Source: Candidatus Poribacteria bacterium (GTDB taxonomy: Bacteria; Poribacteria; WGA-4E; PCPOR2b). From it: a stretch of DNA of 64,000 nucleotides. Positions 1 through 64,000 of this stretch are shown piece by piece. The notes beneath the pieces are model-generated. The model had not been told where the DNA came from, did no database searches, and saw only the letters and a list, made by a program, of their open reading frames with translations. Location: the NCBI GenBank assembly GCA_965208675.1, contig OZ242351.1, positions 992,001-1,056,000 of the forward strand, given 5' to 3'. Positions within the stretch are counted from its first letter, which is position 1; every line of letters begins with the position of its first letter. The position numbers and the translations under genes are program-made.

Positions 1-1
1 T

Positions 2-1198
2 CTCCTTCCTCGTGACGAGTGGGTCGCCGAGCAACGGGTCTGGGACATTGAGAAGACGAAACGATACATGCATCTCGGCCTAAAGAAGATACACCCTGGG
101 TGGAACCTCAACTTACAGGGTTCCGAAGGCAGACTCATTGAGCCGCTGATTTGGTACTATGAGTTGACCGGCGACGTGCTGGCACTGAATCTCGCGGATC
201 GCTTTGCCCGCTTCCATCTTGACTATTCCACGTCACCGGATGGCGCTTTTTACGGAGGGTCGCTGGCGGGCCACAATCACTCGTACATGGGGACAATTCG
301 GGGGCTTCTCGCATATGGACGGTTTAGCGGCCAACACGAATACGTCGATGCCGTCGCCAAGACGTATCAGGTAGCTTTCCCAACCATAATCACTCCGTCT
401 GGATACTGCACACACGATCTCGACAAAGAAATGGGCGGCGACATCTCGTCAGCAGGAGACGTCGCACAGATTGCGCTTTGGCTCGGGATGTATCACGGGT
501 ACGCAGACTACCTGGACGATGTGCAACGTATTGTGGTTTCCCGTCTACTTCCGTGCCAGATTACGGAAAGCCCGCCTTTACAGCCAAAAGATACGGAACG
601 AAAGCCGCGTCAAGAGTTCCTCCCGGATGGCCGCTTAGCTTTGTTCGACTACCCGGAAAACATGGAGCACATAATTATCGGCGCGCTCGGCGGAATATAT
701 GGCCATCCGTACGGAGCCAAGTGGTCAGTCGTGGACGTAACTGCGTCGGCCTTGCACAGTCTCGTTGATGTTTACAACCACGTCGCACAGGAGACTGAAA
801 ACGAGATTCGCGTCTATTTCCACTTCGACTACGACACCGACTTCGTGAAAATCAGCAGTGAGCGTAGCGAGGACGGTCAGATGGCCACGCTCTCCATTGA
901 GCCTAAGGTCCGGAAGAACCTTTGGGTGCGCATCCCCGGCTGGGTGCCAGGTGAGTCTCTTCGTGTCACGGTCGACGGTAAAACCACAGCGACGAGGGTG
1001 AGTCAATTTTTGGTCATAAATGCGAACGACCTGCCCGGACGTGTGCAGTTGAAGTATGAACGACCATTGCTCAAGAGCGTGGAGTGCGTTGACGGAACTG
1101 ATTATGAACTCTCCTGGCGGGGCGATGAAGTCGTCGGTATTTGCCCAAATACAGGCTTTTACCCGTTCTATACGACGACATCGGGGTGCGACGGATAG
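2..1198 (+). CDS. GH127 / beta-L-arabinofuranosidase-like glycoside hydrolase, 5'-truncated by the window edge
   Basis: Frame is open from position 2. Contains (alpha/alpha)6-type segments (YYELTGD, GHNHS) and a C-terminal beta-sandwich motif LWVRIPGW typical of GH127/DUF1680-like proteins. Confidence 0.6.
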   Translation, partial: LLPRDEWVAEQRVWDIEKTKRYMHLGLKKIHPGWNLNLQGSEGRLIEPLIWYYELTGDVLALNLADRFARFHLDYSTSPDGAFYGGSLAGHNHSYMGTIRGLLAYGRFSGQHEYVDAVAKTYQVAFPTIITPSGYCTHDLDKEMGGDISSAGDVAQIALWLGMYHGYADYLDDVQRIVVSRLLPCQITESPPLQPKDTERKPRQEFLPDGRLALFDYPENMEHIIIGALGGIYGHPYGAKWSVVDVTASALHSLVDVYNHVAQETENEIRVYFHFDYDTDFVKISSERSEDGQMATLSIEPKVRKNLWVRIPGWVPGESLRVTVDGKTTATRVSQFLVINANDLPGRVQLKYERPLLKSVECVDGTDYELSWRGDEVVGICPNTGFYPFYTTTSGCDG

Positions 1199-1493
1199 TG
1201 TGTTTCACCGAATTGAGGTCCATCAACTGTTAATATGGACTGCGCCGGAGAGGATGTTACTTTACCGCCGGTCATCTTCCGGTGCGTGAAGCTGGGGCTG
1301 ATTGGCGAATCATCTTCGGCGCGTGAGGTGCGTTTTTTATCACGCTGTCGCAAAAATGAGAATTACCCATACCGGAATTCGGTGAATAGGCAAAGGTAAC
1401 CTATCGCAAGAACTGCGTCGGGCAGTGGTGTACCTTATCCAAGAATTCTCGACTCAGGGCAGCAGAACATAGCACATCAGGAGAGAAATCATA

Positions 1494-1725
1494 ATGGCAA
1501 AAGCTAATATCGGACTCATCGGATTGGCTGTGATGGCGAAAACCCTCTTCTGAATATCGGACAAGGGCTTACGCTTAGCTACATTCTAGCGTGCACTAGC
1601 GGAGGTTACAGGGCTTAATCGAAGGACGAGTAAGAAGGTCGGACGTTTTGGGCAAAACTACAAGAACAAAGGAGGAAATCGCAAGCCGCTACTAATTTGA
1701 AATCAGGGTGTGCATTGCGATGAGT
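1494..1725 (+). pseudogene. gnd: Decayed 5' remnant of 6-phosphogluconate dehydrogenase
   Basis: AGGAG RBS, then ATG 1494 reading MAKANIGLIGLAVM, followed by frameshifted pieces ENxxLNI and DKG that match the Gnd N-terminus (IGLIGLAVMGENLxLN...KG). The 3' limit is uncertain. Confidence 0.7.
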
Positions 1726-1730
1726 GAAAT

Positions 1731-2234
1731 ATGATTTTAGAACGTTGGGTTGTATCGTTATCCAAATTTAAGAAACTTACCGTAAAAATTGCCGACCGGT
1801 TAATTGATCGAATCAATCTTGAACCGATGGAGGATGACAACGGAAATGCCGGGGTAAAAGCGGTATGGGTTGGCGAGCCCGGTAAGAATAAGATTGACAT
1901 AAACGCTAAGTCATTGCAAGGAAGCATTCAGGTTGACGGCGATCGTGCTCCAACCATTGAGTATTGGCAAAAAGGGGAAACACGCGGTTTCGCGTTAGGG
2001 TATCCAAAAAGCGTTTCCTGTGAACTTGATGAAAAGACGCTGCGAAAAATTTTAACCCCTAAAACTGCAGGAATCGCCATGGCTGCGGGTGCAGCAATTG
2101 GGTTGGCCGGCTGGCTTGCCACTGCAATCGCTAGCCGGGTGACGCTCGCTAGGCAGGAAGCGGAAATATCTTCGCCTTCGTTACCCAATTCTCAGATAGC
2201 CGGTACAGACGGTGAAGTTGAAGACGATACATAA
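1731..2234 (+). CDS. Hypothetical protein with one C-terminal hydrophobic helix and acidic tail
   Basis: 167-aa ORF with TM-like segment AGIAMAAGAAIGLAGWLATAIA. Confidence 0.6.
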   Translation: MILERWVVSLSKFKKLTVKIADRLIDRINLEPMEDDNGNAGVKAVWVGEPGKNKIDINAKSLQGSIQVDGDRAPTIEYWQKGETRGFALGYPKSVSCELDEKTLRKILTPKTAGIAMAAGAAIGLAGWLATAIASRVTLARQEAEISSPSLPNSQIAGTDGEVEDDT

Positions 2235-2312
2235 TTCACACCCCATCGGCTTAAAGTCGAGATAGCATTTCGCGCTGCGCCCAAGACGGGACGACTCGTC
2301 ACATCTAAATTC

Positions 2313-3233
2313 CTACCAATTGGGATCGTAGTCCCAATCTACTTGCTGTCTTCCGTACCGCTTGTCATTGTAAACAGTCTGATGGCAATCGAGGCACCTG
2401 TCATAGAGACTCACGCCGTGAACCTCATGTGCAAGCTGAATTTCCGGCGTGCTGTGAACGTGGCAGGTTCGGCAGGTGTATGTTCTGTAGTTTACATCGG
2501 TGTAAATGTTCATTTGGGAAGCCTCTTTCCGCACGAAGTATTTCCGCCCGTTTTTTGTGTCGGTCATCAGCCACTCACTACCCTTCGTTTTCATCGAAAT
2601 CCCCGTATCCTCAGATATAGGAATCCCGCGAATGTCAAACTCCCATTGCACATCTTCCGGAAGCCTATCCGCTTTGTCTAACTCTTTCTGCAATCCTGCA
2701 TCGAAACTGAACAACCGTGAATCCGCGGCGTGGCAGCGTACACAAGGAACGTCGTGCACCCGCGCCAAAGGAAAGAATTCGTCGTGATCGAGCTTTTCAC
2801 GGCCGTGTACGACGATTCCAAGCATTAAGATTGGGGCAAGTGCAAGATGGACGCGCAGTAGATTTCGTCTTGCCCGGTGCGACGTTAGACTCACCCCGAT
2901 TCCCGTTCCAAGGTTGAGCAAAGCTAGAATGAATGTCAGCCAAGAGTGCCACGCGAGCGGGTCAAATGCGGAGTGAATAACGACAAGGCACAGTCCAAAT
3001 GACGCCAGCCTTTGATGGAATTTCAGCCAGGTTTGCCGTTTACCCCATTGAATTAGGCGTGTTCGCAGGATGTAACAACTTGCAATCAGTATGGCAATCG
3101 CCCCAATGATACTGAGTGTATGCCGTACTTCGCCGAATCCCGATTTCCATAACCCAAAGGGTGACATTATCGACACGAACGCGACGACAACTGCTGCGGC
3201 GACTCCGTAGCCAATCTGTATAAACGGGTTCAT
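2313..3233 (-). CDS. Membrane cytochrome b-like domain fused to a tri-haem cytochrome c domain
   Basis: N-terminal TM helices with His pairs H73/H87 and H129/H143, plus three CxxCH motifs (CVRCH, CRTCH, CLDCH). Confidence 0.8.
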   Translation of the reverse strand: MNPFIQIGYGVAAAVVVAFVSIMSPFGLWKSGFGEVRHTLSIIGAIAILIASCYILRTRLIQWGKRQTWLKFHQRLASFGLCLVVIHSAFDPLAWHSWLTFILALLNLGTGIGVSLTSHRARRNLLRVHLALAPILMLGIVVHGREKLDHDEFFPLARVHDVPCVRCHAADSRLFSFDAGLQKELDKADRLPEDVQWEFDIRGIPISEDTGISMKTKGSEWLMTDTKNGRKYFVRKEASQMNIYTDVNYRTYTCRTCHVHSTPEIQLAHEVHGVSLYDRCLDCHQTVYNDKRYGRQQVDWDYDPNW

Positions 3234-3311
3234 AATGTGGGATTGCCCATTTTAACGAACGAAGAGTCAATGATGAATGGATTATCGATAATTCATTCAT
3301 TGTGTCCCGCT

Positions 3312-4259
3312 TCAATTTTCGTCAACGATTTCACCGGAGCTTGCGGGAAGCGTTAAATCCAAGAATAGGTCATCCAACCAGCTTTCGGTCTTTTGAAAAC
3401 GCAAAATCGCGGCGCCTGCCTGAATCAAATCTTTGAGCAGATTGGAAACTTCAACCTCTGTCATCTGTGAATCTATCAGAATCCGCGAGTCCGTCACCTC
3501 AAAGGACATTAAATTAGACCTGTTATGCAAGAGGGATTCTGCTTTATCAATACCCTCCAATACATCTATTTCGAGCCGATGGCTTCGTGTAATCTGACCG
3601 GCGATTTCAGCAACGTCTCCATACAGTGCAAAATTACCTTTATACAGAATTGCCAACCGGTTGCAGGTTGATGCTACATCTGCGGGCCGATTCGTACTTA
3701 AGACCACTGTTTTTCCCATTGCCCCAAGCTCAACAATTAACGCCTGCATCTCTATCTGTCCGCGCACATCTAACGCCGAGAGCGTCTCATCTAGAATCCA
3801 GATTTGCGGATCGTGCAAAAATGTCTTTGCGAGGCAAAGCCTGCGTTTTTGACCCAGAGAGAGTTGTGCGATGTTCTGTTTGCGGAGTTCACCCAAATCC
3901 ATCAGATCCATGACGTCTTTCATGCACCCAGCGCGCAACGCCCCGTCTAATTTGTAAGCGGAAGCGAAAAATTCAAGATACTCCCAAACGGAGAGGTCCG
4001 GATAGCCGTCAAAGGTTTGAGGTACATACCCGATTAACGGACGGACTCTATTCAGGTGGGCAAATGCATCATAACCCGCAATTTCGACAACGCCAGAAGT
4101 AGGTTTGACAAGCGTCGCAATAATCCTCAGCAGAATCGATTTGCCGCAGCCATTCACTCCTAGCAGCGCAAAACAATCTCCTTCGGCGAGATTCATATTG
4201 ATGTCCGTAAAAATCTGCCTTTGTTGGAATGATTTGCACAACTGTTGAACACGAATCAT
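3312..4259 (-). CDS. ABC-2 type transporter ATP-binding protein
   Basis: Walker A GVNGCGKS, signature LSLGQ, Walker B WILDE. The H-loop reads STNR rather than STH. Confidence 0.85.
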   Translation of the reverse strand: MIRVQQLCKSFQQRQIFTDINMNLAEGDCFALLGVNGCGKSILLRIIATLVKPTSGVVEIAGYDAFAHLNRVRPLIGYVPQTFDGYPDLSVWEYLEFFASAYKLDGALRAGCMKDVMDLMDLGELRKQNIAQLSLGQKRRLCLAKTFLHDPQIWILDETLSALDVRGQIEMQALIVELGAMGKTVVLSTNRPADVASTCNRLAILYKGNFALYGDVAEIAGQITRSHRLEIDVLEGIDKAESLLHNRSNLMSFEVTDSRILIDSQMTEVEVSNLLKDLIQAGAAILRFQKTESWLDDLFLDLTLPASSGEIVDEN

Positions 4260-4349
4260 GATTTGTCCATCTTAGAGACTATGGCAAAGGGAATACACAC
4301 AAATTGAATTGAATTCTTCATCTACCGTGTGTTCATTCCGTTGCAAGTT

Positions 4350-5450
4350 TTAGATTCCACGGTTGGCGTTTAGGAGTTTTGTATGGATGGGCTTCCAGTC
4401 ACTGCGTCGATTACCGATGAGGATTAATCTATCTGTCGGTTGGATTTCAAATTCGGGAGGCGGGTTGATCCAGTGCTGGCTGCTTCGGATTATCCCAACT
4501 AAAATGACCTGCGCGCCCAATTCCATGAGAAGAGACTGTAGTTCGAGAAAGCGTAATCCAGGAATCTCGACAGGTTCAGTATACAACTCACTTCCTTCAG
4601 CCTGAGTCAGCAGTTCTGCAATGGCGTGAGAAAGCCCATGATCCCGGACCTCTTGTGCTAATACTTTGGCTGCGATGTTACGTGTGGGAATGACCGCATC
4701 ACAGTTGAACGCTCGGAAGAGTGCTAGATGTCCAATGCTGCCGCACTCAACAATGGTTCTGACTTTGGGGTTGAGGGTTTCAATGAGGGAAACAATTGAG
4801 GACGTGATGGCGTCTGCCGCATGTTCGTCGTTTCCCGGTGTAAGAATTAACGACGCATAAGCTCGCGCAACATTCGCTCTAGTCAGCGATTCGTCTTGCA
4901 ACGGAGATCCACGGACAAAATAGACATTCGGGTTGTTGAAAGGGATTTCCTCGATGTTATCCGTCAGGATTACAACAGATCTATCGGACGTTACCGAATC
5001 GGATGCAAGCTGGTCTATGATTGCGGTAACCTTCAATTCGGAGGGAAAATTCACAATGACGATATGGTCATCGACTAAATCCCGGCAATCAATGTGTCCG
5101 AATCGCCGGTTATTCTGTCCTTCGACGGCAAGGTCCACAATCTGAGTAATGACATAAGGGAATGATGCTAACCCAACAAGATATATTAGGATAATTGTAG
5201 TAATCCTCCCCCCTACAGTTGCCGCAGAGTAATCCCCGTACCCAACTGTTGTTATTGTTGTAAAAGTCGCCCAGACCGAATCCCATAGCGATAGCTGACC
5301 ACTCTCTTTACGCTCAAATAAATAAAATATCATAGAGTGTAGAATAATACAGAGCATAACTATACCGAGAACCGCTGCAATGCGTCGAATATGACGATTG
5401 AAATACGCACGGCGCAGGCGGCGGTATAATCGAAGGCTAATTGAAAACAT
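4350..5450 (-). CDS. Potassium channel with RCK (TrkA-N/C) domain
   Basis: Selectivity filter TTVGYGD between two TM helices, followed by a Rossmann-like RCK domain (VRGSP...LTRANV). Confidence 0.92.
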   Translation of the reverse strand: MFSISLRLYRRLRRAYFNRHIRRIAAVLGIVMLCIILHSMIFYLFERKESGQLSLWDSVWATFTTITTVGYGDYSAATVGGRITTIILIYLVGLASFPYVITQIVDLAVEGQNNRRFGHIDCRDLVDDHIVIVNFPSELKVTAIIDQLASDSVTSDRSVVILTDNIEEIPFNNPNVYFVRGSPLQDESLTRANVARAYASLILTPGNDEHAADAITSSIVSLIETLNPKVRTIVECGSIGHLALFRAFNCDAVIPTRNIAAKVLAQEVRDHGLSHAIAELLTQAEGSELYTEPVEIPGLRFLELQSLLMELGAQVILVGIIRSSQHWINPPPEFEIQPTDRLILIGNRRSDWKPIHTKLLNANRGI

Positions 5451-5669
5451 TGTTTCTCCTTTACACAGGAAATCAATTATTGGGTTATTCTACCATATAA
5501 GGAATCCCTATCATAACAAAAAATTGCGCCCATTGAATTTCCAGATTTCCCATGCGAGCTAGGCGACCACCATGAGCAATACGCCCCTCGCAATTTCCCT
5601 TTATATTTGAAATTAACTATAGTAAAATATACACTGCGATCGTAGAGTAATTGCAGGAATAAAGGACAT

Positions 5670-7361
5670 GTGATGCCAAAAATGACCGGTTCCAAATTTA
5701 TCGCCGAAACATTGAAGGGGTACGGCGTTACGACGATCTTCTTCGTGCCGGCGATTTTGAGAGGCGTCCTTGTTGAAGCCGAGAAGTTAGGTATAAAGCG
5801 AGTGCTCTGCCATTCCGAGAAAGCTGCGGCATACATGGCGGACGGCTACGCTCGTGCATCGTATGGACCGGGGGTCGCCATGGCGCAGTCCGTAGGTGCG
5901 GCTAATCTTGCCGCCGGGCTGCAGGATGCCTACCTCGCGTTGTCACCGGTGCTTGCCATTACCGGTCGGTTGCCGCCGTACTACCGGTACCGCCGCGCAT
6001 ACCAGGAAATCGACCATTGGCCGCTCTATGAACCAGTAACCAAGTATAACGCTTTCGTTGATGCGGTTGACCAGTTGCCTGTCATGTTGCGTCAGGCATT
6101 TCGAGAGGCGAATTCCGGCGCGCCAGGTCCGGTTCACTTGGAATTGTTGGGATTTCAGGGCGAAACGGTTGCGGACGCTGAAGCCGACTTAGAAGTGATA
6201 ATTGAGGAAGCCTTCACGCATTGTCCGCCGTTTCGCACTGAACCTGAACCGGAATTGGTGAAACAGGCGTCCGCGCTTCTCGCGCAGGCTGAACGGCCGG
6301 TCATCGTTGCCGGCGGGGGCGTTGCTGCGTCCCATGCGGGTTCAGAGATTGTCAAATTGGCAGAGATGCGTTCTATACCCGTGGCAACGTCTCTGAACGG
6401 CAAGGGGAGTATCCCGGAAAACCACCCTTTATCTGTAGGAGTCGTCGGTTCTTACTCGCGTTGGTGCGCCAACCAGATAGTCTCAGAAGCCGATCTAGTC
6501 CTTTTTGTAGGAAGCCACACGGGTGGACAGGTTTCCCATTTCTGGCAGGTACCAAAACGCGGTACCGCGGCTATTCAGATTGACATAAACCCGTCAGCCA
6601 TCGGGCGAAATTATCCGACGCAAGTGGCTATGCTTGGCGACGCCAAGGTGTCCGTACAGCGTCTCATTGAGGCCATTGCCCTAACCCCCGCACCTACCGA
6701 TGGGCGTAATACTTGGACGGCTCGAGTAATCCAATTGGTAGCACAGTGGTGAAAAGAGCTTGAGCCGCTTTTCAACTCCGAATCATCACCCATCCGACCT
6801 GAGCGGCTGTGCAAAGAAATATGTGATTTCCTTCCTTCCGATGCCGTACTAGTATCTGATACGGGGCATGCCGGCATCTGGTCAGGAACAATGATTGACC
6901 TTGAAGCACCCGGCCAGCGATATCTACGATGCGCCGGCTCCCTAGGTTGGGGTTTTCCGGCGGCTTTGGGTGCGAAATGCGCTGTCCCCGAGAGGCCTGT
7001 GATCTGCTTTACTGGTGATGGGGGTTTCTGGTACCATCTCAGCGAGTTAGAAACTGCGCTTCGCTGCGGAATTAACACGGTGACCGTGATTAACAACAAC
7101 CATTCGCTGAATCAGGACAAAGCGGGTGTAGACCGTGCATACGGCGATGCGCCCACCGGCAACCGCGAGGAGCTTTGGGTGTTTGAAAACGCGGATTTCT
7201 CGAAAATTGCGCAGTCCATGGGCGGTTTCGGGATTCGAGTGGAGCGTCCTGGAGATATCCAGTCCGCTTTGGAACAGGCATTGGCTTCAGGCAAACCATC
7301 GGTGGTGGATATATCAAGCGACATCAATGCCTTCGCACCATTGCCCTACGTTCCAGATTAA
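5670..7361 (+). pseudogene. ThDP-dependent acetolactate synthase-like enzyme interrupted by one in-frame TGA at 6750-6752
   Basis: ORFs 5670-6752 and 6891-7361 share a frame. The 46 intervening codons (KELEPLFNSESSPIRPERLCKEICDFLPSDAVLVSDTGHAGIW) are typical AHAS sequence. HSEKAAAYMADGYAR and the ThDP motif GDGG...NN are present. Confidence 0.85.
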
Positions 7362-7465
7362 TTATCCCCGCGGACCTGGCCATAAATCTCGATTATTCGT
7401 CTGTTTTTTTTGACGCGAAGAGATGAGTTCGTTACAGATTACCTCATCGTTTACCGGGTCTGAAA

Positions 7466-8731
7466 ATGTACAAAACTGAAATTCTATCGCGAATACCCTC
7501 CCAAATCCTAACCGTGCTGCAGGAGATTGGGCAACTCGCCGGGGAAACCGGCCTGTCTGCTTACGCCGTTGGCGGCATGGTCCGAGATTTCCTGCTTAAT
7601 CGTGAGAATTCGGATTTTGATGTCGCCGTGGAAGGAGATGCCATCGGCTTAGCCCAATGTCTATTTGAAAGATGGGAGGGCAAAATCCACGTGCACAGCG
7701 AATTCGGCACCGGAACGTTGACCCGCAGCGATGGGCTCAAAATTGATTTTGTCAGCGCACGACGCGAAACTTATCCGCGCCCGGGTGCGTTACCTTTGAT
7801 TAGATTCGGTACGATATTGGACGACCTCCGCCGCCGCGATTTTTCGATTAATACGCTCGCTGTTTCACTCAATCCTGCCACCTTTGGAGAACTTGTAGAC
7901 GGAACAAACGGCTTGAGAGACTTGCAAACCGGACAAATTCGCGCGCTGCACGATAGGAGTTTTATAGACGATCCAACCCGCATATTTCGGGCGATTCGGT
8001 ACGAAGGACGTTATGGTTTCCAAATCGTGGATAGCGATCAAAAACATATGCGCGATGCGATAGACAAAGGAGTTTTGGATTTAATCAGCGGCCAACGCAT
8101 TCGAAACGAAATCAGCCGCATCTTGCCGGAAGCATCCGCGCCACAAATGATTCGCCGAATGCAAGATTTTGATATCTTTCATGAAATTCACAGAGGGTGG
8201 GAACCTACGCAAGACTTCGACACACTCTACCACACTGCCTTTCAAGCCGTTGATTGGGCTGATAGGCATCTCGTAAATGATTCAGTTGATAAGGTGTCGC
8301 TGTTCTGGATGGCGTTGCTGCGTGACATATCTGTCATTGAATCAGTAAAAGACCGATTATCGTTGGAAAATCAATTGGGTAAAATTCTAATTGCAAAGGC
8401 GCGGCTGGAAAATGTGCTAGCTACGTTACCGGAGAATTCTAAGCGGAGCGAAGTTTATAAATTATTGAAATCGTTCCCGATAGAAGCATTGGCTTTTTCT
8501 ATTGCGGAACCCAATCGACCTCAATGGTGTAAGGAAAAGATTAAAGAATATTTGACAGATTTGAGGTTGACTCGTCCATTGATTAACGGATCGGATCTTA
8601 TTCGATTAAATTTGAAACCGGGGCCAAAATTTGCGGAGATGCTTTGGAATACGTTTGCAGCGCAATTAGATGGACAGATACATAGTAAACAGGAGGCTTT
8701 CCAATTTTTAGGAAGATTCAATGAGAATTGA
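7466..8731 (+). CDS. tRNA nucleotidyltransferase (CCA-adding / poly(A) polymerase family)
   Basis: Motifs AVGGMVRD, DFD, RRDFSIN and DDPTRIFRAIRY. Confidence 0.9.
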   Translation: MYKTEILSRIPSQILTVLQEIGQLAGETGLSAYAVGGMVRDFLLNRENSDFDVAVEGDAIGLAQCLFERWEGKIHVHSEFGTGTLTRSDGLKIDFVSARRETYPRPGALPLIRFGTILDDLRRRDFSINTLAVSLNPATFGELVDGTNGLRDLQTGQIRALHDRSFIDDPTRIFRAIRYEGRYGFQIVDSDQKHMRDAIDKGVLDLISGQRIRNEISRILPEASAPQMIRRMQDFDIFHEIHRGWEPTQDFDTLYHTAFQAVDWADRHLVNDSVDKVSLFWMALLRDISVIESVKDRLSLENQLGKILIAKARLENVLATLPENSKRSEVYKLLKSFPIEALAFSIAEPNRPQWCKEKIKEYLTDLRLTRPLINGSDLIRLNLKPGPKFAEMLWNTFAAQLDGQIHSKQEAFQFLGRFNEN

Positions 8732-9398
8732 TCCGGCTGAAGCAATCTTACGAGTAGTGCAATTTATTATTTTGCTCACTTTTCACGAATGGGGCCATGC
8801 GAAATCCGCGAACATGCTAGGCGATCCCACCGCGGAGGATGAGGGCCGAATGACATTCAATCCTGCGGCGCACATTGACATTATTGGGACCGTGATGCTG
8901 CCGCTGATTGGCACGCTCTTTGGTGGATTGTATTTTGGTTGGGCGAAACCCGTGCCCGTTAATCCTTACAATCTGAGAAATCCCAAACGTGATTTGATGA
9001 TAATTGCCGCCGCGGGACCGATTATGAACATTCTCTGCACAATCGTAATTTTAGGATGCCTATCACTTCTGTCCATAGCGATTGGCTTCCCTGATAACAG
9101 TTCGGCAATACAATCTCTAATCTATGAACAGCTGGAAATTTCGGCAGTTATTAGTGTATTTTTGGCTGTATTCAATATGCTCCCGATTTTCCCGCTTGAT
9201 GGATACAGCGTATTATATGGTCTATTGCCATGGAAGCAGGCCCGATCGTTTGAAAGGTCCCGCCCTTATGGCATGATGATATTAATGGGAATCATCTTTA
9301 TCCCCAGCCTATTGAGAATACCAAATCCGGTCTTTGAACTTATGAGGTTTGTTACTGCAAGCATCTTGTACCTAGTTCAAATTCTTGTCAGATTGTAA
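8721..9398 (+). CDS. Site-2 protease (M50 family)
   Basis: HEWGH zinc motif, AAAGP and FNMLPIFPLDG. Confidence 0.92.
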   Translation: MRIDPAEAILRVVQFIILLTFHEWGHAKSANMLGDPTAEDEGRMTFNPAAHIDIIGTVMLPLIGTLFGGLYFGWAKPVPVNPYNLRNPKRDLMIIAAAGPIMNILCTIVILGCLSLLSIAIGFPDNSSAIQSLIYEQLEISAVISVFLAVFNMLPIFPLDGYSVLYGLLPWKQARSFERSRPYGMMILMGIIFIPSLLRIPNPVFELMRFVTASILYLVQILVRL

Positions 9399-10402
9399 TG
9401 AGTCCGGAGGAAGCTACAAACATGCAAAAAACAAGACTAGTGAGTGGTGTCCGTCCAACCGGACTTCTGCATCTAGGGCATCTAGAAGGGATGTTGAAGA
9501 ACACTGCAAGCCTGCAAGACAAATACGAGTGTTTTCCCTTTATCGCCGATTGGCATTCACTTACCGATGTGACCGACACATCAAACCTTCCCCACTATAA
9601 ACTGCAGGCAGCAATTGATTGGTTGAGTGCGGGAATCGCCCCGGAAAAAAGCACGCTCTTCATTCAGTCCCACGTTGCGGCACATGCAGAATTATCGACG
9701 CTCCTCACCATGGTTACACCGGTGTCTTGGCTTGAGCGTTGCCCAACGTATAAAGACAAAATTCAAGACATCAATCAGCGCGAGGGACCTTCAACCGGAT
9801 TACTAGAATATCCAGTATTGATGACATCGGATGTCATCGTTTACAAAGCCGCCGTGGTGCCTGTTGGCGCGGATAATGTGGCTCACCTCGAAATCTCACG
9901 TGAAATCGTTCGCAGATTTAATCACGTCTACGGCGATGTTTTCCCCGAGCCGCAGCCGCTGTTGACGAAAACCGCGGAGTTGCCTGGGCTTGACGGCCGC
10001 AAGATGAGCAAGAGCTACGGTAATACCATTCAGCTATCCGATCCACCTGAGACCACAACGAAAAATCTTATGAAAATGGTAACAGATCCTGGCCGAGTAC
10101 GCCGCAATGACCCCGGCAATCCAGAGGTATGCCCCGTATTTGCGTATCATAAAGTTTACAATCCCGATGAGGTTCCACAAATTGACCGGGATTGCCGTTC
10201 CGCTGCGATAGGATGTGTCGATTGTAAACGTAATCTTAGCGATAATTTGATTGCTGAACTGACTCCATTCTATGAAAAACGAGCTGAATGGGCGTCAAAA
10301 CCGGAAGTGGTTCGAGAAGTTCTCGGTGATGGCGCAAATCGGGCACGCGGCGTTGCCCAAGAAACTATGGCAGAAGTCAGAGAGGCAATGAATCTAGTCT
10401 GA
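9398..10402 (+). CDS. trpS: Tryptophanyl-tRNA synthetase
   Basis: SGVRPTG-HLGH, YPVLM, VPVG and KMSKS motifs. Confidence 0.96.
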   Translation: MSPEEATNMQKTRLVSGVRPTGLLHLGHLEGMLKNTASLQDKYECFPFIADWHSLTDVTDTSNLPHYKLQAAIDWLSAGIAPEKSTLFIQSHVAAHAELSTLLTMVTPVSWLERCPTYKDKIQDINQREGPSTGLLEYPVLMTSDVIVYKAAVVPVGADNVAHLEISREIVRRFNHVYGDVFPEPQPLLTKTAELPGLDGRKMSKSYGNTIQLSDPPETTTKNLMKMVTDPGRVRRNDPGNPEVCPVFAYHKVYNPDEVPQIDRDCRSAAIGCVDCKRNLSDNLIAELTPFYEKRAEWASKPEVVREVLGDGANRARGVAQETMAEVREAMNLV

Positions 10403-10440
10403 CCGCCTTTAACAGAAATTGTTAACGCTAATGAGACCGC

Positions 10441-11199
10441 ATGGAAAACAGTGTTGAGTTTAATGACTCTCAGGTAAAGCCCGTATATGCCATCAAACTA
10501 GATTTCTTTGAGGGCCCTTTAGATTTACTGCTCCATCTCATTCAGAAAAATGAGATGGAGATTACGGATATCCCAATCGCCGAAATCACCGAGCAGTACC
10601 TAGAGTATCTCAACTTTATGGAACTGCTGGATCTTGATGTCGCGTCAGATTTTTTGGTGATGGCTGCGACTTTGCTTTATCTGAAATCTCAAAGCATTCT
10701 TCCATCTCTACAGGTGGACGATCAAAAACCGTTTAAGGATAGGGAAGATCTTGTCAGACAACTGTTAGCGTATAAACAGTTCAAGGAAGCGGCTCAGGCA
10801 TTAGATTATCATGCAGCTAAGCGGGAAAAAACCTATGGCAGGAGCGTCCATCCGGTTACCGATACGTCCGACTCGCGTGAGATTCAGATTAAGGCGACAC
10901 TGTTCGATCTCCTGTCTGCCTTCAAGCAGGTGATTGAAAGATCGGAGTTTACAGCGGACGACGATCATTACGAAGAAATTCAGGAAGAGCCGATTACCGT
11001 CGAGGAAAAGATGGAAATTGTGCAGCGTAGACTCAGTGAAGAACCGATGAACTTCAATGAGCTGTTCTCAGAATTCGCGAGCAAGATTGAACAGATTGTG
11101 ACGTTTTTGGCAATTCTGGAATTGATTCGCCTTCAGCGAATCTCCGCGGTACAATCCGGACACCTTGAAGACATCTATATTGTGAGACTTGACACGTAA
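10441..11199 (+). CDS. scpA: Segregation and condensation protein A
   Basis: FEGPLDLLLHLI N-terminus and VTFLAILEL C-terminus; adjacent to scpB. Confidence 0.96.
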   Translation: MENSVEFNDSQVKPVYAIKLDFFEGPLDLLLHLIQKNEMEITDIPIAEITEQYLEYLNFMELLDLDVASDFLVMAATLLYLKSQSILPSLQVDDQKPFKDREDLVRQLLAYKQFKEAAQALDYHAAKREKTYGRSVHPVTDTSDSREIQIKATLFDLLSAFKQVIERSEFTADDDHYEEIQEEPITVEEKMEIVQRRLSEEPMNFNELFSEFASKIEQIVTFLAILELIRLQRISAVQSGHLEDIYIVRLDT

Positions 11200-11250
11200 T
11201 AAAAAAACGCCAAAGTTCATCACCTACACCAACGGAACTAATAGAAAACC

Positions 11251-11838
11251 GTGGCTGAAGAACACTCCCTTGACATTCAGGATTCCGAGTTTAGCCCAGA
11301 CGATATAAAATCCATTCTCGAAGCGGTGCTGTTCGCCGTCAGCGAACCAATTTCGCTTAAGCAGTTTAGCCTGATGCTGAATGGGATTTGCACGAGGCAG
11401 ATTCACCAGGTACTCAAGCAGCTGCGAGATGAGTACCGAAATACAAACCGTAGTTTTGATCTCATCGAAATCGCCAACGGGTTTCAAATCTGTACACACC
11501 CCAAATATCACACTTGGATTGAAAAATTTTACACCCGCCAAGTGCGCGTCAAACTCTCACCCGCTGCACTTGAAACTCTCACCATTGTCGCCTATAATCA
11601 GCCTGTTACGAGAAGCGAGATGGAAGAAATCCGCGGCGTTAATAGCGACAGCGTTCTCAACTCATTAATCGAAAAAGGACTGGTTCGCATCGCGGGAAGG
11701 AATCCCGGTCCGGGGCGTTCACTTTTGTTCGCAACGACCGACGAATTTTTGCAACTTTTCGGATTTAAAGATCTTGCCGAATTGCCCTCAATGGAAGAAA
11801 TTGAACAGATTTTAAATGAAACGCAAACGGAATCATAA
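11251..11838 (+). CDS. scpB: Segregation and condensation protein B
   Basis: LEAVLFA, ALETLTIVAYNQPVTR, IRGV and TTDEFL motifs. Confidence 0.96.
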   Translation: MAEEHSLDIQDSEFSPDDIKSILEAVLFAVSEPISLKQFSLMLNGICTRQIHQVLKQLRDEYRNTNRSFDLIEIANGFQICTHPKYHTWIEKFYTRQVRVKLSPAALETLTIVAYNQPVTRSEMEEIRGVNSDSVLNSLIEKGLVRIAGRNPGPGRSLLFATTDEFLQLFGFKDLAELPSMEEIEQILNETQTES

Positions 11839-12329
11839 GTAATCCCGTGTTCCATTCCCTTTAAAGTCCCTGCACACCCCTGCACATGGGAAATTTATCA
11901 CTAGCGGTTGGGCTAAACTGTTACAACATACTAGGCTAGTCCGAGTATTTCTAGGCGCTGCTACTACGCTCATCCTCGAAAACCTAATAATCTATTGAGA
12001 AATTCCTGTCGAGGCAAACTTAAATCACACACGGGACGCATGTCGGCTGCACGCGTTCCGTGCGCGCCGCCGAGCCGTAAAATGTGTCAAAATAAAGATG
12101 CCGCAAGCATCACTTGAATGGATCGGGGTTACGCTTGGAGGCACCTTCGTAAGAGATTCAACCGCGCTTTCTTATGTTGGCCGCCGCGTCAATTTGGTGA
12201 TTATCGTTTGACCAACAGTGTGTGGAAATTCTATTGACTACGAAACGGGTTGAGGGGTACAATTGTTGTTTAAGGACCTTGAGAGGGTTAACGCTGTTGA
12301 ACAGTACGCGATTCTGAAGGAGTGCGGCG

Positions 12330-13664
12330 ATGGAGTATCATGCATGGTTTCAATGCAGTCAAGGCTGTGACGAAAAGTATCCTCTCAATGAGGTCATATA
12401 CCGATGCAAGCAGTGCAATGGTTTGTTGGAGGTTAGACACGACATAGACCTGTTAAGGCGTCGAAGCGGCGCGGCGTGGAAGAAACTGTTTAATGAGCGG
12501 TACATGCGTACGCAATACCCTTATGGCAGCGGGGTCTGGGGAAAGAAGGAGTTGGTGTGCCCGAATATTGACGATGAAAATATAGTATCCATGTATGAGG
12601 GGGGCACCAATCTATTTTGGGCTGAACGGTTTGGCAAGGAGATAGGTCTTTCCAATCTTTGGATAAAGCAGTGCGGGAATAGTCATACCGGTTCGTTTAA
12701 GGACTTAGGGATGACCGTATTGGTGTCCATGGTGAAGCAGGTGGTAAAACGCGGCGGCGACATCAGCGTTGTCATGTGCGCTTCTACCGGCGACACTTCC
12801 GCCTCACTAGCCGCCTATGCCGCTGCGGCAGGCATTCCGGCTGTAATCCTTTTACCGCGGGACAAAGTTTCTCACGCGCAGCTCATTCAGCCGATAGCCA
12901 ATGGCGCAATTACGCTTGCGTTAGAAACCGATTTTGATGGCTGCATGTCCGTAGTCCAGCAGCTTGCTGAAAGGAAAGATTTCTACCTAGCTAATTCCAT
13001 CAATTCGCTCCGAATTGAAGGGCAAAAGACAATCTCGATTGAGCTAGTTCAGCAGTTTGACTGGGAAGCACCAGATTGGGTCATCATTCCGGGCGGGAAT
13101 TTGGGTAATGTAACAGCGTTGGGTTTGGGATTTTTAATCATGCGAGATTTAGGGATTATCGATCGGCTGCCCCGCATTGCTTGCGCTCAATCTAGCAAAG
13201 CGAATCCGTTGTATCAAAGTTTCCTAAATGATTTCAAGACGTTTGACCCGGTCACGGCGCAAGCAACGATTGCAACAGCGATTCGAATTGGCCATCCAGT
13301 TTCGGTAAAAAAGGCGATAAATGTTTTGAAAAAATTCGACGGCATTGTGGAGCAAGCCACGGAGGATGAGTTAGCTAATGCCGCGGCGAGTGCAGATCGG
13401 ACAGGGTTATTCAACTGCCCGCATACAGGGGTTGCACTCGCGGTGCTACTGAAAATGGTCGAAAGCAGATTAATACAACGCGATGATAGGGTAATCGTTA
13501 TCTCGACAGCCAACGGACTCAAGTTCCCGGAGTTTAAGATTGACTACCACCAAAATAAATTGAATGAAGTTCAGCCTCAACATGTTAACTCGCCGATTAC
13601 ACTAGAACCAAGCTATGACACTGTGATGAAAACGATTTCCCATCACCTGAAAACCTTGAACTGA
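12330..13664 (+). CDS. thrC: Threonine synthase (HTGSFKDLGM type)
   Basis: PLP lysine motif TGSFKDLGM, CASTGDTS, NSINSLRIEGQKT and PGGNLGN. Confidence 0.92.
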   Translation: MEYHAWFQCSQGCDEKYPLNEVIYRCKQCNGLLEVRHDIDLLRRRSGAAWKKLFNERYMRTQYPYGSGVWGKKELVCPNIDDENIVSMYEGGTNLFWAERFGKEIGLSNLWIKQCGNSHTGSFKDLGMTVLVSMVKQVVKRGGDISVVMCASTGDTSASLAAYAAAAGIPAVILLPRDKVSHAQLIQPIANGAITLALETDFDGCMSVVQQLAERKDFYLANSINSLRIEGQKTISIELVQQFDWEAPDWVIIPGGNLGNVTALGLGFLIMRDLGIIDRLPRIACAQSSKANPLYQSFLNDFKTFDPVTAQATIATAIRIGHPVSVKKAINVLKKFDGIVEQATEDELANAAASADRTGLFNCPHTGVALAVLLKMVESRLIQRDDRVIVISTANGLKFPEFKIDYHQNKLNEVQPQHVNSPITLEPSYDTVMKTISHHLKTLN

Positions 13665-13701
13665 CGGCGCAATCATTCAGATGCGCTTTTTCGCGTCGCA
13701 T

Positions 13702-15744
13702 CTAATTTTTCAACACCTTTTTTCCCGCTTCCAGCGTATTGATTATTGCCTCGGCGTCATAGACGCATCCTCCCCATGTACCGCCGCCGATGCTCTGGAG
13801 CGCCGCCCACAGGCGGGTATCCGTCGGAAGCATCTCGTCGGGGGCAAGGTCTGGACGCGGTAGTCTCTCAGCTAAAACTCGCCCTCCTTCTTCTTGCGCA
13901 AAGACGTCGCCGCCATGACCGACTAAATCTACACTGCCTTCCAGTCGATTCCTATCAATCACAATCCGAATAAGATCGCCGTCGATTACCTTGCCTATAG
14001 GCCCGCCAGCCAAGGCTTCAGGTCCAATGTGCCCAATGCACGCACCGGTTGACACACCGGAAAATCGGGCATCGGTAATCAGGGCGATGTGTTTACCGAA
14101 GGACAGGTGTTTTAACGCGGCGGTAATCTGATATACCTCCTCCATGCCAGTGCCCATAGGGCCGCGGCAGCAAAGCACCATTACCTCGCCCGGCCTGATT
14201 TGGTGCTTATCTCCACGCTTAATGGCGCGAATTGCATCGCGTTCCCGAACGAATACACGCGCGCGGCCAGTTATTCGGTAGACGCCATCGGGGTCAACTA
14301 CGCTGGAATCGATAGCGGTACTCTTGATGACTGAACCTTCAGGCGCAAGGTTTCCGCGCGGAAATGCCAGCGTACTCGTCAATCCACTCTCCCGCGCCGT
14401 TTCAGGGCTCATAATCACGTCGTCTGGGGAAACACCGTCACTCTCCATCAGGAAATCCCGTAGGCGTTGGCGCCTCTCAGACTTCTCCCACCAATCAAGG
14501 TTTCGCCCAAGGGTTTCACCCGTAGCGGTGACAACATCTTCCTTCAGCATGCCCAATCCTCGTAGACGAAGCATGACTTCAGGAACACCGCCAGCGAGAA
14601 AGACACGAACTGTTGGATGACCTATAGGTCCATTTGGCAATACGTCCACGAGCCGGGGTGTATTTCGATTGATACGCGTCCAATCTTCGATGGTAGGGCG
14701 TTCCAAACCCGCCGCGTGTGCAATCGCGGGGATGTGCAGGAGCAAGTTGGTAGAACCACCGAAAGCGGCATGAACGACCATCGCGTTTTGAATTGATTCG
14801 CCGGTGAGGATGGATTGCATTGTGATGCCATTCGCTTCGAGGTTGACAAGGGCGCGCGCTGATCGCTTTGCCATATCCAACCAAATCGTTTGGCCAGACG
14901 GCGCGAGGGCAGAATGGGTAAGCGTCATTCCCAAAGCCTCTCCGACGACCTGTGAGGTCGCAGCCGTACCTAGGAATTGACAACCGCCCCCCGGTGTCGC
15001 ACACGCCCTGCAACCGAGGTCAGCGGCATCCTGTAAGGAAATCTCTCCGTGTGCGAAGCGGGCACCAATCGTTTGTATTTTTCCCGCGTCCTCGCCATCA
15101 ACAGGCGGGAGCGTTACGCCGCCGGGCACTAAAATACATGCCAAATCGGACATCGCTGCGAGCGCAATCATTGTCGCAGGCAACCCCTTATCGCAGGTTG
15201 CCACACCCATCACTCCATTGCGTGTCGGCAGCGATCTGATAAGTCTGCGGAAGACCAGTGCTGCGTCGTTGCGGTATGCTAGGCTATCCATCATTCCAAC
15301 CGTGCCCTGTGTGCGCCCGTCACAAGGATCTGAGCAATAACCCGCGAATGGAATTCCGCCGAGGTATTTAAATTCATTTGCGGCAGCTTGCATAAGCAAA
15401 CCTACCTCCCAATGCCCTGTATGGTATCCAAGCGCAATCGGCGTACCATCGGGCGCACGAATTCCGCCCTGTGTGCTCAAAATGAGAAACTGTTTCCGAT
15501 TCAAGTTGGCGGGCGACCAGCCCATTCCGACATTCTGGCTTAGCGCAAACACATCTCCACTTCCCCAATTGAGTAGCATGTCCTCCGTTAGCGGTAAACT
15601 GCCTTGGGGGCCGGGTGAACTCGTCTGTAATTCGTAGATTGCAGAGTCGTTAGAGGCAACTATTTTGTCAAATTCAATGTTTCCATCCGAAACCATGCCG
15701 ATTTTCCCCTTTTCCTGTTTTCCTGTTTTCATCTTCATTTTCAT
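13702..15744 (-). CDS. YjhG/YagF-family D-xylonate dehydratase (IlvD/Edd family)
   Basis: [39 protein letters not shown] and TDARFSGVS motifs. Confidence 0.9.
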
Positions 15745-15912
15745 GGTACATTCCGTAGGGCAAATCTTCCCCGACGTTTCTCACACCTCGTTATGTTTGC
15801 GATTCAGAGTTTACCTAGGTTAGATTTATCATTGCGGGGCCATTGATGCCTTTGTTTCGGCGTTAAGACTATCAGAAGTTTCACCGCCATGTCAATTCAA
15901 TTGTCCTTTTGC

Positions 15913-15941
15913 TTGACAATATTGGATGGTAGTGATAATAT
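15913..15941 (+). promoter_or_regulatory. sigma70-type promoter for the second thrC leader
   Basis: TTGACA-17 nt-TAATAT. Confidence 0.6.
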
Positions 15942-16174
15942 AAAAAAGTTTAAGGGCACGGCGAACACTGTGTGATGAATTGACCGTGGGCAGAAAACGT
16001 GTTTTCTCGACGTGAATAAAAATAAAAAACCTTCGATGACTTTAACAAATGATGTAGTGAATCACCCAAATTGTCGTGGAGCATTGCTGCCGCATTATTC
16101 TAATCAATGCGTTGGAGTGAAAATAGGCAAATTCTGATTTTAACTGACAGTGCTTTTTGATCGTATGTTCCTTT

Positions 16175-16214
16175 AAAAGCCTATTGTCGCATAAGTGATG
16201 GTAGGCTTTTTTTT
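16175..16214 (+). terminator. Intrinsic terminator inside the 5' leader of the second thrC (attenuator-like)
   Basis: Stem GCCTATTGTCGC/GTGATGGTAGGC (with G-U pairs) followed by T8, ending 25 nt before the ATG. Confidence 0.7.
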
Positions 16215-16238
16215 CACGGTTACCGATTGGAGAGAAAA

Positions 16239-17474
16239 ATGGAAGAAAAGGTATTGGGATTGAAGTGCCGCGAATGCGATAGGAAATATCCTAAAGAGCC
16301 AATTCACGTTTGCGAATTCTGTTTTGGGCCGCTGGAAGTGGATTACAACTATGAATCAATCCAGAAATCCATTTCAAGGAAATCCATTGAACGAGGTCCT
16401 GCCAACCTCTGGCGATATATCGACCTGTTGCCTATTGACGGCGAACCTACCGATGGATTGAACACGGGTTTCACACCGCTGATTCGTGCGAAAAATTTGG
16501 AAGCAGCCCTAGGTGTCAGAGAATTGTATGTTAAAGATGACTCCGTGTGCCATCCGACGCTGTCGTTCAAGGACCGGGTGGTTTCTGTGACGCTGAGCAA
16601 AGCGAAAGAGTTCGGCTTCGATACCGTGGCATGCGCCTCGACCGGAAACCTCGCAAACTCTGTCGCAGCGAATGCAGCCGTCGCCAATTTCGACTGTTTC
16701 ATATTTATCCCGGCCGACCTCGAAATGGCGAAAATCGTTGCATCGCTGGTTTACGCGCCGACGGTGGTCGGCATTATGGGAACGTATGATGATGTCAACC
16801 GGCTCTGCAGCGAGATTGCGGGTGTATATCCGTGGGCATTTGCGAACATCAACACCCGTCCGTTCTACTCGGAGGGGTCGAAGACTTTCTGTTATGAAAT
16901 CATTGAGCAACTCGGCTGGGAAACACCGGATAATATTGTTCTACCGGCGGCGGGCGGATCACTTGTCACCAAAGTGGGAAAAGCACTTAAGGAATTCCAC
17001 ATATTGGGATTGATTGATGAGCCAAAAACAAAGATTCATGTTGCTCAAGCTGAAGGCTGCGGGCCAATTGTCACAACACTGAAGGAAAACAGTGATTTCG
17101 TCAAACCGGTTCGCCAGCCTAATAGCATTGCAAAATCACTCGCAATTGGAAATCCTGCGGACGGAATATATGCCGCCGCAACGGTACGCAATTCAGGCGG
17201 GCGCGGGGAACATACAACTGATGAGGAAATCGTCGACGCAATTAAACTCCTTGCAGCGACCGAAGGCATTTTTACGGAGACGGCGGGCGGCGTCACGCTC
17301 GCAGCAACTCAGAAACTAATTGAGACTGGGCATATAGGCCGGGACGAGTCCATCGTTGTCGGAATTACAGGGAATGGGCTGAAAACCATCGAAGCACTCG
17401 ACGGTAAAGTATCGGAACCGCATGTGATCCAACCTCAACTCAATGCGTTTCGGAAATTGATGAAAACACTATAA
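16239..17474 (+). CDS. thrC: Threonine synthase-like PLP enzyme, second paralogue
   Basis: N-terminal CRECD...CEFCFGPL zinc motif, PTLSFKDR, CASTGNLA and TGNGLKT. GGAGA RBS precedes ATG 16239. Confidence 0.85.
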   Translation: MEEKVLGLKCRECDRKYPKEPIHVCEFCFGPLEVDYNYESIQKSISRKSIERGPANLWRYIDLLPIDGEPTDGLNTGFTPLIRAKNLEAALGVRELYVKDDSVCHPTLSFKDRVVSVTLSKAKEFGFDTVACASTGNLANSVAANAAVANFDCFIFIPADLEMAKIVASLVYAPTVVGIMGTYDDVNRLCSEIAGVYPWAFANINTRPFYSEGSKTFCYEIIEQLGWETPDNIVLPAAGGSLVTKVGKALKEFHILGLIDEPKTKIHVAQAEGCGPIVTTLKENSDFVKPVRQPNSIAKSLAIGNPADGIYAAATVRNSGGRGEHTTDEEIVDAIKLLAATEGIFTETAGGVTLAATQKLIETGHIGRDESIVVGITGNGLKTIEALDGKVSEPHVIQPQLNAFRKLMKTL

Positions 17475-17493
17475 TCCTCAGCCAAAAATAGAC

Positions 17494-19752
17494 ATGGAAA
17501 CGCTAAACGGCATTCTAGAACGTATCGTCTTTGAAAATGCTGAAACGGGATACGCGATTGCAAGACTTTCCTCGCGTGAATATCCCGGTGAACTAATTAC
17601 TGTCGTTGGGCATGTTGCGTCAATCAACGCTGGAGAAAGCCTTCTTCTAAAGGGGTGGTGGGGCAACAATCCGAAATACGGCAGGCAGTTTCAGATTGAC
17701 TCGTATGAAACCGTACTGCCTGCGACAATTGTGGGATTGAGAAAGTATCTAGGTTCCGGGTTAATCAAAGGAATTGGGCCCGTGATGGCGGCACGGATTG
17801 TAACCCATTTCGGCATGGACGCCATGGATGTCATTGAGAAATCGCCTGAGAAGTTAAAGTCGGTTCCCGGTATCGGCAAAAAACGCGTTGATATGATTGC
17901 GCGCGCATGGGATGCGCAGCGAGAAATCAAGAACGTGATGCTGTTTTTGCAGTCTCATAACGTAAGTACCGCCCATGCCGCCAAAATTTACAAGACTTAC
18001 GAGAATGAAGCTATCCCAATTGTCCGTGAAAATCCTTATCGGCTTGCCGATGACATCTACGGCATCGGATTCAAAACAGCGGATACAGTCGCTCAGAAAC
18101 TCGGTGTAGACTCCGAATCTCCAAATCGCGTCCAGGCTGGAATCAAATATGTTTTGAGTGAAAAAGCCGACGATGGCCACGTGTTTTTGTATAACGATGA
18201 ATTAATCTCAGCGTGCCAAGATATGCTCAATCTCTCAACCGATGCCATTGAGGCGGCAATCACAGAACTCACCGAGAAAAAAGAACTAATTACGGAATAT
18301 ATATCGTCGTTGGACCCTAAAGAAAACCGGAAACTTATCTATCTTGCACCATTTTATTATGCGGAAATCGGCGTCGCCAATCGATTAATCAAGCTACTCA
18401 ACAAGGATGCGCCTCAGCCGGATATCGGATTTATTGATTCTTCCATAGATCAGATTGAGAAAAGCATGGGAATGTGTTTTGATGAAAATCAACGGGATGC
18501 CATCAGAACAGCGCTAACGAGTCGAGTTACTATTTTGACGGGCGGACCAGGCACAGGAAAAACGACGACGACCATCGGCATGCTTCGTCTGTTTGAATCT
18601 CTTGGGATGGAAGTTGTGCTAGCCGCCCCCACTGGACGTGCAGCGAAACGCCTGAGTGAAACAACTGGACGTGATGCAAAAACCATCCATCGCCTGCTGG
18701 AGTTCTCGCCGCAAGGCAATGGATTCAAACGCGATTGGAACAATCCTCTAGAGAAGGATGTCGTGATAATTGATGAGATGTCAATGGTCGATTTAGTGTT
18801 GATGAATAGTCTCATGAGAGCAGTACCGGCGGACACAACTTTGATTATGATTGGGGATGTGGATCAACTGCCATCAGTCGGCGCAGGAAATGTGTTGAAA
18901 GATTTGATTGACTCCGGACGGATATCTACCGTGAGGTTGACGAAAATATTCCGTCAGGCGCAACAGAGCATGATTGTCACGAATGCGCATCGTGTCAATC
19001 GGGGTGAATTTCCACAAATTACCGGGCCGCCGGACCGCAATTTTTTCTTCATTGAGGAAGAAGTTCCGGAGACCACAGTTGAAGTCATCTGCGACCTTGT
19101 GCACCGGCGATTGCCCGAGCACTACGATTATCACCCAATGGACGACATTCAGGTGTTGTGCCCGATGCGCCGCGGCGTAATTGGATCAGAAAACTTCAAT
19201 AAACGGTTGCAAGAGAAGCTCAATGGAAATCCTGACGGGGTCATTCGAGGCGGCAGATCTTTTCGGAGCGGAGACAAGGTGATGCAGGTTCGCAACAATT
19301 ACGATTACGGGGTTTTCAATGGGGACATTGGACGAATTACGGACGTAGATAACGTTGAGCGGCTGGTAACTATCACATTTCCCGATAAGGCCGTCCCCTA
19401 TGACATGGCAGATCTGAACGAATTAGTGCTTGCATATGGCATCACGGTGCACAAATCTCAAGGCAGTGAGTATCCGGCTGTCATCATCCCGCTAATGACA
19501 CAGCATTACATGATGCTGCAGCGAAACCTGCTTTACACCGCAATCACCCGGGCTAAAGAACACGTTTTGGTTGTCGGGACGAAGAGAGCACTCGGCATAG
19601 CGATACGAAATAACAGAGTTTCCGAACGCAATTCGTATCTTGCAGAACGACTTCAAGCAACGCTCCAACAGAAATCGGAAATCCCCGAGAGTTACCTAGA
19701 AATCAACGGCGGATTCGCTCCGAATATCCATGTACCAGACCATTCCCTGTAA
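17494..19752 (+). CDS. recD2: ATP-dependent RecD2-like DNA helicase
   Basis: YGRQF, YLGSGLIKGIG, HhH repeats, GGPGTGKT, DEMSM, GDVDQLPSVG and TVHKSQGSE. Confidence 0.95.
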   Translation: METLNGILERIVFENAETGYAIARLSSREYPGELITVVGHVASINAGESLLLKGWWGNNPKYGRQFQIDSYETVLPATIVGLRKYLGSGLIKGIGPVMAARIVTHFGMDAMDVIEKSPEKLKSVPGIGKKRVDMIARAWDAQREIKNVMLFLQSHNVSTAHAAKIYKTYENEAIPIVRENPYRLADDIYGIGFKTADTVAQKLGVDSESPNRVQAGIKYVLSEKADDGHVFLYNDELISACQDMLNLSTDAIEAAITELTEKKELITEYISSLDPKENRKLIYLAPFYYAEIGVANRLIKLLNKDAPQPDIGFIDSSIDQIEKSMGMCFDENQRDAIRTALTSRVTILTGGPGTGKTTTTIGMLRLFESLGMEVVLAAPTGRAAKRLSETTGRDAKTIHRLLEFSPQGNGFKRDWNNPLEKDVVIIDEMSMVDLVLMNSLMRAVPADTTLIMIGDVDQLPSVGAGNVLKDLIDSGRISTVRLTKIFRQAQQSMIVTNAHRVNRGEFPQITGPPDRNFFFIEEEVPETTVEVICDLVHRRLPEHYDYHPMDDIQVLCPMRRGVIGSENFNKRLQEKLNGNPDGVIRGGRSFRSGDKVMQVRNNYDYGVFNGDIGRITDVDNVERLVTITFPDKAVPYDMADLNELVLAYGITVHKSQGSEYPAVIIPLMTQHYMMLQRNLLYTAITRAKEHVLVVGTKRALGIAIRNNRVSERNSYLAERLQATLQQKSEIPESYLEINGGFAPNIHVPDHSL

Positions 19753-19898
19753 CTTTTTAGGACTTCCCCATTGCCACCAATAATTCAGGTAATCGTTGCC
19801 ATGAAGCCCGAATTTGGCATATAACGCCTTTATTGAGAGCCAAGTTTCTCGGAGGGTTTGCCGCCTTTGAGATTCAAATTTAAAATTTGGAGATTTGC

Positions 19899-21287
19899 AT
19901 GAGCAATAACAACCCATATTTACAAATTGACCGTCAGATGGTCGGTGACATCTATACATCCCGCGAAGTGATAGACAATCTCACGGTATTGTGCGACGAT
20001 TTCGGCTCGCGTTTCGCAGGGACACCAGAGGAACGGAAGGCTGCAGATTTCATTGCGGAAACATTTGGACGCTATGGACTTAACGATGTGCGGTTTGAAT
20101 CCTACCCTTATGCGGGCTGGTCACGCGGGGAAGGTACACTTGAAATAGTCGAGCCGATTCAGAAGCCGCTGCACTACATCTCACTTCCGTATTGCCCTGC
20201 GAGTGAGGTAACGGGAAAACTCGTGTCCGTCGGTTACGGTAGTCCTGAAGAGTATGACCGATTGGGCGAGAACATGACAGGAAACATCGTTTTGGCGGGT
20301 AGTGCTTCGAAACCTGGTTTGGGCAGATGGGTGCATCGAAAGGAAAAATATGAGCGCGCAGTACTCGGGGGCGCAAGTGCGTTCATCTTCGTCAGCGAGC
20401 ACCCGGGGGTCGGTCCGGAAACAGGCAGCTTGCAAGACGACTGTGCTGCGCCAATACCGGGCATTTCAGTTTGTAAGGAAGATGGCGAGTTTCTCCAGCG
20501 GCTGATGGCTCGAAACAGATGCGTACAACTGCGCATTTGCACATCCGATGTAAACGAGCCGCGAACATCTTGGAACATCATTGCAGACCTGCCCGGAACG
20601 GAAATTGCGAACGAGATGGTAGTTCTTGGTTGCCACTACGACGGACACGACATCTCACAGGGCGCTGTGGATCCGGCATCTGGAATGGTGCTTGTAATGG
20701 AAGCTGCGCGGGTGCTAGCGCAGTACGCCGCAAGTCGGATTAAACGAACGGTGCGGTTTATCGCCTTCGGTACGGAAGAAATTGGACTCACTGGCTCGTT
20801 TCGATACGTGGACGCTCATGTTAGCGATCTAGACAACGTACGGTTTGTTTTCAACCTTGATGCGGCTGGCGGCTCAAGCCGGAAAGGGGTTGTGCTGCAT
20901 CGGTGGCTGGAGTTGGAACCGTTCTTTCACCGCGCTGCAAACGAGATGGCGGCTGAAATCCCTGTTGGCCAAAATGTGCATCCGTACTCCGACCACTTTC
21001 CCTTTTTCCTAAAAGGTGTGCCGACCGCTCATATGGGCGATCCGGAATCCGCACCGTCAGGCAGAGGATTCGGACACACTGCTTACGACACCCTCGACAA
21101 GGTCGAACTTGTAAACCTTCGCGCGGGGAGTTCAATTGCTGCCCGATTGGCGTTACGGATAGCCGACTCCCAGGGATTTCCTGCTCAACGCCGCAGTATC
21201 AACGCAGTGCAGGAGTTGCTCGACACCGATACCGGTATGGAAGGCTACCGTGTCGCGGCGGCGTTAAAGAAGCGCTTGCAAACATAA
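19899..21287 (+). CDS. M28 family metallopeptidase with PA domain
   Basis: GSRFAGT, GCHYD, GAVDPASG, GTEEIG, NLD and SDHFPF motifs. Confidence 0.9.
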   Translation: MSNNNPYLQIDRQMVGDIYTSREVIDNLTVLCDDFGSRFAGTPEERKAADFIAETFGRYGLNDVRFESYPYAGWSRGEGTLEIVEPIQKPLHYISLPYCPASEVTGKLVSVGYGSPEEYDRLGENMTGNIVLAGSASKPGLGRWVHRKEKYERAVLGGASAFIFVSEHPGVGPETGSLQDDCAAPIPGISVCKEDGEFLQRLMARNRCVQLRICTSDVNEPRTSWNIIADLPGTEIANEMVVLGCHYDGHDISQGAVDPASGMVLVMEAARVLAQYAASRIKRTVRFIAFGTEEIGLTGSFRYVDAHVSDLDNVRFVFNLDAAGGSSRKGVVLHRWLELEPFFHRAANEMAAEIPVGQNVHPYSDHFPFFLKGVPTAHMGDPESAPSGRGFGHTAYDTLDKVELVNLRAGSSIAARLALRIADSQGFPAQRRSINAVQELLDTDTGMEGYRVAAALKKRLQT

Positions 21288-21354
21288 TTGATTAAAACTC
21301 GGAAATCCCACTCCAAAGGAACATGCAACTGTTAGTCAGAAAGACCACAAAATC

Positions 21355-22368
21355 ATGACGAAAACAGAACCCGTCCAAACAGCGTTCATCGGGTGCGGCG
21401 ATATGGGGCGCCACCACATTCGAGCCATGTTGCGGCAGCTGGACACAACCCACATCACCGTGGTCTGTGAACCATCACAGACGGCTTACGAATTGACGAT
21501 AGACCTTTTCCAACAGGCGAATCTGGCGCCGCCGCCAAATCAACCGGACCTTGAGCGGCTTCTAGCGGACTATGGGAATCGCCTTGACGCGGCCTTTATT
21601 GTTACGCCGCACGCGTATCACCATAATCAGGCCGGGGCTTGCATGGATGCTGGGCTTGATGTGCTGGTCGAGAAACCGATGGTAGTATCCGCTGAGGAAG
21701 CGAAGAGCATAATTGACACCCGCGATCGCACAGGGAAGCTACTGGTCGTGGCTTTTCCTGGCAGCCTTTCACCGCAAATCCGCACCGCTGTCACGATGCT
21801 TCGATCGGGACAGCTAGGTCAAATATTGACCATCAGTGCGATTGCTTGGCAAAATTGGCGTACCGCTTTTGCCAAAACCTGGCGGCAACAGCCTGACGTT
21901 TCAGGCGGCGGTTTTCTTTTCGACACGGGGGCGCACATGTTGAATACCGTCGTTGATTTGGCCGGTGAGGATTTCGTGGAAGTTGCTGCTTGGTTTGACA
22001 ACCGCGATTTAGCCGTAGACGTACTGGGAACGGTGATGGGGCGTTTAGCGTCCGGTGTGCTAGTCACGCTGCACGGCTGCGGAGAGACCATTCCCTCATG
22101 TGCATCCGATGTGCGTGTATTTTGCCCAAACGGTATTCTGCGCACCGGCATCTGGGGCGAGCGTTTAGAGGTTCAATACCCCGGTCAGGAACAACCAAGT
22201 GCGGTCGAAGTGCCCCCTTCTCAAGGGCCATGGGAGCAATTTTTGGCTGTTCGTAATGGTCAGATACCTAATCCCTGCCCGCCCGAGGTAGGTTTGCGCA
22301 TGGCGCACCTTTGGGATGCCATTAAGGCGTCTGCATCGCAAAATGGGATGTTTGTAAGGTGCGGCTGA
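21355..22368 (+). CDS. Gfo/Idh/MocA family oxidoreductase
   Basis: IGCGDMG, EKPM and [11 protein letters not shown]. Confidence 0.9.
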
Positions 22369-22519
22369 ACCGGAAGGCATTTGAACTAATACCTGAATAA
22401 AAGGAAGCTACAAACCTTTCACGTAAGTAACTCACTGCTTTCGATGGATATATTGTATCAAACTCCCTCAATTCCCGCTTCGACTACAATTCAACGCAAA
22501 AAGATGAAGGGGTGAAAGT

Positions 22520-22861
22520 ATGAAAGAGAAATTACCAGATTTCCTAGAAAGGGTGATTGCAGAATATCCCGACGTGTGGAAATCCTACCAAAATCTGGGC
22601 GAATCCTGCCACAACGCTGGGCCTCTTGATGAGAAAACCACGCGACTAGTCAAACTCGCCTTGGCGATTGGCGCGAAATCAGAAGGCGCCGTACATTCGC
22701 ATACACGCCGCGCGTTAAAGTGCGGAATAACTCGCGAGGAACTGCAACAGGTGGCTCTGCTTGCGATAACATCTGCCGGCTGGTCTCCGAGCATGGCTGC
22801 GCTTTCGTGGATTCAAGATGTCATAGACAGCAGCGAGGTGGAAATGGAAACTGTTCAGTAA
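22520..22861 (+). CDS. Carboxymuconolactone decarboxylase (CMD/AhpD-like) family protein
   Basis: GPLDEKTTRLVKLALAIG...SHTRRAL pattern. Confidence 0.85.
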   Translation: MKEKLPDFLERVIAEYPDVWKSYQNLGESCHNAGPLDEKTTRLVKLALAIGAKSEGAVHSHTRRALKCGITREELQQVALLAITSAGWSPSMAALSWIQDVIDSSEVEMETVQ

Positions 22862-22926
22862 GCCGGAACGGAATACCTTTTTCGTGAGTAGTGTGTAGCG
22901 TGTGTAAAGGCTAAGTGTGTATATTG

Positions 22927-24441
22927 CTAAGATTCTAACTTTATCCTTAACCCTTTTGATACAACGCCGCGCTCCGCCAACTCAAACAACCCTTGAACGA
23001 GAAGCGCTAATACAGCCGCGGGAACGGCACCTTCAAGTATGAGTCCGATATGGTCTTTGCGGATGCCGGTTAGAATTGGTTGACCGAATCCTCCCGCGCC
23101 AATTAACGCGCCGAGGGTCGCGAATCCCACGTTTATGACAGCAGAAGTCTTGATGCCTGCGAGGATTGCCCGCGATGCCATCGGTAGTTCAACAAGCCAA
23201 AGACGGCTAAGCGGCGGCAGCCCGAGCGCTAATGCAGATTCACGGACTGGGGAGGGGATGTCATGGAGACCGGCGTATGTGTTCCGAACGATTGGGAGCA
23301 GGCTATACAAAAAGAGCGCAGCAATCGCCGGCGGGGCTTTAATGCCTAAGAGCGGAATCATAAATACGAGCAGTGCGAGTGCCGGAATAGTCTGGATAAT
23401 GCCCGCGAGTCCTAAAATAACTTGTCCGACCCGTTCCTGACGTGCTGCAATTATGCCCAGTGGAATAGATATAAGGATTGCCGGCGTAAGTGAAATACAG
23501 ACAAGGAAGAGGTGGGCTAGTGTATTTTTGAGCAAGCGTTCAAGCATAGTTTCATCGTATACTTGTGTTTCAAGCGAAAGGATGGCCGCCAGGAAGTCAG
23601 CCGCAACACGATTTTCAGGAACTTTGTCTAATTTCGCACGGGCATTCATTTTGACCATTTCCGCTTCGGGGATACTATCTTCCAACTCTAGTAGAGCAGA
23701 AACTACCTTCGGTGCCCGCACTTCCAAATCATCCCGATACAGCAGCACCGCATAATATTTGGGGAAAAGGTTCTCATCGTCCTCCAAAACCCTCAAGTTA
23801 TAATACTGAATCTCTGCGTCCGTCGAATATAGGTCTGTCGCGTGGATTGAGCCGCTCTCCAGTCCGCGGTATGCGAGATCGTGGTCCAGCCCGCGCACAT
23901 CGCGGTGGGTCAAATTATAGCGAACGCGCAAGGAGGGCCAACCGTCCGCTCGGTCCATGAATTCACTTGTAAAACCAAGCTGAAGGTCAGGGTGGCGGCG
24001 TAAATCAGAGATTTTCGTGATATTATGCTTTTCGGCAACTTCCTCCTTCATGCCAATGGCGTAGGTGTTGTTAAAACCGAGAGGGCGACTCATACGGATC
24101 CCTTCTGCTTCAAGAGCACCGCGAATCTCCGCCTCGCTGCTTAATCCACTGCCTGAAAGAATTTCGTGGCTAATTGTCCCGGTGTATTCGGGATAAACAT
24201 CAATGTCCCCCCTTAGTAACGCCTTCCACAACACTTGTGTCCCGCCCAATTCCTTTTCATGAACGGCTTTAGCCCCGGCATTCTGAGTCAACAGCGCAAC
24301 GAGTTCACCGAGAATAACCGATTCGGTGAATTTCTTTGAACCAACCTTTACCTCTGTCATCTGCCTGGTATTTTGGCATGCAGGCAACACCAGTACAGTC
24401 CAAACAGCCGCTAGGAGTGGAATCAATTGCCGCAATCTCAT
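22927..24441 (-). CDS. Glycine betaine/quaternary amine ABC transporter, substrate-binding domain fused to permease
   Basis: Lipobox-like LPAC, VGSKKFTE, DVYPEYTGT and GFNNTY; C-terminal permease with QTIPALAL and ALGL...VELP. Confidence 0.9.
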   Translation of the reverse strand: MRLRQLIPLLAAVWTVLVLPACQNTRQMTEVKVGSKKFTESVILGELVALLTQNAGAKAVHEKELGGTQVLWKALLRGDIDVYPEYTGTISHEILSGSGLSSEAEIRGALEAEGIRMSRPLGFNNTYAIGMKEEVAEKHNITKISDLRRHPDLQLGFTSEFMDRADGWPSLRVRYNLTHRDVRGLDHDLAYRGLESGSIHATDLYSTDAEIQYYNLRVLEDDENLFPKYYAVLLYRDDLEVRAPKVVSALLELEDSIPEAEMVKMNARAKLDKVPENRVAADFLAAILSLETQVYDETMLERLLKNTLAHLFLVCISLTPAILISIPLGIIAARQERVGQVILGLAGIIQTIPALALLVFMIPLLGIKAPPAIAALFLYSLLPIVRNTYAGLHDIPSPVRESALALGLPPLSRLWLVELPMASRAILAGIKTSAVINVGFATLGALIGAGGFGQPILTGIRKDHIGLILEGAVPAAVLALLVQGLFELAERGVVSKGLRIKLES

Positions 24442-25190
24442 CGGGGTGCCCCTTCAAAAATTGCCAGCGGGTCACGCTGTGCATTGATAAAACGGCTTAC
24501 GAATTCGTTTTCGGGCGAGGAATACAGTTGCTCCAACGTTCCCTGTTGGACGATTCGCCCCTCACGCATGAGGATAATATCGCGACTGAAGAACCCGGCT
24601 TCACCTATATCGTGCGTTACCATCAGTACCGTTTTGCCAAGTGTTTGGAAAATTTCGCTAAGATCGGCCTGCAGTGATGCACGAACCATAGGATCTAGCG
24701 CACCAAGCGGCTCATCCAGCAACAAGACGTCAGGATTTAACATTAACGCGCGCATTAGGCTAACACGTTGCTGCTGTCCACCGGAAAGTTCGACGGGGTA
24801 TCGGCTCAAACCGTCTTCGGGAAAATGGGTTAGCGTGCAAAGTTCTTCCAACCGGGCATGAATTTTTTCTGCAGACAGTTTTAAATACTTTGCCATGAGC
24901 ACAACATTCTGTGCAGCGGTTAGGTGCGGAAACAGGCCGCCATCTTGGATGACGTAACCCATACGGCGGCGCATTTCAAGAATGTTAGCGGGCGAAACGC
25001 GCTCACCGTTAAGCCGGACGTATCCACTTGTGGGTTCCAGCAAGCCGACAATCAACCTCAGAATCGTAGATTTACCGCAGCCGCTCGGTCCGATGAGTAC
25101 GGTTGTCTGCCCCTCTTTGATGTTGAGGTCGGTCGGGTGGAGCGCAGCCACAGCTCCAAAATGCTTACTGATGTTTTTCAACTGAATCAT
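24438..25190 (-). CDS. OpuA/ProV-like ABC transporter ATP-binding subunit
   Basis: GPSGCGKS, GYVIQDGGLFPH, LSGGQQQR and LLDEP. Confidence 0.92.
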   Translation of the reverse strand: MIQLKNISKHFGAVAALHPTDLNIKEGQTTVLIGPSGCGKSTILRLIVGLLEPTSGYVRLNGERVSPANILEMRRRMGYVIQDGGLFPHLTAAQNVVLMAKYLKLSAEKIHARLEELCTLTHFPEDGLSRYPVELSGGQQQRVSLMRALMLNPDVLLLDEPLGALDPMVRASLQADLSEIFQTLGKTVLMVTHDIGEAGFFSRDIILMREGRIVQQGTLEQLYSSPENEFVSRFINAQRDPLAIFEGAPR

Positions 25191-26196
25191 GATGAATCCC
25201 TAAATGAACTTGTTTCTGAAGTATGGCGATTGCGAACCAAGCATTTTTATCCAGCCATTGCGCGTGCATTTCCAGCCCGGCGGCGCGGCAAATGCCTGCA
25301 AAACTTTCGATTGTATATTTATGGCTATTCTCCGTATGGATGAACTCGTCGGCCTCAAAATGAAACACCTGATCGGGCGTCGCGATATACGCCGTCTGAT
25401 GACGCCGGCTGATAAGACGCATCTCAATGCGGCTGTGTGCTTCAACAAATGGCGCGGCATGCTCAAAGTCATCAATGACAAAGGTACCTCCTAACTCGCG
25501 GTTAATCCGCGCCAACAAGTTCTTGTTGAATGCGGCGGTTACGCCAGCGGCATCGTTGTAGGCGGCCTCAATGATGCCACGATCTTTCAACAGATCAAAA
25601 CCGACTAACAGCCTATCTTCTCGATTCATCTGATTAACGATTCGCTCCAAGAATGCAACCGCTTCCCCCGTGCCAAAATTCCCAATATTGCTCCCGAGAA
25701 ACAGCATGAGTCGAGGGCCTTCATGGTGAGGCAAGATTGGGATGGCGTCGTTGTATTCTGCTGCAATGGCAGTAATCGACAATCGTTCGTACTCATTCAG
25801 AAGGGAAAATGAAGCCGCACGGAGGACATCCGAGGAAATGTCAACAGAAGTATAGTGAAGATTCTTCTGACAATTGAGGGTCGCGTTGATTAAGAGGCGT
25901 GTTTTGACCGAACTCCCGCTGCCAAATTCTACTAGCGCCAAGTTTTGCCCCACCGTATCAATCATCTCGGAGCCATTGTCTTCCAGAATTTTCTGTTCAG
26001 TGCGTGTGAGGTAGTATTCCGGAAGCTTACATATCTGCTCGAAAAGTTGGGAACCAGCCGCGTCGTAAAATAGGCGGCAAGGTAGGATTTTTTGCAGCTG
26101 CGAAAGCCCTTCAACAACCGCGTTCGTGAAATTCCTTTCCTCCTGATCTCTAGGCAGTTCAATAAAGTCGACTCCAGAGATCATATATTTTCTCAT
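25165..26196 (-). CDS. egtD: L-histidine N-alpha-methyltransferase
   Basis: PEYYLTRTE, EFGSGS, FLGSNIGNF, AYNDAAGVTAAFNKN and HTENSHKY. Confidence 0.9.
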   Translation of the reverse strand: MRKYMISGVDFIELPRDQEERNFTNAVVEGLSQLQKILPCRLFYDAAGSQLFEQICKLPEYYLTRTEQKILEDNGSEMIDTVGQNLALVEFGSGSSVKTRLLINATLNCQKNLHYTSVDISSDVLRAASFSLLNEYERLSITAIAAEYNDAIPILPHHEGPRLMLFLGSNIGNFGTGEAVAFLERIVNQMNREDRLLVGFDLLKDRGIIEAAYNDAAGVTAAFNKNLLARINRELGGTFVIDDFEHAAPFVEAHSRIEMRLISRRHQTAYIATPDQVFHFEADEFIHTENSHKYTIESFAGICRAAGLEMHAQWLDKNAWFAIAILQKQVHLGIHHDSVEKHQ

Positions 26197-26383
26197 ATAC
26201 TATGCTCCGAAATCAGCGATGGCTGACCCAATTTTACACTCCCGGCAACCTCATGATACTCATGATAGATGGGTGAGGGTATTTACCTACGAGAATCGGC
26301 TGGAATTATGCAACTCACGACCCGTTAAGCCAAGCGCAGAACCGTCGCCACGAAATACAATCTCAATGGTGCAATCCGCTCAC

Positions 26384-26836
26384 TTACAAATCAAAAATTA
26401 CCTGCGCAATCCAACTACCATCCGGCATTTGCTCAACACTCAACTGATGGTAAGTAACACTCTTGATCTCCGTATACACGACATGTTTATTGAAATTTAC
26501 CGGCTCGCCGCGAGCGACCGCGGACAACGCTGGCGGCTGCTCTGAAATTGACCGAATATCGACTCGCCTGAAAAGCATCTCCTCAACTTCATGCCTAAAA
26601 TTCAACTCATCCAACCACGCCACCATCAAATCTTCGAGCGATCCCGCCGTTAACTCAATTTTGATTTGAGTCGCCTCATCAATAGTATTAGCGTCAGCAA
26701 TACTCTCAAGAAGTCCGTGCGCCGCATGGGTGAAAAGTTGTTTCAGTGTCCTGCCGTACGCGCGAATGCCGAGATCGCCGGTATGATCTAAATAGGTATA
26801 GGTTTCAGTCAAATTTTCCTCATTGGCCGCACACAA
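26384..26836 (-). CDS. Archease
   Basis: DHTGD, WLDEL, EIKSVTYH and C-terminal IFDL. Confidence 0.93.
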   Translation of the reverse strand: MCAANEENLTETYTYLDHTGDLGIRAYGRTLKQLFTHAAHGLLESIADANTIDEATQIKIELTAGSLEDLMVAWLDELNFRHEVEEMLFRRVDIRSISEQPPALSAVARGEPVNFNKHVVYTEIKSVTYHQLSVEQMPDGSWIAQVIFDL

Positions 26837-27127
26837 CTAGGTCTCAGTTTACCAGAAACTTTCTCATACATCAATGAAAAATTCAACCGCTACGCCGCCG
26901 CAATTTTGTGTCTTTCAATTCATGCGTTGATGTGCTAAAATAGTAACGTCTTGTTGTTCAAACCCTGGCATTCGACCCAATCGGATGTGCGGCACGACCA
27001 TTTTTTGGCTGCAGATTGAAAGTTTATCTTAGCCCCTCAGTTGACAATTCGGTAGGATGTGTCGTTTTAACCAAATCGCGGACCTATAACCCGTTGTAAA
27101 ATCCTAACCAAGGAAGCGTGCGAAAAG

Positions 27128-27994
27128 ATGAAAAGATTAAACCGAGCGATTGAACTGCTTGAACAGGGACAACCAATTTATTACACCGGCGTTGGAGAGC
27201 CAACTTATTACGGAGGCATTAAAGCCTCCCAAACATGGGCAGACTATATCATCTTTGAAATGGAACACGAGATGTACAACATCCGGGCGTTGGATGAATT
27301 CATGCGCGGTCTTACGGCGGGCGGACCAACCCGGAGTGGACATCGCACGCCGGCGGTGCTAGTCACGCTCCCGACCGACGGAATAGATGAAACCGTAATT
27401 CGTGCGAATGCTTGGATGATTAAGCAGGTGCTCGCAAGAGGCATCCATGGAATATTGCTTTGCCATGTAGAAACATCGGGCGCGGCGAAAGCATTCGTTG
27501 AATCGGTTCGCTACCCCTTCCATACGATAGGTGTCGGTGACGGGGTGAATACGGGGCGTCGAGGAAATGGCGGGCAGGGGAATGCGGCATCAATTTGGGG
27601 GATATCGGTCGAAGAATATTTTGAGAAAGCGGATGTCTGGCCTTTAAATCCGGATGGCGAAATAATGCTAGGTTTGAAGATTGAAAATCGCCGAGCGCTC
27701 ACTCACGCAGAAGCTACCGTAGCCGTGTCCGGGATCGCCTTTGCCGAGTGGGGCCCAGGGGATATGGCGTTTTCGTTCGGTTACAGAGATCGCCCTTCGC
27801 CTTATCCGGAGGAATTGCAGCACGCTCGGACGCGTGTTCTATCAGCTTGCAATTCTGCGAATGTCGCCTTCTTGGATGGCGTGACGCCAGAGAATGTAAT
27901 TGATAAGATTGAAGAAGGCGTTCGCGTTTGCGCTGGAGGTGAGGAATCGGCGGAAGTTGGCCGTAAGCACACCAACCGCGAAATGCCTTGGTAG
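27128..27994 (+). CDS. HpcH/HpaI aldolase family protein
   Basis: EMEH, IKQVLARGIHGILLCH, LKIEN and WGPGD. Confidence 0.82.
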   Translation: MKRLNRAIELLEQGQPIYYTGVGEPTYYGGIKASQTWADYIIFEMEHEMYNIRALDEFMRGLTAGGPTRSGHRTPAVLVTLPTDGIDETVIRANAWMIKQVLARGIHGILLCHVETSGAAKAFVESVRYPFHTIGVGDGVNTGRRGNGGQGNAASIWGISVEEYFEKADVWPLNPDGEIMLGLKIENRRALTHAEATVAVSGIAFAEWGPGDMAFSFGYRDRPSPYPEELQHARTRVLSACNSANVAFLDGVTPENVIDKIEEGVRVCAGGEESAEVGRKHTNREMPW

Positions 27995-28150
27995 AAATGA
28001 AACGAGTACCATGAGGAAGTGAACCTTTCCGATGATTTCATTCGAAAACATCTTATTTTTCAGTTGTTTTACGCAATCGGTGCACTGTGTTGCGACGCGG
28101 ATAAAATTTCTAATTGGATTACGCCCAGTTCTATCGTTTGACTTTGCATA

Positions 28151-31100
28151 ATGCGTACGCTAATTACGTTTTTTCTTACCGGTATTTTAAGTTTGTCTGG
28201 CATCCCCTATCCAAACCCATTTCATGCGCAGTCGGAAATGAAAGTTGATAACTCTCACCGTAAACATGGTGAGGTATCTGCCTCACAATTTCCTGTTAAT
28301 TTACATTCTGCCTCCGAACAGGTCATCAGTTATGACGATGTCTACGGTATTGAGATAACACTGCCATTTAATGGAGATGTAGCAGTTAGCGCATTAGAAG
28401 GCAATCGAATCGTAATAAAACTCGATAAGCAAGCGATTGGGATTAATGAAGAGATAGTCCAAAGGTATCTTGATGCCGTCAAGCTGGGAATTTCTAGGGT
28501 AGAGGACACCGTGCAAATTACACCTCAACTCCCGGACAGATTCGAAACCGAAGCGAAATTGACGCGCATTAACTGTCTAATCGAAGTTCCGCCCGACATC
28601 GCGGTAAAAATCAATACTTCGAACGGCAACGTTCGTATTGGCGGACTCCGGGGCGTTTTGAACATCGCGGCAAATGTCGGCGATATTCAGTTCAGCGAGA
28701 CAATGGGACAATACCAAGTGGCTTTAACCGAAGGACGCATTTACGGCCATATTTTTTTGACGAAGGGTAAAAACTCCTTTGAAACACAGTCAGGATCCAT
28801 TGATCTCACCATCTTGGATTCAGTCGCAGCGCCAATGGATTTCACGGCAGTTAACGGCGGAATTCGACTACGCTTACCGCAAAATTTTCCGGCTGACGTG
28901 GAAATTAACAATGATAAACGCGATCGACGTACAATTTTCATTGAGGTGCCAGCAGAGATTGACCATTCCCTTACCGGTGATGTCCTGCATGGTGCGATCA
29001 ACGGCGGCGGTCCGTTAATACGGTTGCACGCTAGCGAACAGGTTGCGGTTTTAGCGCGTGAATCTCCGCTTCCAGATCGGACGGAGGCCGGTGAAGACAA
29101 CCTACCTAGCAATGAATTAGCGCTTGACGACAACGACAGCGCCACAGTTCCAATTGTGGCGCTGTCCAAAACTGAAGTCCCCCCAACAATTGACGGCAAT
29201 CTGTTTGAGAAAACTTGGTCGAACGCTGAATCACTGCACGGCTTTTACGAAGCGGATGGAATTCACTCGGCGCGGGATCCGACCCAAGTGTTTCTGATGT
29301 GCGACGAACAATTCTTTTACATCGGCGTGCGAGCTTACGACTCACAGATGGCGGAGGTGCGCGTTTCTCAAAGGACTAGAGACTCGGCAGTAGGGACTGA
29401 CGACTCCATTGAAATACTTTTGGATCCGAATCCACAGACACACCGTTACTATCACCTCATTGTTAATCCCATCGGGGCAATCCTCGATCAGATTGTGCAA
29501 TCCGACTATCCCCCTGATGCTCGGATTTCATCGACAGCGGGCGGGACGAATCGCACTGAGTTATCGTGGTCGAATGGAGTTGTCGATTTGCGTTGGGATG
29601 CGAATGCTAACATCAAGACCCAAATCTCTTCGACCTTTTGGAGTGTGGAAATTGCTCTACCCCTCGCTTCACTTGAATCCGCTGCATCGGACCAATGGAG
29701 ACTAAATGTACTACGCAAAGTCCACCGCCATGATGAGTGTAGTTATTGGTCGCCGACTTACGATGTAGACAGCCCTTGGTGGCCGCATTGGCGGGAACGG
29801 ATGGGAATATTGAATCTAGTCTCAGCCCAATCCTCTCAAAACACGGCAGAACACGAACTTGAAGAAAAGTTCGAGATTGCCGGAGTTGAGGTTCACGGAA
29901 ACGCCGAGATTTCGACGCCCGAAATCCTGCATCTGCTCCCCTTTAAACGAGGCGATGTTGTCACTGCCAGCGAACTATCTTGGATGACGGCAGAACTTGA
30001 AATCCACGACTGGTTTCTTCAGGTACATCTGGAAACCTCAGATGCGCCTTCGGATGGTGATGAAACGCAACTCGATCCGCAAATCAATTTGGAGCCAATT
30101 GTTTTCGAAGTGGTAATTTCCATTCGTGTGACAGAGATGCCGACGCGGTATGTTCAATTAGTCAGCCTGCACAACAATGAATTTCTACAATCAAACGTGC
30201 TGCGCGCGTTATTTGGATTAAAAAACGGGCGCACTTCAATCGAAGAATTAGAAACTAAATGTCAATTAATCGCAACACTTTATAGAAATAGCGGCTACCA
30301 ACTCGCATGGACCAATTACCGGTTTGTTGGAGACAATTTGCAAATTGACATTGATGAGGGACGTCTAGACGAGATTCGCTTCGTAGGAAACCGACGTATC
30401 CAAACCGACGTGCTGATTGATGAATTTGAATTCAAACAGGGCGAAATTTATAACGAAACACGTTGCCAATCGCTTATTGATGAACTGGATGCAACGCTTA
30501 AAACTAACAGATCCTATGTGTCGGCGGTTAAACAATGGCAGGTGAAACACTATGAAGAGGCAAATGCGGTAAAGAATGTGCTGGAGATAGAAGTTGAAGA
30601 ACGGACCATCGTCAATTGGGACTTGCTGCCGGTTGCAGATTTTAATCGTGTTCATGGGGTAATTCTGGGAGGGGGAGGCGAGGTTCAGACGAAGGACTAT
30701 GGGGGTGGACGAGTCTTCGGAAATCTTAGTTACGGACTATCGAGCGAAACCTTGAATTTTCACTTAGGTGCAGAAAAACGCTGGTTTGACCGTCATACCA
30801 TCCGTGCCGGCGGAAGGATTCACAAACTGACGGAAACGATCCACGGCATGACGCTATCCGAAAGCGAAGAGCTACTCGCGGCATTAGTGGTTGGCGATGC
30901 TTACATGGATTATTACTTGCGGCGGGGTTATCAGGCTTGGTTAAAGGGCGAATTGACGCCTTCCGCAAGCATAATGCTCAGATTTGACGACGAAAGACAG
31001 GAGATCCTTTTTACTTCGACGGATTGGAGTCTGTTCAATGGGAAAACACCCAAAAAAAGCAATCTCCGGATAAATGAAGGGCATCTCCGAAGTTTCTCGG

Positions 31101-31702
31101 CGTCTTTTGACTTCGATTCCCGCGATCATAAGTCGCATCTCAGCCGCCATTTTCAACAGTATCCTACACCCAACACCCGAACTACCCGCGGTTGGCAGGG
31201 AAATTTTGCTTTTGAATACGCCGGAAAACACCTTCAAACTGACTTCGATTTCACCCTATATCGCTTTAATCTAACTCGCTACAATAAATTCTCAAAAAAA
31301 CACTTTTTTGACTTCCGATTGGCAGGCGCCTTCTCAGATGCCCCGTTGCCGCGTCAGCGCCAATTCTATCTAGGCGGTCTTGGAACACTGCGCGGGTACG
31401 GCTTCAAGGAATTCGCCGGCGACAATATGCTGCTTTCGAATTTGGAATACCGCTACCGTCTGGCGCAGAGTAATCTCCTTGCTATTGCCGCGATGGCGTT
31501 CCTCGACACCGGATTCACCTGGCATTATCGTGAACGCATGATTCTGAATCGTTTCAACACATCGCTCGGCATTGGCTTGTCTCTCGGCTGGTTGAATTTG
31601 CCCGATACTGTTCAGATGGACACGGTTCGGATTGAGGTTGCACGTGCTATTCGTAAATCGCGAAACGTCAACTTCATTTTGCGCCTTTCACGGATGTACT
31701 GA
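28151..31702 (+). CDS. Omp85/BamA-TamA family outer-membrane protein with N-terminal DUF4097-like and CBM9-like domains and POTRA repeats
   Basis: Signal peptide; beta-repeat region (INTSNGNV, ETQSGSI, INGGG); CBM9-like region (PPTIDG, DDSIEILLDP, WSVEIALP); POTRA (IRFVGN); barrel motifs FNRVHG, LGGLGTLRGY and FLDTG. Confidence 0.78.
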   Translation: MRTLITFFLTGILSLSGIPYPNPFHAQSEMKVDNSHRKHGEVSASQFPVNLHSASEQVISYDDVYGIEITLPFNGDVAVSALEGNRIVIKLDKQAIGINEEIVQRYLDAVKLGISRVEDTVQITPQLPDRFETEAKLTRINCLIEVPPDIAVKINTSNGNVRIGGLRGVLNIAANVGDIQFSETMGQYQVALTEGRIYGHIFLTKGKNSFETQSGSIDLTILDSVAAPMDFTAVNGGIRLRLPQNFPADVEINNDKRDRRTIFIEVPAEIDHSLTGDVLHGAINGGGPLIRLHASEQVAVLARESPLPDRTEAGEDNLPSNELALDDNDSATVPIVALSKTEVPPTIDGNLFEKTWSNAESLHGFYEADGIHSARDPTQVFLMCDEQFFYIGVRAYDSQMAEVRVSQRTRDSAVGTDDSIEILLDPNPQTHRYYHLIVNPIGAILDQIVQSDYPPDARISSTAGGTNRTELSWSNGVVDLRWDANANIKTQISSTFWSVEIALPLASLESAASDQWRLNVLRKVHRHDECSYWSPTYDVDSPWWPHWRERMGILNLVSAQSSQNTAEHELEEKFEIAGVEVHGNAEISTPEILHLLPFKRGDVVTASELSWMTAELEIHDWFLQVHLETSDAPSDGDETQLDPQINLEPIVFEVVISIRVTEMPTRYVQLVSLHNNEFLQSNVLRALFGLKNGRTSIEELETKCQLIATLYRNSGYQLAWTNYRFVGDNLQIDIDEGRLDEIRFVGNRRIQTDVLIDEFEFKQGEIYNETRCQSLIDELDATLKTNRSYVSAVKQWQVKHYEEANAVKNVLEIEVEERTIVNWDLLPVADFNRVHGVILGGGGEVQTKDYGGGRVFGNLSYGLSSETLNFHLGAEKRWFDRHTIRAGGRIHKLTETIHGMTLSESEELLAALVVGDAYMDYYLRRGYQAWLKGELTPSASIMLRFDDERQEILFTSTDWSLFNGKTPKKSNLRINEGHLRSFSASFDFDSRDHKSHLSRHFQQYPTPNTRTTRGWQGNFAFEYAGKHLQTDFDFTLYRFNLTRYNKFSKKHFFDFRLAGAFSDAPLPRQRQFYLGGLGTLRGYGFKEFAGDNMLLSNLEYRYRLAQSNLLAIAAMAFLDTGFTWHYRERMILNRFNTSLGIGLSLGWLNLPDTVQMDTVRIEVARAIRKSRNVNFILRLSRMY

Positions 31703-31893
31703 AGCTGGGCTATAGCAAATTGATTCCGTGATGATTGCTGGACTGAATATCTGTTGATTGCATTTATGCGCCCTGCGTATTGGTTAAATAGCCCGTTATG
31801 ACTCATAATGAAACGATTTGAATAATACTTAACCCAATTCTCCCCACAAACAACCCTTCCCTTAACAAAGTGACACTTCTCTTTTATCAAATT

Positions 31894-32010
31894 GACACAT
31901 TTGTGTCTTTTTGAGACACATTTGTTTACAATCGCAGAACCTCGCATCTGGCAAGGATTTTCACGGTTGTAGTGTACCATTATTGCGATCGTGAGTAAAC
32001 AAATGTGTCT
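31894..32010. promoter_or_regulatory. Cluster of palindromic upstream activator sites
   Basis: Perfect palindrome GACACA-TT-TGTGTC at 31894-31907, plus a 16-bp inverted pair AGACACATTTGTTTAC (31914-31929) / GTAAACAAATGTGTCT (31995-32010). Confidence 0.65.
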
Positions 32011-32133
32011 TTTTCATACCAACATTCCGAACACAATTTTCCCCAAATGAAACTTTTTGAACTGTTCGAATTCCTTACTGCATCTGGCTTTCCAAGACAA
32101 AGCAAGGCTTAAATTCGGAGATTGGTATGGACT

Positions 32134-32149
32134 TGGCACAGAATTTGCT
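32134..32149 (+). promoter_or_regulatory. sigma-54 (-24/-12) promoter
   Basis: TGGCACAGAATTTGCT equals the consensus TGGCAC-N5-TTGC with exact GG-N10-GC spacing. Confidence 0.8.
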
Positions 32150-32380
32150 ATTTAACGACTGTCGAACAGTCTGATTGCGTCTAATCGAGGGACATCGGTT
32201 TTCCTAGCAAGGGTTTTCGTTGTCCCGTCTTATGTCTTAATGTCTCGGTGCCTGTATTGTTTTCGCAATCATAACCAAAGTAATCAGCCAACAAAACAGA
32301 CTCTGAACAAGGCAGCATTGGGTATCGCTGCTCACGCGCCCCACCCAACATTTTACACTCTGGGAAGAGGAGGGTTTACA

Positions 32381-32566
32381 TTGACAACCCATAATGAAAG
32401 CCATAGAAAATCCACCACAGAAAATTCTGACGAATTCAATGCGCTCATCGATGCCATCTCAGACTTGCGAAAAGCTATCGCTGCGTACCACAATGATTTC
32501 AAAAAGAGAAAAGTAGAACTGTTGGTTGAGATTGTGCGTCTTCGGGACCTTAATGCCGGACGATAG
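32381..32566 (+). CDS. Small helical hypothetical protein (61 aa)
   Basis: Strong GAGGAGG RBS before TTG 32381; amphipathic helix FNALIDAISDLRKAIAAY. Confidence 0.55.
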   Translation: MTTHNESHRKSTTENSDEFNALIDAISDLRKAIAAYHNDFKKRKVELLVEIVRLRDLNAGR

Positions 32567-32740
32567 TGGAGAAGTCTGGTAGTGTCTGCGCGTGTCAATA
32601 CCCCGGCGACGACGCAGCTTGTTAAATTTAATACGCCGTTCACACGCCTTTTCTCCACAAATGCGAAACCTGAAAAGACAATTGGACGAGCGCTGAAGCA
32701 TTACCATAGCAGCACATCGCAAGGAGCATATAAACTAACT

Positions 32741-32968
32741 ATGAAAGAATTTCGCGCACGTTTTTGGCATCCTGCTCTCTTGATTTGTCATGTTGTCCTA
32801 ATCTTCGTTGGATGCAGCGGGCACCATCCCACAGAATTTCGCCCTGCGGCGGAACACCATGAGGAGACCATTGACCTCTTCAGTGATGAAGAATGGGAGT
32901 CTGTGATAAGTTTGTCTCCCTTACCATATGCCCCGCCGCCCGATCTTACAGATTGTGATACCAAATGA
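32741..32968 (+). CDS. Small putative lipoprotein (75 aa)
   Basis: Basic N-terminus, hydrophobic stretch and lipobox FVGC, followed by an acidic, His- and Pro-rich tail. Confidence 0.55.
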   Translation: MKEFRARFWHPALLICHVVLIFVGCSGHHPTEFRPAAEHHEETIDLFSDEEWESVISLSPLPYAPPPDLTDCDTK

Positions 32969-33297
32969 ACAAGCGTGACCTTTGCCGCATCCTTTCGAAT
33001 GGCTCCTAATAATTCCCGTTTGAGTTGCTCCAATGTTACTTGTTGGGTTTAGTGCTGAGTTAGATCAACGAAAACACCTGCGGCGATGGAATCTACCGAT
33101 ATTAAACTGCCGGTGAAAATTTTTGCGGCGAATGAAAATTGACAATTTGTGAAAAAATTGTGTTACACTGTAGCAAATTGTCGAGAAATTAAACATTCGC
33201 GTTTGCCCAACATTATCAGCCAAAGTTATCGGCAGCAACAAATCACGTGTATGATATTCTCGGCAGAATTTTAACCACTTGCTTCTACAGGGGAGAA

Positions 33298-34935
33298 ATG
33301 AAGGACGAGAATAAGTCGCAGGCGGAACTAATTGACGAATTACAGGAGATGCGCAAGCGAGTCATACAACTAGAACGTGAACGAGCTCAATACAAACAGA
33401 TGGCGCAAGCGGATCCCTACTATAACACGCCGGAGATGTTTGCATCCGTTGACACACAATCGGAGAGGGTACTGCACTGCAATGAGTCGCTCATCATGGC
33501 GTTGGGTTATACCGAATCGGAAATTGTCGGTTCGTCAATATTCAAGATGTATCATGCGGACTGCTTAGAAAACGCAAAGCGGGTGTTCGCTAATCTCATA
33601 AAAACCGGCGAAATCCGCGATACCGAACTGGTTTTGCGGAAAAAAGACGGCGGCATAATCGATGTAAGCTTGAGCGCTTCTACAGTCTGTGATGAAAGTG
33701 GGGACCCGCTTTACAGCCGTTGTTTCTGGACGGACATCACGGAACATAAGGAGACAGAAAGAAAACTTCGCAGGAGTGACCTAAGTTTCCGTCAGCTTGC
33801 GGAGAGCATCCGCGAGGTGTTCTGGCTGATGTCGCTGGATGGTGACGAGATTTTCTACCTGAGTCCCGGATATGAAGATGTATGGGGCAGGCCTAGTGAA
33901 GACCTCATCGCACATCCGATGTCGTGGGTAGAGCACATTCACCCGGAGGACCGAGAGCGCGTAGTCAGTAAATTTCAACGACGGACACAAGGGCACTTTA
34001 CTGAACCCGGCACTGAATTTCGAATTAACCGGCCTGATGGATCCGTCCGCTGGATTCTTGGGCGATCGTTTCCTGTCGAAGATGAGAACGGTAAGGTTTA
34101 CCGCATGGCGGGTTTTGCACTGGATATTACTGAACGCAAACATGCCGAAGAATTGTCTGCGATGCAGCAGCAGCAGCTAATTCAAGCGGATAGAATGACC
34201 TCGTTAGGGATTTTAACCGCTGGCGTAGCACACGAGATTAACAACCCGAACAATTTTATCATACTCAACGGGGAAATGCTTGAGAAGGCGTGGAACGACG
34301 TTTTACCAATTCTAGAGACGTATTGCGAGGAACACGGTGATTTCACTTGTGCGGGCATGCCGTACGCTCAAGCGCGCGGGAGCATCAAAAATCTTACTGC
34401 GGGGATTATTCTTGGGGCGACTCGAATTCAGAAAATAGTGAACGTCCTTGGCGATTTTGTGCAACAAGATGAGGAGAATTTGAGTCAACTGGTGGACTGC
34501 AACGCTGTTGTTGGCTCTGCTATCGTCATTGCGGAAAACCTGATTAAGATATCGACGAACAATTTCTCGACTGACTTGCAGCCAAATCTACCGAAAATTT
34601 CGGGAAACCGACAACAACTTGAACAGGTCCTAATTAACTTAATCTCCAATTCTTGCCAAGCGCTTTCTAATTCTAACAAGAGCGTAGTAATTTCAACTCG
34701 GCACAGTACCGATCAAGTAATGATTGAAGTTCGTGACGAAGGAGAAGGGATTCCGTCTGAAAATTTGCAACAGGTCATGGGAGCCTTATTCACCACAAAG
34801 CGTGAAACTGGCGGCACAGGTCTAGGGCTATCCGTCTCTTACAATATAATCCAGAATCACGGCGGGGATATTACCTTCAACTCCGAAATCGGCAAGGGGA
34901 CGGTAGCCACCGTAACGCTGCCAGCGGTCAATTGA
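33298..34935 (+). CDS. Cytoplasmic PAS-PAS sensor histidine kinase
   Basis: Two PAS/PAC domains, H-box AHEINNP, N-box QVLINLISN, DEGEG and GTGLGL. No TM segment. Confidence 0.93.
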   Translation: MKDENKSQAELIDELQEMRKRVIQLERERAQYKQMAQADPYYNTPEMFASVDTQSERVLHCNESLIMALGYTESEIVGSSIFKMYHADCLENAKRVFANLIKTGEIRDTELVLRKKDGGIIDVSLSASTVCDESGDPLYSRCFWTDITEHKETERKLRRSDLSFRQLAESIREVFWLMSLDGDEIFYLSPGYEDVWGRPSEDLIAHPMSWVEHIHPEDRERVVSKFQRRTQGHFTEPGTEFRINRPDGSVRWILGRSFPVEDENGKVYRMAGFALDITERKHAEELSAMQQQQLIQADRMTSLGILTAGVAHEINNPNNFIILNGEMLEKAWNDVLPILETYCEEHGDFTCAGMPYAQARGSIKNLTAGIILGATRIQKIVNVLGDFVQQDEENLSQLVDCNAVVGSAIVIAENLIKISTNNFSTDLQPNLPKISGNRQQLEQVLINLISNSCQALSNSNKSVVISTRHSTDQVMIEVRDEGEGIPSENLQQVMGALFTTKRETGGTGLGLSVSYNIIQNHGGDITFNSEIGKGTVATVTLPAVN

Positions 34936-34968
34936 TACTCGCCGCGTCTTCAATATGGAGGGAAATCC

Positions 34969-36402
34969 ATGGATACTACGTACTTCCCTACTCGTCCAGT
35001 TCTGCTCGTAGACGATGAAGAGCAATTTTTGTTCAGCGCAAGTTTTGCGTTGATGTCAGAGGGAATTAATCATGTCCGCAAGTGTCACGATAGCCGTGAA
35101 GTCATGTCGATACTGTCGGAAGAGGATTTCTCGGTTGTGGTACTGGATATGTTGATGCCTGGCCTTTCGGGTCGAGACCTTCTACCGTTGATATTGGGTG
35201 AATTCCCTGAACTCCCCGTAACGGTTGTCACCGCTGAAAACAAAGTCGAAATTGCGGTAGAGTGCATGAGAACTGGCGCGTACGACTTCCTCCTAAAACC
35301 GGTGAACAGGACCCGACTCGTTGCAACAGTTCTGCGCGGCATAGAAATTAGCGAACTGCGGCGCGAAAATCGGCAACTCAAAGACCGCCTGCTTTCGCAC
35401 ACGTTAGAACAGCCTGAAGCGTTCTCCGGCATTATTACGCAAGACCGATCTATGTATTCCATATTCCAGTACGTAGAGGCGATCGCCCGAACCAACCTAC
35501 CAGTGTTAATTACAGGGGAAACCGGTGTTGGAAAAGAACTGATTGCGGCAGCAATCCACAAGGTGAGCGGGCGGGAAGGGGCATTTGTTCCGGTCAATGT
35601 GGCGGAGCTTGATGACCATCTATTTGCGGACACGCTCTTTGGTCACCGGAAAGGGGCATATACCGGCGCAGATTCATCCCGTAAGGGGTTGATTGAGCGC
35701 GCGTCAGATGGCACGCTATTCCTTGACGAAATCGGCGACCTACGCATGGAGTCTCAAGTCAAGCTGCTCCGCCTCCTTCAAGAAGGAAAATACTACCAGC
35801 TTGGCACAGATATGCCGAAGGCTAGTAACGCTAGAACAGTAGTCTCCACCAATCGAGACATTCAATTTCTGAGAAATACAGAATCTTTTCGCAAAGACCT
35901 CTATTTCCGTCTGCAGACCCATCATATTCACCTTCCGCCGCTTCGTGATCGCGCAGGTGATATACCACTATTGGTTTCCCATTTCATTGATGAAGCTGCC
36001 GAGTCACTAGGTAAATCTATACCAGCCCCGCCGCCTGAACTATTTTCCTTACTCGTTAATCACCGTTTCCCGGGAAACATCAGGGAACTTCAAGGAATGG
36101 TTTTGGATGCCGTCAGCCGACACAAAGGCGGAAGACTTTCTATTCAGTCCTTCCAAGAAAAAATTAACTACAAATCTTCAGATTCTAGCGGCAACGGGGA
36201 ATCAGCCGAAAATGTATTTGCAGACGGGTTGTCTACGCTGCCTCAATTGCCATCCTTGAAAGCTACCGAGCAGCTTATGATTGATGAAGCCCTGAAGCGC
36301 GCCAATGGAAATCAGACCGTTGCCGCAAAAATATTGGGTATGTCAAGACAAGCGCTGCACAACCGTCTAGCCCGCGCACGGTCTTCAGCGAACGACGTGT
36401 GA
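34969..36402 (+). CDS. NtrC-family sigma-54-dependent response regulator
   Basis: Receiver (LVDDE, LDMLMP), AAA+ GETGVGKE, GAYTGA, LFLDEIG and FPGNIREL, plus a C-terminal Fis-type HTH. Confidence 0.95.
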   Translation: MDTTYFPTRPVLLVDDEEQFLFSASFALMSEGINHVRKCHDSREVMSILSEEDFSVVVLDMLMPGLSGRDLLPLILGEFPELPVTVVTAENKVEIAVECMRTGAYDFLLKPVNRTRLVATVLRGIEISELRRENRQLKDRLLSHTLEQPEAFSGIITQDRSMYSIFQYVEAIARTNLPVLITGETGVGKELIAAAIHKVSGREGAFVPVNVAELDDHLFADTLFGHRKGAYTGADSSRKGLIERASDGTLFLDEIGDLRMESQVKLLRLLQEGKYYQLGTDMPKASNARTVVSTNRDIQFLRNTESFRKDLYFRLQTHHIHLPPLRDRAGDIPLLVSHFIDEAAESLGKSIPAPPPELFSLLVNHRFPGNIRELQGMVLDAVSRHKGGRLSIQSFQEKINYKSSDSSGNGESAENVFADGLSTLPQLPSLKATEQLMIDEALKRANGNQTVAAKILGMSRQALHNRLARARSSANDV

Positions 36403-36888
36403 AACCTCGTTTGATTGCACCAAACGCTAATTCCAATCTTGTAACAACCCGCCTTTCTATCCCCCGCTCTCATACCGGTGCGGCATGCGTCGGACTCCTC
36501 ATCGTTTGATCCTAGTCATGGCATCCAGTAACTTCAAATCCTAACGGGAAATGCCATTCTGCCGCGCCGCTATGTATCAGTACGTGAGATTCTATTGCAG
36601 GATGCGCCTTCGGAAGGTGACGCTGAAAACTCGTAACAGTATAACACAATTCACGTCCGGCCATCGGTGCGCGAAAAGCAAAACAAACTCCCCGATTGAC
36701 GCCAATTCGAAAAACCTGACCTCTGGACCGGTCTTCTTTTTGCTTGATCTTCGTATGGGCATGACATATAATTTCAACCACGATCCTTTTTTAAAACCGA
36801 GTTTTTTCTTCAAAACTCGGTTTCTTCATTACATTATGGCTGGACAAGACGAAATGGATTGGATACGCTCTAAATCAGGAGACAAAAT

Positions 36889-37683
36889 GTGGGATTACTA
36901 ACAGACAAAGTTGCTGTTGTGACGGGCGCCGGACGGGGCGTTGGCAGAGCGGTCGCAGACGAGTTAGCCGAGGCTGGAGCGGCGGTTGCGCTGGCTGCCC
37001 GAACTGTCAGTGAAATCGAGAGTGCCGCAGAGACAATCCGGGCGGACGGGCGCCGCGCAATTACGGTACCCACCGACGTAACGCGCCAATCAGAGGTTGA
37101 TGCGCTATTCGCCCGTACCCGCGAAGAACTGGGGGAAGTCGATATTCTTGTGAACAACGCAGCGATTATTGGTCCTACGGGCAAACTATGGGAAACGAAT
37201 CTGTCGGATTGGCACGATATTTTTGACATCAACCTATTCAGTATGGTGCGGTGCGCATCGGCAGCTCTTCCCTCCATGGTTGAACGCGGTTACGGCAAGA
37301 TAATCAACGTCGGATCGACCGCAGGCTGGACGGATTCGTGGGTACCCGGAAATGCGGAACAGGCGGCGTATGCGGCGACTAAAGCCGCAATCATGCGTTT
37401 CAGCGTGTGTCTGGCGCAACAAGTCAAAGGCGATGGCGTGAACGTAAATTGTGTCGGCGTAAGTGCACACACTCGCATGAGCGACGAGGCGCGCCTGGCG
37501 TTAGCGCGGGTGCGCGGCACGCCCCCGCCGCCGACCATGGATGACCTCCCAATCAGTCAGCAGGTGCTGCCAGAGACGAACGCACCGCTGTTTGTCTTTT
37601 TGGCGTCATCTATGTCGGATCACATCACCGGCCAGTATCTTGAAGCTAACCAGATGCCCCACCGCAAGCCTAGGCACCGTTAA
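36889..37683 (+). CDS. Short-chain dehydrogenase/reductase
   Basis: TGAGRGVG, NNAA and YAATK. Confidence 0.92.
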   Translation: MGLLTDKVAVVTGAGRGVGRAVADELAEAGAAVALAARTVSEIESAAETIRADGRRAITVPTDVTRQSEVDALFARTREELGEVDILVNNAAIIGPTGKLWETNLSDWHDIFDINLFSMVRCASAALPSMVERGYGKIINVGSTAGWTDSWVPGNAEQAAYAATKAAIMRFSVCLAQQVKGDGVNVNCVGVSAHTRMSDEARLALARVRGTPPPPTMDDLPISQQVLPETNAPLFVFLASSMSDHITGQYLEANQMPHRKPRHR

Positions 37684-37692
37684 AAAAAGCCG

Positions 37693-37715
37693 GTAGGCGC
37701 GGTTTCCAACCGCAC
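37693..37715 (+). repeat. Short GTAG-type REP element
   Basis: GTAG followed by hairpin GCGCGGTT-TCC-AACCGCAC, 10 nt after the SDR stop. Confidence 0.55.
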
Positions 37716-37794
37716 AGGTTTTCACCCAAAATTAAAAATTAATGAGATCGACTATAACCGAATCCCAAGGCAAATCTACGGCTAAAGAGGGGAC

Positions 37795-38988
37795 ATGAAA
37801 CAATCACCTATTCGCGTCGGGTTAGTTGGATCGGGTTTCGTCGCTAAATTCCACAGCTTGGCTTACAACAATCTATCCTTAGTGTACAATTCTGCGCTGC
37901 CTGCGGTCGTACGGACTAGACTCTTTGATGTGACGCCTGAACTCGCTGCGGAGGGCGCTGCACAGTTTGGTTGGCAAGAAGCGACGGACGATTGGCGAAA
38001 CATCACACGCGCCGACGACATCGATCTTGTCGATATTGTTGCGCCGAACTACGCGCACGCGGAGATTGCCATTGATGCGGCGAAGCACGGCAAACACATT
38101 TTCTGTGAAAAACCGCTTGCGCACGATGTTGCCTCGGCGCGTCAAATGGTCGAAGCGGTTCTTCAAGCAGGATGTGTTCACCAAGTGGGATTTGTGTACC
38201 GTATGTGGCCCGCTGTCGCTTTTGCCAAAGAAATCATTGACACCGGTAAAATCGGTCGGATAATCCACTTCCATTCACGGTTCCTACACGATTACGGACT
38301 AGATCCTTCACTGCCGATGAGTTGGCGGTTCGAATCGGGGAAAGCCGGTGCCGGCAGCATCGGCGACATCGGGTCCCACGCGATTGATATTGGTAGATAC
38401 CTTGTTGGCGACATTGTCCGTGTTTTCGCTCGGTCACAAACATTTGTAGGGAAAAGATTAATTGCCCCGCCGGGATTAAGCAACGCCTTTCGCCGCGGTG
38501 ACGGCGAAATCCAAGAATCATCGGAGTACGGCACCGTGGATGTCGATGATGCAACTGACATGTTGGTCGAATTTGAAGACGGCACGATGGGAAATTTTGA
38601 GACAAATTGGGCGGCAGCGGGTCACGAGAACGAACTCAGTTTTGAGGTGAGCGGTGAGCGCGGCGCCATAAAGTTCAGTTGGCGCCACGCGAATGAATTG
38701 TTAGTGCATTCGGCGGATGATCCGGAGAATCTGAACGGTTTTCGCACCGTCATTATTGGCCCCATGCATCCGAATGCGGAGTCTTTCGGGCCAGTGCCCG
38801 GTCTTGGCATGGGTTATACTGATGCATTTTATATCGCAATGCGTCAGATGGTTGAATCAATCTCCCGTGGAAAGGCGGATAGCCCGAATTTTATAGACGG
38901 CTTGAAAGCCTGCGAGGTAGTGGATGCTGCTGTGCGTTCATCTGCTTCAGCGCAATGGGAAGAGGTCTATCGTAATTCGGCAGAGTGA
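37795..38988 (+). CDS. Gfo/Idh/MocA family oxidoreductase
   Basis: VGSGFVA, CEKPLA and GSIGDIGSH. Confidence 0.92.
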   Translation: MKQSPIRVGLVGSGFVAKFHSLAYNNLSLVYNSALPAVVRTRLFDVTPELAAEGAAQFGWQEATDDWRNITRADDIDLVDIVAPNYAHAEIAIDAAKHGKHIFCEKPLAHDVASARQMVEAVLQAGCVHQVGFVYRMWPAVAFAKEIIDTGKIGRIIHFHSRFLHDYGLDPSLPMSWRFESGKAGAGSIGDIGSHAIDIGRYLVGDIVRVFARSQTFVGKRLIAPPGLSNAFRRGDGEIQESSEYGTVDVDDATDMLVEFEDGTMGNFETNWAAAGHENELSFEVSGERGAIKFSWRHANELLVHSADDPENLNGFRTVIIGPMHPNAESFGPVPGLGMGYTDAFYIAMRQMVESISRGKADSPNFIDGLKACEVVDAAVRSSASAQWEEVYRNSAE

Positions 38989-39002
38989 AGGATTCTCTAC
39001 AA

Positions 39003-39154
39003 TAGGACTTGCGCAATAAGTTCAAAAGTCCCCCTGATAAGGGATCAAGCAAACGAATAGTGAGTGCGATAGTCTTGAGGGGGGTTAAAAACACTGAAAT
39101 AACGACTTTCTAAGTCCAAAATTCCCTTTTTCTGCTCAATTTGCGTAAGTCCTA
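39003..39154. mobile_element. 152-bp MITE with 14-bp terminal inverted repeats and 5-bp target duplication
   Basis: TAGGACTTGCGCAA ... TTGCGTAAGTCCTA (1 mismatch), flanked by TACAA at 38998-39002 and 39155-39159. Confidence 0.8.
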
Positions 39155-39336
39155 TACAAATTATTATCGCATTCATCAACACTGTGAGTTTGTGCCCTTC
39201 ACTAACTAGTTGTCCAGAAAAGACATTTCCTTAGTCTCTCCCAAAGCGCTGGGTAGTAATGTAATTTCAGAGGACAAAGCGGCATCTCAACCAATCAATC
39301 CCCCTAAATCACTATTTCAGAAAGGATAAGTCGCAA

Positions 39337-40203
39337 ATGAAGCGTAAGTGGAAAACAGCGTTTCTCACAATCTTGGACTATAGCACCATGCCGTCAACCG
39401 ATGTGATTGAGTCCTTGCGTCGTTTGGGGTATGAAGGTATCGAGTGGACGATGGATCACTTCGATCCCGATTTGCCGATTGCACAATTGCGCGAACTCGT
39501 CTGGCGCACCCGCGACGCTGGCATGGAAGTATCCCAGATTATGGCGCATACCGACCTGATTTCGCTCGACGACGCCGTACGCAAGCAAAAAATCGATCGG
39601 ATTGTGCGCGGTATAAGAGCCGCCGGCGAGTGCGGGGTAAGTGCGGTCAGTGTGTTGACGGGACCGTCGATTTGGGAGTCCGACCACGTCCGAATCGGCG
39701 AAGATATGAGCGAGACGGCTGCCTGGGATCAGGCGATTGAAGCGATTGAGACTTTCGTCGAAGCCGCTCAGGATTCCAACGTTGTCATCACGTCTGAAGC
39801 AGTCTACGGCATGCTTGCCCACGATTTCTATACGCATAAATGGCTGGTAGATCAAGTAGACCATCCCGCGCACAAGGTCAATTTCGATCCGTCGCACCAC
39901 GTCCTCTACGGCATAGAAGATATGCGTTGGTTAATTCACCAGTGGGGAGATAGAATTGCACATGTTCACATCAAGGACGCGGTTGGGATACCGCAACTCA
40001 ACAAATTTGTCTTTCCGCTGCTTGGCGAAGGCAGAGTCAACTGGAAAGATTTCTTCATTGGTCTCGAGGAGATTGACTACCGTGGATTCTGCAGCCTCGA
40101 GTTCGAGTCCTTTCGGTTCTACCGCCAAGTCCTCAAAAACAACCCGGAAGCCGCCGCCCAAATTTTGCTCGAACAGCTAAATGTTCTTCTCGTAGATGAT
40201 TGA
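39337..40203 (+). CDS. Sugar phosphate isomerase/epimerase (xylose isomerase-like TIM barrel)
   Basis: GYEGIE, NFDPSH, HVHIKD, LGEG and SLEFE metal motifs. Confidence 0.88.
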   Translation: MKRKWKTAFLTILDYSTMPSTDVIESLRRLGYEGIEWTMDHFDPDLPIAQLRELVWRTRDAGMEVSQIMAHTDLISLDDAVRKQKIDRIVRGIRAAGECGVSAVSVLTGPSIWESDHVRIGEDMSETAAWDQAIEAIETFVEAAQDSNVVITSEAVYGMLAHDFYTHKWLVDQVDHPAHKVNFDPSHHVLYGIEDMRWLIHQWGDRIAHVHIKDAVGIPQLNKFVFPLLGEGRVNWKDFFIGLEEIDYRGFCSLEFESFRFYRQVLKNNPEAAAQILLEQLNVLLVDD

Positions 40204-40251
40204 GTGCGCCCACCGTGATGTAATAACCCACAATCTTGAATTTCGTTTTTT

Positions 40252-41531
40252 GTAGGTTGGGTTAAGCGGATTCGTGAATAACGCTGCATAATAGCCATGA
40301 GCGCCGCACCTTGATTTAGTTTCAAATTCCTCATGGCGTAGCGAACCCAACGCTTTTCTCGTTCCTGCGTGTGAAACCGTCGAAATTTCATCCTAGGGTG
40401 ACGCAAACGTTTCAATCACGAACTGCAATTAAGGTAGAAACGGAGCATGTTGCGCCAATCTAGTTTTTGCAGGTTGGATAGAGCGATCAACCGACCGAAC
40501 AGTTCTTGTAGGTTGGGTTAAGCGGATTCGCGAATAACGCTGCAAAAGAGCCATGTACGCCGCTCCTTGATTCAGTCTCAAACTCCTCATGGCGTAGCGA
40601 ACCCAACGCTTTTCATGTCTGTCATTTCGAAAGCATCCAGACATCGTATCGCGTTCGCCAAGGCAATAACACACCGTGCCTCCATGTCACAACCCGGTGA
40701 GAACCACAAACATGAACACCGATGCCAAATCTATTTGGTTACCTTAAGTTCCTGTAGGTTGGGTTAAGCGATCAACCGACCGAATAGGGAGGGCGATAGT
40801 TCTAACCTTTAAAGACTAAACGCTGCATAATAGCCGTGAGCGCCACACCTTGATTCAGTCTCAAACTCCTCATGGCGTAGCGAACCCAACGCTTTTCTCT
40901 ATTTTGCCTGTGAAACCGTATTGAGGAATCTCAAAAATGAACCGAAGCAACCATTACGTCAAGATTGTTGAATGGTCCGATGAAGATCAAAGTTATATTG
41001 GCAGTTGCCCGGGACTCTTTTATGGTGGATGCCACGGGGATAATGAACAAAAGGTATTCGCTGAACTGTGTCGCATCGTTGAAGAGACGATTGAACTATA
41101 TCAGCGAGATGCCAGACCCCTACCATCAGCGACATCCGGCAAAAACTACGCTAACAAGATGTTGGAATTTGCCGAACAGACCGTAACGCTTTAGCGAGTG
41201 ATGTTCTTCTAGTTCTTGTAGGTTGGGTTAAGCGGATTCGTGAACAACGCTGCATAAGAGCCATGAACGCCAAACCTAGATTCCCTCTCAAGATTGTCAC
41301 GACGCAGCGAACCCAACGCTTTTCCTAAATCCGAATCTGGTTTGTTCTGCGAAATACGTGCCCGTTTTGACCGACGTATCAAGAGACCGATGAGTTCTTG
41401 TGGGTTGGGTAGAGCGATCAACCGACCGAATAGGGAGGGCGATAGTCTTCTCTATTTTTTGCGTGTATCTTGAACATGCAAGCAGTTTTTTGAATGCGTC
41501 CAAGGTTTGTTTGCGCGTAGCGAAACCCAAC
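40252..41531 (+). repeat. Array of long GTAG-type REP-like repeats (5 full copies, 1 partial)
   Basis: Copies start G(T/C)(A/G)GGTTGG at 40252, 40469 (partial), 40508, 40754, 41218 and 41400. Full copies end ACCCAAC-GCTTTT at 40351, 40607, 40890, 41317 and 41531, giving 100-137 bp units with shared internal blocks. Confidence 0.9.
40937..41194 (+). CDS. HicB-like antitoxin domain protein
   Basis: VEWSDEDQSYIGSCPGL..GCHGD...RPLP pattern. No hicA gene is adjacent. Confidence 0.75.
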   Translation: MNRSNHYVKIVEWSDEDQSYIGSCPGLFYGGCHGDNEQKVFAELCRIVEETIELYQRDARPLPSATSGKNYANKMLEFAEQTVTL

Positions 41532-41635
41532 GCTTTTCCTGTCCGTCATTACGAAAGCGTCTAGACTTCGTATTGCGTTCGCCAAGGAAATAACGCTCCG
41601 TATGTCCTAGGCACAACCCGTTTAGAATCGAAATC

Positions 41636-41962
41636 ATGAATACCGATACGAAATCAATTTGGTTACCCCAAGCCATTGTCATTGCGATGTTAATGGCCGC
41701 TCCTTTTTTGATGGACTCTGACGTGTTTTTCGGATTGCTCAAATTGGTCTGCTGTCCAGTGTTTGCGTATCTTGCATATCACGCGTGGAAGCAAAATAAA
41801 ACCGTTTGGGTTTGGGTTCTTGGGATCACCGCAGTTATATTCAATCCCATTATCCGCGTATACTCAATTTGGGACATGTCGCTACTTGTGGTCTTGGCTA
41901 GTATCGGAATAGCCTTCGCCGCTCTCTTCGTGCTGAATCCCAACAATCCAAAAAATGACTAA
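41636..41962 (+). CDS. Small membrane protein, DUF6804-like
   Basis: Four hydrophobic segments and the motif WVWVLGITAVIFNPII. Confidence 0.65.
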   Translation: MNTDTKSIWLPQAIVIAMLMAAPFLMDSDVFFGLLKLVCCPVFAYLAYHAWKQNKTVWVWVLGITAVIFNPIIRVYSIWDMSLLVVLASIGIAFAALFVLNPNNPKND

Positions 41963-42029
41963 CGTCAAAATGAGTAGAAAGCATTTGCAGAGATACATTA
42001 TCGAATTTCAGGAAAGGCATTACACAGGT

Positions 42030-42341
42030 CTATCTTATATTATGATAATAAGCTTGCTCTATCAGGGGTTTTATAATTTCAATATCCGATTCGCTGCGTA
42101 CTAAACATTGATAGTCCCACCCTGATTTTCCTATAGGTTTACAAACCCCCATAGGATCATCTATTGACGCGCTGTTAAGGTTTAATTTTACCCTTATAGA
42201 TTTGGCTTGTGGTTCAATTTTTACAAACCTACGATCCATGCTGTTAGCCTTAAAACTAATACCATTTTTGGGCGTTCTTACCTCATCATCAGCATTTGGA
42301 AAACTTTTAATAACATCAATTAACGACTCTTTGAGACTCAT
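42030..42341 (-). CDS. DUF5655-like small protein
   Basis: ISFK...RFVKIEPQAKSIRVKL...IDDPMG...DIEIIKPLIEQAY; AGAGGA RBS; AT-rich. Confidence 0.65.
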   Translation of the reverse strand: MSLKESLIDVIKSFPNADDEVRTPKNGISFKANSMDRRFVKIEPQAKSIRVKLNLNSASIDDPMGVCKPIGKSGWDYQCLVRSESDIEIIKPLIEQAYYHNIR

Positions 42342-42458
42342 AATTTATCTTCCTCTATATAGATATTATAGTATCGCCGAGAATCGTCCAAGTGCGATAG
42401 TTGGTATTGAAATGGTGTAAATCCACCAAACGCCTAATCCTTGCCGTTAGATTTGGTT

Positions 42459-42714
42459 TTACTCTTTGATTTCATTATCGCCTCCGACAGTTTGCTGATG
42501 TGTCTGTCTCTGCAAATCGTGTACTGTCTTTTGTAAACTTCCAAGTAAGTTTATAATGCTTGATATATTCTCGCCATGCGATTTTACCAGTCTTGACAAT
42601 TCCCCGTGTGATTGGTCGATGTGTTCTCGCAAATTGTCGAGTCCGTCGTTAAGATCCATCTTAGTTGCATGATGCCTATCTAATCGGTTAAACTAAGCAT
42701 TGACAGTAGCAAAT
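42459..42714 (-). pseudogene. Coiled-coil gene fragment abutting the IS, probably truncated
   Basis: 66-aa heptad-like ORF. Its upstream frame contains a TAG and runs into the IS left end. Confidence 0.4.
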
Positions 42715-44048
42715 TGGAATGACCCCAAAAAACTGGACAGTGAGCTAAGAAGGATTTTATAATAATTAACCGTCCAGAAAGGGGCTATCATGTCGAAGAC
42801 AAGACGTCAATTTACACCCGAATTTAAGCTCGAATGTGTACTAGATATCATCAGTGGGCGGAAACGCCCAGTCGAAATTTGTAACGAATATCAAATCAGC
42901 GATACCTTACTGTCCAAATGGCGCCAACACTTCATGGAAAACGCTGCGAATCTCTTTGTGGGTGAGCAGAACCACAAGAACGCCTCCAATGCGCGCATCG
43001 CTGAACTGGAGCGTCTCGTCGGGCAATTGACACTGGAGCTGTCTGCCTCAAAAAAAGTATTGAGTTACTTCGACTCTCGATAAAGCAGAAACGGGAATTG
43101 GCGAAACGCGGCAGCGAAGCATTTCCCATTAGCCTACTGTGTAATGTGCTCGGCTTGTCTCGAAGCAGTTTCTATTACGATTCCAAAGCCGATGGTGATG
43201 CTCAGCTTTGCCGGCATATCGAGCAAATACGTTTATCAAATCACCGCTATGGGTATCGCAGAATCACAAATGAACTGCATCGTCAAGGATTGGTTGTCAA
43301 CCGAAAACGGGTGCAACGTCTGGTTGGCGCACTAGGGCTTCAGGTACGTCCTAGGCGAAAGCGGGTTATCACCACCAACAGTCAACCCGGACGATATGCG
43401 TATCCGAATTTGCTCAAAGATTTATCAGTCACTTATCCTGACCAGATATGGTGTGCAGATATCACCTATGTTCCACTGGCTAGTGGTCAAATGGCTTATC
43501 TGGCGTTATTGTTTGATGTTTTTACTCGAACCATAAGAGGCTGGGAGTTGTCAAAAAACATGTCAGTTAACCTGCTGTCTGGGGCTTTGAGAAAAGCATT
43601 AGCAAGACAGCATCGTCCGCAAATCCATCATTCAGACCGAGGTGGACAGTACATTGCTGAGAAGTATTGTCAGCAATTGAGAGCGATAGCGTGCCGCATT
43701 TCCATGACGGACCGTGGGAAACCGTGGCAGAATCCATACGTTGAGAGTACGATTGGCAGAATCAAAGACGAGTATATCGTTGACTCCGAGTATCAGAATT
43801 TCCGGGATGCATACAACCAACTTAGTCTAGTATTAGATGTCGTGTATAATCAGAAAAGGCCTCATTCAGCGCTAGGCTATCGGACACCTGCTGAATTCGA
43901 GGCAGCGTATAATGCACACTAGAACACCAATCGATATTTAATCTTGAATTAACAACGCAGCACTAACACAGTTATAGGTTAAGTCCTAAACTTCAAAATA
44001 CCTTCTTAACATCGACATTTTCGTGTCCAAACAATTGGGGTCACTGCC
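42715..44048 (+). mobile_element. IS3-family insertion sequence A (about 1334 bp)
   Basis: IRL TGGAATGACCCCAA...TGGACA and IRR TGTCCA...TTGGGGTCACTGCC, flanked by AAT on both sides; orfA/orfB organisation. Confidence 0.9.
42790..43922 (+). CDS. IS3 transposase OrfAB (orfA 42790-43083; orfB in -1 frame to 43922)
   Basis: HTH OrfA; A7G slippery site at 43050-43057; OrfB DDE motifs WCADITY, HHSDRG, NPYVES and RPHSALGY. Confidence 0.92.
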
Positions 44049-44051
44049 AAT

Positions 44052-45367
44052 TATAATTACCCCCAAAAACTAGACAGTGTCTTAAGGTGGAATTGTTGCT
44101 GTCAAAACGGCCATGTTATGAGCCATAATAAGGCTCAGCAATGCCAAGAATTGCGAAAGGAGTTTGTTTAACATGGCTCGTAGAAAACAGTACGATAATC
44201 GATTCAAAGCGCAGGTGGCGATTGAAGCCATTAAAAATGAACGCACCATGGCGCAGATTGCCAGTGACTACGAAGTCCACCCGAATCAGGTCAGGCAGTG
44301 GAAAAGACAGATTCTGGAACAATCACCCCAGCTATTTGCGAACGGACACACGCAATCAACTTCCGACAACGACCGCCTTATAGCTGAACTCTACCGGCAA
44401 ATCGGTCAGTTGAAGGTAGAACTAGACTGGCTTCAAAAAAAAACTCGAATGCTCCATTAGCACAGAAGCGGCGGCTTGTCAAGCAAGAGCGCGGTGCTCC
44501 ATCGGTTTCGAGACAGTGCGAACTGTTAGGGTTGCCGCGCGCTTCGTATTATTATCAACCCGCAGCGGAAGAATCGCCGGAAAACCTGCTTTATATGCGT
44601 CTGATTGATGAACAGTACATTAAAACGCCGTGCTACGGTGTCCCTCGAATGACGGACTGGCTATGTGATAATGGCCACGCTGTCAACCGGAAACGGATTG
44701 CTCGGTTGATGCGAAAGATGGACTTAGTTGCCATCTATCCCAAGCCCCGTCTCTCCAAGCACGGCAGGCCGTCGAAAAAGTATGCTTATCTACTGAAGGA
44801 TTCAATTATCACTCGACCGGACCAGGTATGGGCAACTGATATCACCTATATCCGTTTGAACACCGGCTTTGTGTATCTAGTGGCGATTATGGATTGGTAC
44901 TCTCGATATGTGTTATCATGGGAATTGTCAAATACACTAGACGTTTACTTTTGTCTATCGGCACTGGAACGGGCATTGAGTTGTTCTAGCCCTTTGATAT
45001 TCAATAGCGACCAGGGCGCGCAGTTCACGTCAGATGCCTTTACGACTCGGCTTGAATCGGCTAACATTGCCATCAGTTGGACTGGTGCTGGCAGCGTGTT
45101 TGACAACATTTTAATTGAGCGGCTCTGGCGGACCGTCAAGTATGAACATGTGTATCTTCACGCTTATGACTCAGTTCACGCGGTTTGGTGTGGCTTGAAC
45201 AACTATTTCAAGTTTTATAATGAGGAGCGGCTTCATACGTCGCTCAATACTAGAACACCTCATGAGGTGTATTTTCAAAAATCCTAGGTGTTGAAGCATA
45301 GCCGGATTGTCTAGCAATTACACCTTAATAGACGAGCATTACTGTCTAAACATTGGGGGTAAGTAAA
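44052..45367 (+). mobile_element. IS3-family insertion sequence B (about 1316 bp), different from A
   Basis: IRL TATAATTACCCCCAAAAACTAGACAG and IRR CTGTCTAAACATTGGGGGTAAGTAAA. No matching target duplication. Confidence 0.88.
44173..45287 (+). CDS. IS3 transposase OrfAB (orfA 44173-44460; orfB in -1 frame to 45287)
   Basis: FKAQVAIEA OrfA; A9 run at 44435-44443; OrfB motifs WATDITY, FNSDQGAQF and ERLWRTVKYE. Confidence 0.92.
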
Positions 45368-45581
45368 CCTTCCTATGACCAAAATGCGTTGGCTTACGCT
45401 CCACCAATCACATTTACTTACGCAACCAAACCACGCTATGCGCGGGCACATTGAGAATCCTGCTGCCTGCCCCGCAAAACGCAACCTACTTCAACTTGCC
45501 CGCCTTTCAGGTTTAGCCACAAACTACGCATTGAGTTTTACTGTCCGACTTTGGTATGATATGGGGGCTAGGAGAATGGCT

Positions 45582-47207
45582 ATGAATATGCTGTATTACG
45601 GAGATAACCTCGAAATCCTAAGAGAGCATATCCCCGATGAAAGCGTAGATTTGATATACATTGATCCGCCGTTCAACTCAAATCAGGCCTACAATGTCAT
45701 TTTCAGTGAGACAGACGGCACAGCATCACAAGCGCAAATTCAAGCCTTCGAGGACACATGGCGGTGGGGCGACGCCACTGAGCAGGCATACCATGAGTTG
45801 GTCGGCACCGCGCCGCACGTTCTAGTTGAGACAATCAAGAGTTTTCGCGGCTTCCTTACCGAGACGAACCTGATGGCATATCTCGTGATGATGGCGCTGC
45901 GATTAGTGGAGCTGCACCGCGTCCTTAAGCCGACTGGGAGTTTTTATCTCCATTGTGACCCGAAAGCATCGCATTATCTGAAGATCATTTTAGACCAGGT
46001 GTTTGGAGTTCAGAATTTCCGGAACGAAATTTATTGGAAAAGAAAGACAGGGCGTGCCGGCCCAACCAACCGCTTTGGAACATCCTGTGATATACTCCTT
46101 TGGTATTCTAAATCTAATGACTATACGTTTACTCCTCAATTTCGCAAGAGTAATACTGAATATATAGAAAAGATGTTTCGCTTTACCGATGAGGATGGAC
46201 GAATCTATATGACTGATAACCTTGCAAGCCCTAATCCAAGGCCGAATCTAACGTATGAGTATAAAGGCTATAAACCGCCGGAGAAAGGATGGGCAATATC
46301 ACGGGAAAAAATGGAACAGTGGGATAGAGAGGGCAGGCTCCATTTTCCTAAATCTCCTAATGGTCGCATCCAGCGGAAACGATACTTGGATGAGTTGATA
46401 GGAGAAGAAGTTCCCTCGCTTTGGGACGACATTCTTGCCATTGGGTCACAAGCTAAAGAACGTCTAGGCTATCCAACCCAAAAACCTGAAGCACTGCTAG
46501 AGCGGGTAATTGAAGCCAGTAGTAACGAGGGCGATGTTGTTTTGGACGCCTTCTGTGGTTGCGGCACGGCTGTCGCCGTTGGCGAACGGCTCAACCGCCA
46601 GTGGATTGGGATTGACATTACGCACCTTGCTATCTCCTTATTGAAGTATCGCCTTGCAGATGCCTTCGGCGATGATGCGGAATATGAAATCGTCGGTGAG
46701 CCAAAAGACATGGCCAGCGCGGAGGCTTTAGCCGTTCAGGATCGTTATCAATTCCAATGGTGGGCGTTGAGCCTGATTCGGGCAAGACCTTATAAGGAGA
46801 AAAAAAGAGGGGCTGACGAAGGCGTGGACGGGGTTATCTATTATCAAGACGTTGAGCCGGATAACACGAAAAAGGTGCTAACTCGGAAGATTGTCGTTCA
46901 AGTCAAAAGCGGGAAGGTTTCTGTCAAGGACATACGAGAACTCAAATCGGTCGTCGAAAATCAAGACGCTGTAATCGGTGTCTTTATCACTCTCAACACC
47001 CCAACCCAGCCGATGCTCAAGGAAGCGGCAGCGGCAGGTCGATTTCAATGGCTTCACGTCAAAGACATCACGTATCCAAAGATTCAGATTCGCACGATAC
47101 AAGAATTGCTAGATGGGAAGGGTATCGAGTATCCGCGTACACCTACTGATGTCACGTTTCGCAAAGCGAAGCGGGCAAACCCGAAAGTCGATCAGCTGGA
47201 GCTTTAG
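45582..47207 (+). CDS. N4/N6 (beta-class) DNA methyltransferase fused to a C-terminal Mrr-like restriction endonuclease domain
   Basis: GDNL, IDPPF, YPTQKP and DAFCGCGT; C-terminal ADEGVDG...VQVKSG nuclease motif. The AGGAG RBS supports ATG 45582. Confidence 0.9.
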   Translation: MNMLYYGDNLEILREHIPDESVDLIYIDPPFNSNQAYNVIFSETDGTASQAQIQAFEDTWRWGDATEQAYHELVGTAPHVLVETIKSFRGFLTETNLMAYLVMMALRLVELHRVLKPTGSFYLHCDPKASHYLKIILDQVFGVQNFRNEIYWKRKTGRAGPTNRFGTSCDILLWYSKSNDYTFTPQFRKSNTEYIEKMFRFTDEDGRIYMTDNLASPNPRPNLTYEYKGYKPPEKGWAISREKMEQWDREGRLHFPKSPNGRIQRKRYLDELIGEEVPSLWDDILAIGSQAKERLGYPTQKPEALLERVIEASSNEGDVVLDAFCGCGTAVAVGERLNRQWIGIDITHLAISLLKYRLADAFGDDAEYEIVGEPKDMASAEALAVQDRYQFQWWALSLIRARPYKEKKRGADEGVDGVIYYQDVEPDNTKKVLTRKIVVQVKSGKVSVKDIRELKSVVENQDAVIGVFITLNTPTQPMLKEAAAAGRFQWLHVKDITYPKIQIRTIQELLDGKGIEYPRTPTDVTFRKAKRANPKVDQLEL

Positions 47208-47278
47208 TCGGAAATCATGGTTTTCCGGTTCAACACACCGTCTTAAATGGGGGCTGCGTAACTCAGCATCCTTAGCAC

Positions 47279-47659
47279 TCACTCCGCATTTATAATATCC
47301 TCAAACTCCGAACACCGATGCGCTTTTGCATATTCTCGGCACACATCCCGCCACAAACGGCTCTCCCACAACGCTAAAATCAAGTCCTTCACCTCGGTAT
47401 AGTGTGTAAATCCTACCTCCCGCCTTAACTCACCCTCAAAAGCGCCCCAACTAACATTTTCTCCATCTATGTATCTGTTATGATATTTTTCGCAAATATC
47501 ATCGACTATCCTCATCCGAGGGTCTCGCCGTGCCCAGCCCTTGTGTATTTTGAATCGGTCAAGCGGCCATTGACTCTTGTCCTTGCTTTCGCTAAGTATG
47601 AAAGTAATCGCATCCGCAATCATCTCAATATGGTCTCTAATTGTGTTTTCATCCGACAT
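47279..47659 (-). CDS. Hypothetical protein (126 aa)
   Basis: AAAGGAA RBS, ATG start and globular composition; no family recognised. Confidence 0.7.
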   Translation of the reverse strand: MSDENTIRDHIEMIADAITFILSESKDKSQWPLDRFKIHKGWARRDPRMRIVDDICEKYHNRYIDGENVSWGAFEGELRREVGFTHYTEVKDLILALWESRLWRDVCREYAKAHRCSEFEDIINAE

Positions 47660-47819
47660 TTTTAGTTCCTTTCTGAAAATATTACGAGTTCCGCACTAAC
47701 GTCGCGCAAACATAACTATGACATATTCAAAAACTCATAAATTCATCCAAACAGCCCGTTATAATACCTGTGATCCCACTATCCTCTTCCCATGCCATTG
47801 TTGTTGTCCTCGACTGTGT

Positions 47820-47848
47820 TTGACAAACTAAATAAAAAGGGATAAAAT
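47820..47848 (+). promoter_or_regulatory. sigma70 promoter, probably giving a leaderless transcript
   Basis: TTGACA-17 nt-TAAAAT, with 8 nt between the -10 box and GTG 47857; no RBS. Confidence 0.65.
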
Positions 47849-47856
47849 TTAGAATT

Positions 47857-48285
47857 GTGCTAGAACGTACTGATGAACAAAAAAGAGAAATTGAGGACAT
47901 TAAGGAACGGATGAGAGCGAAAATCCGGGAGGCGCTTCCGGGGATAAGACGACGTGTTATTCGGGAACAGGGCCCGGAGATTATGCGCCGCGCTCTCGAA
48001 CGAACTTACGCTGACATTCCCGGCGAAATAGGTAAAGAGGTTCAAGAAGCATTTGCTGCATACGTCGCTCATTTGCCATTTGAAACGATGCCGACTGATA
48101 TCAAAGTGAGATACAAACGAATAGAAGGTTCACTGTATTATATTCGATTTGGACTTGGATTGCGCCTCAACGATCCGAAGATTGGTGACATGAAGTTAGC
48201 GGACTTGCCCGGAGTAAAAGAGGACCAGGAATTAGAGCGAACCGGCAAAGTACGTACTAATTCCAATCGCCCTGTTGTTCCGTAA
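47857..48285 (+). CDS. Hypothetical protein, paralogue of the next gene
   Basis: 142-aa ORF sharing ordered motifs with 48298-48627. Confidence 0.75.
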   Translation: MLERTDEQKREIEDIKERMRAKIREALPGIRRRVIREQGPEIMRRALERTYADIPGEIGKEVQEAFAAYVAHLPFETMPTDIKVRYKRIEGSLYYIRFGLGLRLNDPKIGDMKLADLPGVKEDQELERTGKVRTNSNRPVVP

Positions 48286-48297
48286 CAGGAGAAACTG

Positions 48298-48627
48298 ATG
48301 CGTATTGATTCAACAAAGCAAGCACGTTTTGAATCTTTGATTCGAACACGTACTGAATTTGAACCCGGCACGGTCGGAGCGGAATTTAACGAAGCGTTTG
48401 AGGAATTTAAAAAAACATACCCAATACCAGATTCTGTATTGGAATCCGATGCTTACGACGAATGGGATTCACGAAATGAAGTGCAGCGGTACCGGCGGAT
48501 TAAATTGATAATATGGGATATAAAGAGAAGGCAACCGGAATTGAATTCAACGCAAATCCATGAACTCATGCTTTCAGATGTGCCAGAGTGGACTGAGTCG
48601 CCTTACCTTTTGCCCTTGTCGGAGTAA
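48298..48627 (+). CDS. Hypothetical protein, paralogue of the previous gene
   Basis: 109-aa ORF with AGGAG RBS and shared motifs. Confidence 0.78.
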   Translation: MRIDSTKQARFESLIRTRTEFEPGTVGAEFNEAFEEFKKTYPIPDSVLESDAYDEWDSRNEVQRYRRIKLIIWDIKRRQPELNSTQIHELMLSDVPEWTESPYLLPLSE

Positions 48628-49080
48628 AGTTATACTTTTACTTTTTGTACTTTCCCTTTTGCATGTCGTAAGTGTTCAGGGGGATGCTTGTGCCCATTAG
48701 CTCGTGGACTGCGTCTTCAAATTCTTCGCTCCATTAAAAACCGAAAATGGTGTCCGCGTGAAATATTACAATACCATCGCAGGTCCGCGTCCGGGTGCGT
48801 GCATCACCCCGTAAAACGTGGATTACTGGGTATGGCGTTTGGTGCCCCTCCGAGTCCAATCCCAGCCGCTGCGTGAGGCGATATTTAGCGCCTAATCTAC
48901 ACCAAAGAGATTTTCAGCCGCATTTGGGGATCGATAAATGGACGTAGACACTCCCTCCCGAAAAAATTCTTCCCCCTCCATTGCAAACCCATCACTATGA
49001 TTGACACTTCGGAAGAATGCTGCCCTTTCGCTGGCGTCAAAATCTTCAATATACGTAAATTTCGTAATTTTGCATGGCAT
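48626..49080 (-). pseudogene. Possible decayed gene
   Basis: Protein-like fragments in changing frames (YIEDFDASERAAFF..., GIVIFHADTIFGF*WSEEFEDAVHELMG...) broken by stops; no family recognised. Confidence 0.3.
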
Positions 49081-49433
49081 AACCGCGGAGTTAAATTGTT
49101 CATCACACGGATCGTGATCTTAAAAATTTTCATTGAACGCCGTAGCTTAGTTTACTAAATCCTGTCTAACCTGTCAACCTCCCCACTGTCCCTTCGCGCA
49201 CTTCCTACCAGAGGTTCTCGAATAAATACAAAATTCACCTATTCTCGACCAAACCAATCCCGAAGCAAACCAAAAACTTCCCTGCATAAAAAATCTCATT
49301 GACTCGTTCTGCAAAATGCTAAACGCATGTTTACGTGGATGTCAACTTTTTTATCGTGATTTTTACACATTTACGATATTTTACAATATTAGTCAAGGAT
49401 TTTTTCGTTCGCTTTCCATTTTTGTATTTCCTC

Positions 49434-49749
49434 TTGACACTAGTGTAAATTGTATTGTATCATTTAACAGTAGTAAAACCATCATTACCAATAAGACGTA
49501 CTACATCATCTTCTAACCCCAATACACGACCTCACGGGTACGCTAGATGCCGCAGCGGGGATATTGTTTTCGCGCCGTATGCACCAAAAAATCGAGGCTT
49601 TGACCGGTAAAATTACACCCGTGTAATTCGCAAATCGCACGGAGGCGCTCTAATACTAAATCCATTAAGATTTCTGATGTGTAAATGTAATGCCTATCTC
49701 CCTAAAACCGCACCAACACTAGCTTCCGGCGATTCCAAAATTACACCCG
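49434..49749 (+). promoter_or_regulatory. Promoter and repeated TTACAC-N2-GTGTAA operator-like sites upstream of the terminase pair
   Basis: TTGACA-18 nt-TATCAT with TGACAC-TA-GTGTAA over the -35; perfect AATTACAC-CC-GTGTAATT at 49611-49628; AAAATTACACCCG repeated at 49609 and 49737. Confidence 0.55.
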
Positions 49750-49769
49750 CCGGCACAGGAGGGCAATAA

Positions 49770-50354
49770 ATGAACGGCAATCCAACCTGGTTGGAAGCCC
49801 TGCAAGACGATGATGTTAGAAAACATATCGCATACCACATCACGCTGGTCGGCACCACCAAAGCGGTCAATGCAATCTATCATAATCCGGCTTTCGCAGG
49901 TTGCCGAACCGGTGACGCAAAGCAGGATCGTAACGCCATACGCTCCGCAATTCAGGTTTGCAATCCGAGAAATAGAGACCGCTTCAACAGCCAAAAATAC
50001 GGTGCCGCCGTCGCAGATGCGATGAGCCACCTTTTGGAGTATTTAGTCTCAAAATCCATCCCGAACCTTGAACAAACCCAGGAACGGTTGCAAAAAGTCG
50101 ACGACCAAGCCGCCAAAACGGAGGACATCGATGACCTTAAACAACTCCTACTGCAACAGCAAATTCACATTCGACATCAAGGAGCCCTATTATCCCAGAT
50201 GCAATGGGCTTTTCAGTTCCTGCAATGGCGCGCGCAACATGCCGGTCCCGGTGCAGCCCAACCCCGGCTTGATTCGGAAGATGCGCTCGGGGAACTCCCC
50301 GAACCTCCTGAGTCGCTACGAGGAAATTCGACGCCGGCGCAAAGTCCTGAATGA
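49770..50354 (+). CDS. Putative terminase small subunit (positional assignment)
   Basis: AGGAGG RBS; 194-aa helical/coiled-coil protein directly upstream of and overlapping TerL. No sequence motif recognised. Confidence 0.55.
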   Translation: MNGNPTWLEALQDDDVRKHIAYHITLVGTTKAVNAIYHNPAFAGCRTGDAKQDRNAIRSAIQVCNPRNRDRFNSQKYGAAVADAMSHLLEYLVSKSIPNLEQTQERLQKVDDQAAKTEDIDDLKQLLLQQQIHIRHQGALLSQMQWAFQFLQWRAQHAGPGAAQPRLDSEDALGELPEPPESLRGNSTPAQSPE

Positions 50355-52059
50355 TGACGACCGGGCGCTAATCGTCCACATGGCTTATCTCGATCCGAGG
50401 TTCTTTGTCGAATACTACCTCCACGACCCGCAGTCCATGTCCCCCCTGCAGCCCCACCATGTCCGCCTGCTCAACCTCATCCCCTACGACAAAACCGGCG
50501 TCAAAGTCAACGTCCAAGCCCCGCGCGGCTCCGCCAAGACAACCTGCTGCGCCGTCTGGTACCCGCTCTGGAGAATCTGTTTCAAATCATTTCAACTCGC
50601 TGAAGGCGTCCCGGAAGAAAAATTCATCCTCATCATCAGCCGCAATCAAACCATGGCAAAGGGCATTCTCGAAAACCTCAAACGTCTAACCGAAAATGAG
50701 AATATTGTCCGGGACTTTGGTAACCTATCTGGTCGTGTATGGAAAAAAGATGAATGCGAGACCGCTAACGGCGTCGCTGTCCGAGTGCTCGGACGAAAGC
50801 AGTCCCCGCGCGGCGCTCTCGTCGCCGGTAAACGCCCCTCGCTCGTCGTCGTCGACGACCTCGAAGACCCGAAACGCTGCTTAAACCCCGATCTGCGTGA
50901 GGAAGATGCGGACTGGTTCTTTTCGGACATCATGTTCGCCTCCGACATCGGCGGAAACCTTAACGTCATCTACGCCGACACCGTCAAGCATCCGGACAGC
51001 CTGTCCATGCGTCTAACACAAACCCCCGGCTGGAACAAAGTCCACTTCAAAGCAATCCTCGACCCCGAAGACCTCTACCACCCCACCCACGAACATCTCT
51101 GGAAAGGTTGGGACGCAATTTATAGTGACTTGTCGTTAGACGACGCAGAACGAGAAGCCAAAGCCGACGAATTCTACAACGCGCATGAGGAGCAGTTGAA
51201 CGCCGGCGTCACCGCTCTTTGGCCCGAAGAGCTGTCCTACCTGAAAGTCCGCAAGATGATCGCAGAGCGCGGATACCACTACACCCTGCGCGAACTGCAA
51301 AACATCGCTCGCGACCCAAGCATGTCATTGTTCGACATTGAGAACGCCATGACGTTTGAGGTCGTTGACGCAGGCTTAAAACGAGGCGACGGTCGCATCG
51401 TCGAATGGCATCAGATCGGCGGCTTCACCACCTACATCGACACCATGGGCGGCCGCGACGCGCAGCAGAATTCCTACGCCTGCGCTGTCGTCGTCGTATG
51501 GGAGCCGCTGCCCGGCGGACGCAAATCCCACCCCGATTCGTTAGCCGGTGTCAACGCTTACGTGCTGGACTGCTGGATGGGCAAAGCTGGACGCGCCGAA
51601 CAGTTCGAGAACGGCATTCTTAAACACCAGCGTTCGGACGCCGTGCTGTACAGAGCCGTACCAAAATCGTATTTTGTGGCTGAGGAGCGTCCGGACCCGG
51701 ACCGCTCCATCCGAACGTCTTACGATAATGTATTCAACGCGCTAAAAGAAGAACTCAAATTTGAAAAGCCGCTGGTCTATCACCCGCAGACACAAAATAA
51801 AGAAGAACGCATTGCAAACTTGGAGCCGCCCATCAAGAACGGTTGGCTCGCATTCAATAAGGTAGGTTTGCCGAGTGAGTTCTGGAAGCAGATGCGCGAA
51901 TTCCCGACTTCCGAGCACAACGACGCCCCCGACGCTGTTCAGGGCGCGCTTCGCCACAGAATCACCACCACCCCCAAGCAGCGCGAACACGACGAACGGC
52001 GTCAACGCGCACGCGACGAGTGGTATGGCGAATACGGACGTCCAACCGTCCATCTATAA
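50281..52059 (+). CDS. Phage terminase large subunit (start uncertain: 50239 or 50281)
   Basis: Walker A APRGSAKTT, RG...RPSLVVVDDLED Walker B, nuclease YIDT, NKEERI..LEP and FP..EHNDAPDAVQGA. Confidence 0.88.
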   Translation: MRSGNSPNLLSRYEEIRRRRKVLNDDDRALIVHMAYLDPRFFVEYYLHDPQSMSPLQPHHVRLLNLIPYDKTGVKVNVQAPRGSAKTTCCAVWYPLWRICFKSFQLAEGVPEEKFILIISRNQTMAKGILENLKRLTENENIVRDFGNLSGRVWKKDECETANGVAVRVLGRKQSPRGALVAGKRPSLVVVDDLEDPKRCLNPDLREEDADWFFSDIMFASDIGGNLNVIYADTVKHPDSLSMRLTQTPGWNKVHFKAILDPEDLYHPTHEHLWKGWDAIYSDLSLDDAEREAKADEFYNAHEEQLNAGVTALWPEELSYLKVRKMIAERGYHYTLRELQNIARDPSMSLFDIENAMTFEVVDAGLKRGDGRIVEWHQIGGFTTYIDTMGGRDAQQNSYACAVVVVWEPLPGGRKSHPDSLAGVNAYVLDCWMGKAGRAEQFENGILKHQRSDAVLYRAVPKSYFVAEERPDPDRSIRTSYDNVFNALKEELKFEKPLVYHPQTQNKEERIANLEPPIKNGWLAFNKVGLPSEFWKQMREFPTSEHNDAPDAVQGALRHRITTTPKQREHDERRQRARDEWYGEYGRPTVHL

Positions 52060-52095
52060 CGCCGCGAAAACCGCACTGTTAGCAGGCATTCAGGA

Positions 52096-52228
52096 TTGAC
52101 CGTCCAGGTTTAAATTTGATATACTATTCCTGACGGCGGCTAATGACACGCTGCGCCTGAACATTACGGCTTAGGAGAAGCGGTTACCGAATTTTAATTT
52201 GATTTTTGTCGCGAGAGTTTAGTATAAT
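52096..52228 (+). promoter_or_regulatory. Two tandem sigma70-like promoters
   Basis: TTGACC-18 nt-TATACT with extended TG (52096-52125), and TTGATT-18 nt-TATAAT (52199-52228). Confidence 0.55.
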
Positions 52229-52238
52229 TAATACTAGT

Positions 52239-52522
52239 TCTGGTCAGATTAAAAATCTCATTTCGAGCTTACAAGGAACCCGGACGATGGCGATTTGTGA
52301 ATGCTAAAAAACTAGGTTGTTCTGGATATCAATACTCGCACAAGGTAAGCACGCGCATTCGGCAATAAGCTGCCCTCTGATATGACGTGGAAACACGCCT
52401 ACGCGCAAATGTTGAGTTCGCCAGGACATCCCAGTTGCATAATCGAGTCCCCTTTTCGTGGCCGGAGAAAGGAAAGCATATCCGACAGCAATAATTTGAA
52501 GTAAGCTCAATCCATGACCAGA
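52239..52522 (+). ncRNA. Unidentified large structured RNA or cis-regulatory leader candidate
   Basis: Nested long-range pairs TCTGGTCA/TGACCAGA, GAGCTTAC/GTAAGCTC, GTTGTT..GGATAT/ATATCC-GACAGC and ACTCG/CGAGT; GAAA-tetraloop hairpin; promoter before and terminator after; no long ORF. Confidence 0.6.
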
Positions 52523-52545
52523 TGGTTTTCTTACATCGGAAACGG

Positions 52546-52577
52546 ACCACGATTCAAAAAGGGATCGTGGTTTTTTT
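52546..52577 (+). terminator. Intrinsic terminator
   Basis: ACCACGATTC/GGATCGTGGT stem followed by a T run (52571-52577). Confidence 0.8.
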
Positions 52578-52692
52578 GTTGCCATTTATTGAAATCCGCA
52601 CTCTAAAAATGGACCTCTCGCAGCCAAAAATTGATTTTTAAATTCAATTCTTACGAAAGCCATACACCTCCTGAAAAACGGGGGAGTTTATC

Positions 52693-54924
52693 ATGAAACT
52701 GATCGAACCAATGCCAAATCCAGTCAGACAAAAGATACAAGGGTTACTTGCGCCCGGCGAAGATGAGCTAATCTGCGTATCTGCTGACATGAACCGCGAT
52801 GGCCGTTACGGCACACGCTGGATTGTGGTCACAAACAAGCGCATCGTAATAATTTCGGAAGATGCCGTCGATGATGTTGTACAGATACTCATTGAAGATG
52901 TCGTATCCGTACGGACCGAACCCCTAGTGGGCGGAGGACGTTTGGAGATAGAGCGGAAGGCAAGCCCAACCGCCATTGTCCGGTACTCCAACTCTATGGC
53001 GGTGAAGTTCTCCGAAGTCGCGCGGGGCATTGAACAGCTCCGCAAGCAGGAACCGTTCCAAATTGATAGCCAACTTGAACGCACACGATGTGAAAAATGC
53101 GGCAGACTGTTGCCTGAAAAGGACGGCATCTGCCCGGCTTGTATTCAGCGGTTAGCGACGCTGCGGCGAATCGGAAGCTACCTAATGCCCTACAAATGGC
53201 GTGCTGCACTTCTCGCAATGGCGTCTCTCATTGGAACGCTGACAGAGATTTTACCGCCGCTGATTACCCGGCACATCGTGGACGATGCGTTGGTACCCGC
53301 GAAAGAATCAGCCATCGGCATGGAGGAACGGTTAACGCTGCTCGGTTGGTTTGTGCTGGGCTTAGTCGGTGTGCGGGTGTTGGGTTGGGGCGCGGAATGG
53401 GTACACGGCTGGACGGTGACCTGGTTGGGCGCCCGCGTCACAGCCGATATCCGAAGCCGGTTATACCGCCAACTCGAGCTGCTTTCACTGCAGTTTTATG
53501 ACAAGCGGCAGGTCGGCGCGGTGATGTCACGCGTGACAAGAGACGCCGGCAGGTTACAGGACTTCCTCGTGGATGGCATGCCCTATCTGATCATTAATGG
53601 ATTGATGATTGTTGGCATACTGGTATTCCTGTTTCTGATGAGTTGGCGGTTGACACTATACATTTTATTGCCGATCCCGATTCTGCTAGCGTGGGGAGTC
53701 CTCTTCTGGCGGCGGATGCGCCGGTACTTCCATAAGTGGGATCAGAGATGGTCAGATCTCATGTCTACGGTGAACGAAACGTTGTCTGGAATTCGCGTGG
53801 TAAAGGCATTCGCACAGGAGATGCGCGAGGTTGCCTCGTTTAATAGACGAAATAAGGTGCTGCGGCGGATAGCTGTAAGGACGGAAATCAACTGGGAAAT
53901 CTTTTTCGCCACATCGAGTCTTGTGACTAGCTTGGGGGTACTGATAATTTGGCTTTTCGGAGGGATAGAGATGTTCAAGGGCGAGTTTTCTATCGGTAAG
54001 CTATTGGCATTCTACGGCTTCATGTGGCTCGTCTACGGTCCCATCCAATGGTTCGGGCAGGTCAACAATTGGATGACACGTGCGTTCGCGGGAGCCGAGC
54101 GAATCTTCGAGGTCATCGACACGCCGCCTGAAGCTTACGACGATGCAGACGCCGTACCCATGCCTAACATTGAGGGCAGGATCGATTTTCAGAAAGTCAC
54201 GTTTGGTTACGATAAGAGCAAGCCGGTGCTGCATGAAATTAACCTCGAAGTCACACCGGGGGAGATGGTAGGACTTGTCGGCAAGTCAGGTGTGGGTAAG
54301 ACGACCACCGTGAACCTAATCTCCCGGTTTTACGACGTAGATCACGGCGCAATTGAGATTGACGGCGTGGATAACCGAACAATCCGGTTGGAAGATCTGC
54401 GCAGCCAGATTGGCATCGTCGCCCAAGAACCTTTTTTGTTCAGCGGTACAATTTCTGAGAACATCGGCTACGGCAAACCCGGCGCAGGCTTTGAAGAACT
54501 CATGGACGCCGCACAAGCCGCCAACGCTCACAATTTTATCGTCGCCAAGCCAGACGGCTATGATACCCAGGTGGGAGAACGGGGAAACAACCTGTCAGGC
54601 GGTGAAAAGCAGCGAATCGCTATTGCCCGGGCAATCCTCCACAATCCGAGGATTTTAATTTTGGATGAAGCGACTTCGTCGGTGGACGTGGAGACGGAAA
54701 AGCAGATTCAGGAAGCCGTTTCCCGGCTAACCAAGGGCCGCACCACCATCGCAATTGCCCACCGGTTGTCAACGCTGCGGAACGCGAACCGGTTAGTCGT
54801 GCTTGAGGAGGGGCGTATCGTGGAGGTTGGGACACATAGCGAATTGATGGAAAAACGAGGGATTTTCTACGACCTTGTTCAATTACAGCGGCAGACATCA
54901 GAAATTATCGCAGTTAAAGCGTAG
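52693..54924 (+). CDS. ABC exporter (TMD+NBD) with N-terminal extra domain and Cys4 Zn-ribbon, paralogue 1
   Basis: RCEKCG...ICPAC, six-TM domain, GKSGVGKT, LSGGEKQR, ILDEATS and IAHRLST. Confidence 0.92.
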   Translation: MKLIEPMPNPVRQKIQGLLAPGEDELICVSADMNRDGRYGTRWIVVTNKRIVIISEDAVDDVVQILIEDVVSVRTEPLVGGGRLEIERKASPTAIVRYSNSMAVKFSEVARGIEQLRKQEPFQIDSQLERTRCEKCGRLLPEKDGICPACIQRLATLRRIGSYLMPYKWRAALLAMASLIGTLTEILPPLITRHIVDDALVPAKESAIGMEERLTLLGWFVLGLVGVRVLGWGAEWVHGWTVTWLGARVTADIRSRLYRQLELLSLQFYDKRQVGAVMSRVTRDAGRLQDFLVDGMPYLIINGLMIVGILVFLFLMSWRLTLYILLPIPILLAWGVLFWRRMRRYFHKWDQRWSDLMSTVNETLSGIRVVKAFAQEMREVASFNRRNKVLRRIAVRTEINWEIFFATSSLVTSLGVLIIWLFGGIEMFKGEFSIGKLLAFYGFMWLVYGPIQWFGQVNNWMTRAFAGAERIFEVIDTPPEAYDDADAVPMPNIEGRIDFQKVTFGYDKSKPVLHEINLEVTPGEMVGLVGKSGVGKTTTVNLISRFYDVDHGAIEIDGVDNRTIRLEDLRSQIGIVAQEPFLFSGTISENIGYGKPGAGFEELMDAAQAANAHNFIVAKPDGYDTQVGERGNNLSGGEKQRIAIARAILHNPRILILDEATSSVDVETEKQIQEAVSRLTKGRTTIAIAHRLSTLRNANRLVVLEEGRIVEVGTHSELMEKRGIFYDLVQLQRQTSEIIAVKA

Positions 54925-55090
54925 CGTCCGCATATCTCCTCATGTACACCTTGACAATATTACCGCGAATTTTGGATTATGGCATATTCAAGCTTAAGGT
55001 CAGTAATTCTATCGCACTCCACGAAAATGCCGCGCATCGACGTGGCATTCAATCGTGCCAGCGCAAACTCGGACAAATGGAACACCAATA

Positions 55091-57319
55091 ATGCAACCGT
55101 TTATTGAATCGCTGCCTCCTGAGGTGGATGCGAAACTGCAAAGCGCGAAACCTTCGGATGAACAGGTACTTATCCAGGTCTCCGCGGATCTCACCACCGA
55201 CCAAGCATTTGGGGAAAAGTGGTTGGTAGCAACCAAATTCCGTCTACTGGTCGTGCCCGCTGATGGCGTCGTTGAGCAAATACCGCTCGACACAATTCAG
55301 GACATCAAAACTGAAGAACTGGTCGGCGGCGGCTGCCTAGTCGTTGAACGAAAATCGGGCGCACCCGTCTATCTGCACTATTCCAGCTCTTTAATTCCAA
55401 AATTCGCTGAGGTAGCGCAAGGAATCGGTCAACTCTCCAAAGGCAAACCGCTTGAGCTGCCGACGGAGATGGAACGGACGCGATGCGAAAAGTGCGGACG
55501 GCTGCTCCCGGAGAAAGACAGCAAATGTGTAGCCTGCATTAAAAAATGGAACACCTTAATGCGAATCCAAAGCTACGTTAACCCTTACCGCGTTCAACTC
55601 ACGTTGGTTGTAGTAATCACAGTGATCGGCGTGTTGATAAATTTGCTTCCGCCGCTAATTACTGAACGCATCATCGACGATGTGCTTATACCGTTGTCAA
55701 ACTTTAATCTTTTAGTTTGGCTTGTGGCGGGGTTATTGGGCGCCTATCTTTTTAGTTGGCTGTCCGAAATCGGGCATACGGCATTAAGCTGTTGGCTGGG
55801 TTTCCGCGCGGCTGAGGACATCCGGGCTAAACTCTATCGTTGTTTGCAGTTCCTGCCCATTAGATTTTACGACAAACATAAAGTGGGCGCGCTAATATCT
55901 CGCATGACCAACGACGCAGATCGGTTGGAGGATTTTATCGCCTTTGAGGTTCCCTACGTCATTTCCAACGCACTGTTATTAGTGGGTATTTTCTGCCTGC
56001 TGTTGTACAAAAATTGGGTGCTTACGCTCTATGTGTTGCTCCCCGTGCCGCCGATTGTTCTGGGGGGAATCTTCATGTGGAATCGTTTGACGCGTTTTTG
56101 GCGCCTTTGGTCTGCGAGGTGGGGGCGGTTCTCCTCGCACCTGAACGAGTCGATCACGGGGATTCGATTGGTGAAGGCTTTCGCGCAGGAAGACCGTGAA
56201 AGCACAGTGTTTGACCGGCATAACGACGCACTGCGGCAGGTAAACGTTTCGGGCAATCGGGCATGGTTCGTTTTCTACACCATCACAAACTTTCTGATGA
56301 GTTTCGGCGCCTTCTTTGTCTGGTATTTTGGCGGGAAACAGGTTCTGGGTGAGGAGTTTAAACTCGGAGAATTGACTGCATTCATTAGTTACCTTTGGAT
56401 GCTTTATCAACCGCTTCGGTGGTTTGGCGACTCCTACAACTTCATGCTTCGCGCTTTTGCCGGCGCCGAGCGAATTTTTGAAGTGATGGACGCGCCTTCT
56501 GATCCGTTTGATAATCCAAATGCCAGAAATATGCCAAAAATTGACGGGCGGATTACCTTCAAAGATGTCAAGTTTGGTTACGATCCAGGCAAGCCGGTCC
56601 TCAGAGATATTAATCTAACGGTAGAACCGGGAGAAATGATTGGCTTAGTCGGCAAATCCGGCGTGGGTAAAAGCACGATGGTCAATCTGATATGCCGATT
56701 CTACGATGTGACTCACGGCACTTTGCAGGTTGATGACGAGGATATCCGGAACATCCGTATCGAGGATTTGCGGTCTCAAATCGGCATAGTCCTACAGGAG
56801 CCATTTCTGTTTAACAGGACAATTGCGGAAAACATCCACTACGGCAATCCGGATGCGTCGTTTGACGAAGTCATGCGCGCAGCGATTGCTGCAGAAGCGC
56901 ATGATTTCATCGTTGCTAAACCCGACGGATATGACACGATGGTCGGCGAGCGCGGGAATAAACTCTCCGGCGGCGAAGGGCAGCGTATCGCTATCGCGAG
57001 AGCCATCCTGCATAATCCAAAAATTTTGATTCTCGACGAAGCGACATCATCGCTCGACACCGCAACAGAAAAGAAGATTCAGGCTGCTATTGCTAAGTTA
57101 ATCGAAGGACGGACGACGTTTGCCATTGCGCACCGGCTTTCCACGCTGCGCAACGCCGACCGGCTGATTGTTCTGGATGAGGGAAAAATCGAAGAGATTG
57201 GCACCCATGAGGAATTGATGGATCGGAAAGGGCGCTTCTACAATTTAGTCCAGACGCAAAAGGAAACATCGGCAGTCATGGCGGTCGGCGGCGGGAAAGA
57301 CGATCCGGGCAATGAATAG
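55091..57319 (+). CDS. ABC exporter (TMD+NBD) with N-terminal extra domain and Cys4 Zn-ribbon, paralogue 2
   Basis: RCEKCG...KCVAC, GKSGVGKS, LSGGEGQR and ILDEATS; collinear with paralogue 1. Confidence 0.92.
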   Translation: MQPFIESLPPEVDAKLQSAKPSDEQVLIQVSADLTTDQAFGEKWLVATKFRLLVVPADGVVEQIPLDTIQDIKTEELVGGGCLVVERKSGAPVYLHYSSSLIPKFAEVAQGIGQLSKGKPLELPTEMERTRCEKCGRLLPEKDSKCVACIKKWNTLMRIQSYVNPYRVQLTLVVVITVIGVLINLLPPLITERIIDDVLIPLSNFNLLVWLVAGLLGAYLFSWLSEIGHTALSCWLGFRAAEDIRAKLYRCLQFLPIRFYDKHKVGALISRMTNDADRLEDFIAFEVPYVISNALLLVGIFCLLLYKNWVLTLYVLLPVPPIVLGGIFMWNRLTRFWRLWSARWGRFSSHLNESITGIRLVKAFAQEDRESTVFDRHNDALRQVNVSGNRAWFVFYTITNFLMSFGAFFVWYFGGKQVLGEEFKLGELTAFISYLWMLYQPLRWFGDSYNFMLRAFAGAERIFEVMDAPSDPFDNPNARNMPKIDGRITFKDVKFGYDPGKPVLRDINLTVEPGEMIGLVGKSGVGKSTMVNLICRFYDVTHGTLQVDDEDIRNIRIEDLRSQIGIVLQEPFLFNRTIAENIHYGNPDASFDEVMRAAIAAEAHDFIVAKPDGYDTMVGERGNKLSGGEGQRIAIARAILHNPKILILDEATSSLDTATEKKIQAAIAKLIEGRTTFAIAHRLSTLRNADRLIVLDEGKIEEIGTHEELMDRKGRFYNLVQTQKETSAVMAVGGGKDDPGNE

Positions 57320-57412
57320 AACTGCCTTCCTTAACGCGGCATTCCTCTTCGTAGACCAAGAAAAACTCTCAACGCATTTTTTGCCGCATCTATATTAAAT
57401 CCGGAGAATACC

Positions 57413-57973
57413 ATGGAAAATACTAAATCTTTTAGTGATAAAGACAAGCCTAAAGCACAGCATTCAGTTACGCCGATTCAGACACCGCCGCCGGAATGCG
57501 TCAATCCAAAGGACATTCGATTGTTCCGAGAACCCCCGTGGAAACTGCGATTAACCATTGCCGGCGACCGTTCCTACCTCATGGTGCGAGTCGCTCGCGC
57601 AGCGCCGCTATCTCAACCGTCGAGGTATATCTGCTTTCTTGATGAAAAGAATGAGGTAATCTGGACTGTCGAAGACCCAAGCATCCTGGACGCTGACACT
57701 CGCCGAATCTTAAAGGAAGAACTCGACCAACGGTATATGACCGCTGTTATTGAGGTAGTCAACTCGCTCCGGAACGAATTCGGGGTGTCGTATTGGGACG
57801 TACAGACCAACCGAGGAAATCGGGAGTTTGTGGTACGGAACGTGTCCGAGAGCGCACAATGGATTTCTCCACGCCGTCTATTGCTAATTGACGTGGACGG
57901 CAACCGATTCGAAATCCCGGATATCGACGTGCTCGACAAGCGGAGTTTTGGTCTGATAGATATGGTGATTTAG
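57413..57973 (+). CDS. DUF1854 family protein
   Basis: RAAPLSQPSRYI, EELDQRY, WDVQTNRG and LLIDVDGNRFEIPD; downstream of ABC exporters, as is usual for this family. Confidence 0.85.
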   Translation: MENTKSFSDKDKPKAQHSVTPIQTPPPECVNPKDIRLFREPPWKLRLTIAGDRSYLMVRVARAAPLSQPSRYICFLDEKNEVIWTVEDPSILDADTRRILKEELDQRYMTAVIEVVNSLRNEFGVSYWDVQTNRGNREFVVRNVSESAQWISPRRLLLIDVDGNRFEIPDIDVLDKRSFGLIDMVI

Positions 57974-58135
57974 ATGAATATAAACTCGAATTACAGGTTC
58001 ATAGAAAATGCTGCTGCAACCCACCGATTCCGCAATTTATCTGGGCTACTAACGTGGAGTTACCAAAGGCCATTTTCACCGATACCGAGTTATAGTAATT
58101 CTCAAATTGAATTGCATAGAAACGTTCTGAATTTA

Positions 58136-58164
58136 TTGCAATAAACGTCCAGATGTGATAGAAT
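58136..58164 (+). promoter_or_regulatory. sigma70 promoter of guaB
   Basis: TTGCAA-17 nt-TAGAAT with extended -10 TG. Confidence 0.6.
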
Positions 58165-58366
58165 ATCTATTTAATATTTTCTGGCGCCGATGTCATTTAT
58201 AATCCCGTAAATTGGCGTAAGCAACTGCGCTATCCGTAATGAGGTTCGATTGGCAAAGCGTCATGCACTCGTTTCCGTTTGTGTATTTCGGGCGTAGCGG
58301 CGATTGACTAAACCAGTCTTCGGACCGCTTAGCCCTGCCCACCTAGGTACAAAGGAGGCGATTTCA

Positions 58367-59860
58367 GTGGATATGAAATTTTCGGAGTCGGTGTCTCCAA
58401 AATTTTCCAAAATGGGATTGACGTTTGACGATGTTTCATTAATTCCCGGCGAATCAAACGTACTTCCCAATGAAATTGACACATGCACACGATTGACCCG
58501 CCATATAGGCCTTAACATCCCTATCTGCAGCGCCGCAATGGACACCGTGACGGAAGCGGAACTTGCGATCGCTCTTGCGCGCGAGGGCGGCATTGGGATG
58601 ATCCACTTTAACTGCTCCATTGATGAGCAGGTCAAAGAAGTGGACAAAGTCAAACGCTCGGAAAGCGGCATGATTGACGATCCTATCACGTTAACCCCTG
58701 ACAAAACGGTGCGCGACGCCTTGGCAGTAGCCGCCCGCTACCGGATTGGCGGTGTTCCGATTGTGACGAATGAAGGATTCCTCCTTGGCTTAATCACGAA
58801 CAGAGATTTGAAATACGAAACCGATTTAGATTTACCGGTGACAGCCTTGATGACGTCAAGCGACCAGCTCACCACAGCTTCACAGGGGGTTACGCTCGAA
58901 AAGGCGAAGCAAATCTTGCATCAAATTCGCAAGGAAAAATTACCAATTGTGGATGAGAATTTTCGTCTCTGCGGGTTAATTACAATTAAAGATATTGACA
59001 AAGTCCAGAAATATCCCGCAGCTTGTAAAGATGAATCGGGGAAATTGAGAGTTGGGGCAGCCATCAGTCCGCATTGGGGATTAGATAAAGTCGGAATGCT
59101 GGTTGACGCGGGCGCGGATGTATTAGATATCGACACAGCGCACGGTCATCATCAGAATGTGATTCGTTCGACGCGTAGGATTAAGACGGAATTTCCGGGC
59201 GTAGAGTTGATTGCCGGCAATGTAGTGACTGCCGACGCGACCAACCAACTGATTGATGCTGGCGCCGACGCGGTAAAAGTTGGCATGGGACCAGGTTCGA
59301 TTTGTACAACTCGCGTAGTCTCCGGAATCGGCGTACCGCAGATAACGGCGGTTTACGACTGCGCACGAGAGGCTGACAAAAACGGTATACCGGTAATCGC
59401 AGACGGCGGCATCCGATATTCAGGCGATGTTGCGAAGGCAATCGGCGCAGGCGCAAGTTCGGTCATGATAGGCAGCCTTCTCGCCGGAACGGAGGAGAGC
59501 CCCGGAGAAACAGTTATCTATCAAGGACGGACGTATAAAATCCACAGAGGTATGGGGTCGCTGTCTGCCATGAAAGAACGCGGCGGCAGTGAGCGATACG
59601 GTCAGAAGAACCTCAGTCTATCGAACCTCATACCAGAAGGAATCGAAGGACGAGTTCCTTACAAGGGCAAGCTAGATGACTTTGTCTATCAATTGGTCGG
59701 CGGACTCCGTCTAGCAATGGGATATTGCGGTATACCTGACATCGAATCGCTTCGCGAGGAAAGCAAATTCATTCGAGTGACGGGTAGCGGCTACCGTGAA
59801 AGTCATCCGCATGACATCGCCATTACGGAAGAAGCGCCCAATTATAGCGTGATGCCCTAA
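58367..59860 (+). CDS. guaB: IMP dehydrogenase
   Basis: [17 protein letters not shown] pair, [19 protein letters not shown] and RGMGS. AAGGAGG RBS precedes GTG 58367. Confidence 0.97.
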
Positions 59861-60428
59861 TGACATTCTTTCGGAACTAACAAGCTATCAACACTAACCA
59901 ATCGTAATGGGTTGAATTTGGAGGTCAATAGGAATACAAAACGCTTGTTCTCTTTCGCCGATAGTAAATTGTGCGGTATGAGTTGACTTCGTCAACAATA
60001 TTCGGGTTATGTAATTCTCGATTGGCGGGAGAAATTCCAAATTCTTGACTACATAAATTTTATCGAGACAAATTATAGCAGGCCGCTGACAATCTTTTAA
60101 ACGCACAATTCCACTATTAGAACCAAACTACACCCTGTGATTCTGGCAGGGTTCCTCCCCTTGCCCCCATCGGGAACCGAACCTTCCTATTTCTGGATGC
60201 AAAACAACTACATGCCGCGGCTAGCAAATTTATCCGAATGCCCCGTTATTCAATTCGCTCGAACCGCCGTGGACGCCACTCTGACCATTGATGCCAAGTG
60301 CTTAAATTTACATGACAACTGTTGATGCAACAACTGACTAACGCGTCAACAATTCAGAAATGGCGCGTTTCTCAGCGTCATTTACAAAATTACTAATACC
60401 AAAGATTTCAATCGCGTAGGATTATACT

Positions 60429-63308
60429 GTGGGGGACAAATTCCAACAAGCGGAACAAACTCAGGGAATTTCGTTAAATTTTAATTCGGATTCCCTTCTT
60501 AATTTAACCGACAAAATTAAATCCAGCATTGAAGGACGCATGGATTGGGGAGATACTTTTGGTGTAGGGCTTAGCACCAAAAACAGCAAATACTTGCTGG
60601 TCTGGACCCCGAAAAAATCTTCAGAAGGGAAAATTCTGCCGGGATTTGATTCAGAAGACGGCAAACTTACACTTAAAATGAAGCCTCGGCCGGGAGCGTG
60701 GGTTTCCTGGATTGATGAAGCAAAAGTAGCCGAGGAAGCGGTCGATGACTACGACCGTGTTCGAAAGAGTGTGCAGGAACTTGAGCGGAATACAAGGCAG
60801 ATGATTGATTTCGCGGATGGTGTTCTCAAAGACATTACTGTCTTGCATCTCGGTAAACCGCTCACGTTATCTGAACTCGCGCTTGAGATTTTGGACGTCG
60901 AATTGACAATACCGACGACCATAAAAATTGGAGGGTATGTCTTATCGCAATCTCAGTCGCCAGACGCCGCTGCAGCCAATGTGATTATTCCTGAGCAAAC
61001 GAACATCCATCGGATTCATTTGAATGAGGATGCATTGTTCGAGGCGATTGGAACGGATGGATATGACCAAGTTTTTGTGGTTTACCGCACACATATCAAG
61101 CGTTACCCAGACCTTCTTGACATTAATTACTGTTTAGCGCTTAATGAATATTTTGATGGTGGATCGCCGCCGGAAGATATTGTATCAAATGTTGATCGTT
61201 CCAACTTGACGCAAAGTGCAAAGGAAATAGAGACTTTTCCTACGGCTGCCATCTACGATCCTTTGCAGCCTGATTCAGTTCTATTTGTTGCGATGACATT
61301 CAATGCTTCTTCCGAACAGCTTCGCGAAACGATTTCACAATGTTCGACAGAGATTGACAGTTATGTGTCGAAAGCCAATCAGCGGGCTTCCGAAGTCATG
61401 GCGAATTTTCAAGGGCGAATTGATAGCCGCATTCAAGCCCTTAGCCTTCGATCGAATCAGCGGGTCCACGAAAAAATATGGGATGAAATTGCCAACCACG
61501 AATTGCAGAATCGTATGGTTGAGTTGATAGATTTTTTCGGTGAATACTTTGGCGAAAAATTTGAACCGGATTTAGCTGCTGCCAAAAAAGATCAACTCAA
61601 AACGAGCATTGATTCCATGGTTCAGGATTGGCAACTTCAGGATTTGCGGCAAACTACGCTCAAGCAACTCATACTTACGAGTTACAAATTGGCAAATCAG
61701 GTACTTGACCGCGCTACCGCAATGTTCTACGATCTGGCATTCGAAAAACACTTCATCCAAACGGGACAGATTAAGCCCGTTAATTTACAGGTGCTAGAGG
61801 AAGGCAAAGCTCTAAACCAAGTACACCTGCCTGAGTGGACAAAAAAAACAGTGCGAGACCGACTGCATCTGTTTGCCCTGAAACCGTCCGTCCACCCGAA
61901 CCAGATTGAGAGACTCCGAGGGTTATGGTTGGAATTTCTGGAGATTGCCAACTTTGCCAGCCGAAACAACCAGCAGTTTGATATCATCATGGAACCATTG
62001 GTCGATATCCTGCTCTCTCCTAAACCCTCTCGCAAGACTTCGGCAGATCGGCGCAGGTCGAGGGCGGTTCCTGCCCGGAGGAAACCGGGATTCGACGGAT
62101 TTGAGATTTCTGACGAGGAACTTTCGCGCGTACTTAGCCGAGTCAGAAGTCACTCACACTTAATTGAACGCTGGATTTTGAGTCTGCCCGAACCGAATTA
62201 CAAAAATCAACAGCACCATGCAACGTTGTGGATGATTTTGACTGACGGTATTGTTCGAGAACGGCTTTACAGGAATTTTCAACCGACCTGTGATATCAAT
62301 TTAAGCCTTCCGATAGCGACAAAAAGATTGGTCGATATTGTATTTGGCGGACAGGTTGTCGTATGTGATGAAAAAGATTTGAAACCGCTAAAACGCAATT
62401 TAGACCGCGCACTATCCGAAAGAACGGGGCACGGACTACCAGAAATATCAACGCCTTCCACACTTAAAATACATAGTGACACATTGCTCTGCTTGCTGTA
62501 CGAAAAACTCGCAGCGTACCGGGGGCAATTGGAAAAACGGTTAGCTCAAATTACAAACGCAAAACCTCAGAGCAAAACGGCTAAGTCGAAAAAGGGGCGA
62601 AAGAAGCAGCAATCTAAAACCGATACAGACACAGTTAATACCATCGAATCGGAAATGTCTAATACTGCCGAAATCATAACATTTCTGACTCCATACACCG
62701 AGGCGGCGGAATCGTTGCTTCAAAATGCTATCAACCCCAAGTCAAGGCAACTGAATCAGATTCGTCAGCATCAAGTGTTGAATTTCGATTTGCAAGCGTT
62801 GCCCCCGATCTCGGAATCTTGGTTGGAAGACTTAAAGTCACTTGAGGATTATACAAACCTGCGCGCATTTCTGCTCGAAAACCAACTTCCCATCTCGACA
62901 ACCGGGCGGCTGTTGATGAATTACAGGAGGAGTTTTGAAAACGCCTCGCCTGTCGGGGCGGATGCTGCGGATGACTTTGATGTCGCATTAAATCTCATCC
63001 AAGAACTGAAATCGCTACAAGAAGCAGGATACGCCGGTGAAACGCTCAAGCGATTCAAAAATTACATCGCCGAGAAGTTATGGAGATGGGAATTGACTCA
63101 AATTACAGAAGCAAAATTGGCGGCGTTAATCAAGGAGAAAGTATTGGTGTCAGTTATCTGTTACGAGAAAGACGTTGAAGCTCTACTAGAATTTGCTGAG
63201 CGCTACGAACAACTAATTGAGGCAAAGTTTAACGACAATTTCAAGATGAACGAACAAGCGAAAATGCTAGAAGAAAAATTCAGCGCGCTCGCAAAATCGA
63301 TTTTGTGA
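60429..63308 (+). CDS. Large hypothetical protein (959 aa), helical/coiled-coil
   Basis: Long uninterrupted ORF with two Lys/Arg-rich linkers; no recognised motif. Confidence 0.8.
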   Translation: MGDKFQQAEQTQGISLNFNSDSLLNLTDKIKSSIEGRMDWGDTFGVGLSTKNSKYLLVWTPKKSSEGKILPGFDSEDGKLTLKMKPRPGAWVSWIDEAKVAEEAVDDYDRVRKSVQELERNTRQMIDFADGVLKDITVLHLGKPLTLSELALEILDVELTIPTTIKIGGYVLSQSQSPDAAAANVIIPEQTNIHRIHLNEDALFEAIGTDGYDQVFVVYRTHIKRYPDLLDINYCLALNEYFDGGSPPEDIVSNVDRSNLTQSAKEIETFPTAAIYDPLQPDSVLFVAMTFNASSEQLRETISQCSTEIDSYVSKANQRASEVMANFQGRIDSRIQALSLRSNQRVHEKIWDEIANHELQNRMVELIDFFGEYFGEKFEPDLAAAKKDQLKTSIDSMVQDWQLQDLRQTTLKQLILTSYKLANQVLDRATAMFYDLAFEKHFIQTGQIKPVNLQVLEEGKALNQVHLPEWTKKTVRDRLHLFALKPSVHPNQIERLRGLWLEFLEIANFASRNNQQFDIIMEPLVDILLSPKPSRKTSADRRRSRAVPARRKPGFDGFEISDEELSRVLSRVRSHSHLIERWILSLPEPNYKNQQHHATLWMILTDGIVRERLYRNFQPTCDINLSLPIATKRLVDIVFGGQVVVCDEKDLKPLKRNLDRALSERTGHGLPEISTPSTLKIHSDTLLCLLYEKLAAYRGQLEKRLAQITNAKPQSKTAKSKKGRKKQQSKTDTDTVNTIESEMSNTAEIITFLTPYTEAAESLLQNAINPKSRQLNQIRQHQVLNFDLQALPPISESWLEDLKSLEDYTNLRAFLLENQLPISTTGRLLMNYRRSFENASPVGADAADDFDVALNLIQELKSLQEAGYAGETLKRFKNYIAEKLWRWELTQITEAKLAALIKEKVLVSVICYEKDVEALLEFAERYEQLIEAKFNDNFKMNEQAKMLEEKFSALAKSIL

Positions 63309-63321
63309 ATCAATCATTTAG

Positions 63322-64000
63322 ATGAAGGTTAGCATCATTGGACAAGGCGATAATTTACTCCCTGTAGCTTCAGCAATTTGTCAACTTGGTCTTGCGACTG
63401 AGGTTATGCTGATGAACGGGGATCAACGGGTGTCTATGGCGGTCATTCAAGACTTTCGCGCGGCAGCCGCCAGTGTTGGATCTGACACTAATATACTTAC
63501 GGCGAGTAACCTTACAGCGCTCGTAGGCTCCGAAATTGTCATCCTTTTGCCATCATTGTCTCGACACGGTTGGACAAATGCCCAACGACGTTCAAATGCC
63601 GCCCTTGTTCGCCATTTTGCCCAAGGTATAAATCAACACGCCCCTGCAGCGAAAATAGTGGTTGCCATACCGCCAGCGGCTGCTATGGCTTATGTAATTT
63701 ATCGTGAAATCGGTGCAGAGCCGAGACGAGTGATTGGAGTTTGCGGCAGTATAGTGCATGCCAACCTGAATGGGCGGATTGCCGATAAACTAGGCGTCTC
63801 GGTCCGCGACGTTACGGCGTTAGCGATTGGCGACGACCACACCGTTATCCCGCTTACCCAATATTGTTGTGTAAACGGAATTCCTGTGGATCAACTTCTA
63901 AACGCGGGACAGATTCGTGAGGTTACCGAAGGTGTAAATGATACTCCCAATCAGGCGCTGGCAAATCAGCCGTACAACCTGTCTTCGTGGCTTACAAAAA
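63322..64000 (+). CDS. Malate/lactate dehydrogenase-like protein with degenerate motifs, 3'-truncated by the window edge (not in the ORF track)
   Basis: Open frame from ATG 63322 to the end: MKVSIIGQG..., GSEIVIL, NAALVR...APAAKIVVA, RVIGV, IADKLGVSVRDVTALAIG and VNGIPVDQLL follow the MDH/LDH fold. Confidence 0.78.
   Translation, partial: MKVSIIGQGDNLLPVASAICQLGLATEVMLMNGDQRVSMAVIQDFRAAAASVGSDTNILTASNLTALVGSEIVILLPSLSRHGWTNAQRRSNAALVRHFAQGINQHAPAAKIVVAIPPAAAMAYVIYREIGAEPRRVIGVCGSIVHANLNGRIADKLGVSVRDVTALAIGDDHTVIPLTQYCCVNGIPVDQLLNAGQIREVTEGVNDTPNQALANQPYNLSSWLTK

Follow-up and report, generated by a model that had tools for sequence, protein, structure and literature searches.

Transcription-terminating riboswitches and leader attenuators include the SAM-I, lysine and T-box leaders, and in Bacillus subtilis the heterodimeric ABC exporter BmrCD is under ribosome-mediated attenuation via the leader peptide BmrB. 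Poribacteria are uncultured and, to our knowledge, their regulatory RNAs are essentially uncharted; a literature search for Poribacteria RNA motifs or riboswitches yielded nothing relevant. Here we describe a non-coding unit of ~340 nt (about 52235-52577, + strand) located 5' of an ABC transporter gene of Candidatus Poribacteria, within a stretch of 64 kb that was analysed as a whole and is referred to as the window. Like terminating riboswitches and attenuators the element is part of an operon 5' leader, lies on the same strand as the operon and ends in an intrinsic terminator, and the 3' strand of its closing helix has a predicted alternative partner in the terminator's 5' arm. It differs from them in matching no Rfam family, in a body of ~300 nt that is larger than most aptamers, in a second promoter at its 5' end, and in a putative antiterminator that is not maintained in two of four homologues, with covariation being marginal. 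With the BmrCD leader it has in common a terminator-containing leader 5' of paired half-transporter ABC exporter genes, but a short open reading frame (ORF) with a ribosome-binding site is not conserved in the four homologues.

The locus comprises the following features, with coordinates given as positions in the window:

50068-52059, upstream: 663-aa ORF, phage terminase large subunit (phrog_38, E 2.6e-58)
52060-52692: intergenic region, flanked by the 663-aa ORF and ABC1
52095-52125, + strand: promoter P1, ATTGACC-N-TGATATACT, extended -10 (promoter scan 10/12 with TG)
52199-52228, + strand: promoter P2, TTGATT-18-TATAAT, sigma-70-like (10/12), directly 5' of the element
52235-52276, + strand: fast-evolving 5' segment, carrying the 5' strands of two helices (H1 and H2) proposed in an earlier note on this DNA
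52280-52465, + strand: conserved core, predicted as a 186-nt rod with a branched tip (RNAalifold consensus; columns 49-234 of alignment A3)
52456-52464, + strand: candidate antiterminator strand, identical to the base-helix 3' strand of the rod, predicted to pair with 52543-52552
52466-52500, + strand: purine-rich linker (GAGAAAGGAAAGCAU...), unpaired in the A3 consensus structure
52501-52534, + strand: conserved 3' hairpin, GUAAG...CCAU-GACCAG-AUGG...CUUAC, predicted in 4/4 homologues
52544-52577, + strand: intrinsic terminator with a 12-bp stem, a 6-nt loop and a U7 tract (terminator scan)
52578-52692, + strand: spacer from the terminator to the ABC1 start codon, poorly conserved, with a small hairpin at the ribosome-binding site
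52693-54924, + strand: ABC1, half-transporter (Pfam ABC_membrane + ABC_tran)
55055-57319, + strand: ABC2, half-transporter (Pfam ABC_membrane + ABC_tran)
57413-57973, + strand: DUF1854 protein (Pfam DUF1854)
52693-57973, + strand: downstream operon of ABC1, ABC2 and DUF1854

The DUF1854 gene is followed on its 3' side by an IMP dehydrogenase (IMPDH) gene. Both ABC proteins have a PH-like N-terminus and contain the zinc-ribbon motif C-x2-C-x10-C-x2-C, so that the label "Zn-ribbon ABC" given to them in the earlier note is a fair one. The closest NCBIfam models for the operon proteins, CphA_assoc_ABC and CphA_assoc_prot, both scored below cut-off. A mutant-fitness study posted on bioRxiv proposes that DUF1854 is a subunit of an amino-acid-polymer exporter, so that an amino-acid polymer is the proposed, still conjectural export substrate of the ABC + DUF1854 family. 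Just 5' of the element lie IS elements and the terminase gene, the relatives of which in phages are only distant (at most 29% identity, tblastn) and uninformative as to the RNA. Comparison of 52090-52600 with phage and plasmid collections gave no blastn match, and neither a second copy of the element nor an att-like direct repeat was found within the 64-kb window.

P1 and P2 both reached 10/12 in the promoter scan. The P1 boxes (TTGACC-18-TATACT, 52096-52125) have a TG-extended -10, and transcription is predicted to start at ~52132 from P1 and at ~52235 from P2. P2 was found at the aligned position in all four homologues, with 10-11 of 12 consensus matches. In the window the terminator scan placed a hairpin at 52544-52573, with a T-run after it, and an intrinsic terminator is present in each of the four homologues (stem of 10-12 bp, 7-8 U), the hairpin energies ranging from -11.9 to -16.4 kcal/mol. 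Between the terminator and the ABC1 start at 52693 no promoter-like site was detected on the + strand in the window or in homologue L001, and in L002 and L003 only weak 9/12 sites occur 3' of the terminator. The promoters, the terminator and the lack of a promoter in front of the ABC gene had all been read from the window in the earlier note, and the scans bear them out.

We collected homologues from 80 loci anchored on DUF1854 by a profile search of genome contigs, to which the window was added. L001-L021 are Candidatus Poribacteria metagenome-assembled genomes (MAGs), the remainder being mostly Latescibacterota and Gemmatimonadota. By blastn and nhmmer the element was found in three of the 80 loci (L001, L002 and L003) besides the window, all of them Candidatus Poribacteria. 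In each of these four genomes it lies on the same strand as ABC1 and directly 5' of it, and the gene order element, ABC1, ABC2, DUF1854, IMPDH is identical, confirming that the element heads an ABC/ABC/DUF1854 operon. Neither an nhmmer profile of the four RNAs (80 loci plus window, E ≤ 10) nor a covariance model of the core (R1, E ≤ 10) retrieved a further homologue, the best extra hit reaching 11 bits (E 0.99). The element was found neither in about 17 other Poribacteria loci (L004-L021; 20 kb each) nor in the 59 loci of other phyla fetched via DUF1854, and is thus not a general feature of the DUF1854 operon; the operon is distributed far more widely than the element (4/81 sources). No copy away from the operon was seen among the DUF1854-anchored loci, the only loci searched. 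L002 and L003 have the terminase in the same position, with 80-81% aa identity. In L001 a rearrangement with IS remnants has left a 76-aa terminase fragment, and this genome is without an intact terminase and P1, yet P2 and the element are kept at 85-90% identity.

P1 carries a signature that recurs in a sister clade of 16 loci (L006-L021), where both a promoter and a leader of ~125 nt are conserved 5' of a single ABC gene and the DUF1854 gene. Each of the 16 has a single ATTGA-N17-TGATATACT, always 5' of the ABC gene, with the -10 ending 145-448 nt upstream of the ABC start, and the other 64 of the 80 loci have none. In the 64-kb window it is found once, at P1 (52095-52125), against an expectation of 0.01. 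Variants of P1 are present in L003, where the boxes are identical but stand one base closer together, and in L002, where the -10 is TATGCT; in L001 the -10 part is deleted. Judged by this shared signature, P1 is very probably the orthologous promoter of the ABC/DUF1854 operon and probably its ancestral one. Since the signature is that of the operon promoter in 16 loci, the element lies inside the operon leader, and with P1 located 5' of it, transcripts from P1 must cross it. The element, P2 and the terminator all sit within the 560-nt leader extending from P1 to ABC1.

The sister-clade leader (alignment A5) thus shares with our locus the promoter signature, the operon and a conserved untranslated leader, but its sequence has no detectable similarity to the element. 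Of the profile searches with it, one, with a profile in which the L007 row was a mis-sliced 17 nt, found nothing at E ≤ 100 in 51900-52800 and the matching stretches of L001-L003, and one of the whole window gave only chance-level hits (E 1.6-5.9), none of them on the element. It differs further in that only ~125 nt are conserved, that no terminator was seen when looking for a simple T-run pattern, and that almost no consensus structure is predicted.

Conservation varies strongly along the locus, as the identities to the window show:

First 45 nt: L001 47%, L002 56%, L003 62%
Core: L001 90%, L002 73%, L003 73%
3' 60 nt including the terminator: L001 95%, L002 87%, L003 87%
ABC1 codon third positions: L001 85%, L002 60%, L003 62%
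Spacer after the terminator: L001 89%, L002 16%, L003 48%

The 3' 60 nt are the most conserved part (87-95%). In L002 the core (73%) exceeds the ABC1 codon third positions (60%), and both exceed the spacer (16-48% in L002 and L003), the length of which is 111, 110, 384 and 131 nt in the four genomes. These values indicate that the core and the 3' end are under constraint, whereas the flanking spacer is not. The segment 52235-52276 is only 47-62% identical, even when compared with L001, the flanks of which are ~92% identical.

The element is non-coding. Every reading frame is closed in at least one of the four homologues, single-base indels being out of register, and the variable columns show no 3-base periodicity. 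A conserved short ORF with a ribosome-binding site was not found at shared columns of the four homologues; a 40-codon frame in the window is without a Shine-Dalgarno sequence and interrupted in L003. A 93-aa ORF on the minus strand (52304-52585) was also considered and discarded, being without a counterpart in PHROGs or NCBIfam and not preserved in either L002 or L003. A leader-peptide attenuator was rejected as well, no short ORF with a Shine-Dalgarno sequence being common to all four.

The element also matches no recognised RNA family, as the earlier note had supposed from the lack of signature sequences. At the gathering score Rfam 15, with its models of riboswitches, T-box, tmRNA, RNase P, SRP, 6S, ROOL/GOLLD, raiA and other RNAs, had no match in the whole 64-kb window and none on the element homologues in L001-L003. 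When the threshold was relaxed to E ≤ 10, the sole match on the element in 51900-52800 was the terminator-like TEG147 (E=0.81); apart from this terminator-like match, the hits in the window region and L003 were at chance level and lay off the element or on the minus strand. A motif named "Poribacteria-1", if it is in Rfam, did not match the element. ARAGORN found no tRNA or tmRNA gene in the window. Altogether, this non-coding unit is genuine and conserved, comes with a promoter and a terminator of its own, and has no known family.

Single-sequence folding gave an uneven picture. On the + strand, 52230-52580 folds with a minimum free energy (MFE) of -103.3 kcal/mol (z=-3.17), which none of 100 shuffles matched. 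Omitting the terminator (52235-52540) reduced the z-score to -1.61, with 7/100 shuffles as good, and folding beyond chance, the comparison proposed in the earlier note, is borne out only in part. The minus strand folds with z=-1.75. The z-scores of the homologues are inconsistent, ranging from -0.3 to -3.3 (L001 -3.28; L002 -0.33, 34/100 shuffles as good; L003 -2.20). For L002 and L003 the predicted MFE fold is not the rod, and it departs from the folds obtained for the window and L001.

The RNAalifold consensus of the four sequences consists of a short 5' hairpin, the rod (52280-52465), the linker, the 3' hairpin (52501-52534) and the terminator. The largest internal loop of the rod measures ~10 by 6 nt, and its tip is branched. 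The consensus fold pairs 96.4% of 308 cells, one cell being one base pair in one sequence; helices 2-9 are paired to 92-100% and helices 10-11, which form the 3' hairpin, to 96-100% with one double change. This hairpin is predicted in 4/4 homologues with 5' arms that differ between them. Many of the consensus pairs are G-U pairs, compatible with the + strand only. Double changes were found in 4/77 pairs, compared to 1.8 ± 1.0 in shuffles (13/500 as high). Covariation from these four sequences, which are effectively two pairs, is marginal, and values of this order can occur among related sequences even in the absence of structure. In column shuffles, which do not preserve dinucleotide content, the consensus energy had a z-score of -3.96 for the whole element (0/200 as good), -2.88 for the body without terminator (0/200), -2.68 for the rod (2/200) and -5.57 for the 3' part (0/200); the body has a structure conservation index (SCI) of only 0.51-0.60, the 3' part one of 0.81. 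On these predictions the 3' part is likely to have a conserved fold, and for the core such a fold is plausible.

The earlier note had closed the element by four nested long-range helices. The complementary segments are as written there, each sequence matching and 36/36 listed pairs being standard in the window, and the helices are present in the window; across the homologues, only 75.7% of 144 cells are paired. H1 is paired in 79% of cells (its core pairs hold in 25/32), H2 in 59.4%, the two parts of H3 in 75% and 83%, and H4 in 85%, and there is one double change among these helices, a value reached by 124/500 shuffles. The 5' strands of H1 and H2 fall within the fast-evolving first 45 nt, and H2 forms a perfect 8-bp helix in the window only. 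By this sequence comparison the four-helix architecture is largely window-specific, and the predicted consensus of rod (52280-52465) and 3' hairpin is the better-fitting model. Of the two crossing pairings that had been suggested as pseudoknots, the complementarity is kept (93.8% of 48 cells, two double changes), but not the role: since they compete with the rod for the same 5' bases, they would be alternatives to it rather than pseudoknots added on top. As main fold they were rejected, with an enforced consensus energy of -15.1 compared to -55.3. The earlier observation was thus largely right, whereas its specific helix model was not upheld.

The antiterminator put forward in the same place, TGGTTTTC pairing with GAAA-CGG-ACCA, proved weak (-3.9 to -5.3 kcal/mol). 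We scanned for others by pairing each upstream 16-mer with the 5' arm of the terminator, and in 4/4 homologues the best partner was the 3' strand of the base helix of the rod (columns 219-235). In the window the predicted duplex (52456-52464/52543-52552) has 9 bp and one bulged A. This duplex is stronger than the base helix itself (-11.9): it reaches -15.5 kcal/mol both in the window, where 5/200 shuffles did as well, and in L001, where 6/200 did. In L002 (-10.0) and L003 (-11.6) it is at chance level, 127/200 and 136/200 shuffles being as good. In L001 the duplex is part of the MFE fold of a transcript ending before the 3' arm of the terminator. In equilibrium folds of the full-length RNA the terminator hairpin persists in 4/4 homologues, even with the 5' strand of the base helix blocked, and any switching would therefore have to be kinetic. 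Taken as predictions, these pairings raise the possibility of a terminator-riboswitch-like arrangement.

Our preferred reading, a tentative one with a probability of roughly 0.45, is that the element serves the ABC/ABC/DUF1854 exporter operon as a non-coding leader RNA restricted to one clade, which probably attenuates transcription. Transcription would start at P1 (~52132) and at the second strong promoter P2 (~52235), pass through the conserved core of ~230 nt and then the 3' hairpin, and in most cases end at the terminator (52544-52577), so that the main product would be an RNA of ~340 nt and the operon would be expressed only upon read-through. As a switch, 52456-52464 would pair either with 52280-52287, closing the core, or with 52543-52552, forming the antiterminator, and a ligand or a protein may set the balance between the two pairings. 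That the RNA is made and that the alternative pairing operates is what we infer from these predictions, whereas the analysis shows that the element is conserved, does not code for protein, has its promoters and terminator, and is located inside the operon leader. A bolder version seems rather unlikely to us, namely a new class of large (~300 nt) attenuators, sensing a ligand or a protein, that would have arisen in one Poribacteria lineage within the leader of an ABC/DUF1854 operon for an exporter of the amino-acid-polymer type and would switch between the closed rod and an antiterminator made of the rod base strand and the terminator arm.

In favour of an attenuator we counted the conserved position between P1 and ABC1, the bracketing by P2 and the terminator, the lack of a promoter 3' of it in the window and L001, the shared best partner of the terminator arm, the consensus energies and that the sister clade, too, carries a conserved long leader 5' of its ABC gene; against it we counted the chance-level antiterminator in L002 and L003, the weak promoter-like sites there, the persistence of the terminator at equilibrium, the low SCI of the body, the inconsistent z-scores, the rod not being the MFE fold of L002 or L003, the absence from most loci with the operon and the marginal covariation, as well as the strong promoter at the 5' end of the element and the drop in conservation after the terminator, both as in an independent sRNA gene. 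The main rival is accordingly a stand-alone, trans-acting sRNA of ~340 nt, transcribed from P2 and ended by its own terminator, which would lie 5' of the operon only via conserved gene order and exert its effect on other targets, through base pairing or by binding protein. All four homologues have a strong, conserved P2 (10-11/12) and a strong terminator with 7-8 U, conservation collapses directly after the terminator, and the most conserved 3' 60 nt consist of a hairpin, a short single strand and the terminator, as in many sRNAs; the range of 4/81 sources, much narrower than that of the operon, and the terminator winning all equilibrium folds also suit such an RNA. It is less easily reconciled with the location of the element between P1 and ABC1 on the same strand, where the terminator would block the operon unless read through, and with the lack of a convincing promoter after the element in the window or L001. 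That no copy was found away from the operon weighs little, the loci being DUF1854-anchored. We regard a stand-alone sRNA as a genuine possibility, if a doubtful one.

Two further readings appear less probable still. The element might comprise no functional RNA, being conserved regulatory DNA or a slowly decaying remnant next to a phage-derived terminase, with helices that arose by chance. The terminase gene and IS elements just upstream, the marginal covariation and the shuffles that fold as well as the element without its terminator (7/100) or as L002 (34/100) would fit this, but synonymous-like sites are less conserved than the core and the adjacent spacer far less so, a promoter and a terminator bracket the element in 4/4 homologues, and the consensus fold energy beats 200/200 column shuffles. 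Nor is there a trace of protein coding left or any similarity to phage or plasmid DNA, and L001 has lost the terminase and P1 while keeping P2 and the element at 85-90%; we consider this reading improbable. A divergent housekeeping RNA, e.g. a 6S-like one as contemplated in the earlier note, might have been missed by Rfam models in a poorly sampled phylum. Its likeness to 6S RNA lies in the rod-like core of ~186 nt, whose internal loop measures ~10 by 6 nt, and in the two tandem promoters that precede the element, Escherichia coli ssrS also having tandem promoters. Set against this, neither 6S RNA (RF00013) nor another housekeeping family matched at E ≤ 10 in the window region or L003, no large central bubble is predicted, and the ~340-nt unit has extra 5' and 3' domains. 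A housekeeping RNA would also be expected in more than four species, and no homologue was found in about 17 other Poribacteria loci, a weak argument at 20 kb per locus. A 6S-like identity thus finds no support and is very improbable indeed.

With its narrow range of four species and a fold known by prediction only, the element presently carries limited weight. If it is a stand-alone sRNA, it would be one more lineage-restricted sRNA. If the leader attenuator that we prefer is a sensing leader, the element, matching no Rfam 15 family, would be a new RNA family and would point to a signal controlling the ABC + DUF1854 exporter family.

The region upstream of the ABC/ABC/DUF1854 operon and its leader element contains a phage terminase large subunit gene that occupies one shared chromosomal place in three species, with amino acid identities of 80-81%, and that is left as a 76-aa fragment in a fourth species (L001 3388-3603). 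No further phage structural genes were seen adjoining the terminase gene, which stands alone, and an ORF at window 49770-50354, located upstream of the gene and overlapping it, shows a conservation of 54-55%. The features of this upstream region are as follows.

Window 40230-41700, also L001 1747-2538: repeat unit of ~110 nt, five copies
Within window 43098-47207, preceding the terminase region: a pair of transposase genes of the IS3 type (rve/HTH_21)
Within window 43098-47207, preceding the terminase region: gene for a fusion of a DNA methylase with an Mrr-like nuclease domain
Window 50068-52059, L002 2272-4152, L003 2520-4400: gene for the large subunit of a phage terminase (match to phrog_38, E 2.6e-58)

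Fragments of the IS3-type transposase and methylase-Mrr genes flank the deletion in L001. The five repeat copies sit within a 2.9-kb stretch lacking long ORFs, and the ends of the repeat unit, GTAGGTTGGGTT ... AACCCAAC, are inverted complements of each other. Comparison of the unit with Rfam gave no match, and its folding z-scores were ~0.

A different conserved 5' leader, ~125 nt in length, is common to 16 other Poribacteria genomes (L006-L021), where it precedes an operon of a single ABC gene and DUF1854. It occupies the ~130 nt that follow a conserved extended -10 promoter (example, L013 7377-7512), the promoter ending 145-448 nt before the ABC start. Four loci scanned against Rfam yielded no match for this leader, and the predicted consensus structure consists of one 5-bp helix only. 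In the Poribacteria genome L004, the 10 kb to the left and to the right of the DUF1854 gene (9935-10549) contain no gene for an ABC transporter, in contrast to every other Poribacteria locus whose ORF layout was examined.

Between the operon-type promoter P1 and the promoter at the 5' end of the element, P2, two sequence features were identified.

L002 4312-4509, L003 4556-4760: GC-rich insert of ~150 nt
Window 52174-52198: near-palindrome CGGTTACCG, directly upstream of the P2 -35 box

The insert is 94% identical between L002 and L003 and is missing in the window and in L001. As read from the alignment, the near-palindrome is kept in the window, L002 and L003, and it could serve as a binding site for a regulator.
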